Shown here piece by piece: positions 1 through 64,000 of a DNA stretch of 64,000 nt (position 1 is its first letter; each line of letters starts with the position of its first letter). The notes under the pieces were generated by a model, which saw only the letters and a program-made list of their open reading frames with translations, had not been told where the DNA came from and ran no database searches. The stretch lies in assembly GCF_003334405.1 (NCBI RefSeq), contig NZ_QOWM01000009.1. One strand, written 5' to 3'. The DNA comes from Escherichia coli (GTDB lineage: Bacteria > Pseudomonadota > Gammaproteobacteria > Enterobacterales > Enterobacteriaceae). Both the position numbers and the translations under genes were made by a program.

Positions 1-296
1 GGCATTTTCCAGCCGGGGCCGAGGCTCCCCACCGGCGCGGGCGTTTTTGTCCGGTAACTGCTGTAGGTGCGGGAGAGGATGAACGGCAGCGGGCCGGGCA
101 GGGCGATGTCGGTTTCACCGGGAAGGACCTTTGCACCGAGCAGGGGATTGACCGGATGGCCGGACGTCACTCCGCCGGGGCACACCGAACAGGCCACGCC
201 GGTGGGGGCACCAATACGTACCCCGGCTGAACCCTGAACAATGCTACCGCCATACTGCGTCATGTCACCCTGACGCGCCGCCGGTTTTCCGCTCAT
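1..296 (-). CDS. rhsB: Rhs-family polymorphic toxin, N-terminal ~98 codons only (gene continues beyond window start)
   Basis: Reverse-complement reading from ATG at 294-296 gives MSGKPAARQGDMTQYGGSIVQGSAGVRIGAPTGV..., the conserved Rhs N-terminus; open to window edge; absent from ORF track because it has no in-window stop. Symbol from adjacency to nikR as in K-12. Confidence 0.75.
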   Translation of the reverse strand, partial: MSGKPAARQGDMTQYGGSIVQGSAGVRIGAPTGVACSVCPGGVTSGHPVNPLLGAKVLPGETDIALPGPLPFILSRTYSSYRTKTPAPVGSLGPGWKM

Positions 297-498
297 CGTA
301 AAATCCTTTTCTATTATTTTAATGACAATATCTTCATACGAAAAAGCGAAGAAAAACTTGTGGTCACAATGAATTGAAGATTTTTAGGAATATATTTAGA
401 ACGTTACAAAAGAGAAGGTTCGGATAGGGTATTTAGAGAGGAATCAGGTGTGCTAGTGGCCCTTTGTTGATCGTTCACCAAAGGACCCAATAATAGAC

Positions 499-3302
<2,804 letters not shown>

Positions 3303-3306
<4 letters not shown>

Positions 3307-4247
3307 GCGTGCGCTCCTTCATGACGACGAATGCGCGGGTCCAGCGCGGCGTTGAGCAAATCGACAATCAAATTACAGACCACAAAAACCACCACCATCA
3401 TCAGCGTAAAGCACTGGATCACCGGATAGTCACGGTTAAAAATCGCCGACACCGCATAGCGCCCGACGCCCGGCCAGGCAAAGATGTTTTCGATAATCAT
3501 CGTCCCGCCAATCAGTTCGCCGATATGCATCCCCACGGCGGTGATCATCGGCAGCGAGGCATTGCGCAGGATGTGGCGACGTTCGGTCTGTTTGTCGTTC
3601 AGGCCGCGCAGACGCGCCCAGGTGACGTGACGCTGACCGGCGACGTCCAGCATACTGGCGCGCAGTAAACGCGCGTTAATCGCCAGCGACATAAAGGCAA
3701 TGGAAACCGCAGGCAAAATGATGTGCTGCCAGCCGCCGTAACCCATCGCGGGTAGCCATTGCAGATACACCGAAAACGCCATCACCAGTAAAAACGCCAG
3801 CCAGAAGTTAGGCATCGACACGCCAAGAAACGCGATGAAACGTACGGCGAAATCCGGCAGACGGTCGCGATGGCGCGCCGCCCAGATACCGAGCGGTACG
3901 GAAGTGAGCAGAATTAATACCAGCGCCGCACCTGCAAGTTCCAGCGTGGCGGGCAGGAAGTTCAGCATATCGTCCAGTACCGGGCGTTGGCTGGCGAATG
4001 AGATACCAAAGTCAAGATGCAGCGCCTTCCACAACCAGGTGCCGTACTGGACGTACAGCGGCTGATCCAGTCCCAGCATGGTGCGGGTAGAGGCCAGCAT
4101 CTCCGGCGTCGGCGGCAGGTTAGACAGACGCAAATAATCGAGCGCCGGGTCGCCGGTACCGAGGCGCAGCATCAGAAAAATGATCACCGAGGCGGCGAGC
4201 ACCATCGGGATCAGCAGCAGAAAGCGGCGTAATACGTAACGCAACAT
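3303..4247 (-). CDS. nikB: Nickel ABC transporter permease
   Basis: 314 aa multi-TM permease; operon position between nikA and nikC. Confidence 0.9.
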
Positions 4248-5821
4248 TAAGGTTTCACCGGTTTAATCTGTTCGAACGGAATTTCGGTGGCGATCGGCGC
4301 GTAGGGGATGTTACCCAGCTCCGGTTTTGATACCACCATCATTGAGATGTAACTGATAGGCAGATAAACCGCCTCGTCATGCAGACGGGTCAGAATGTCG
4401 CGATACAGCGCCTGACGTTGCGTTTCGTCATGGGTCGCCAGCACTTCGCCGATCTCTTTATCAATCAGCGGTTTGTCGGCTAATCCTTGCTGTGCCTGGA
4501 AGTCAGCGTGTGACGGTACGCGCATTGAACTGAGGAAGGCGTGTGGATCATATGGCGCGCCCCAGGTGCGGTGGAAAATCATGCCAAAACGACCGTCGCG
4601 CTGACGAGCATAGATACTGCTCTCTTCTTCGCCAATCAGCGAGACATCTGCGCCAATCTGGCGCATATCAGCCTGAATGATTTCCGCCATCGATTTGCTT
4701 AACGCATCGGTGCCGATGAACGAAAGTTCAATGCGCAGCGGCTGACCATTTTTCTCGCGGATGTCTTTGCCCGCAGGCAGCGTCCAACCGGCTTTTTCCA
4801 GCAACGCTTTCGCTTTTTGCGGATCGTACTGGCTCGGTTTCAGGCCGAGGTTGGCGTAGGGCACAGAAGGGGCAAACAGGGTGTCGGCGACCTGCTGGGT
4901 GCCATACAACGCGTTATCAATCAGCGATTTTTTGTTTACCGCGTAATTAAGAGCTTCACGTACTGCCAGCTCGTTGGTGGGGGCTTTGGCGGTATTGAGC
5001 GCCAGCATCACGGTTTCGATCGGCTGTGACAGTTGGGTGTGGTAAGCCGGATTCTGGCTAAAGCGGGCGAAGGTATCGAGCGGTAATAACCCTTCGTTTC
5101 CGTACAGCAGGTCGATATCGCCAGTTTCAAACGCCACCGCGCGGGTAGTCGGGTCCGGGATGACGTTAAAGGTGATCTTTTTAATCGCTGGCTTTTCGCC
5201 CCAGTAGTTTTCGTTACGGACGAAGACATCGTACTGATTCAGTTTCGATTCCTGCAAAATCCACGGTCCGGTGCCAATCGGCGCTTTAATTCCGTTCATG
5301 GTTTCATGGTTTTTAAACTGCGAGGGAGCGATAAAACGGAAAGGACGGGGCAGGGCCAGTTCTTGCAGGAAAGGATAGTAGGCGCTTTTCAGGGTAATTT
5401 GCAGCTCTGTTTTACTGAGTGCTTTAACATCAACAATCTGGTTTGCCAGCTCCAGCCAGGCGTGACGTTGACGGTTATCGAGCACTGCGCGGAAGTTTTC
5501 TGCCGCCGCCTCGGCATCGAACGGTTCACCGTTGGAGAATTTCACGTCATCACGCAGGGTGAAGGTCCAGGTTTTACCATCTTCTGAATGAGTCCAGCTT
5601 TTTGCCAGCCACGGGATCACCGAACCGTCTGCCTGATATTTCACCAATGGTTCATAAACCATGCTCTGGGCGAACATCTGGTTAGGCGTGTAAAGGTGCG
5701 GGTTTAGTGGCCCGACATTCACCGGCCAGGCGGTGGTGATTTCATCTGGTGCAGCGGCATGGACGATAAAAGACGCACAAGCCAGCAGCGCAAATAGAGT
5801 GCGGCGGAGTGTGGAGAGCAT
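4247..5821 (-). CDS. nikA: Periplasmic nickel-binding protein
   Basis: 524 aa; N-terminal signal peptide [24 protein letters not shown]; family 5 solute-binding protein fold; NikR operator immediately upstream. Confidence 0.93.
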
Positions 5822-5858
5822 GGTAACCCCAATGGATTAAAATAGATGGCGGAAATAA

Positions 5859-5886
5859 GTATGACGATTTTAAGTATTCGTCATAC
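5859..5886. promoter_or_regulatory. NikR operator (GTATGA-N16-TCATAC dyad) in nikA promoter
   Basis: Exact GTATGA cgattttaagtattcg TCATAC read at 5859-5886, 38-65 bp upstream of nikA start codon. Confidence 0.8.
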
Positions 5887-5931
5887 TGATTACCTGTTCT
5901 GGATCAATAGATGGGCAGTCGGGTGGGCGGA

Positions 5932-6519
5932 TCAGTTAACTGAATCGATCCATTGCACACTGTCGGCGGTGAGCGTAAAGGGAGTAGGGGTGCAGATCGC
6001 AAGGCTTAAATTTTCAAGCTGACAATGGCTGACTGACAGCGAGGAGTGATAGGTGCTGTCTACGCTGACGATTTGCCAGGCGCTGCCGCCACGCTGTTTA
6101 ACGATGGCTTCTTTGCGCGTCCAGATGCGCCAGAACATTTCCAGTTGCTGATCAGGATGCACGGCGTCCATCTCAGCGTGTTCCCCGAGGCTGAATACGG
6201 CGTTCGCCAGCCAGCGCCAGTTGGCGCGCGGGCGAATCACTTCGATATCGCAGCCGACTTCGCCTTCATCACTCAACAGCAGGGCGATATCGTCACCGCT
6301 ATGGCTTAAGTTGAACCATAGCGGCATTTCCGGCGCAAATGCAGGTTTGCCTTGTTCGCCATAGATGATCTCCGGTAGCGGGGAAAGCGTGTGCGAAAGC
6401 AATGCACGCCCCGCCAGCCAGCGTTCGCGTCGTGGACCTTGCGGTGCTTGCTCGCGTAAACCCGGTGGCAGTGGAGCTGCGCTTAAGGTCGAAACTTTCC
6501 CCAGAACTATCCGATACAT
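5932..6519 (-). CDS. acpT: 4'-phosphopantetheinyl transferase (holo-ACP synthase family)
   Basis: 195 aa ORF; PPTase-like sequence; K-12 position between nikA and yhhT. Confidence 0.85.
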   Translation of the reverse strand: MYRIVLGKVSTLSAAPLPPGLREQAPQGPRRERWLAGRALLSHTLSPLPEIIYGEQGKPAFAPEMPLWFNLSHSGDDIALLLSDEGEVGCDIEVIRPRANWRWLANAVFSLGEHAEMDAVHPDQQLEMFWRIWTRKEAIVKQRGGSAWQIVSVDSTYHSSLSVSHCQLENLSLAICTPTPFTLTADSVQWIDSVN

Positions 6520-6573
6520 ATCAGGGCCAACGTTTAATGGAAAATGAAAGTGCGTATCGTATCACTTGTCGCC

Positions 6574-7623
6574 TCATCCCGGTAACCGACTTTTCGGTCT
6601 GCCCGGCCCCAGTAAAATCGCCAGTTTGCTACCGCCTTTGGTGGTTTCCATCCAGATTTTACACACGCTGGTTAATGGCACCGAAAGTAGCATCCCTACC
6701 GGGCCGAGCAGCCATCCCCAAATTAACAATGAAAGAAATACCACCATGGTGGACATCCCCAGGCGATGGCCCATCATCCGTGGTTCTAAAATATTGCCGA
6801 TGACCATATGGACCACTAAAAACAATGCGCCGACCAGAATACATTCGTAAACACCATTAAACAGCAGCACCTGAATCATTGGCGGTACGGCGGAAATTAC
6901 CGCGCCGATATTGGGCACGTAGTTGAGCAAAAACGCCAGTACTGCCCACATCAGCGCAAACTGCACCCCCATCAGCTCCAGCCCCAGCCAGACGATGACA
7001 CCTGTCCATAAACTGAGTAGCGTCTTCAATGCAAGATAGTGCGAAACGCCTTTAAGTGCGCGGTGTAATCCCGCGATGTGAATCTGTGGATTATTCAGCG
7101 CAAAACGCATTTTGTAAGGGACGTGGCGCACTTCAAACAGCATAAAAACTACGGTCATCACCAGCAAAAGCACGCTCGCCATTGCCCCGGAAAGCCCGGT
7201 CATTAGCGCTGTGGTGAAGGTAACCACTTTTTCCGAGTCCATCCGCTGCAGCATTCGCTCCGGCGACATATGCAAATTAAGAAAAGGCAACATCTCCTGC
7301 AATTTAAAAAGTTTGCGCGTCAGCTCCTTATTAAACTTCGGCAGCATAGAGATAAATTCGTTAAACGATGCCGCCAGTACGCCGACCAGCGCGGTTAGTG
7401 CGATCAGCATCACCACCACTACAATCGTAATGGCAACGGGGCGTTGTACTCCCCGACGAATAAACCAGGTGACGAGCGGGTTGAGGACGATGGCAAAAAA
7501 CAGCGCCAGTAACAGCTGCACAATGATATCTGCCGCTGCGTGAATGCCCGCGAGGATCACTACCAGCGAGGCCAGCTTGAGCAGAATGTGCATGCCCGTT
7601 TTATCGGGTTGAGGGGTTTCCAT
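6574..7623 (-). CDS. yhhT: Inner membrane protein, AI-2E/PerM-type transporter family
   Basis: Hydrophobic multi-TM ORF; start taken at METPQPDKTG (349 aa) rather than longest ORF (376 aa). Confidence 0.8.
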   Translation of the reverse strand: METPQPDKTGMHILLKLASLVVILAGIHAAADIIVQLLLALFFAIVLNPLVTWFIRRGVQRPVAITIVVVVMLIALTALVGVLAASFNEFISMLPKFNKELTRKLFKLQEMLPFLNLHMSPERMLQRMDSEKVVTFTTALMTGLSGAMASVLLLVMTVVFMLFEVRHVPYKMRFALNNPQIHIAGLHRALKGVSHYLALKTLLSLWTGVIVWLGLELMGVQFALMWAVLAFLLNYVPNIGAVISAVPPMIQVLLFNGVYECILVGALFLVVHMVIGNILEPRMMGHRLGMSTMVVFLSLLIWGWLLGPVGMLLSVPLTSVCKIWMETTKGGSKLAILLGPGRPKSRLPG

Positions 7624-7754
7624 TGGGGCTTCCTTGTGACTTTTTGTATTAAGTGTAGCGGGAGTCACGCCAGCAATATTCTGATTCTTACTGCTGATTT
7701 TCACGTCAGCACGTGGTAAAAATGAAACACTGTTGTAAAAATGTGGTGATCCTC

Positions 7755-8972
7755 ATGCCCGAACCCGTAGCCGAACCCGCGCTAAACGGATTGCGCCTGA
7801 ATTTGCGCATTGTCTCTATAGTCATGTTTAACTTCGCCAGCTACCTCACCATCGGGTTGCCGCTCGCTGTATTACCGGGCTATGTCCATGATGTGATGGG
7901 CTTTAGCGCCTTCTGGGCAGGATTGGTTATCAGCCTGCAATATTTCGCCACCTTGCTGAGCCGCCCTCATGCCGGACGTTACGCCGATTCGCTGGGACCC
8001 AAAAAGATTGTCGTCTTCGGTTTATGCGGCTGCTTTTTGAGCGGTCTGGGGTATCTGACGGCAGGATTAACCGCCAGTCTGCCTGTCATCAGCCTGTTAT
8101 TACTTTGCCTGGGGCGCGTCATCCTTGGGATTGGGCAAAGTTTTGCCGGAACGGGATCGACCCTATGGGGCGTTGGCGTGGTTGGCTCGCTGCATATCGG
8201 GCGGGTGATTTCGTGGAACGGCATTGTCACTTACGGGGCGATGGCGATGGGTGCGCCGTTAGGCGTCGTGTTTTATCACTGGGGCGGCTTGCAGGCGTTA
8301 GCGTTAATCATTATGGGCGTGGCGCTGGTGGCCATTTTGTTGGCGATCCCGCGTCCGACGGTAAAAGCCAGTAAAGGCAAACCGCTGCCGTTTCGCGCGG
8401 TGCTTGGGCGCGTCTGGCTGTACGGTATGGCGCTGGCACTGGCTTCCGCCGGATTTGGCGTCATCGCCACCTTTATCACGCTGTTTTATGACGCTAAAGG
8501 TTGGGACGGTGCGGCTTTCGCGCTGACGCTGTTTAGCTGTGCGTTTGTCGGTACGCGTTTGTTATTCCCTAACGGCATTAACCGTATCGGTGGCTTAAAC
8601 GTAGCGATGATTTGCTTTAGCGTTGAGATAATCGGCCTGCTACTGGTTGGCGTGGCGACTATGCCGTGGATGGCGAAAATCGGCGTCTTACTGGCGGGGG
8701 CCGGGTTTTCGCTGGTGTTCCCGGCATTGGGTGTAGTGGCGGTAAAAGCGGTTCCGCAGCAAAATCAGGGGGCGGCGCTGGCAACTTACACCGTATTTAT
8801 GGATTTATCGCTTGGCGTGACTGGACCACTGGCTGGGCTGGTGATGAGCTGGGCGGGCGTACCGGTGATTTATCTGGCGGCGGCGGGACTGGTCGCAATC
8901 GCGTTATTACTGACGTGGCGATTAAAAAAACGGCCTCCGGAACACGTCCCTGAGGCCGCCTCATCATCTTAA
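7755..8972 (+). CDS. yhhS: MFS transporter
   Basis: 12-TM-like hydrophobic ORF; start taken at MPEPVAEP (405 aa); divergent from yhhT. Confidence 0.8.
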   Translation: MPEPVAEPALNGLRLNLRIVSIVMFNFASYLTIGLPLAVLPGYVHDVMGFSAFWAGLVISLQYFATLLSRPHAGRYADSLGPKKIVVFGLCGCFLSGLGYLTAGLTASLPVISLLLLCLGRVILGIGQSFAGTGSTLWGVGVVGSLHIGRVISWNGIVTYGAMAMGAPLGVVFYHWGGLQALALIIMGVALVAILLAIPRPTVKASKGKPLPFRAVLGRVWLYGMALALASAGFGVIATFITLFYDAKGWDGAAFALTLFSCAFVGTRLLFPNGINRIGGLNVAMICFSVEIIGLLLVGVATMPWMAKIGVLLAGAGFSLVFPALGVVAVKAVPQQNQGAALATYTVFMDLSLGVTGPLAGLVMSWAGVPVIYLAAAGLVAIALLLTWRLKKRPPEHVPEAASSS

Positions 8973-8975
8973 AAC

Positions 8976-9533
8976 TTACTGAATAACCAGCGTATTAATG
9001 ATGTTTTCTGCGGTGGTCTGCGCTTTTTGCTGATCGTCAGCGGGCAGCGTAATTTGCATGGTCAGCAGTTGATTACCCACGTTACCCAGAATAACGGAAG
9101 AGTACGCCGTCTGGCCTTTCGCGGAGATAATACTGTCTAACTGCTGCATTTTGTGACCTTTCAGCTCAATGGCTTTATTGGTTACCACTTGCAGCTGCGG
9201 ATCGCGGCTACGTTGCTGATCTTCCAGACGCTTCGCCAGCACCGCCAGATCTTCTTTCGGATCATCGCCCATGATGACGATGACTGCTTTCTGCCCGGTG
9301 GCGTCGGACCAGACATGCATGTTATTGGCCTGCGTTCCCAGCTTACCGCTCTGGTCGGTCATATCCGCTGGCAGCGAGAAACTTAACTTGCCATCAAGCA
9401 GGTTGACGGGATTCCCGGTAGCGTTACTTTCCGCGACCGAACCCTGCGCCGTAGCGTTAGTGTCTTTATCATCACAGGCCGCAAGCCCCATAACCAGCAG
9501 GCCAATTCCGACATATTTAACCAGATTGCGCAT
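8976..9533 (-). CDS. dcrB: Periplasmic lipoprotein DcrB
   Basis: Start at [22 protein letters not shown] (lipobox LAAC); 185 aa. Confidence 0.85.
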
Positions 9534-9605
9534 TGACTTCTTCCTTTCGATAAACGGCCATAACGGCTCATTCATCCATCTTATCACAACTCTGATAACG
9601 AACCT

Positions 9606-10271
9606 TTAACTCGCCTGCAAAGCGTTGATTTCGGATTTATCTGCCAGTCTTTTCAACAGCATATTGAGTAATACGCCATACATTGGCAGGAAGAAAACGA
9701 TACTGATTAACACTTTGAAACAGTAATCGACCAGCGCGATTTCCATCCAGTGTTCAGCCATAAAGGCATCCGGGCTACGCCAGAAGGCAATGAAGAAAAA
9801 GGCCAGCGTGTCGCTGACGTTACCGAACAGTGTGGACGCTGTCGGTGCCAGCCACCAGCGGCGACTCTGACGCAGGCGGTTAAAAACGTGCACGTCGAGG
9901 ATTTGCCCCAGCGCGTAGGCCATGAAACTGGCGGTGGCGATACGGGCGACAAACAGGTTGAAGTGGGCGAGTGCGCCGAATCCCTGCCAGGAACCCATAT
10001 AGAATAGCGACGAGATGACGTAGGAGATTAATAACGCAGGGATCATTACCGCGAAGATAATGCGTCGGGCCAGCGGTGCGCCAAAAATACGCACGGTCAG
10101 GTCGGTAGCAAGAAAAATAAACGGAAAGCTAAACGCGCCCCAGGTGGTATGGAAACCCAAAATGGAGACGGGAAGCTGAACCAGATAGTTACTGGAGGTG
10201 ATCACCAGCAGATGAAATAACGATAACCAGAACAACGCCTTATAGCGTTGAGTTTGCGAGAAAACGTTCAT
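9606..10271 (-). CDS. yhhQ: Queuosine precursor transporter
   Basis: 221 aa multi-TM ORF; conserved position beside tusA. Confidence 0.85.
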   Translation of the reverse strand: MNVFSQTQRYKALFWLSLFHLLVITSSNYLVQLPVSILGFHTTWGAFSFPFIFLATDLTVRIFGAPLARRIIFAVMIPALLISYVISSLFYMGSWQGFGALAHFNLFVARIATASFMAYALGQILDVHVFNRLRQSRRWWLAPTASTLFGNVSDTLAFFFIAFWRSPDAFMAEHWMEIALVDYCFKVLISIVFFLPMYGVLLNMLLKRLADKSEINALQAS

Positions 10272-10491
10272 ATTGTACCTTTTTGATTAACCATTGGGGT
10301 GAGGGAACCCAATACGTACGACACGTCTGTTACCTTAACATAATAACGTGCTTACCCTTTTTTCGAGCCGCCGCATGATACTGCTTTACGTTGACAATGC
10401 AATGGTTAATTTTCACGCAATCGTTAACCTAGTTTGCTTACGGACTCACAGGGCGTAAACTAGCGCCGTTTTTTTAAGTGATGAGAAGAAA

Positions 10492-10737
10492 ATGACCGAT
10501 CTCTTTTCCAGCCCTGACCACACACTCGACGCGCTTGGCCTGCGCTGCCCGGAACCGGTGATGATGGTGCGCAAAACCGTGCGCAATATGCAGCCTGGCG
10601 AAACGTTGCTGATTATCGCCGACGATCCGGCCACTACCCGCGATATTCCTGGGTTTTGTACCTTTATGGAACACGAACTGGTTGCTAAAGAGACGGATGG
10701 ACTGCCTTATCGTTATTTGATTCGTAAAGGCGGTTGA
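10492..10737 (+). CDS. tusA: Sulfur carrier protein TusA
   Basis: 81 aa; CPxP active-site motif (LGLRCPEPV). Confidence 0.93.
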
Positions 10738-10757
10738 TAGGGGCTGATTGGCTTCGA

Positions 10758-10800
10758 TGCCGCCTTTTCCCCTCACCCTAACCCTCTCCCCAGAGGGGCG
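10758..10800. repeat. GC-rich imperfect inverted repeat between convergent tusA and zntA (likely bidirectional terminator; boxC-like)
   Basis: cccctcaccctaaccctctcccc agag gggcgagggga read directly; arms pair with one mismatch. Confidence 0.4.
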
Positions 10801-10838
10801 AGGGGACCGATCGCGCTCAATGTTGCGATCGGTTTGCC

Positions 10839-13037
10839 TTATCTCCTGCGCAACAATCTTAACGCATTCGCTGTCACCAGCACCGTCGCCCCCGTATCTG
10901 CCAGCACTGCCAGCCACAACCCGGTCATCCCTAACAGCGTGGTGACGAGGAAGATCCCTTTCAGCCCCAGCGCAATAGTGATGTTCTGGCGGATATTGGC
11001 GTGAGTGGCGCGTGCCAGTTCAATCATTTGCACCAGGCCGCGCAGGTGGTTATGGGTTAATGCTGCGTCGGCGGTTTCCAGCGCCACGTCTGTGCCGCTA
11101 CCCATTGCAATCCCGATGGCGGCAGCTTTCATCGCTGGCGCGTCGTTAATACCGTCACCGACCATCGCCAGCGGCGCATGTTGATTCAGCCCGGTCACCG
11201 CTTTGACTTTATCTTCCGGCAACAGGCCCGCTTTAAACTCCAGCCCCAGCTCCCCGGCAATTGCCGCCGCTGCGCGTGGATTATCGCCGGTGAGGATCAC
11301 CCCTTTGACGCCCAGCGCGTTCAGTTCACTGATGGCAGTTGCAGCATCGGCGCGCAGGGTATCCTGTAACGCAATGACACCAAGCACGTCATCGTTACGT
11401 ACTACCAGCACTACCGTTTGCCCGGCGCTTTCCAGTTCGTTAATTAAACCAGTAAATGCATCAGCGGGATGTTTCCCGGCAGCGCAAATCAATACGCGCT
11501 CACCGTTAACCTGCGCTTCAATGCCAGACCCGACCAGCGCCCGCTGTGATTCGGCGGTGGGAATGGCGAGTTCAGCAACCTGTGCTTCGCGTACGATGGC
11601 TTGCGCCAGTGGATGCGTCGCGCCTTGCTCGACCGCCGCCGCCAGTGTCAGCAGTTCAGATTCACTAATACCCGTTGCCGGATGAATCGCGGTAACGCGC
11701 GGTTTACCGACGGTCAGCGTACCGGTTTTATCAAACGCCACCTGAGTAACACGACCCAGCTGTTCCAGCGCCGCTCCGCCTTTAATCAACGCCCCACGAC
11801 GCGCTGCCGCCGCCAGCCCGGAGGTAATCGCCGCAGGCGTTGAGATAACTAACGCACACGGGCAGCCAATCAGCAGCAGCGTCAGCCCTTTATAAATCCA
11901 CTCCTGCCAGCTGGCGGCAAACAGCAGCGGTGGCACCAGCGTCACCAGCAGAGCGACGGCCATAATCGCGGGCGTATAGATACGGCTGAAACGGTCGATA
12001 AACCGCTCAATGGGAGCGCGACGCTCTTCGGCTTCTTCGATCAGTTTCAGAATCCGGTCAATGGCGCTGGCTCCCGGTTCTGACAGCACTTCCAACGTCA
12101 CCAGACGGTCTACGCTGGTGGCACCAGCAGGGACTTTATCGCCCGTTGCGCGCTCCACCGGAATGGATTCGCCGGTCAGGGCGCTTTCATCAAAACTGGC
12201 AAACGGTGAGAGCAGTTTACCGTCGGCAGGCAAACGCCCACCTGCGGCGACTTCAATCACATCGCCAGGGCGCAGGCTGTTAATCGCCACCTCTTCCCGC
12301 TCACCCTTACGCAGGCGCGTGGCGGTTTCTGGTTTCAGCGCCATTAACGCGCTAACGCCCTGACGCGCGCGGCTGGCGGCCCAGCCTTCCAGTCGTTCAC
12401 CAATCAAAAACAGCAGCAACACCATCGCAGCTTCAGCCGTTGCGCCAATAAACAGTGCACCAATAGCGGCTACGCTCATTAAGGTTTCAATGGCGAAGTA
12501 GCTGCCGGATTTGATCAACCGTAATGCCTGACGAGCAATCGGGTACAGCCCAACCAGCGTGGTCGCGATAAACGCCAGTTGCCCGAACGGATGATTGAAC
12601 TGCTCCAGACCCCAGCTGATTGCCATCATCACGATTAGCGTAATCAGCGGCAGATTCTCTTTCAGGCGTGATGCTTGCGGTTCTTCGGCGGCCTGTTCAT
12701 CGCGCAGGGAATAGCCTGCTTTTTGCAGCGCAGATTCAACTTGTGCACGAATGTCATTGTCGGCATCGACCACCAGTTTTTCGGTGGCGAACAACACCTG
12801 CACCTGATTCACGCCTGCAAGCTGGCGCACGGCATTTTCTACCTTGCGCGCACAGGCGGCGCAGTCCATGCCGCTGACTTTCCAGCTATAGCGGGTGCCG
12901 GAGACGTTTTCAGAGAGAGTTGGCGTGCTGGAACATGCGCCGTCGCAGCAACAGTCGTTGGCGTTCTGTACCGTGGTTAGCGGTTTGAACGCAGCAAATT
13001 GAGGGGCTTTCTTGCCGTGATTGTCAGGAGTCGACAT
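10839..13037 (-). CDS. zntA: Zn/Cd/Pb-translocating P-type ATPase
   Basis: 732 aa; N-terminal Cys-rich CCCDGAC and GMDCAACARKVE heavy-metal-associated motif; CPC in TM6 (LIGCPCALV); DKTGTLT phosphorylation motif; GDGINDAPA. Confidence 0.95.
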   Translation of the reverse strand: MSTPDNHGKKAPQFAAFKPLTTVQNANDCCCDGACSSTPTLSENVSGTRYSWKVSGMDCAACARKVENAVRQLAGVNQVQVLFATEKLVVDADNDIRAQVESALQKAGYSLRDEQAAEEPQASRLKENLPLITLIVMMAISWGLEQFNHPFGQLAFIATTLVGLYPIARQALRLIKSGSYFAIETLMSVAAIGALFIGATAEAAMVLLLFLIGERLEGWAASRARQGVSALMALKPETATRLRKGEREEVAINSLRPGDVIEVAAGGRLPADGKLLSPFASFDESALTGESIPVERATGDKVPAGATSVDRLVTLEVLSEPGASAIDRILKLIEEAEERRAPIERFIDRFSRIYTPAIMAVALLVTLVPPLLFAASWQEWIYKGLTLLLIGCPCALVISTPAAITSGLAAAARRGALIKGGAALEQLGRVTQVAFDKTGTLTVGKPRVTAIHPATGISESELLTLAAAVEQGATHPLAQAIVREAQVAELAIPTAESQRALVGSGIEAQVNGERVLICAAGKHPADAFTGLINELESAGQTVVLVVRNDDVLGVIALQDTLRADAATAISELNALGVKGVILTGDNPRAAAAIAGELGLEFKAGLLPEDKVKAVTGLNQHAPLAMVGDGINDAPAMKAAAIGIAMGSGTDVALETADAALTHNHLRGLVQMIELARATHANIRQNITIALGLKGIFLVTTLLGMTGLWLAVLADTGATVLVTANALRLLRRR

Positions 13038-13072
13038 GGCATCCTCCGGTTAAGTTTTTTCTCATTAACCGA

Positions 13073-13104
13073 AGGATACACTCTGGAGTCGACTCCAGAG
13101 TCAA
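13073..13104 (-). promoter_or_regulatory. zntA promoter with ZntR (MerR-type) operator: -35 TTGACT, 20-bp spacer, dyad ACTCTGGAGTCGACTCCAGAGT, -10 TATCCT
   Basis: Reverse complement of 13073-13104 reads TTGACTCTGGAGTCGACTCCAGAGTGTATCCT; 22-bp perfect palindrome at 13080-13101; 20-bp spacer is a MerR-family hallmark. Confidence 0.85.
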
Positions 13105-13110
13105 GTTTTA

Positions 13111-13737
13111 TCAGAGATACAGCGAGCGGACGATCAGGAAGTGACCGGCAAAGTAGCAGGCCGCAGCAATCGCGTTATCCGCACGGAAGCGTCGGCGATA
13201 GTGGCTCCCCAGCCAGACAAAGTTACTGATAAACAGCAACGAAGCGCCAACAAACGCAGAGAGCGCCGGAGCGGTCGGACGGAAGAACCACAGTTCACCT
13301 GCCAGCCACACCATCACCAGCGTCATGCCGATAAACGTGCAGATAGGCCAACGGTACTCTTCCAGGCGCGTCCAGATAATCGCCAGTAACAGCGCACCCA
13401 GAACCAGCAGCACCAGTGGTAGAGGCCAGAAGAAAGAGAGCGTCATCTGACTGGCGAAATAGATGGTGTACAGCAGGTGCGAGAGGAAAAACGCGCCGAT
13501 GGCGTACATCAGACGTTGACGTGGCAACAGGGTTAGCGCATCGCCCAGCAGTGAGGCGCACAGCCCTGCCAGCACCAGATAGCTAATGGCGTCGAACATC
13601 GGCGCTTGCCAGGCCAGTAACAGCAGGAGAAGAAGGGTTAACGGTTTAAACACCCAGCGTTGCCAGGTTGGCCCACGATACGATGCATCCACAGATAGCC
13701 ATGCGGAAAGACAGACAGCGATAAACGACCAAAGCAT
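13111..13737 (-). CDS. yhhN: YhhN-family inner membrane protein
   Basis: 208 aa hydrophobic ORF; K-12 synteny. Confidence 0.8.
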
Positions 13738-13877
13738 CTTAGTTCCTTGAATTCGTTATTTTTTCGTAAGCGGAATGCCTACGGTCTTGCTTCCAGTTTA
13801 GTGGCGAGGGTGGACGGATGACAACACCATAACTGGCAGGGTATGCTTATTTCCGCATTTTCCGATGAGGGATAAAG

Positions 13878-14237
13878 ATGAGCAAACCACCTCTTTTCTT
13901 TATTGTTATCATTGGCTTAATTGTCGTCGCCGCATCGTTTCGTTTTATGCAACAGCGACGGGAAAAAGCTGATAATGATATGGCTCCGCTCCAGCAAAAG
14001 CTGGTGGTGGTGAGCAACAAGCGGGAAAAACCGATTAACGATCGCCGTTCGCGCCAGCAGGAAGTGACTCCGGCAGGCACCAGTATACGCTATGAGGCAA
14101 GCTTCAAACCGCAAAGCGGAGGAATGGAGCAGACGTTTCGCCTCGACGCCCAGCAGTACCACGCCCTGACAGTGGGCGATAAAGGTACGCTGAGCTATAA
14201 AGGAACGCGCTTTGTCAGCTTTGTAGGCGAACAATAA
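13878..14237 (+). CDS. yhhM: Small membrane-anchored protein (DUF2500-like)
   Basis: 119 aa; N-terminal TM helix; synteny. Confidence 0.75.
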   Translation: MSKPPLFFIVIIGLIVVAASFRFMQQRREKADNDMAPLQQKLVVVSNKREKPINDRRSRQQEVTPAGTSIRYEASFKPQSGGMEQTFRLDAQQYHALTVGDKGTLSYKGTRFVSFVGEQ

Positions 14238-14239
14238 GG

Positions 14240-14509
14240 TTATTTTTTAACTTTAAATTTCTTCTGCCAGGCCAGCAGTTCAAACACGCCGAAAAGGAAA
14301 ATCCGTACCTTTTCGGCGGTGGTCATCTGCGGGCCATCTTTCGGTAAAGTGGATTTCAATAGCGCCAGCTGCATACCATGCATCAGCACGGTAAAAATCA
14401 GCGCCACGTTAACGAAGATATTCAGCGGGCGTGGGAAGGGATGCACCAGGTTGAGGATTAAAAATCCCCAAACGCAGAGCATTAACAAACGACCAATATT
14501 AATCAGCAT
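14240..14509 (-). CDS. yhhL: Small inner membrane protein
   Basis: Start chosen at MLINIGRLLML (89 aa) so that it follows rsmD with an 11-bp overlap; longest ORF would overlap rsmD extensively. Confidence 0.7.
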   Translation of the reverse strand: MLINIGRLLMLCVWGFLILNLVHPFPRPLNIFVNVALIFTVLMHGMQLALLKSTLPKDGPQMTTAEKVRIFLFGVFELLAWQKKFKVKK

Positions 14510-15095
14510 CACTTTCTCCTTGTGCTTCGCGTTGATACAGCCGATAAGCCACCTGACCCGCCACTTTTTCCCGATGTAATGACCAGTTTGCTGGAACAGT
14601 GGGCAGACCGTTTTCGACTTCGCTTTCGACATAAATCAGGGCTTCGTCAGCCAGCCAGCCGTTATCTTCCAGTAAATTTATCGTCTCTTCTAACAAGCCA
14701 CGGCGGAACGGTGGATCGACAAACACGATATTATGCGGTGTACCTTTTTGCGCCAGTAATGACATCGCGTTGCTGTTCACCACGCGTGCATTGCCTGCTT
14801 TTAGTGTCGCCAGATTCTTAATTAACTGCTGAGAAACCGCGCGATCCATCTCAATCAACGTTGCCCCCGCAGCGTAGCGCGATAACGCTTCCAGCCCCAG
14901 CGCGCCGCTCCCGGCGAAGCAATCCAGACATTGGGCGTCAACAATGACCGGAGCCAGCCAGTTAAACAACGTTTCGCGTACGCGGTCGGTGGTGGGGCGC
15001 AGACCTGGGCTATCAGGAACCGGGAGTTTACGGCCTCGCCACTGCCCGCCAATAATGCGGATTTGGCCGCTGCCGGAATGATTCGGTTTTTTCAT
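14499..15095 (-). CDS. rsmD: 16S rRNA m2G966 methyltransferase
   Basis: 198 aa; SAM-binding motif LDCFAGSGALGLEALSR; DPPF motif. Confidence 0.9.
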   Translation of the reverse strand: MKKPNHSGSGQIRIIGGQWRGRKLPVPDSPGLRPTTDRVRETLFNWLAPVIVDAQCLDCFAGSGALGLEALSRYAAGATLIEMDRAVSQQLIKNLATLKAGNARVVNSNAMSLLAQKGTPHNIVFVDPPFRRGLLEETINLLEDNGWLADEALIYVESEVENGLPTVPANWSLHREKVAGQVAYRLYQREAQGESDAD

Positions 15096-15244
15096 GATAA
15101 ATTGCTCAATCCGCCAGATAACACATACTTGCAGGCGGTGATGTGAATTAAGTTAAGTGATAGACTATTTCATCATTTTTTTAGCTGCTATGTACATAGC
15201 GTTAACGCTGTGCCATGAAGCAACAGCGAGGAGTGTAGTCGCAA

Positions 15245-16738
15245 ATGGCGAAAGAAAAAAAACGTGGCTTTTTTTCCTGGCTGGGCTTTGGTCAAAAAGA
15301 GCAGACCCCGGAAAAAGAGACAGAAGTTCAGAATGAACAACCGGTTGTAGAAGAAATCGTTCAGGCGCAAGAGCCTGTGAAGGCCTCTGAACAAGCCGTT
15401 GAAGAGCAGCCGCAAGCGCATACTGAAGCCGAGGCGGAAACTTTTGCTGCCGACGTTGTGGAAGTCACTGAACAGGTTGCTGAAAGTGAAAAAGCGCAGC
15501 CTGAAGCGGAAGTCGTTGCACAGCCGGAACCGGTCGTAGAAGAAACGCCGGAGCCAGTGGCTATCGAACGTGAAGAGCTGCCGTTGCCGGAAGACGTCAA
15601 CGCCGAAGCGGTTTCGCCAGAAGAGTGGCAGGCTGAAGCGGAAACCGTAGAGATTGTCGAAGCGGCGGAAGAAGAAGCGGCTAAAGAAGAAATTACCGAC
15701 GAAGAGCTGGAAACGGCGCTGGCTGCCGAAGCGGCAGAAGAGGCGGTGATGGTGGTTCCTCCGGCAGAAGAAGAGCAGCCGGTGGAAGAAATCGCTCAGG
15801 AGCAGGAAAAACCGACCAAAGAAGGTTTTTTCGCGCGCCTGAAACGCAGCCTGTTAAAAACCAAAGAAAATCTCGGTTCCGGATTTATCAGCCTGTTCCG
15901 CGGTAAAAAAATCGACGATGATCTGTTTGAGGAGCTGGAAGAGCAGCTTTTGATCGCCGATGTGGGTGTGGAAACCACACGTAAAATTATCACCAATCTG
16001 ACGGAAGGCGCATCCCGCAAGCAGCTTCGTGACGCCGAGGCGCTCTATGGCCAGCTGAAAGAAGAGATGGGCGAGATTCTGGCGAAAGTCGATGAGCCGC
16101 TGAATGTTGAAGGCAAAGCGCCGTTTGTGATCCTGATGGTGGGCGTCAACGGTGTGGGTAAAACCACGACGATTGGTAAGCTGGCGCGTCAGTTTGAGCA
16201 GCAGGGTAAATCGGTGATGCTGGCGGCGGGTGATACTTTCCGTGCAGCTGCGGTTGAACAGCTTCAGGTCTGGGGTCAGCGCAACAATATTCCGGTGATT
16301 GCCCAGCATACCGGGGCGGATTCCGCCTCTGTTATCTTCGACGCCATTCAGGCAGCTAAAGCGCGTAATATCGACGTCCTGATTGCCGATACAGCCGGAC
16401 GCCTGCAGAACAAATCGCACCTGATGGAAGAGTTGAAGAAAATCGTCCGCGTGATGAAGAAACTCGACGTTGAAGCGCCGCATGAAGTTATGCTGACTAT
16501 TGATGCCAGCACCGGGCAGAACGCGGTAAGCCAGGCCAAACTGTTCCATGAAGCCGTTGGCTTAACCGGCATCACGCTAACGAAACTGGACGGCACGGCG
16601 AAAGGCGGGGTAATTTTCTCGGTGGCTGACCAGTTTGGTATCCCTATCCGCTACATTGGTGTCGGCGAACGTATTGAGGATTTGCGTCCGTTTAAGGCGG
16701 ACGACTTTATAGAGGCACTTTTTGCCCGAGAGGATTAA
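15245..16738 (+). CDS. ftsY: Signal recognition particle receptor FtsY
   Basis: 497 aa; long acidic E/A/Q-rich N-terminal A domain, then SRP GTPase NG domain (GVNGVGKTTT, DTAGR, TKLDG). Confidence 0.95.
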   Translation: MAKEKKRGFFSWLGFGQKEQTPEKETEVQNEQPVVEEIVQAQEPVKASEQAVEEQPQAHTEAEAETFAADVVEVTEQVAESEKAQPEAEVVAQPEPVVEETPEPVAIEREELPLPEDVNAEAVSPEEWQAEAETVEIVEAAEEEAAKEEITDEELETALAAEAAEEAVMVVPPAEEEQPVEEIAQEQEKPTKEGFFARLKRSLLKTKENLGSGFISLFRGKKIDDDLFEELEEQLLIADVGVETTRKIITNLTEGASRKQLRDAEALYGQLKEEMGEILAKVDEPLNVEGKAPFVILMVGVNGVGKTTTIGKLARQFEQQGKSVMLAAGDTFRAAAVEQLQVWGQRNNIPVIAQHTGADSASVIFDAIQAAKARNIDVLIADTAGRLQNKSHLMEELKKIVRVMKKLDVEAPHEVMLTIDASTGQNAVSQAKLFHEAVGLTGITLTKLDGTAKGGVIFSVADQFGIPIRYIGVGERIEDLRPFKADDFIEALFARED

Positions 16739-16740
16739 CA

Positions 16741-17409
16741 ATGATTCGCTTTGAACATGTCAGCAAGGCTTATCTCGGTGGGAGACAGGCGCTGCAGGGC
16801 GTTACGTTCCATATGCAGCCGGGTGAGATGGCGTTTCTGACCGGTCATTCCGGCGCAGGGAAAAGTACCCTCCTGAAGCTGATCTGTGGGATTGAGCGGC
16901 CCAGCGCCGGGAAAATCTGGTTTAGCGGCCATGACATCACGCGTCTGAAAAACCGTGAAGTTCCGTTTCTGCGCCGCCAGATTGGCATGATTTTCCAGGA
17001 TCACCATCTACTGATGGACCGTACTGTCTACGATAACGTGGCGATCCCGCTGATTATCGCCGGTGCCAGCGGTGACGATATTCGTCGCCGGGTGTCGGCG
17101 GCGCTGGATAAAGTCGGGCTACTGGACAAAGCGAAGAACTTCCCTATTCAGCTTTCGGGCGGTGAACAACAGCGTGTTGGCATTGCCCGCGCGGTGGTGA
17201 ACAAGCCCGCGGTACTGCTGGCGGACGAACCGACTGGTAACCTGGACGACGCGCTGTCGGAAGGCATTTTACGTCTGTTTGAAGAGTTTAACCGCGTTGG
17301 GGTAACCGTATTGATGGCAACGCACGACATCAACCTGATCTCGCGGCGTTCCTATCGCATGCTCACCCTGAGCGATGGTCACTTGCATGGAGGCGTGGGC
17401 CATGAATAA
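16741..17409 (+). CDS. ftsE: Cell division ABC ATPase FtsE
   Basis: 222 aa; Walker [10 protein letters not shown], signature LSGGEQQRV, Walker B LLADEPT. Confidence 0.95.
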
Positions 17410-18460
17410 GCGCGATGCAATCAATCATATTCGGCAGTTTGGCGGGCGTCTTGATCGCTTCCGTAAATCGGTCGGCGGCTCAGGCGACGGCGGTCGTAAC
17501 GCACCAAAACGCGCGAAATCCTCGCCAAAACCGGTAAATCGCAAAACCAACGTTTTCAACGAACAGGTGCGCTATGCCTTCCACGGCGCATTGCAGGATC
17601 TGAAAAGCAAACCGTTCGCCACGTTTTTAACGGTGATGGTTATCGCCATTTCTCTGACGCTGCCCAGCGTCTGTTATATGGTGTACAAAAACGTTAACCA
17701 GGCGGCGACGCAGTATTATCCGTCACCGCAAATCACTGTTTATCTGCAAAAAACGCTGGACGATGACGCTGCTGCGGGCGTGGTGGCACAGTTGCAGGCC
17801 GAGCAAGGCGTGGAGAAAGTGAACTATCTTTCTCGTGAAGACGCACTGGGTGAGTTCCGTAACTGGTCTGGTTTTGGTGGTGCGCTGGATATGCTGGAAG
17901 AAAACCCGCTTCCGGCAGTGGCGGTGGTGATCCCGAAACTCGATTTCCAGGGGACGGAATCACTGAATACGCTGCGTGATCGTATCACGCAGATTAACGG
18001 CATTGACGAAGTGCGGATGGATGACAGCTGGTTTGCCCGTCTGGCGGCGTTGACCGGGCTGGTCGGGCGCGTTTCGGCGATGATCGGCGTGTTGATGGTG
18101 GCGGCCGTGTTCCTCGTCATCGGTAACAGTGTGCGTCTGAGTATCTTTGCTCGCCGTGACTCCATTAACGTACAGAAACTGATTGGTGCGACAGATGGAT
18201 TCATCCTGCGCCCGTTCCTGTATGGTGGCGCACTGCTGGGATTTTCTGGCGCATTGTTGTCATTAATTTTGTCAGAAATTCTGGTGCTGCGATTGTCATC
18301 GGCGGTTGCGGAAGTGGCACAGGTTTTCGGAACGAAGTTTGATATCAATGGCTTATCATTCGATGAATGCCTGCTATTGCTGCTGGTATGCTCGATGATT
18401 GGCTGGGTGGCAGCGTGGCTTGCCACGGTACAACATTTACGCCACTTTACGCCTGAATAA
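17402..18460 (+). CDS. ftsX: Cell division ABC permease-like protein FtsX
   Basis: Start at MNKRDAINH (352 aa), 8-bp overlap with ftsE; 4 TM segments. Confidence 0.92.
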
Positions 18461-18585
18461 TAAAAGCGTGTTATACTCTTTCCCTGCAATGGGTTCCGTA
18501 GCAGGGAAAGAGACCCCGTTGTCTCTTCCCGGTATTTCATCTCTATGTCACATTTTGTGCGTAATTTATTCACAAGCTTGCATTG

Positions 18586-18611
18586 AACTTGTGGATAAAA
18601 TCACGGTCTGA
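18586..18611 (+). promoter_or_regulatory. rpoH P3 promoter, sigmaE-dependent (GAACTT-N15-TCTGA)
   Basis: GAACTTGTGGATAAAATCACGGTCTGA read directly, ~95 bp upstream of rpoH ATG; matches sigmaE -35/-10 consensus. Confidence 0.8.
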
Positions 18612-18704
18612 TAAAACAGTGAATGATAACCTCGTTGCTCTTAAGCTCTGGCACAGTTGTTGCTACCACTGAAGCGCCAGAAGATATCGATTGAGAGGAT
18701 TTGA

Positions 18705-19559
18705 ATGACTGACAAAATGCAAAGTTTAGCTTTAGCCCCAGTTGGCAACCTGGATTCCTACATCCGGGCAGCTAACGCGTGGCCGATGTTGTCGGCTGAC
18801 GAGGAGCGGGCGCTGGCTGAAAAGCTGCATTACCATGGCGATCTGGAAGCAGCTAAAACGCTGATCCTGTCTCACCTGCGGTTTGTTGTTCATATTGCTC
18901 GTAATTATGCGGGCTATGGCCTGCCACAGGCGGATTTGATTCAGGAAGGTAACATCGGCCTGATGAAAGCAGTGCGCCGTTTCAACCCGGAAGTGGGTGT
19001 GCGCCTGGTCTCCTTCGCCGTTCACTGGATCAAAGCAGAGATCCACGAATACGTTCTGCGTAACTGGCGTATCGTCAAAGTTGCGACCACCAAAGCGCAG
19101 CGCAAACTGTTCTTCAACCTGCGTAAAACCAAGCAGCGTCTGGGCTGGTTTAACCAGGATGAAGTCGAAATGGTGGCCCGTGAACTGGGCGTAACCAGCA
19201 AAGACGTACGTGAGATGGAATCACGTATGGCGGCACAGGACATGACCTTTGACCTGTCTTCCGACGACGATTCCGACAGCCAGCCGATGGCTCCGGTGCT
19301 CTATCTGCAGGATAAATCATCTAACTTTGCCGACGGCATTGAAGATGATAACTGGGAAGAGCAGGCGGCAAACCGTCTGACCGACGCGATGCAGGGTCTG
19401 GACGAACGCAGCCAGGACATCATCCGTGCGCGCTGGCTGGACGAAGACAACAAGTCCACGTTGCAGGAACTGGCTGACCGTTACGGCGTTTCCGCTGAGC
19501 GTGTACGCCAGCTGGAAAAGAACGCGATGAAAAAATTGCGTGCTGCCATTGAAGCGTAA
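18705..19559 (+). CDS. rpoH: RNA polymerase sigma-32 (heat-shock sigma factor)
   Basis: 284 aa; sigma-70 family regions; RpoH box [15 protein letters not shown]. Confidence 0.97.
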
Positions 19560-19579
19560 TTTCCGCTATTAAGCAGAGA

Positions 19580-19612
19580 ACCCTGGATGAGAGTCCGGGG
19601 TTTTTGTTTTTT
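19580..19612 (+). terminator. Putative rho-independent terminator after rpoH
   Basis: ccctggatgagagtccgggg followed by tttttgtttttt. Confidence 0.55.
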
Positions 19613-19829
19613 GGGCCTCTGTAATAATCAATTTCCCCTCCGGCAAAACGCCAATCCCCACGCAGATTGTTAATAAACTGTCAAAATAGCTATTCCAATA
19701 TCATAAAAATCGGGTATGTTTTAGCAGAGTATGCTGCTAAAGCACGGGTAGTCATGCATAAAACGAAACAAAGTGCTGAAAAACAACATCACAACACACG
19801 TAATAACCAGAAGAATGGGGATTCTCAGG

Positions 19830-20933
19830 ATGAACATAAAGGGTAAAGCGTTACTGGCAGGATGTATCGCGCTGGCATTCAGCAATATGGCTCTGGCAGA
19901 AGATATTAAAGTCGCGGTCGTGGGCGCAATGTCCGGTCCGGTTGCGCAGTACGGTGACCAGGAGTTTACCGGCGCAGAGCAGGCGGTTGCGGATATCAAC
20001 GCTAAAGGCGGCATTAAAGGCAACAAACTGCAAATCGTAAAATATGACGATGCCTGTGACCCGAAACAGGCGGTTGCGGTGGCGAACAAAGTCGTTAACG
20101 ACGGCATTAAATATGTGATTGGTCACCTCTGTTCTTCATCAACGCAGCCTGCGTCTGACATCTACGAAGACGAAGGCATTTTAATGATCACCCCAGCGGC
20201 AACCGCGCCGGAGCTGACCGCCCGTGGCTATCAGCTGATCCTGCGCACCACCGGCCTGGACTCCGACCAGGGGCCGACGGCGGCGAAATATATTCTTGAG
20301 AAAGTGAAACCGCAGCGTATTGCTATCGTTCACGACAAACAGCAATACGGCGAAGGTCTGGCGCGAGCGGTGCAGGACGGCCTGAAGAAAGGCAATGCAA
20401 ACGTGGTGTTCTTTGATGGCATCACCGCCGGGGAAAAAGATTTCTCAACGCTGGTGGCGCGTCTGAAAAAAGAGAATATCGACTTCGTTTACTACGGCGG
20501 TTATCACCCGGAAATGGGGCAAATCCTGCGTCAGGCACGCGCGGCAGGGCTGAAAACTCAGTTTATGGGGCCGGAAGGTGTGGCTAACGTTTCGCTGTCT
20601 AACATTGCGGGCGAATCAGCGGAAGGGCTGCTGGTGACCAAGCCGAAGAACTACGATCAGGTTCCGGCGAACAAACCCATTGTTGACGCGATCAAAGCGA
20701 AAAAACAGGACCCAAGTGGCGCATTCGTTTGGACCACCTACGCCGCGCTGCAATCTTTGCAGGCGGGCCTGAATCAGTCTGACGATCCGGCTGAAATCGC
20801 CAAATACCTGAAAGCGAACTCCGTGGATACCGTAATGGGACCGCTGACCTGGGATGAGAAAGGCGATCTGAAAGGCTTTGAGTTCGGCGTATTTGACTGG
20901 CACGCCAACGGCACGGCGACCGATGCGAAGTAA
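19830..20933 (+). CDS. livJ: Leu/Ile/Val periplasmic binding protein
   Basis: Start at [23 protein letters not shown] (signal peptide); 367 aa; ~80% identical by eye to livK downstream. Confidence 0.93.
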
Positions 20934-20990
20934 TCATTAATCGGCAACTTTGGGTTGCCGCCAAATTGCTAATATCGAGTACGTTGCTTC

Positions 20991-21092
<102 letters not shown>

Positions 21093-21120
21093 ATATCACT
21101 TTTGAAATCAAACTTGACGA

Positions 21121-21504
21121 TTAACACTTCTCCCAGCCGCCCTGTTGTGCCGTAAACCCCAGCGCCTGCATAAACGCCGTCATCACACCGCGATCTTCCA
21201 CGCCTGCATCCGCCATCCACCAGCATGAAACGCCAGGATTGTTACGCAAAACCTCTTCCAGCAGATATTGCCCCACACCGCGACGGCGGGTGACTTCCCG
21301 CACGCGCAGGGAATCCAGTGCTCCCTCGGTGCCGCTTAAGGTTACCCGCACGGCAGCGAGCAGGCGCTCGTTAAAACGCGCGGCGTAGATACGGTGGTTA
21401 TCGTCAACCTGTAACGAGGAAGGGGAATACTCCGGCCAGATCTTTTGCAGGTCAATCCGGTCTTGGTCGCTAAATTTTTCTAATCGAATGATGGTCAGCT
21501 TCAT
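21121..21504 (-). CDS. panM: PanD maturation factor (GNAT-fold)
   Basis: 127 aa ORF between livJ and livK; sequence consistent with PanM/PanZ. Confidence 0.85.
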   Translation of the reverse strand: MKLTIIRLEKFSDQDRIDLQKIWPEYSPSSLQVDDNHRIYAARFNERLLAAVRVTLSGTEGALDSLRVREVTRRRGVGQYLLEEVLRNNPGVSCWWMADAGVEDRGVMTAFMQALGFTAQQGGWEKC

Positions 21505-21927
21505 GGGTAACCCGTGTAAATCACAAAAGTGGAACCAGTGTAGCGAAATAATTTAATCGGAGGCTTTCTCTTTTTTATTTCTTTTGGCAGGTGATTAATT
21601 TTTTAACAGCAATAATTACAAAGTTAAAACATTAGAGAATGAAAAATGTCCAGCATAATCCCCTGAATGATAGTGAATTATTCCGCCCTTTGTGCCGTTA
21701 TTTTATGCTGACAAAGGCACTTTTTTCTGTTTATCTATCAATAAATTCAGAATATTATCTGTTCTTAATCGACTGAAAAATAGGGATTTTAATCGCTATT
21801 ATCACAAAATACTGCGCTAACCCCTTAATCAGACAGGCAAAAACAGTGCAGTATAAAAAAAGAACAGTCTGATTTGTTAACACATAAAAACAAAGCAACA
21901 CAACATCACGAATGGGGATTTTTGACT

Positions 21928-23037
21928 ATGAAACGGAATGCGAAAACTATCATCGCAGGGATGATTGCACTGGCAATTTCACACACCGCTATGGCTGACG
22001 ATATTAAAGTCGCCGTTGTCGGCGCGATGTCCGGCCCGATTGCCCAGTGGGGCGATATGGAATTTAACGGCGCGCGTCAGGCAATTAAAGACATTAATGC
22101 CAAAGGGGGAATTAAGGGCGATAAACTGGTTGGCGTGGAATATGACGACGCATGCGACCCGAAACAAGCCGTTGCGGTCGCCAACAAAATCGTTAATGAC
22201 GGCATTAAATACGTTATTGGTCATCTGTGTTCTTCTTCTACCCAGCCTGCGTCAGATATCTATGAAGACGAAGGTATTCTGATGATCTCGCCGGGAGCGA
22301 CCAACCCGGAGCTGACCCAACGCGGTTATCAACACATTATGCGTACTGCCGGGCTGGACTCTTCCCAGGGGCCAACGGCGGCAAAATACATTCTTGAGAC
22401 GGTGAAGCCCCAGCGCATCGCCATCATTCACGACAAACAACAGTATGGCGAAGGGCTGGCGCGTTCGGTGCAGGACGGGCTGAAAGCGGCTAACGCCAAC
22501 GTCGTCTTCTTCGACGGTATTACCGCCGGGGAGAAAGATTTCTCCGCGCTGATCGCCCGCCTGAAAAAAGAAAACATCGACTTCGTTTACTACGGCGGTT
22601 ACTACCCGGAAATGGGGCAGATGCTGCGCCAGGCCCGTTCCGTTGGCCTGAAAACCCAGTTTATGGGGCCGGAAGGTGTGGGTAATGCGTCGTTGTCGAA
22701 CATTGCCGGTGATGCCGCCGAAGGCATGTTGGTCACTATGCCAAAACGCTATGACCAGGATCCGGCAAACCAGGGCATCGTTGATGCGCTGAAAGCAGAC
22801 AAGAAAGATCCGTCCGGGCCTTATGTCTGGATCACCTACGCGGCGGTGCAATCTCTGGCGACTGCCCTTGAGCGTACCGGCAGCGATGAGCCGCTGGCGC
22901 TGGTGAAAGATTTAAAAGCTAACGGTGCAAACACCGTGATTGGGCCGCTGAACTGGGATGAAAAAGGCGATCTTAAGGGATTTGATTTTGGTGTCTTCCA
23001 GTGGCACGCCGACGGTTCATCCACGGCAGCCAAGTGA
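21928..23037 (+). CDS. livK: Leucine-specific periplasmic binding protein
   Basis: Start at [23 protein letters not shown] (signal peptide); 369 aa; first gene of livKHMGF. Confidence 0.93.
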
Positions 23038-23084
23038 TCATCCCACCGCCCGTAAAATGCGGGCGGGTTTAGAAAGGTTACCTT

Positions 23085-24011
23085 ATGTCTGAGCAGTTTT
23101 TGTATTTCTTGCAGCAGATGTTTAACGGCGTCACGCTGGGCAGTACCTACGCGCTGATAGCCATCGGCTACACCATGGTTTACGGCATTATCGGCATGAT
23201 CAACTTCGCCCACGGCGAGGTTTATATGATTGGCAGCTACGTCTCATTTATGATCATCGCCGCGCTGATGATGATGGGCATTGATACCGGCTGGCTGCTG
23301 GTAGCTGCGGGATTCGTCGGCGCAATCGTCATTGCCAGCGCCTACGGCTGGAGTATCGAACGGGTGGCTTACCGCCCGGTGCGTAACTCTAAGCGCCTGA
23401 TTGCACTCATCTCTGCAATCGGTATGTCCATCTTCCTGCAAAACTACGTCAGCCTGACCGAAGGTTCGCGCGACGTGGCGCTGCCGAGCCTGTTTAACGG
23501 TCAGTGGGTGGTGGGGCATAGCGAAAACTTCTCTGCCTCTATTACCACCATGCAGGCGGTGATCTGGATTGTTACCTTCCTCGCCATGCTGGCGCTGACG
23601 ATTTTCATTCGCTATTCCCGCATGGGTCGCGCGTGTCGTGCCTGCGCGGAAGATCTGAAAATGGCGAGTCTGCTTGGCATTAACACCGACCGGGTGATTG
23701 CGCTGACCTTTGTGATTGGCGCGGCGATGGCGGCGGTGGCGGGTGTGCTGCTCGGTCAGTTCTACGGCGTCATTAACCCCTACATCGGCTTTATGGCCGG
23801 GATGAAAGCCTTTACCGCGGCGGTGCTCGGTGGGATTGGCAGCATTCCGGGAGCGATGATTGGCGGCCTGATTCTGGGGATTGCGGAGGCGCTCTCTTCT
23901 GCCTATCTGAGTACGGAATATAAAGATGTGGTCTCATTCGCCCTGCTGATTCTGGTGCTGCTGGTGATGCCGACCGGTATTCTGGGTCGCCCGGAGGTAG
24001 AGAAAGTATGA
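23085..24011 (+). CDS. livH: Branched-chain amino acid ABC permease
   Basis: 308 aa multi-TM. Confidence 0.93.
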
Positions 24012-25285
24012 AACCGATGCATATTGCAATGGCGCTGCTCTCTGCCGCGATGTTCTTTGTGCTGGCGGGCGTCTTTATGGGCGTGCAACTGGAGCTGGAT
24101 GGCACCAAACTGGTGGTCGACACGGCTTCGGATGTCCGTTGGCAGTGGGTGTTTATCGGCACGGCGGTGGTCTTTTTCTTCCAGCTTTTGCGACCGGCTT
24201 TCCAGAAAGGGTTGAAAAGCGTTTCCGGACCGAAGTTTATTCTGCCCGCCATTGATGGCTCCACGGTGAAGCAGAAACTGTTCCTCGTGGCGCTGTTGGT
24301 GCTTGCGGTGGCGTGGCCGTTTATGGTTTCACGCGGGACGGTGGATATTGCCACCCTGACCATGATCTACATTATCCTCGGTCTCGGGCTGAACGTGGTT
24401 GTTGGTCTTTCTGGTCTGCTGGTGCTGGGGTACGGCGGTTTTTACGCCATCGGCGCTTACACTTTTGCGCTGCTCAATCACTATTACGGCTTGGGCTTCT
24501 GGACCTGCCTGCCGATTGCTGGATTAATGGCAGCGGCGGCGGGCTTCCTGCTCGGTTTTCCGGTGCTGCGTTTGCGCGGTGACTATCTGGCGATCGTTAC
24601 CCTCGGTTTCGGCGAAATTGTGCGCATATTGCTGCTCAATAACACCGAAATTACCGGCGGCCCGAACGGAATCAGTCAGATCCCGAAACCGACACTCTTC
24701 GGACTCGAGTTCAGCCGTACCGCTCGTGAAGGCGGCTGGGACACGTTCAGTAATTTCTTTGGCCTGAAATACGATCCCTCCGATCGTGTCATCTTCCTCT
24801 ACCTGGTGGCGTTGCTGCTGGTGGTGCTAAGCCTGTTTGTCATTAACCGCCTGCTGCGGATGCCGCTGGGGCGTGCGTGGGAAGCGTTGCGTGAAGATGA
24901 AATCGCCTGCCGTTCGCTGGGCTTAAGCCCGCGTCGTATCAAGCTGACTGCCTTTACCATAAGTGCCGCGTTTGCCGGTTTTGCCGGAACGCTGTTTGCG
25001 GCGCGTCAGGGCTTTGTCAGCCCGGAATCCTTCACCTTTGCCGAATCGGCGTTTGTGCTGGCGATAGTGGTGCTCGGCGGTATGGGCTCGCAATTTGCGG
25101 TGATTCTGGCGGCAATTTTGCTGGTGGTGTCGCGCGAGTTGATGCGTGATTTCAACGAATACAGCATGTTAATGCTCGGTGGTTTGATGGTGCTGATGAT
25201 GATCTGGCGTCCGCAGGGCTTGCTGCCCATGACGCGCCCGCAACTGAAGCTGAAAAACGGCGCAGCGAAAGGAGAGCAGGCATGA
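24008..25285 (+). CDS. livM: Branched-chain amino acid ABC permease
   Basis: 425 aa multi-TM; 4-bp overlap with livH. Confidence 0.93.
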
Positions 25286-35673: not shown

Positions 35674-36848
35674 TTTGTGTGGTCCATAATATTTTTCATG
35701 GGAGGATAAATTGAGCCAGATGGAATGGCCCAGGGAGTGATTTTGCTTTCACCTACTAATATTCCCTTAGCTATTCGTGATTGCATGTTAGTAAAAACTT
35801 TATGATATGGTTCGTTTTCGATTAATACTAAATTTTCGAAATCATTAGTACCACCATCATCTAGAGATAGTTTATGGTGAACATTATAATTTAGAGGAAC
35901 ATTGCCCTTTCTCATTCTTAAAAGGTCTTCGGCGTTGAATCTTCCAGATGCTTCGGAGGTTTTTGCAAGTTTGATAAGAAAATTTTTTCTTACAGTTTTA
36001 TTAAACTCCTTTCGTAAGTTAGCTAAGTCTTTTGAAGGTCTCTTAATGTATATTATTTCTATTATGTCTATACCATCAAGAAGTTTTTGTTGACCTCTAA
36101 GTTTGCCTAAGTAACTATTTATTTCTGTATATGTATCAACATTAGAACGCTTTGTTAAAAGAATAGATGCTGTTGCTATCGCTATGCCCGCTGTTTTTTC
36201 ATTTAGTATTTGATCATAGCCTTTTATTGCATCTCCACCCAGTTTTTCCGCAGTATCTCTGAATCCTTCAATGTTCCCATTGTATACGCCACCAGCAGCA
36301 AGTAGCCTGCCAATAGCTTTGCTGTTTAACGTTTTGAAACGATTATTTGTTTGGTTTTTTGAATTTGGTAAAAACAAACGGTTATAATTTTCAGGGAGTG
36401 CCAAATAGCTGAACTCGGTATTTGCGATAAGATGTTGACAGAGGATAAATTCATAACTAATAGTTATTGTTTCTGTATCCAGTTGGTTTTCAATGATCTG
36501 GTGATGAATAGCCGATAAAAAAGCGCCTCTTAGTTGTATATAATAATACTTTTCCAATCTACCAAATCTATTTATTCGATAGAAGTCAAATCCCATAAAT
36601 AATTGTTCATTATTGTTAATGGAATTAATAAATAATGGAGTGCTTTTATCAATTAATTTACAAAATGTTATACCATGGAACTGTGAACCAAGCCCCGTAT
36701 TATTAATATTATTTAAGAGTGAGAATGTAAATATTTCATCCTCATGCCCGCTCTGCCAACGATTACCTGTAGACTCAGAAGTCCCACAACCTGCGGAGAT
36801 GCTTCCTTGTTGTTCTCCCGTTACTGTCAGGTAAACAATATTACTCAT
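35670..36848 (-). CDS. yhhZ: Hcp-domain protein fused to C-terminal HNH-type nuclease (polymorphic toxin, T6SS-effector-like)
   Basis: 392 aa; N-terminus MSNIVYLTVTGEQQGSISAG resembles Hcp; C-terminus NYNVHHKLSLDDGGTNDFENLVLIENEPYHK has an HNH-like His-Asn-His arrangement; strongly AT-rich. Confidence 0.75.
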   Translation of the reverse strand: MSNIVYLTVTGEQQGSISAGCGTSESTGNRWQSGHEDEIFTFSLLNNINNTGLGSQFHGITFCKLIDKSTPLFINSINNNEQLFMGFDFYRINRFGRLEKYYYIQLRGAFLSAIHHQIIENQLDTETITISYEFILCQHLIANTEFSYLALPENYNRLFLPNSKNQTNNRFKTLNSKAIGRLLAAGGVYNGNIEGFRDTAEKLGGDAIKGYDQILNEKTAGIAIATASILLTKRSNVDTYTEINSYLGKLRGQQKLLDGIDIIEIIYIKRPSKDLANLRKEFNKTVRKNFLIKLAKTSEASGRFNAEDLLRMRKGNVPLNYNVHHKLSLDDGGTNDFENLVLIENEPYHKVFTNMQSRIAKGILVGESKITPWAIPSGSIYPPMKNIMDHTK

Positions 36849-37084
36849 CCCTGAAAAGTCCTTTTATGGCATGCTATTTTATCAATGGCAATATTATGCT
36901 TGTTAATTGTTATTTATTTACTCCAGGAAATTGTAGGCGTATATATTAAAAAATAAAATATTACACTTTAGGAAGTAATTATGAGTTAAATCTCAATATA
37001 TGTATTGGGCAAATAAATACCTTAAAGGAAGGTATGTCGATTTTGAATGACACCCTTTTTCCATCTCAGAAAAAGGGCACTATC

Positions 37085-37573
37085 TTACTTCACCCGCGCC
37101 ATATAATATGCATCGACATATTCACCATTACGCAATGCGTACTTCTTACCAGTCCCTTCAATTTCAAAGCCGTATTTTTTATAGACCTTAATTGCCGGGG
37201 CGTTATCGACAAACACGGTTAGTTCAATGCGATCTACCCGCAACCAGTTGTCGCACATTTCAATCATCTCTCGCATCAGGGCGCTGGCGACGCCGCGGTT
37301 CTTCCAACGAGAGTCGACACAGATACCAAAATCGGCAACATGACTGCGGCGTGGGCGCTGTTGCACGTCAATGGTGAGATGGCCCACGACGTCTCCATCA
37401 ATACAGGCGACGAGTTGCTTGATGCCGGGACGATCGGCGAGTCGCTCCTGCCACATATGATCGGAAGGATGAGGCACCTGTAGTGTGTTGCAATACACCT
37501 CCGGCTGGGCGTGAATCTGCCTGATGGCCTCGTAATCCCGTGTTTCTGCGTGGCGTATTACTATCTCACTCAT
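37085..37573 (-). CDS. yhhY: GNAT-family N-acetyltransferase
   Basis: Start at MSEIVIRHAETRDYEAIRQIH (162 aa) with AAGGA RBS upstream; acetyl-CoA binding motif RWKNRGVASALMRE. Confidence 0.85.
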   Translation of the reverse strand: MSEIVIRHAETRDYEAIRQIHAQPEVYCNTLQVPHPSDHMWQERLADRPGIKQLVACIDGDVVGHLTIDVQQRPRRSHVADFGICVDSRWKNRGVASALMREMIEMCDNWLRVDRIELTVFVDNAPAIKVYKKYGFEIEGTGKKYALRNGEYVDAYYMARVK

Positions 37574-37657
37574 TCCTTTGTCCTCTTTGGGGTAAATGTC
37601 CCTTTCAACATCATTGACTTTCAAATGCGAGTCAAATGCATTTTTTTGCAAAAAGTG

Positions 37658-37694
37658 TTGGACAAGTGCGAATGAGAATGATTATTATTGTCTC
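37658..37694 (+). promoter_or_regulatory. ryhB promoter with overlapping Fur box
   Basis: gcgaatgagaatgattattattgtc matches Fur box consensus GATAATGATAATCATTATC; -35-like ttggaca and -10-like tattat just upstream of the RyhB 5' end. Confidence 0.75.
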
Positions 37695-37785
37695 GCGATC
37701 AGGAAGACCCTCGCGGAGAACCTGAAAGCACGACATTGCTCACATTGCTTCCAGTATTACTTAGCCAGCCGGGTGCTGGCTTTTT
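37695..37785 (+). ncRNA. ryhB: RyhB small RNA (Fur-repressed, Hfq-dependent iron-sparing sRNA)
   Basis: GCGATCAGGAAGACCCTCGCGGAGAACCTGAAAGCACGACATTGCTCACATTGCTTCCAGTATTACTTAGCCAGCCGGGTGCTGGCTTTT matches RyhB as I recall it, with terminal GC stem (gccagccgggtgctggc) and U-tract; between yhhY and yhhX as in K-12. Confidence 0.88.
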
Positions 37786-37905
37786 TTTTGATCTTTCGTT
37801 CTCAATTTATCCACGGGAGTGCTTGTGTTCGTTATGCGCACTCCAGTAGGAACCACGTCCGCTTTGCGCTAAGGTGTAAATAACCACCTTAAAAAGGACG
37901 AAATC

Positions 37906-38943
37906 ATGGTCATCAACTGCGCCTTTATTGGCTTCGGCAAAAGCACCACCCGTTACCATCTGCCGTATGTACTTAACCGCAAGGATAGCTGGCATGTCGC
38001 GCATATTTTTCGTCGCCATGCGAAGCCGGAAGAACAGGCTCCCATTTATTCCCATATCCATTTCACCAGCGATCTCGACGAAGTACTAAACGATCCCGAT
38101 GTTAAGCTGGTTGTTGTCTGCACCCACGCGGACAGCCATTTCGAGTACGCGAAACGCGCGCTGGAAGCCGGGAAAAATGTGCTGGTCGAAAAACCGTTCA
38201 CTCCGACACTTGCGCAGGCGAAAGAGCTGTTTGCGTTGGCGAAAAGCAAAGGGCTGACCGTCACGCCGTATCAGAATCGTCGCTTTGACTCCTGCTTCCT
38301 GACAGCGAAAAAAGCGATTGAAAGTGGCAAGTTGGGAGAGATTGTTGAAGTGGAAAGCCATTTTGACTATTACCGCCCGGTGGCAGAAACCAAACCTGGG
38401 CTGCCGCAGGATGGCGCGTTTTATGGCCTTGGTGTGCATACGATGGACCAGATTATTTCTCTGTTCGGTCGCCCGGATCACGTCGCTTATGACATCCGCA
38501 GCCTGCGTAATAAAGCCAATCCTGACGACACCTTTGAAGCGCAACTGTTTTATGGCGACCTGAAAGCCATCGTCAAAACCAGCCATCTGGTGAAAATCGA
38601 TTATCCGAAATTTATCGTTCACGGTAAGAAAGGTTCGTTTATTAAATACGGTATCGACCAGCAGGAAACCAGCCTGAAGGCTAATATTATGCCGGGCGAA
38701 CCGGGATTCGCAGCGGATGATTCGGTCGGTGTGCTGGAGTATGTCAATGACGAGGGCGTGACGGTCAGAGAAGAGATGAAGCCGGAGATGGGCGATTACG
38801 GGCGCGTTTATGATGCGTTGTATCAAACCATCACCCACGGTGCGCCAAATTACGTCAAGGAATCTGAAGTTCTTACCAATCTGGAAATCCTTGAACGCGG
38901 ATTTGAGCAAGCCTCTCCCTCCACAGTAACTCTCGCTAAGTAA
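37906..38943 (+). CDS. yhhX: Gfo/Idh/MocA-family NAD(P)-dependent oxidoreductase
   Basis: 345 aa; N-terminal Rossmann motif INCAFIGFGKSTTRYHLP. Confidence 0.85.
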   Translation: MVINCAFIGFGKSTTRYHLPYVLNRKDSWHVAHIFRRHAKPEEQAPIYSHIHFTSDLDEVLNDPDVKLVVVCTHADSHFEYAKRALEAGKNVLVEKPFTPTLAQAKELFALAKSKGLTVTPYQNRRFDSCFLTAKKAIESGKLGEIVEVESHFDYYRPVAETKPGLPQDGAFYGLGVHTMDQIISLFGRPDHVAYDIRSLRNKANPDDTFEAQLFYGDLKAIVKTSHLVKIDYPKFIVHGKKGSFIKYGIDQQETSLKANIMPGEPGFAADDSVGVLEYVNDEGVTVREEMKPEMGDYGRVYDALYQTITHGAPNYVKESEVLTNLEILERGFEQASPSTVTLAK

Positions 38944-39065
38944 GTTTGATGGCCCCTCGAATAGTTCAATTTTTTTGAACAGAGGGGTCAATTTTCACCC
39001 TCTATCATCCCAGGCAGATCGGGTCCACACTAAGCCCATCGAAATCATTCAGGGGGCGAATACAA

Positions 39066-39761
39066 ATGATCTACTTACGCAAAGCAAATGAACGTGGTCA
39101 TGCAAATCATGGCTGGCTGGACTCCTGGCATACTTTCTCTTTTGCCAACTATTACGATCCGAACTTTATGGGCTTCTCCGCGCTGCGCGTGATTAACGAC
39201 GACGTGATTGAAGCAGGGCAGGGCTTCGGCACTCACCCGCATAAAGATATGGAAATTTTGACCTACGTGCTGGAAGGTACTGTTGAGCATCAGGACAGCA
39301 TGGGCAATAAAGAGCAGGTTCCGGCGGGTGAGTTCCAGATTATGAGTGCTGGTACGGGTATTCGTCACTCAGAGTACAACCCAAGCAGCACCGAGCGTCT
39401 GCATCTGTATCAGATCTGGATCATGCCTGAAGAAAACGGTATTACGCCGCGTTATGAACAGCGTCGCTTCGATGCCGTACAGGGCAAACAGCTGGTGCTC
39501 TCGCCGGATGCGCGAGATGGTTCATTGAAAGTGCATCAGGATATGGAACTGTACCGCTGGGCGTTGCTGAAAGATGAGCAGTCGGTGCATCAGATTGCCG
39601 CTGAACGCCGCGTCTGGATCCAGGTGGTGAAAGGCAATGTCACCATTAACGGCGTGAAAGCCTCGACCAGCGATGGTCTGGCAATCTGGGATGAGCAGGC
39701 AATCTCCATCCATGCGGATAGCGACAGCGAAGTGTTACTGTTCGATCTGCCGCCGGTTTAA
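39066..39761 (+). CDS. yhhW: Pirin-like protein (quercetin 2,3-dioxygenase)
   Basis: 231 aa; cupin metal-binding His motif FGTHPHKDMEILTYVLEG. Confidence 0.88.
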   Translation: MIYLRKANERGHANHGWLDSWHTFSFANYYDPNFMGFSALRVINDDVIEAGQGFGTHPHKDMEILTYVLEGTVEHQDSMGNKEQVPAGEFQIMSAGTGIRHSEYNPSSTERLHLYQIWIMPEENGITPRYEQRRFDAVQGKQLVLSPDARDGSLKVHQDMELYRWALLKDEQSVHQIAAERRVWIQVVKGNVTINGVKASTSDGLAIWDEQAISIHADSDSEVLLFDLPPV

Positions 39762-39984
39762 AACTCAACGGCATCTTTGAAGCCTGCCTTTTTGCAGGCT
39801 TCCTCGCTCGCTCCGGTCGCGTGCTGATGTACGCTTCCGGGGTTTTGCCGCGTCGTTAGCACAATGCGATGCAATTGATTTAGTGTATATCTAATAATTG
39901 TAAACAAGCACTGTTTTCCCCGGGAAGGTTCTGATGTGTCCGTGTTAAACTAAGAGAATCTATCTCTTTTGTACCTTCAGGACG

Positions 39985-40980
39985 ATGAAAAAGAAAAGAC
40001 CCGTACTTCAGGATGTGGCTGACCGTGTAGGCGTGACCAAAATGACGGTCAGCCGTTTTTTACGCAACCCGGAGCAGGTTTCCGTCGCTCTACGCGGCAA
40101 GATTGCCGCGGCTCTTGATGAACTGGGCTATATTCCCAATCGTGCGCCCGATATCCTCTCTAACGCCACCAGCCGGGCGATTGGCGTCCTGTTACCTTCT
40201 CTCACCAACCAGGTTTTCGCGGAAGTATTACGCGGAATCGAAAGCGTCACCGACGCGCACGGTTATCAGACCATGCTGGCGCACTACGGTTATAAACCGG
40301 AAATGGAGCAAGAACGCCTCGAATCCATGCTCTCCTGGAATATCGACGGCCTGATCCTCACCGAACGTACCCACACGCCGCGCACCTTAAAGATGATTGA
40401 AGTGGCGGGTATTCCCGTGGTGGAACTGATGGACAGCAAGTCGCCATGCCTTGATATCGCCGTCGGTTTTGATAACTTTGAAGCAGCACGCCAGATGACC
40501 ACTGCCATTATTGCTCGCGGGCATCGCCACATTGCCTATCTCGGCGCACGTCTCGACGAACGTACTATCATCAAACAGAAGGGATACGAACAGGCGATGC
40601 TGGATGCAGGCCTGGTGCCATATAGCGTGATGGTTGAGCAATCTTCTTCTTACTCTTCCGGTATTGAACTGATTCGCCAGGCGCGGCGGGAATATCCGCA
40701 GCTGGATGGCGTGTTCTGTACGAATGATGACCTGGCGGTCGGCGCGGCGTTTGAATGTCAGCGTCTGGGGTTAAAAGTTCCTGACGATATGGCGATTGCC
40801 GGTTTCCACGGTCATGACATTGGTCAGGTGATGGAGCCACGACTTGCGAGCGTGCTGACGCCGCGTGAGCGGATGGGCAGTATTGGCGCTGAACGCCTGC
40901 TGGCGCGTATTCGTGGCGAATCTGTGACACCGAAAATGTTAGATTTAGGTTTCACCTTGTCACCGGGCGGATCTATTTAA
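39985..40980 (+). CDS. gntR: Gluconate repressor (LacI family)
   Basis: 331 aa; N-terminal HTH LQDVADRVGVTKMTVSRFL. Confidence 0.93.
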   Translation: MKKKRPVLQDVADRVGVTKMTVSRFLRNPEQVSVALRGKIAAALDELGYIPNRAPDILSNATSRAIGVLLPSLTNQVFAEVLRGIESVTDAHGYQTMLAHYGYKPEMEQERLESMLSWNIDGLILTERTHTPRTLKMIEVAGIPVVELMDSKSPCLDIAVGFDNFEAARQMTTAIIARGHRHIAYLGARLDERTIIKQKGYEQAMLDAGLVPYSVMVEQSSSYSSGIELIRQARREYPQLDGVFCTNDDLAVGAAFECQRLGLKVPDDMAIAGFHGHDIGQVMEPRLASVLTPRERMGSIGAERLLARIRGESVTPKMLDLGFTLSPGGSI

Positions 40981-41058
40981 GCCCACAAATTTGAAGTAGC
41001 TCACACTTATACACTTAAGGCATGGATGGATATTGCTTCTGATATTGTCCGGCTGGAC

Positions 41059-41089
41059 AATGTTACCGATAACAGTTACCCGTAACATT
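41059..41089 (+). promoter_or_regulatory. Tandem GntR operator sites in gntKU promoter
   Basis: aATGTTACCGATAACAgTTACCCGTAACATt, two overlapping palindromic half-site pairs ~30-60 bp upstream of gntK start. Confidence 0.7.
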
Positions 41090-41118
41090 TTTAATTCTTG
41101 TATTGTGGGGGCACCACT

Positions 41119-41646
41119 TTGAGCACGACTAACCATGATCACCACATTTACGTCTTGATGGGCGTATCGGGCAGCGGCAAATCTGCGGTCGCCAGTGAAG
41201 TGGCGCATCAACTTCATGCCGCGTTTCTTGATGGCGATTTCCTCCATCCACGGCGCAATATCGAAAAAATGGCGTCTGGCGAACCACTGAATGACGACGA
41301 TCGCAAACCGTGGTTGCAGGCGCTGAACGACGCCGCGTTTGCTATGCAGCGCACTAATAAAGTGTCGCTGATCGTCTGTTCTGCATTGAAAAAACACTAT
41401 CGCGACTTGCTGCGTGAAGGTAATCCGAATCTCTCTTTCATCTATTTGAAAGGCGATTTTGATGTGATTGAAAGCCGCCTGAAAGCGCGCAAAGGCCATT
41501 TCTTTAAAACCCAAATGTTGGTGACGCAGTTTGAAACGCTGCAGGAGCCGGGTGCGGACGAAACCGATGTACTGGTGGTGGATATCGATCAACCGCTGGA
41601 AGGTGTTGTGGCAAGCACCATTGAGGTTATTAAAAAAGGCAAATAA
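41119..41646 (+). CDS. gntK: Thermoresistant gluconokinase
   Basis: Start placed at TTG (LSTTNHDHHIYVLMGVSGSGKSAV, 175 aa); P-loop GVSGSGKS. Confidence 0.85.
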   Translation: MSTTNHDHHIYVLMGVSGSGKSAVASEVAHQLHAAFLDGDFLHPRRNIEKMASGEPLNDDDRKPWLQALNDAAFAMQRTNKVSLIVCSALKKHYRDLLREGNPNLSFIYLKGDFDVIESRLKARKGHFFKTQMLVTQFETLQEPGADETDVLVVDIDQPLEGVVASTIEVIKKGK

Positions 41647-41649
41647 GTA

Positions 41650-42990
41650 GTGACTACATTAACGCTTGTTTTAACAGCAGTAGGGTCTGTTTTACTGCTG
41701 CTGTTTTTAGTCATGAAGGCGCGTATGCACGCTTTCCTGGCTTTAATGGTGGTGTCCATGGGGGCTGGCCTTTTTTCTGGTATGCCGCTCGATAAAATCG
41801 CAGCGACGATGGAAAAAGGGATGGGAGGCACCCTCGGCTTCCTGGCGGTGGTTGTCGCCCTGGGAGCTATGTTTGGCAAGATCTTACATGAAACCGGCGC
41901 AGTCGATCAGATTGCCGTCAAAATGCTCAAATCCTTCGGTCACAGCCGCGCGCATTATGCCATCGGCCTTGCGGGGCTGGTCTGTGCGCTACCGCTGTTC
42001 TTTGAAGTGGCGATAGTTCTGCTGATTAGCGTTGCTTTCTCAATGGCGCGCCACACCGGTACGAACCTGGTGAAGCTGGTAATCCCATTATTTGCAGGCG
42101 TGGCGGCAGCGGCGGCATTTCTGGTGCCTGGACCAGCGCCGATGCTGCTGGCATCGCAGATGAATGCCGACTTTGGCTGGATGATCCTGATTGGCCTGTG
42201 TGCGGCAATTCCGGGAATGATTATTGCCGGGCCGCTGTGGGGTAACTTCATCAGCCGTTACGTTGAGCTGCATATTCCTGACGACATCAGCGAACCGCAT
42301 CTCGGCGAAGGCAAAATGCCATCTTTCGGATTCAGCCTGTCGCTGATCCTGCTGCCGCTGGTGCTGGTAGGGCTGAAAACCATTGCCGCGCGTTTTGTGC
42401 CGGAAGGATCAACTGCTTACGAATGGTTTGAGTTTATCGGTCATCCGTTTACCGCGATTCTGGTTGCTTGTCTGGTGGCGATTTACGGTCTGGCAATGCG
42501 TCAGGGCATGCCAAAAGACAAAGTGATGGAGATTTGCGGTCACGCGCTGCAACCGGCGGGGATCATTCTGCTGGTGATTGGTGCGGGCGGCGTGTTCAAA
42601 CAGGTGCTGGTTGACTCTGGCGTAGGTCCGGCACTGGGCGAAGCGTTAACCGGCATGGGCCTGCCGATTGCTATCACCTGCTTCGTGCTGGCAGCTGCAG
42701 TGCGCATCATTCAGGGTTCTGCCACCGTAGCCTGTTTAACGGCGGTAGGACTGGTGATGCCGGTTATTGAACAACTGAACTACTCCGGTGCGCAAATGGC
42801 GGCGCTGTCGATTTGTATCGCTGGTGGTTCGATTGTTGTCAGCCACGTTAACGACGCCGGTTTCTGGTTGTTCGGTAAATTTACCGGCGCGACCGAAGCC
42901 GAAACGCTGAAAACCTGGACCATGATGGAAACCATCCTCGGCACTGTCGGTGCCATCGTTGGGATGATTGCGTTCCAGCTGTTGAGTTAA
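41650..42990 (+). CDS. gntU: Low-affinity gluconate transporter (GntP family)
   Basis: 446 aa multi-TM; 3 bp after gntK stop; GTG start. Confidence 0.9.
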   Translation: MTTLTLVLTAVGSVLLLLFLVMKARMHAFLALMVVSMGAGLFSGMPLDKIAATMEKGMGGTLGFLAVVVALGAMFGKILHETGAVDQIAVKMLKSFGHSRAHYAIGLAGLVCALPLFFEVAIVLLISVAFSMARHTGTNLVKLVIPLFAGVAAAAAFLVPGPAPMLLASQMNADFGWMILIGLCAAIPGMIIAGPLWGNFISRYVELHIPDDISEPHLGEGKMPSFGFSLSLILLPLVLVGLKTIAARFVPEGSTAYEWFEFIGHPFTAILVACLVAIYGLAMRQGMPKDKVMEICGHALQPAGIILLVIGAGGVFKQVLVDSGVGPALGEALTGMGLPIAITCFVLAAAVRIIQGSATVACLTAVGLVMPVIEQLNYSGAQMAALSICIAGGSIVVSHVNDAGFWLFGKFTGATEAETLKTWTMMETILGTVGAIVGMIAFQLLS

Positions 42991-42999
42991 GTTTGTTCG

Positions 43000-43030
43000 C
43001 CCGGTAGTTGTGACGCTACCGGGTTCTTTT
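43000..43030. terminator. Bidirectional terminator between convergent gntU and yhgN
   Basis: cccggtagttgtgacgctaccggg hairpin followed by ttctttt. Confidence 0.6.
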
Positions 43031-43046
43031 CGAAAAACTCTCCTCG

Positions 43047-43640
43047 TTACCCCTTCATCCACATTCGAATGCCGTCGAGGAACATCTGGGTTGCCATCAT
43101 CACCAGAATCAATCCCATCAGGCGTTCAAGTGCGTTCACCCCTTTCTCGCCCAGCAGACGTAAAAATAGCGAAGACTGTAGCAGGATGACAAAGGTGCCG
43201 CCCCAGGCCAGCAGCAGAGCAATCACCAGATGCCCCATCTGATTCGGGTACTGATGAGACAACAACATCAGCGTGGCGAGAATAGTCGGCCCGGCGACTA
43301 ACGGAATTGCCAACGGCACGATAAATGGCTCTTCACCTGCCGGAAGCCCGCTGCTATTTCCTGAAGCGCTGGGGAAAATCATTTTAATGGCGATCAGAAA
43401 CAGAATGATGCCGCCAGAAATGGAGACGGTTTCTGCTCGTAGGCTAAGAAATGCCAGAATTTTCTCACCCGCAAACAGGAACACCAGCATCACCAGGAGA
43501 GCAATAAGCAACTCTCGCACCATGATTGCCCGCCGTCTTTTCGGTTCAGTATGTTTCAGTACGGACATGAAAATAGGTAGGTTTCCGAGCGGATCCATAA
43601 TCAGGATCAATAAAACTGCTGCAGAAATGATTTCATTCAT
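43047..43640 (-). CDS. yhgN: MarC-family inner membrane protein
   Basis: 197 aa hydrophobic ORF. Confidence 0.85.
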   Translation of the reverse strand: MNEIISAAVLLILIMDPLGNLPIFMSVLKHTEPKRRRAIMVRELLIALLVMLVFLFAGEKILAFLSLRAETVSISGGIILFLIAIKMIFPSASGNSSGLPAGEEPFIVPLAIPLVAGPTILATLMLLSHQYPNQMGHLVIALLLAWGGTFVILLQSSLFLRLLGEKGVNALERLMGLILVMMATQMFLDGIRMWMKG

Positions 43641-43832
43641 AACTCAAATTCCCTGATAATTGCCGCGGACTTTCTGCGTGCTAACAAAGCAGGATAAGTC
43701 GCATTACTGATGGCTTCGCTATCATTGATTAATTTCACTTGCGACTTTGGCTGCTTTTTGTATGGTGAAAGATGTGCCAAGAGGAGACCGGCACATTTAT
43801 ACAGCACACATCTTTGCAGGAAAAAAACGCTT

Positions 43833-44936
43833 ATGAAAAATGTTGGTTTTATCGGCTGGCGCGGTATGGTCGGCTCCGTTCTCATGCAACGCATGGTTGA
43901 AGAGCGCGACTTCGACGCCATTCGCCCTGTCTTCTTTTCTACTTCTCAGCTTGGCCAGGCTGCGCCGTCTTTTGGCGGAACCACTGGCACACTTCAGGAT
44001 GCCTTTGATCTGGAGGCGCTAAAGGCCCTCGATATCATTGTGACCTGTCAGGGCGGCGATTATACCAACGAAATCTATCCAAAGCTTCGTGAAAGCGGAT
44101 GGCAAGGTTACTGGATTGACGCAGCATCGTCTCTGCGCATGAAAGATGACGCCATCATCATTCTTGACCCCGTCAATCAGGACGTCATTACCGACGGATT
44201 AAATAATGGCATCAGGACTTTTGTTGGCGGTAACTGTACCGTAAGCCTGATGTTGATGTCGTTGGGTGGTTTATTCGCCAATGATCTTGTTGATTGGGTG
44301 TCCGTTGCAACCTACCAGGCCGCTTCCGGCGGTGGTGCGCGACATATGCGTGAGTTATTAACCCAGATGGGCCATCTGTATGGCCATGTGGCAGATGAAC
44401 TCGCGACCCCGTCCTCTGCTATTCTCGATATCGAACGCAAAGTCACAACCTTAACCCGTAGCGGTGAGCTGCCGGTGGATAACTTTGGCGTGCCGCTGGC
44501 GGGTAGCCTGATTCCGTGGATCGACAAACAGCTCGATAACGGTCAGAGCCGCGAAGAGTGGAAAGGGCAGGCGGAAACCAACAAGATCCTCAACACATCT
44601 TCCGTAATTCCGGTAGATGGTTTATGTGTGCGTGTCGGGGCATTGCGCTGCCACAGCCAGGCATTCACTATTAAATTGAAAAAAGATGTGTCTATTCCGA
44701 CCGTGGAAGAACTGCTGGCTGCGCACAATCCGTGGGCGAAAGTCGTTCCGAACGATCGGGAAATCACTATGCGTGAGCTAACCCCAGCTGCCGTTACCGG
44801 CACGCTGACCACGCCGGTAGGCCGCCTGCGTAAGCTGAATATGGGACCAGAGTTCCTGTCAGCCTTTACCGTGGGCGACCAGCTGCTGTGGGGGGCCGCG
44901 GAGCCGCTGCGTCGGATGCTTCGTCAACTGGCGTAA
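43833..44936 (+). CDS. asd: Aspartate-semialdehyde dehydrogenase
   Basis: Start at [17 protein letters not shown] (367 aa); NAD-binding N-terminus; active-site Cys region GGNCTVSLM. Confidence 0.95.
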
Positions 44937-44954
44937 TCTTTATTCATTAAATCT

Positions 44955-44978
44955 GGGGCGCGATGCCGCCCCTGTTAG
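44955..44978 (+). terminator. Putative asd terminator hairpin
   Basis: ggggcgcgatgccgcccc inverted repeat immediately after asd stop. Confidence 0.5.
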
Positions 44979-45208
44979 TGCGTAATACAGGAGTAAGCGC
45001 AGATGTTTCATGATTTACCGGGAGTTAAATAGAGCATTGGCTATTCTTTAAGGGTGGCTGAATACATGAGTATTCACAGCCTTACCTGAAGTGAGGACGA
45101 CGCAGAGAGGATGCACAGAGTGCTGCGCCGTTCAGGTCAAAAAAATGTCACAACCAGAAGTCAAAAATCCAATTGGATGGGGTGACACAATAAAACAGGA
45201 AGACAAGC

Positions 45209-47395
45209 ATGTCCGATCGTATCGATAGAGACGTGATTAACGCGCTAATTGCAGGCCATTTTGCGGATCCTTTTTCCGTACTGGGAATGCATAAAACCAC
45301 CGCGGGACTGGAAGTCCGTGCCCTTTTACCCGACGCTACCGATGTGTGGGTGATTGAACCGAAAACCGGGCGCAAACTCGCAAAACTGGAGTGTCTCGAC
45401 TCACGGGGATTCTTTAGCGGCGTCATTCCGCGACGTAAGAATTTTTTCCGCTATCAGTTGGCTGTTGTCTGGCATGGTCAGCAAAACCTGATTGATGATC
45501 CTTACCGTTTTGGTCCGCTAATCCAGGAAATGGATGCCTGGCTATTATCTGAAGGTACTCACCTGCGCCCGTATGAAACCTTAGGCGCGCATGCAGATAC
45601 TATGGATGGCGTCACAGGTACGCGTTTCTCTGTCTGGGCTCCAAACGCCCGTCGGGTCTCGGTGGTTGGGCAATTCAACTACTGGGACGGTCGCCGTCAC
45701 CCGATGCGCCTGCGTAAAGAGAGCGGCATCTGGGAACTGTTTATCCCTGGGGCGCATAACGGTCAGCTCTATAAATACGAGATGATTGATGCCAATGGCA
45801 ACTTGCGTCTGAAGTCCGACCCTTATGCCTTTGAAGCGCAAATGCGCCCGGAAACCGCGTCTCTTATTTGCGGGCTGCCGGAAAAGGTTGTACAGACTGA
45901 AGAGCGCAAAAAAGCGAATCAGTTTGATGCGCCAATCTCTATTTATGAAGTTCACCTGGGTTCCTGGCGTCGCCACACCGACAACAATTTCTGGTTGAGC
46001 TACCGCGAGCTGGCCGATCAACTGGTGCCTTATGCTAAATGGATGGGCTTTACCCACCTCGAACTACTGCCCATTAACGAGCATCCCTTCGATGGCAGTT
46101 GGGGTTATCAGCCAACCGGCCTGTATGCGCCAACCCGCCGTTTTGGTACTCGCGACGACTTCCGTTATTTCATTGATGCCGCACACGCAGCTGGTCTGAA
46201 CGTGATTCTCGACTGGGTGCCAGGCCACTTCCCGACTGATGACTTTGCGCTTGCCGAATTTGATGGCACGAACTTGTATGAACACAGCGATCCGCGTGAA
46301 GGCTATCATCAGGACTGGAACACGCTGATCTACAACTATGGTCGCCGTGAAGTCAGTAACTTCCTCGTCGGTAACGCGCTTTACTGGATTGAACGTTTTG
46401 GTATTGATGCGCTGCGCGTCGATGCGGTGGCGTCAATGATTTATCGCGACTACAGCCGTAAAGAGGGGGAGTGGATCCCGAACGAATTTGGCGGGCGCGA
46501 GAATCTTGAAGCGATTGAATTCTTGCGTAATACCAACCGTATTCTTGGTGAGCAGGTTTCCGGTGCGGTGACAATGGCTGAGGAGTCTACCGATTTCCCT
46601 GGCGTTTCTCGTCCGCAGGATATGGGCGGTCTGGGCTTCTGGTACAAGTGGAACCTCGGCTGGATGCATGACACCCTGGACTACATGAAGCTCGACCCGG
46701 TTTATCGTCAGTATCATCACGATAAACTGACCTTCGGGATTCTCTACAACTACACTGAAAACTTCGTCCTGCCGTTGTCGCATGATGAAGTGGTCCACGG
46801 TAAAAAATCGATTCTCGACCGCATGCCGGGCGACGCATGGCAGAAATTCGCGAACCTGCGCGCCTACTATGGCTGGATGTGGGCATTTCCGGGCAAGAAA
46901 CTACTGTTCATGGGTAACGAATTTGCCCAGGGCCGCGAGTGGAACCATGACGCCAGCCTCGACTGGCATCTGTTGGAAGGCGGCGATAACTGGCACCACG
47001 GTGTCCAGCGTCTGGTGCGCGATCTGAACCTCACCTACCGCCACCATAAAGCAATGCATGAACTGGATTTTGACCCGTACGGCTTTGAATGGCTGGTGGT
47101 GGATGACAAAGAACGCTCGGTGCTGATCTTTGTGCGTCGCGATAAAGAGGGTAACGAAATCATCGTTGCCAGTAACTTTACGCCGGTACCGCGTCATGAT
47201 TATCGCTTCGGCATAAACCAGCCGGGCAAATGGCGTGAAATCCTCAATACCGATTCCATGCACTATCACGGCAGTAATGCAGGCAATGGCGGCACGGTAC
47301 ACAGCGATGAGATTGCCAGCCACGGTCGTCAGCATTCACTAAGCCTGACGCTACCACCGCTGGCCACTATCTGGCTGGTTCGGGAGGCAGAATGA
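45209..47395 (+). CDS. glgB: 1,4-alpha-glucan branching enzyme
   Basis: 728 aa; GH13 catalytic region. Confidence 0.96.
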
Positions 47396-49365
47396 CACAA
47401 CTCGCCATTGGCAAACCCGCTCCCCTCGGCGCGCATTACGACGGTCAGGGCGTCAACTTCACACTTTTCTCCGCTCATGCCGAGCGGGTAGAACTGTGTG
47501 TCTTTGACGCCAATGGCCAGGAACATCGCTATGACTTGCCAGGGCACAGTAGCGACATTTGGCACGGTTATCTGCCGGATGCGCGCCCGGGTTTGCGTTA
47601 TGGTTATCGCGTTCATGGCCCCTGGCAACCCGCCGAGGGGCATCGCTTTAACCCGGCGAAGTTGTTGATTGATCCTTGCGCGCGGCAAATTGACGGGGAG
47701 TTTAAAGATAACCCGCTGCTGCACGCCGGTCATAATGAACCTGACTATCGCGACAACGCCGCCATTGCGCCGAAATGCGTAGTGGTGGTTGATCACTATG
47801 ACTGGGAAGATGATGCCCCGCCGCGCACGCCGTGGGGCAGCACCATCATTTATGAAGCCCATGTCAAAGGATTAACGTACTTGCACCCGGAGATCCCGGT
47901 CGAGATCCGTGGCACTTATAAAGCCCTCGGGCATCCGGTGATGATCAACTATTTGAAACAATTGGGCATTACCGCGCTGGAACTGCTGCCAGTGGCGCAG
48001 TTTGCCAGTGAACCACGTCTGCAACGCATGGGGCTAAGTAACTACTGGGGTTACAACCCGGTGGCGATGTTTGCGCTGCATCCGGCGTATGCCTGCTCGC
48101 CAGAAACGGCGCTGGATGAGTTTCGCGATGCAATCAAAGCACTGCATAAAGCGGGTATCGAAGTCATTCTTGATATCGTGCTCAACCATAGTGCGGAACT
48201 GGACCTCGACGGCCCGTTATTCTCGCTGCGTGGGATCGATAACCGTAGCTATTATTGGATAAGAGAAGACGGCGATTATCACAACTGGACCGGTTGCGGC
48301 AACACGCTCAATTTGAGTCATCCGGCGGTGGTGGATTATGCCAGCGCCTGCCTGCGTTATTGGGTAGAAACCTGCCACGTCGATGGTTTCCGCTTTGATC
48401 TGGCGGCAGTCATGGGCCGTACGCCAGAGTTCCGTCAGGATGCGCCGTTGTTTACCGCTATCCAGAACTGCCCGGTGCTCTCGCAGGTGAAGTTAATTGC
48501 TGAACCGTGGGATATCGCTCCTGGTGGTTATCAGGTGGGAAATTTCCCGCCGCTGTTTGCCGAGTGGAACGATCATTTCCGCGATGCTGCCCGTCGTTTC
48601 TGGCTACATTATGATTTGCCTCTGGGGGCGTTTGCCGGGCGTTTTGCTGCCTCCAGCGATGTTTTTAAACGTAATGGTCGTCTGCCGAGTGCCGCGATTA
48701 ATCTCGTCACCGCGCATGACGGTTTTACGCTTCGCGACTGCGTTTGCTTCAACCATAAACACAATGAAGCAAACGGAGAAGAAAATCGCGACGGGACCAA
48801 CAACAATTACAGTAACAATCATGGTAAAGAAGGGTTAGGCGGTTCTCTTGACCTGGTTGAACGGCGGCGCGACAGCATTCACGCCCTGTTAACAACGTTG
48901 TTGCTCTCCCAGGGTACGCCGATGTTACTGGCCGGTGACGAACATGGTCACAGCCAGCATGGCAATAACAATGCCTACTGTCAGGATAACCAATTAACCT
49001 GGTTGGACTGGTCGCAGGCAAGCAGTGGTTTAACCGCATTTACCGCCGCGTTAATCCATCTGCGCAAGCGCATTCCCGCTTTGGTGGAGAATCGCTGGTG
49101 GGAAGAAGGCGACGGCAATGTCCGTTGGCTAAATCGATATGCTCAACCTTTAAGCACGGATGAGTGGCAAAACGGGCCGAAACAGCTGCAAATTCTGCTC
49201 TCGGATCGCTTTTTGATCGCAATTAACGCCACGCTTGAGGTAACAGAGATTGTTTTACCTGCTGGGGAGTGGCACGCCATTCCCCCATTCGCTGGAGAGG
49301 ATAACCCAGTGATTACGGCTGTCTGGCAGGGACCTGCACACGGATTGTGTGTGTTCCAGAGATGA
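47392..49365 (+). CDS. glgX: Glycogen debranching enzyme
   Basis: 657 aa; GH13; 4-bp overlap with glgB. Confidence 0.95.
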
Positions 49366-49382
49366 TAAAAAAGGAGTTAGTC

Positions 49383-50678
49383 ATGGTTAGTTTAGAGAAG
49401 AACGATCACTTAATGTTGGCGCGCCAGCTGCCATTGAAATCTGTTGCCCTGATACTGGCGGGAGGACGTGGTACCCGCCTGAAGGATTTAACCAATAAGC
49501 GAGCAAAACCGGCCGTACACTTCGGCGGTAAGTTCCGCATTATCGACTTTGCGCTGTCTAACTGCATCAACTCCGGGATCCGTCGTATGGGCGTGATCAC
49601 CCAGTACCAGTCCCACACTCTGGTGCAGCACATTCAGCGCGGCTGGTCATTCTTCAATGAAGAAATGAACGAGTTTGTCGATCTGCTGCCAGCACAGCAG
49701 AGAATGAAAGGGGAAAACTGGTATCGCGGCACCGCAGATGCGGTCACCCAAAACCTCGACATTATCCGCCGTTATAAAGCGGAATACGTGGTGATCCTGG
49801 CGGGCGACCATATCTACAAGCAAGACTACTCGCGTATGCTTATCGATCACGTCGAAAAAGGCGCACGTTGCACCGTTGCTTGTATGCCAGTACCGATTGA
49901 AGAAGCCTCCGCATTTGGCGTTATGGCGGTTGATGAGAACGATAAAATTATCGAATTCGTTGAAAAACCTGCTAACCCGCCGTCAATGCCGAACGATCCG
50001 AGCAAATCTCTGGCGAGTATGGGTATCTACGTCTTTGACGCCGACTATCTGTATGAACTGCTGGAAGAAGACGATCGCGATGAGAACTCCAGCCACGACT
50101 TTGGCAAAGATTTGATTCCCAAGATCACCGAAGCCGGTCTGGCCTATGCGCACCCGTTCCCGCTCTCTTGCGTACAATCCGACCCGGATGCCGAGCCGTA
50201 CTGGCGCGATGTGGGTACGCTGGAAGCTTACTGGAAAGCGAACCTCGATCTGGCCTCTGTGGTGCCGGAACTGGATATGTACGATCGCAATTGGCCAATT
50301 CGCACCTACAATGAATCATTACCGCCAGCGAAATTCGTGCAGGATCGCTCCGGTAGCCACGGGATGACCCTTAACTCACTGGTTTCCGGCGGTTGTGTGA
50401 TCTCCGGTTCGGTGGTGGTGCAGTCCGTTCTGTTCTCGCGCGTTCGCGTGAATTCATTCTGCAACATTGATTCCGCCGTATTGTTACCGGAAGTATGGGT
50501 AGGTCGCTCGTGCCGTCTGCGCCGCTGCGTCATCGATCGTGCTTGTGTTATTCCGGAAGGCATGGTGATTGGTGAAAACGCAGAGGAAGATGCACGTCGT
50601 TTCTATCGTTCAGAAGAAGGCATCGTGCTGGTAACGCGCGAAATGCTACGGAAGTTAGGGCATAAACAGGAGCGATAA
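49383..50678 (+). CDS. glgC: Glucose-1-phosphate adenylyltransferase
   Basis: Start at [17 protein letters not shown] (431 aa); nucleotide-binding motif [13 protein letters not shown]. Confidence 0.96.
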
Positions 50679-52111
50679 TGCAGGTTTTACATGTATGTTC
50701 AGAGATGTTCCCGCTGCTTAAAACCGGCGGTCTGGCTGATGTTATTGGGGCATTACCCGCAGCACAAATCGCAGACGGCGTTGACGCTCGCGTACTGTTG
50801 CCTGCATTTCCCGATATTCGCCGTGGCGTGACCGATGCGCAGGTAGTATCCCGTCGTGATACCTTCGCCGGACATATCACGCTGTTGTTCGGTCATTACA
50901 ACGGGGTTGGCATTTACCTGATTGACGCGCCGCATCTCTATGATCGTCCGGGAAGCCCGTATCACGATACCAACTTATTTGCCTATACCGACAACGTATT
51001 GCGTTTTGCGCTGCTGGGGTGGGTTGGGGCAGAAATGGCCAGCGGGCTTGACCCATTCTGGCGTCCTGATGTGGTGCATGCGCACGACTGGCATGCAGGC
51101 CTTGCGCCTGCGTATCTGGCGGCGCGCGGGCGTCCGGCGAAGTCGGTGTTTACTGTGCACAACCTGGCCTATCAAGGCATGTTTTATGCACATCACATGA
51201 ATGACATCCAATTGCCATGGTCATTCTTTAATATTCATGGGCTGGAATTCAACGGACAAATCTCTTTCCTGAAGGCCGGTCTGTACTATGCCGATCACAT
51301 TACGGCGGTCAGTCCAACCTACGCTCGCGAGATCACCGAACCGCAGTTTGCCTACGGTATGGAAGGTCTGTTGCAACAGCGTCACCGTGAAGGGCGTCTT
51401 TCCGGCGTACTGAACGGCGTGGACGAGAAAATCTGGAGTCCAGAGACGGACTTACTGTTGGCCTCGCGTTACACCCGCGATACGTTGGAAGATAAAGCGG
51501 AAAATAAGCGCCAGTTACAAATCGCAATGGGGCTTAAGGTTGACGATAAAGTGCCGCTTTTTGCAGTGGTGAGCCGTCTGACCAGCCAGAAAGGTCTCGA
51601 CCTGGTGCTGGAAGCCTTACCGGGTCTTCTGGAGCAGGGCGGGCAGCTGGCGCTACTCGGCGCGGGCGATCCGGTGCTGCAGGAAGGTTTCCTTGCGGCG
51701 GCAGCGGAATACCCCGGTCAGGTGGGCGTTCAGATTGGCTATCACGAAGCATTTTCGCATCGCATTATGGGCGGCGCGGACGTCATTCTGGTGCCCAGCC
51801 GTTTTGAACCGTGCGGCTTAACGCAACTTTATGGATTGAAGTACGGTACGCTGCCGTTAGTGCGGCGCACCGGTGGGCTTGCTGATACGGTTTCTGACTG
51901 TTCTCTTGAGAACCTTGCAGATGGCGTCGCCAGTGGGTTTGTCTTTGAAGATAGTAATGCCTGGTCGCTGTTACGGGCTATTCGACGTGCTTTTGTACTG
52001 TGGTCCCGTCCTTCACTGTGGCGGTTTGTGCAACGTCAGGCTATGGCAATGGATTTTAGCTGGCAGGTCGCGGCGAAGTCGTACCGTGAGCTTTACTATC
52101 GCTTGAAATAG
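50678..52111 (+). CDS. glgA: Glycogen synthase
   Basis: 477 aa; N-terminal KTGGLADV motif. Confidence 0.96.
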
Positions 52112-54577
<2,466 letters not shown>

Positions 54578-54593
54578 GTTCACCAATAAATAG

Positions 54594-54620
54594 AACGGGG
54601 CTAAAGGGTCCCGTTTTTTT
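54594..54620 (+). terminator. Rho-independent terminator of glg operon
   Basis: aacggggctaaagggtcccgtt hairpin followed by ttttttt. Confidence 0.7.
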
Positions 54621-54705
54621 CCGCCATCATTTCGGAAAAGTGTCCAGAAGGGGCAAGGGGACTCGGGGAGTATAATTTCACCATTCAAAAAGAATGGAAA
54701 GAATA

Positions 54706-54987
54706 ATGCAAAACAGAAAATGGATTTTGACCTCGCTGGTAATGACTTTTTTCGGCATCCCCATACTGGCGCAATTTTTGGCGGTGGTTATTGCCATGCT
54801 GGGTGTCGGACTTGCCGGTATTATTGAAGTTTGTAATATCCTTATCACGCCAACAATTTACCTTCTGCTCAAAATTTTTATGCTGGCGCTGGGCGCATTA
54901 ATGCTATTTTTCTCGGGGCGAGTGGGGAACGTGCCTGAGTTTTGTTACGTTGGGTATGATGGCGTGGGCTTTGCGGTAATTCCCTGA
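54706..54987 (+). CDS. yzgL: Small hydrophobic membrane protein
   Basis: ORF of 93-97 aa (start ambiguous, taken at MQNRKWILTSLV); two predicted TM helices; symbol from K-12 position between glgP and glpD, moderately sure. Confidence 0.55.
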   Translation: MQNRKWILTSLVMTFFGIPILAQFLAVVIAMLGVGLAGIIEVCNILITPTIYLLLKIFMLALGALMLFFSGRVGNVPEFCYVGYDGVGFAVIP

Positions 54988-55029
54988 ATTAAAAAGTAGG
55001 TTAGATTTTTGACAAAGTGCGCTTTGTTC

Positions 55030-55130
55030 ATGCCGGATGCGACGTGAACGTCTTATCTGGCCTACAAGACCATGCAAATTCAATATATTGCATAAACCAC
55101 GTAGGCCTGATAAGCGTAGCGCATCAGGCA
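55030..55130. repeat. BIME: two inverted REP elements between yzgL and glpD
   Basis: atgccggatgcgacgtgaacgtcttatctggcctaca ... gtaggcctgataagcgtagcgcatcaggca. Confidence 0.8.
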
Positions 55131-55192
55131 GTTTTGTGTTTGTCATCAGTCTCAGGCCAGATTGAAATCTGACCTGATCACCTTACGTTAAT

Positions 55193-56698
55193 TTACGACG
55201 CCAGCGATAACCTCTGCTGCGTATACTCCACCAGCCACTGACTCACACGAGATTGTTGATCCGCATTTAGCCACATGCCTTGTTTTGTGCGACGCCACAG
55301 GGCGTCGTCGGCGCGGCGGACCCATTCGTGATCCACCAGGTATTTCAGCTCCGCTTCGTAGAACTCATGACCGAAATCTTCCCCGAGATCGCTTACCGTT
55401 CCCGCATTGCCGAGCAGCAGCTCGCTGTTGCTGCCGTAAGTGCGAGCGTAATGACGCGCCAGCGATTCAGTCAGGAACGGATAGCGGCGGCGCAGGCGAG
55501 CGGCATAATCGTCGCGGTCGCCTTCAATGGCGCCACCCGGTAGCACACTCTCTTTCGTCCATGCCGGGCCAATACCCTGATAATACGGCGTTAGTTTTTC
55601 CAGCGCATGTTCCGCCAGTTTTCGGTAGGTGGTCAGCTTACCGCCGAATACCGACAGCAGCGGTGCTTTGCCATTTTCATCATGAATATCAAGGGTGTAA
55701 TCACGGGTAATAGCCTGCGGCGAGTCGGACTCATCATCACACAGCGGACGCACACCGGAGTAGGTCCAGACGATATCGTCACGGCTTAACTGCTTTTTAA
55801 AGTGCGTGTTATACACATTCAGCAGGTAATTGATTTCACTCTCTTCAATCTTCACCGCTTTCGGATCGCCTTTGTACTCGACATCGGTAGTGCCGATGAT
55901 GGAAAACTCGTCCATCCACGGGATCACGAACACAATACGTTTATCTTCGTTTTGCAGAATGTAGGCTTGCTTCTGGGTATGCACGCGCGGCACCACAATA
56001 TGGCTGCCTTTGATCAGGCGAATGCCATAAGGCGAAGGCAGATGCATCCCGTCGTCGAAGAACTGTTTCACCCACGGGCCGGTGGCGTTAACCAAGCCGC
56101 GCGCTTGCCAGCTATATTTTTTGCCGGTATCGATATCTTCCGCTTCCACAATCCACAGGCCGTTTTCGCGGCGAGCAGAGGTGGCGCGAGTCCGAGTAAG
56201 CACTTCGCCGCCTTTACGCACCACCATCTGGGCGTTGGCGAGTACCAGACGGGCGTCGTCTACCCAACAGTCAGAATATTCGAATCCGCGCTTAATTTCC
56301 GGTTTTAACACTGAATTTGCGCCAAAACGCAAACCAGTTGATCCCGGCAAGCTGGTGCGTTTACCCAGATGATCGTACATAAACAGACCAATGCGAATCA
56401 TCCACGCCGGGCGCAGATGCGGACGATGTGGCAGGCGAAAACGCATCGGGAAGGCGATATGCGGGGCCATTTTCAGCAGCACTTCACGTTCAGCCAGCGC
56501 CTCGCTGACCAGGCGGAATTCATAGTGCTCAAGGTAGCGCAGGCCACCGTGAATGAGTTTTGAACTGGCGGAAGAGGTCGCGCAAGCGAGATCCTGCGCC
56601 TCCAGCATCAGCACGGATAAACCGCGTCCAGCGGCGTCTGCCGCGATACCAGCACCATTGATGCCGCCCCCTATCACAATCAGATCTTTGGTTTCCAT
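55193..56698 (-). CDS. glpD: Aerobic glycerol-3-phosphate dehydrogenase (FAD)
   Basis: Start at METKDLIVIGGGINGAGIA (501 aa); FAD-binding GxGxxG. Confidence 0.95.
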   Translation of the reverse strand: METKDLIVIGGGINGAGIAADAAGRGLSVLMLEAQDLACATSSASSKLIHGGLRYLEHYEFRLVSEALAEREVLLKMAPHIAFPMRFRLPHRPHLRPAWMIRIGLFMYDHLGKRTSLPGSTGLRFGANSVLKPEIKRGFEYSDCWVDDARLVLANAQMVVRKGGEVLTRTRATSARRENGLWIVEAEDIDTGKKYSWQARGLVNATGPWVKQFFDDGMHLPSPYGIRLIKGSHIVVPRVHTQKQAYILQNEDKRIVFVIPWMDEFSIIGTTDVEYKGDPKAVKIEESEINYLLNVYNTHFKKQLSRDDIVWTYSGVRPLCDDESDSPQAITRDYTLDIHDENGKAPLLSVFGGKLTTYRKLAEHALEKLTPYYQGIGPAWTKESVLPGGAIEGDRDDYAARLRRRYPFLTESLARHYARTYGSNSELLLGNAGTVSDLGEDFGHEFYEAELKYLVDHEWVRRADDALWRRTKQGMWLNADQQSRVSQWLVEYTQQRLSLAS

Positions 56699-56731
56699 GC
56701 TGCCCTCATTCACTTTCGTTAAAGCTCATAA

Positions 56732-56749
56732 ATGTTCGTTATCGAACAT
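56732..56749. promoter_or_regulatory. GlpR operator (TGTTCG-N6-CGAACA dyad) in glpD-glpE divergent control region
   Basis: ATGTTCGTTATCGAACAT read directly ~35 bp upstream of glpD start. Confidence 0.65.
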
Positions 56750-56809
56750 ATTAGCAAAGAATCGCGCTTTAGGTAACATTGAAAAAACATTTTAGAGTGA
56801 TATGTATAA

Positions 56810-57214
<405 letters not shown>

Positions 57215-57246
57215 CGCTTTATACTGTCCCCTTTTGTGTGGAATAA

Positions 57247-58089
<843 letters not shown>

Positions 58090-58105
58090 TTCCAGGGATT
58101 TATAA

Positions 58106-58864
58106 ATGAAACAAACACAACGTCACAACGGTATTATCGAACTGGTTAAACAGCAGGGTTATGTCAGTACCGAAGAGCTGGTAGAGCATTTCTCCGTCAG
58201 CCCGCAGACTATTCGCCGCGACCTCAATGAGCTGGCGGAGCAAAACCTGATCCTGCGCCATCATGGCGGTGCGGCGCTGCCTTCCAGTTCGGTTAACACG
58301 CCGTGGCACGATCGCAAGGCCACCCAGACCGAAGAAAAAGAGCGCATCGCCCGCAAAGTGGCGGAGCAAATCCCCAATGGCTCGACGCTGTTTATCGATA
58401 TCGGCACCACGCCGGAAGCGGTAGCGCACGCACTGCTCAATCACAGCAATTTGCGCATTGTCACCAACAATCTCAACGTTGCTAACACGTTGATGGTAAA
58501 AGAAGATTTTCGCATCATTCTCGCCGGTGGCGAATTACGCAGCCGCGATGGCGGGATCATTGGCGAAGCGACGCTCGATTTTATCTCCCAGTTCCGCCTT
58601 GATTTCGGCATTCTGGGGATAAGCGGCATCGATAGCGACGGCTCGCTGCTGGAGTTCGATTACCACGAAGTTCGCACCAAACGCGCCATTATTGAGAACT
58701 CGCGCCACGTTATGCTGGTTGTCGATCACTCGAAATTTGGCCGTAACGCGATGGTCAATATGGGCAGCATCAGCATGGTAGATGCCGTCTACACCGACGC
58801 CCCGCCGCCAGTAAGCGTGATGCAGGTGCTGACGGACCACCATATTCAACTGGAGCTGTGCTGA
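58106..58864 (+). CDS. glpR: Glycerol-3-phosphate regulon repressor (DeoR family)
   Basis: 252 aa; N-terminal HTH STEELVEHFSVSPQTIRRDL. Confidence 0.93.
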   Translation: MKQTQRHNGIIELVKQQGYVSTEELVEHFSVSPQTIRRDLNELAEQNLILRHHGGAALPSSSVNTPWHDRKATQTEEKERIARKVAEQIPNGSTLFIDIGTTPEAVAHALLNHSNLRIVTNNLNVANTLMVKEDFRIILAGGELRSRDGGIIGEATLDFISQFRLDFGILGISGIDSDGSLLEFDYHEVRTKRAIIENSRHVMLVVDHSKFGRNAMVNMGSISMVDAVYTDAPPPVSVMQVLTDHHIQLELC

Positions 58865-60444
58865 TCCTGCACGGCTTCCCACGTCAGACCAAAACGCGCC
58901 AGGTATTTGCGTAGCCGATCCGCGTCATTGACGCTGGCTTTGCCCTGGCGCGAAACGTCAAAAAGCTGGCGTCCGGCTGCGGAAAGCGACTTTGCCTGGC
59001 GGCAGATAGCGATAACGTGTTCCAGTTGCATACGGTCGAAGAGATCGATGTTTTCTGCCTCTGCGCCCAGCAACGCCGTAAGCGCGGAGGGGCGGCTCTC
59101 CTGCCAGTTATAGCGCAGACGGTTTATCTCATCTTCAACCACGTCCAGAGTGATGCGTCCGCTAGTGGCAAAGGTGGCCATCCGCGTGACGCTGGCAGAA
59201 AGTTCGCGAAAGTTACCGCGCCATGTTGCCTGGGGAGAGGTCGCAAAAGCCAACCAGGCGCGCCGCGCTTCGGTGTTAAAACGCACGCTGTCGCCAGTGA
59301 GTGAGGCGTGGCGCTCCACTTCATAATCCAGGTTCGGTTCAATATCTTCCTGGCGCTGGCGTAGACCCGGCAGGGTGAAGGTCCAGAGATTGATCCGCGC
59401 GTACAGATCTTCGCGAAATTTGCCTTCGGCAACCAGCTGGCGCAAATCGCGCACCGTTCCGGCGATAAGCTGAAAATCACTGCTCACCTGGCGATCGCTG
59501 CCAAACGGGTAAAAGGTTTTCTCTTCAATGGCTTTCAGCAGCATTGCCTGTTCGTCTGCGCCCAGTTCGCCAATCTCATCAAGAAACAACATTCCGCCGT
59601 TGGCGCTGCGTAATAAACCTTCACGAGATTCCCGCGCCCCGGTAAACGCGCCTTTTACATGACCAAACAGCGTCGACATGGCGGTATCGCCGCGCAGGGT
59701 GGCGCAGTTCACTTCCACAAACGCGCCGCTAAACTGATGCCGCGCCTGTTTTAACTCGAAGATGCGTCGCGCCAGAAATGACTTGCCCGCGCCGGTTGGA
59801 CCGTTAAGCAGAATCGGCGCGCGGGATTTGATCGCCACTTTTTCGATCTGCTCAATCATGCGGTTGAAGTGGGGGTTACGCGTGGCAATGCCGGACTTAA
59901 GAAAATCAAGCGTTTGCTGGCGTTCCTCGGCAAAGCGGCTGGCGATGGCGTTATAACGGCTTAAATCGAGATCGATAATCGTTACTTCACCTGGGCCGCG
60001 CGGCTGTTCTTTTTTGCGCGGAGGTGAAGATTGTATCAGCCGGGCGGGCAGGTAACGCGCTTCTGCCAGCAGAAACCAGCAAATCTGCGCGACGTGGGTA
60101 CCGGTGGTGATGTGAATTAAATAGTCTTCTTTTTCTGGCTGAAACTCGTAACCACGGGCGAAATCATGCAGGCAGGCGTAGACCTCTTCGAAATCCCACG
60201 GGTTATGCAGTTCAATCTCAACGCTCACCACTTCTGTTTCTGGCGAAACGCTGGCGATATCGCGTTTAAGCGTTTCAAATAGCGAGCGCGAGCGGGCGTC
60301 GTGCAACAATTCCAGTCGATCGATGACCAACGATTCTTGCTGGCATAAACAGAGTGTCGGACGCCATTTTGACCAGCGCTGACTGCCGCGCCCGGCATAA
60401 TCCAGTACGGTACCGACAAAGCCAAAAGCCACTGTTTTACGCAT
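58846..60444 (-). CDS. rtcR: Sigma54-dependent transcriptional activator of rtcBA
   Basis: 532 aa; AAA+ Walker A GPTGAGKS and GAFTGA sigma54-interaction motif; 19-bp convergent overlap with glpR 3' end. Confidence 0.93.
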
Positions 60445-60578
60445 CTTAGATATCCTTATAAAAGACGATATTTCATTATCGGTAAATTGGCTTTGCGGGA
60501 AATCTCCGGTTACGGACGTAAAGATATAATCTTTTTTAAAACAATGAATTAAAAAATTAAGCTGCTTATTTAATTTTC

Positions 60579-60594
60579 TGGCACGACGGTTGCA
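60579..60594 (+). promoter_or_regulatory. Sigma54 (-24/-12) promoter of rtcBA
   Basis: TGGCAC gacgg TTGCA read directly ~40 bp upstream of rtcB ATG. Confidence 0.85.
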
Positions 60595-60632
60595 ATTATC
60601 AGGACAGCAAACAACGAAAAGAGAAAAACAAA

Positions 60633-61859
60633 ATGAATTACGAATTACTGACCACTGAAAATGCCCCGGTAAAAATGTGGACCAAAGGCGTGCCGGTAGA
60701 GGCCGATGCGCGTCAGCAACTTATTAATACGGCGAAGATGCCGTTTATTTTCAAACATATTGCGGTAATGCCTGATGTACACCTGGGTAAAGGTTCCACC
60801 ATTGGTAGCGTGATCCCGACCAAAGGGGCGATTATTCCGGCGGCGGTGGGCGTGGATATTGGCTGTGGAATGAACGCGCTGCGTACCGCGTTAACGGCGG
60901 AAGACCTGCCTGAAAACCTGGCAGAGCTGCGTCAGGCGATTGAAACGGCCGTGCCGCACGGGCGTACCACTGGCCGTTGTAAACGTGATAAAGGTGCCTG
61001 GGAAAATCCACCTGTTAACGTCGATGCTAAATGGGCTGAGCTTGAAGCCGGTTATCAGTGGTTAACGCAAAAATATCCCCGTTTCCTGAATACCAATAAC
61101 TATAAACACCTGGGAACGCTGGGAACCGGTAACCACTTTATTGAAATCTGCCTTGATGAGTCGGACCAGGTGTGGATTATGCTGCACTCCGGTTCACGCG
61201 GAATTGGTAACGCCATCGGGACTTACTTTATCGATCTGGCACAAAAAGAGATGCAGGAAACGCTTGAGACGTTGCCGTCGCGTGATCTGGCGTACTTTAT
61301 GGAAGGTACGGAATACTTTGATGATTACCTGAAAGCCGTGGCCTGGGCGCAGCTTTTTGCCAGCCTTAACCGCGATGCGATGATGGAAAACGTGGTAACG
61401 GCATTGCAGAGCATTACGCAGAAAACGGTCAGACAGCCACAAACGCTGGCGATGGAAGAGATCAACTGTCACCACAACTATGTGCAAAAAGAACAGCACT
61501 TTGGTGAAGAGATCTACGTGACGCGTAAAGGCGCGGTGTCTGCGCGTGCTGGTCAATATGGAATTATTCCCGGTTCGATGGGAGCAAAAAGCTTTATCGT
61601 CCGTGGGCTGGGAAATGAAGAGTCGTTCTGTTCGTGCAGCCACGGTGCCGGGCGGGTAATGAGCCGAACTAAAGCGAAAAAACTGTTCAGCGTGGAAGAT
61701 CAAATTCGTGCCACCGCGCATGTGGAATGCCGTAAAGATGCCGAAGTGATCGACGAAATCCCGATGGCGTATAAAGATATTGATGCGGTGATGGCGGCAC
61801 AAAGCGATCTGGTGGAAGTTATCTATACCCTGCGTCAGGTGGTGTGCGTAAAAGGATAA
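60633..61859 (+). CDS. rtcB: RNA-splicing ligase RtcB (3'-phosphate/5'-OH RNA ligase)
   Basis: 408 aa; conserved metal-binding His/Cys residues (HSGSRG, CHHN, SCSHGAGR). Confidence 0.95.
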   Translation: MNYELLTTENAPVKMWTKGVPVEADARQQLINTAKMPFIFKHIAVMPDVHLGKGSTIGSVIPTKGAIIPAAVGVDIGCGMNALRTALTAEDLPENLAELRQAIETAVPHGRTTGRCKRDKGAWENPPVNVDAKWAELEAGYQWLTQKYPRFLNTNNYKHLGTLGTGNHFIEICLDESDQVWIMLHSGSRGIGNAIGTYFIDLAQKEMQETLETLPSRDLAYFMEGTEYFDDYLKAVAWAQLFASLNRDAMMENVVTALQSITQKTVRQPQTLAMEEINCHHNYVQKEQHFGEEIYVTRKGAVSARAGQYGIIPGSMGAKSFIVRGLGNEESFCSCSHGAGRVMSRTKAKKLFSVEDQIRATAHVECRKDAEVIDEIPMAYKDIDAVMAAQSDLVEVIYTLRQVVCVKG

Positions 61860-62879
<1,020 letters not shown>

Positions 62880-62892
62880 TGCAGAGATGTAA

Positions 62893-62916
62893 GCCGGATC
62901 TGGCGCGTTATCCGGC
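62893..62916. terminator. Inverted repeat (REP-like hairpin) between convergent rtcA and malT
   Basis: gccggatctggcgcgttatccggc. Confidence 0.4.
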
Positions 62917-62921
62917 TAAAC

Positions 62922-64000
<1,079 letters not shown>

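Follow-up and report, generated by a model that had tools for sequence, protein, structure and literature searches.

The 19-bp convergent overlap of glpR and rtcR in Escherichia coli: an annotated coding overlap probably made by stop-codon mutation at a spacer-less junction

Results

Gene content and geometry of the overlap

The window analysed here, a stretch of 64,000 nucleotides from E. coli, contains two convergent regulatory genes, glpR and rtcR, that share coding sequence at their 3′ ends (Table 1). The first encodes GlpR, the DeoR-family repressor of the glycerol-3-phosphate regulon, which matched the NCBIfam profile PRK10906 over residues 1-252 with 552.8 bits (cut-off 331). The second encodes RtcR, the sigma-54 activator of the rtcBA RNA-repair operon, which matched NF038308 with 852.4 bits (cut-off 650) over residues 1-527 of 532 and carries the Pfam domains RtcR/CARF (2-185), Sigma54_activat (187-354) and AAA_lid (362-443). 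Both are real, conserved protein-coding genes. On the glpR strand, the shared segment comprises the stop codon, the last five codons and one base of I246; on the rtcR strand, it comprises the stop codon, the last five codons and one base of D527. The phase of the overlap places the third codon positions of the two genes opposite each other.

This overlap had been reported in a preliminary description of the window, and both the open reading frames and the RefSeq CDSs confirmed it. Over the whole 64 kb, 10 SNPs and not a single indel separate the window from E. coli strain FJ_Ec_21, so the RefSeq coordinates of that strain apply directly to it; the strain has the identical two CDSs and the identical 19-bp overlap. 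The overlap is also 19 bp in the RefSeq annotation of K-12 MG1655 (rtcR 3558268..3559866, glpR 3559848..3560605). We considered an annotation artefact and rejected it, because the stop codons fix the 3′ ends and both proteins align to their families until the last few residues. In MG1655, glpR is a pseudogene frameshifted by a 1-nt deletion, and the glpR-rtcR block measures 2338 nt there and 2339 nt in the window.

Table 1. Coordinates of the features discussed, numbered from the first nucleotide of the window
Feature	Position	Strand	Remarks
glpR CDS	58106..58864	+	252 aa; ends HIQLELC-TGA; intact in the window strain (ORF list, sequence)
rtcR CDS	58846..60444	-	532 aa; ends QDQHSSS-TGA (ORF list, sequence)
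Shared segment of glpR and rtcR	58846..58864	both	19 bp (ORF list, sequence)
RtcR tail D527-S532 (DQHSSS)	58849..58866	-	Non-conserved; sequence set by the antisense of conserved glpR codons
10-bp hairpin in glpR-sense RNA	58852..58879	+	glpR stop codon in the loop; no U-tract
Predicted 3′ untranslated read-through of glpEGR	58865..59198	+	Antisense to the last third of rtcR, until the Rho region
p19-captured 22-nt RNase III-type duplex in glpR	58397..58420	both	PMC7373196, Table S3; exact sequence match
ugpQ/yhhA overlap	32105..32118		14 bp; ugpQ 31375..32118 (+), yhhA 32105..32545 (-)

A similar convergent overlap at ugpQ/yhhA, also mentioned in the preliminary description, proved to be present as well, in a codon phase that differs from that of glpR/rtcR. 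Both overlaps are already known, as both are annotated in RefSeq, including K-12 MG1655. According to the RefSeq table, the window has ten convergent junctions, of which these two overlap and six have gaps of 37-268 bp. The convergent pairs yhhS/dcrB (8972..8976) and yhhM/yhhL (14237..14240) are separated by gaps of 3 and 2 bp, respectively, and at 4 of the 10 junctions there is no room for an intergenic terminator. For E. coli, the count given by Lillo and Krakauer is 58 convergent overlaps; they identified stop-codon mutation as the usual origin of such overlaps and observed an excess of 4-nt convergent overlaps made of CTAA, TTAA, CTAG or TTAG (Lillo & Krakauer 2007, PMC2174442).

Two further observations were made elsewhere in the window. 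A Term-seq 3′ end at MG1655 3586994 (+), recorded in LB with a Rho score <1 (Adams et al.), lies 51 nt inside the yhhA ORF, at approximately position 32495 on the minus strand of the window (estimated without sequence mapping); it points to premature termination or processing close to where yhhA starts and has nothing to do with the ugpQ/yhhA overlap. The sRNA RyhB lies at 37724..37788 (+), between yhhY and yhhX (Rfam RF00057, 83.1 bits); it was the only match in the window at the Rfam gathering threshold and is missing from the feature table shown for the matching RefSeq strain.

The junction in related genomes

A scan for RtcR in one genome per species, together with the contigs of selected homologues, yielded 11 further enteric rtcR-glpR junctions. 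The spacer was absent at all 12 enteric junctions (the window included), and the genes overlapped by at least 4 bp, with a variable length. The 19-bp state was found in the window, in four other Escherichia species, in E. coli with deleted rtcR and in K. oxytoca. A 4-bp state, consisting of a stop/stop tetramer, was found in loci L019, L026 and L029, which represent Superficieibacter electus (CTAA), an rsr-containing locus (L026, TTAA) and a metagenomic locus (L029, CTAA). The overlap measured 35 bp in Intestinirhabdus alba, where a 7-nt deletion moves rtcR into another frame, and 38 bp in a variant of Salmonella enterica with a 7-nt deletion and a frameshift, as in Intestinirhabdus alba.

The alignment of the two shorter states revealed how closely they are related. 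Read along rtcR, the 4-bp state is ...AAT TAA CAC AGC TCC AG... and the 19-bp state is ...GAT CAG CAC AGC TCC AGT TGA, and the T/C difference between them falls on position 1 of the rtcR stop codon and, on the opposite strand, on position 2 of the glpR stop codon. One substitution thus links the two states, since the exchange of TAA and CAA in rtcR is at the same time the exchange of TAA and TGA in glpR. The phase of the overlap is the same in both states, because 19 = 4 + 15, and it is the third:third phase that every convergent overlap of 4 bp has. Sequences in the 19-bp state varied at 58849, 58852 and 58855 only, where third codon positions face each other and the changes are synonymous in both genes; the GlpR C-terminus (QLELC, followed by the stop codon) was identical in 12/12 loci compared. 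When the rtcR frame was extended over antisense glpR, stop codons occurred at 8 of 252 codons (3.2% per codon), and a read-on of five codons after the loss of the rtcR stop is therefore unremarkable. The glpR/rtcR overlap does not exceed chance expectation.

The gene order on the other side of rtcR also varied. A Ro60/TROVE (rsr-like) gene lies between rtcR and rtcB in L026 (758..2311) and L029 (760..2313), both in the 4-bp state, and rtcR is followed directly by rtcB in the E. coli window (60445..60632) and in the Salmonella variant (L027). Because the interval from rtcR to rtcB occurs with and without the rsr-like gene, the rtc island beside glpR has at least two architectures.

The C-terminal tail of RtcR

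In approximately 100 RtcR homologues, a family block ending in ...FGLxW (17 protein letters not shown) is conserved, the conserved part ends about 4 residues later, and the tails past it vary in length and sequence. A 527-aa form of the Salmonella type (P0028, 2038 member sequences) ends in ...LQN followed by the stop codon and lacks QHSSS, and frameshifted tails (ISTAPAEYGDR and ISTIPAVYGGRR) were also seen. Some E. coli entries of 636 aa (P0001 and P0007) continue 104 residues further into antisense glpR, where a frameshift near the 3′ end of rtcR joins a stop-free antisense frame of 115 codons (58535..58882, minus strand); the antisense frame used has 1 stop in 253 codons. These long entries could be real variation or sequencing error, and one of their clusters has 14 member sequences.

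If the six-residue extension DQHSSS were itself under selection, the overlap would be the cost of keeping it, and the retention of an xQHSSS tail in Escherichia, K. oxytoca, an Enterobacter sp. and a Phytobacter sp. is in line with this proposal. However, QHSSS is the antisense reading of the invariant LELC-stop codons of GlpR, and glpR alone suffices to explain why it is conserved. The QHSSS residues also lie outside the NCBIfam profile match, the 527-aa form with its 2038 member sequences does without them, and there are frameshifted tails and 636-aa read-through variants besides. We therefore give a selected tail hardly any credence. As judged from the sequences, the overlapping RtcR residues appear to be a passive, dispensable readout of constrained glpR codons.

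Loss of rtcR in E. coli

Among 5426 complete E. coli genomes, 577 (~11%) showed <80% coverage of a query made of the glpG 3′ part, glpR and rtcR. In the two low-coverage genomes inspected, most of rtcR was deleted, and glpR and the 19-bp junction were intact.

Erosion of the rtc locus is frequent in E. coli, and individual cases differ in extent. In one E. coli genome (L023, 4001..4111), 33 rtcR codons remain; in L032 (3847..4245), what is left of rtcR is a remnant of 399 nt, which a deletion has joined to a truncated rtcA; both genomes have kept glpR and the junction untouched. In E. coli BE311 (L031, 339..1547), an IS4-like element, ISVsa5, is inserted between glpG and glpR and truncates the 5′ end of the annotated glpR, and glpR and rtcR are otherwise identical. 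We considered this insertion as a change of the junction and rejected it, because its site is the 5′ end of glpR.

Termination and RNA structure at the junction

A consensus scan detected no intrinsic terminator at or near 58846..58864, and the surrounding 2.7-kb region contained 4 sites versus 4.5 expected from shuffled sequence. An Rfam search of the window gave no match to a structured RNA at the glpR/rtcR junction. A rut-like excess of C over G past either stop codon was only weak (C/G 1.4 and 1.2, first 100 nt after the glpR stop) and uninformative.

Published data locate the end of the glpR-sense transcripts further downstream. Adams et al. (2021, PMC7815308, Supplementary file 2) give MG1655 3559514(-), antisense to rtcR, as a Rho termination region, with a Rho score of 8.9 (p = 2.7e-27) and upstream/downstream reads of 154/29 without bicyclomycin (BCM) and 153/256 with BCM. 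By sequence mapping, this region corresponds to position 59198 (+) of the window, 334 nt beyond the glpR stop codon. In the Term-seq tables for three growth conditions (PMC7815308, files 1 and 3), neither glpR nor rtcR has a discrete 3′ end assigned to it, and SMRT-Cappable-seq has no entry for either gene.

The preliminary description had stated that the mRNAs of the two regulators are complementary at their 3′ ends. This was borne out and in fact understated the extent: full-length GlpR or RtcR mRNAs must span the 19 bp, for which reason termination ahead of the overlap is not a case that applies to functional mRNAs. In addition, because there is no intrinsic terminator and the Rho stop lies ~334 nt inside rtcR, a long duplex can potentially form, and complementarity of the two RNAs can extend beyond the 19 nucleotides to hundreds.

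We also evaluated whether the junction might be an overlapping bidirectional terminator of the kind defined by SEnd-seq, that is, a hairpin element where polymerases coming from both sides pause, run into each other and terminate. The 10-bp hairpin centred on the glpR stop codon, with -16.4 kcal/mol in E. coli and E. albertii and the capacity to form on either strand, would suit such an element. However, it is followed by CCACGUCAGACC, which is not a U-tract, and its fold was no better than those of shuffled sequences (z = -0.96 in a 121-nt context; also +0.16). The stem decays within the genus, from -16.4 kcal/mol to between -10 and -11.5 in the other Escherichia, and is absent from the loci in the 4-bp state. 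Furthermore, glpR-sense termination is Rho-dependent and distal, whereas the SEnd-seq class is described as Rho-independent (bioRxiv 10.1101/2022.10.23.513370), and the missing Term-seq 3′ ends in the three conditions also speak against a terminator at this position. A bidirectional terminator is thus a most improbable account of the junction.

Double-stranded RNA and RNase III

Double-stranded RNA captured with p19 over glpR amounted to 94.6 RPM in exponential and 49.0 RPM in stationary phase, which is mid-range (Huang et al. 2020, PMC7373196); according to the same study, dsRNA comes from most E. coli genes. The 22-nt duplex listed for glpR was recorded at 1.09 and 1.47 RPM, near the inclusion floor of 1 RPM (PMC7373196, Table S3), and lies ~425 nt away from the overlap. 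In the rnc-14 mutant, GlpR protein was 0.95-fold (adjusted p = 0.16-0.32) and not significantly changed in three experiments (PMC7373196). Gordon 2017 gives two candidate RNase III sites within rtcR, at 60273 and 59476 of the window; we set them aside, because their ratios are based on 0.01 pseudo-counts in a poorly expressed gene and because they are far from the overlap. The literature that we searched contains no paper linking glpR and rtcR functionally or treating their overlap, and glp goes unmentioned in the paper on the mechanism of RtcR.

These observations bear on the suggestion, made in the preliminary description, that the overlap gives potential for transcriptional interference or RNase III processing. 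One could extend this suggestion and regard the spacer-less convergent pair as a functional cis-antisense module, in which mutual read-through lowers the partner via polymerase collision and/or RNase III, so that glycerol-regulon control would be coupled to RNA-repair control. Several findings are compatible with such a module: the lack of an intrinsic terminator, with Rho-dependent read-through of ~334 nt antisense into rtcR; the dsRNA over glpR (94.6 and 49.0 RPM), with one RNase III-type duplex; the absence of a spacer in 12/12 enteric loci; and the documentation of collision-driven termination at convergent E. coli genes (bioRxiv 10.1101/2022.10.23.513370). However, neither the overlap length (4, 19, 35 or 38 bp) nor the RtcR tail is conserved, the dsRNA signal is shared with most E. 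coli genes, and the sole listed glpR duplex is remote from the overlap and close to the inclusion floor. GlpR was not significantly altered in rnc-14, and no functional link between the genes appears in the literature searched. Moreover, the MG1655 reference tolerates a glpR frameshift, and the 577 low-coverage genomes include the two inspected ones in which most of rtcR is deleted. We therefore consider a cis-antisense module unlikely. The suggested interference and processing found no support in these data, and a regulatory role of the overlap itself is not favoured either, as its length varies between genera and the junction persists, along with glpR, in strains that have lost most of rtcR. 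Any convergent pair without a spacer has this kind of "potential".

The published data on Rho, dsRNA and the proteome were obtained in K-12 strains, and glpR is frameshifted in the MG1655 reference and intact in the window; these data on the glpR-rtcR locus may therefore not be exactly transferable, and a glpR+ strain, such as that of the window, could differ both in termination and in its amount of GlpR.

Discussion

The explanation that we favour, and hold with good confidence, is that the glpR/rtcR overlap is a neutral, already annotated tail-to-tail overlap made by stop-codon mutation at a junction that has no spacer. In Enterobacteriaceae, the rtc locus adjoins glpR without intergenic DNA, and the minimal state of the junction is the 4-bp stop/stop arrangement (TTAA or CTAA). 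In the state of Escherichia and K. oxytoca, C stands in place of T at position 1 of the rtcR stop, which is position 2 of the glpR stop; such a change would keep the glpR stop (TAA to TGA) and turn the rtcR stop into a glutamine codon (TAA to CAA/CAG). The overlap would then measure 19 bp because rtcR, deprived of its stop, reads five codons through antisense glpR until a chance stop, and QHSSS would be nothing but constrained glpR codons translated passively, and dispensable to RtcR. Which of the two states, 4 or 19 bp, came first is a matter of inference.

At the RNA level, the proposed stop-codon origin leaves room for ordinary antisense transcription. As the genes have no terminator between them, transcripts of glpEGR would enter rtcR in the antisense direction for several hundred nucleotides until Rho stops them, and rtcR transcripts must likewise run into glpR, presumably with a comparably long extension. 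Some sense/antisense pairing and RNase III trimming probably occur at glpR/rtcR, as for most E. coli genes, probably with little effect on either regulator; interference would be negligible, because glpR and rtcR are weakly expressed regulators.

Comparison with known systems places glpR/rtcR in the class of convergent overlaps made by stop-codon mutation (PMC2174442; PairWise Neighbours database, PMC2716372). As in that class, two bona fide genes share their 3′ ends; relatives have the minimal 4-nt stop/stop tetramer (here TTAA and CTAA); and the longer overlap has the same phase, with one stop lost and an extension that is short and non-conserved. All four features tested for this class are present at glpR/rtcR, and nothing material differs, so that the pair is one of ~58 in E. 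coli. With the bidirectional terminators defined by SEnd-seq (bioRxiv 10.1101/2022.10.23.513370), glpR/rtcR shares the convergent arrangement, the lack of a canonical intrinsic terminator and, at the E. coli junction, a hairpin that can be drawn. It differs from them in its Rho-dependent, distal termination and in a hairpin that is neither significant nor conserved; moreover, the collision model applies best to highly expressed pairs, which these two weakly expressed regulators are not.

Excludon-type cis-antisense regulation with RNase III processing has been described in Listeria and S. aureus. The 3′-overlapping mRNAs of this type resemble glpR/rtcR in that the neighbouring transcripts, here by prediction, overlap by hundreds of nucleotides and dsRNA is detectable (E. 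coli catalogue, PMC7373196). Unlike an excludon, however, glpR/rtcR has no known reciprocal effect, with GlpR unchanged in the rnc mutant; the functions of the two genes are neither related nor opposed, and many E. coli strains can dispense with the arrangement.

The lack of a spacer or terminator at any of the 12 enteric junctions could hint at constraint, although shared ancestry explains it equally well. A stronger version would hold that the junction has been kept free of spacer and terminator across Enterobacteriaceae because mutual read-through is used, with glpEGR transcription damping rtcR via antisense read-through, collision or RNase III; we judge the two propositions together to be very unlikely. 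If damping were true, the basal level of the RNA-repair activator would depend on carbon status. Transcription of glpEGR from its first promoter is CRP-dependent. To read a function into the overlap is speculative, and such evidence as there is tends the other way.

The significance of the glpR/rtcR overlap is therefore small, as it is of a known and common kind. It is, however, a textbook case of how a shared TTAA tetranucleotide and a longer overlap are related by one substitution that keeps one stop codon and destroys the other. The meaningful antisense unit at this locus would be the Rho-terminated 3′ untranslated region of hundreds of nucleotides, rather than the coding overlap. For genome scans, this suggests flagging a short convergent coding overlap in E. 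coli only if its length or sequence is conserved to a degree that the coding constraint of the partner gene does not account for.
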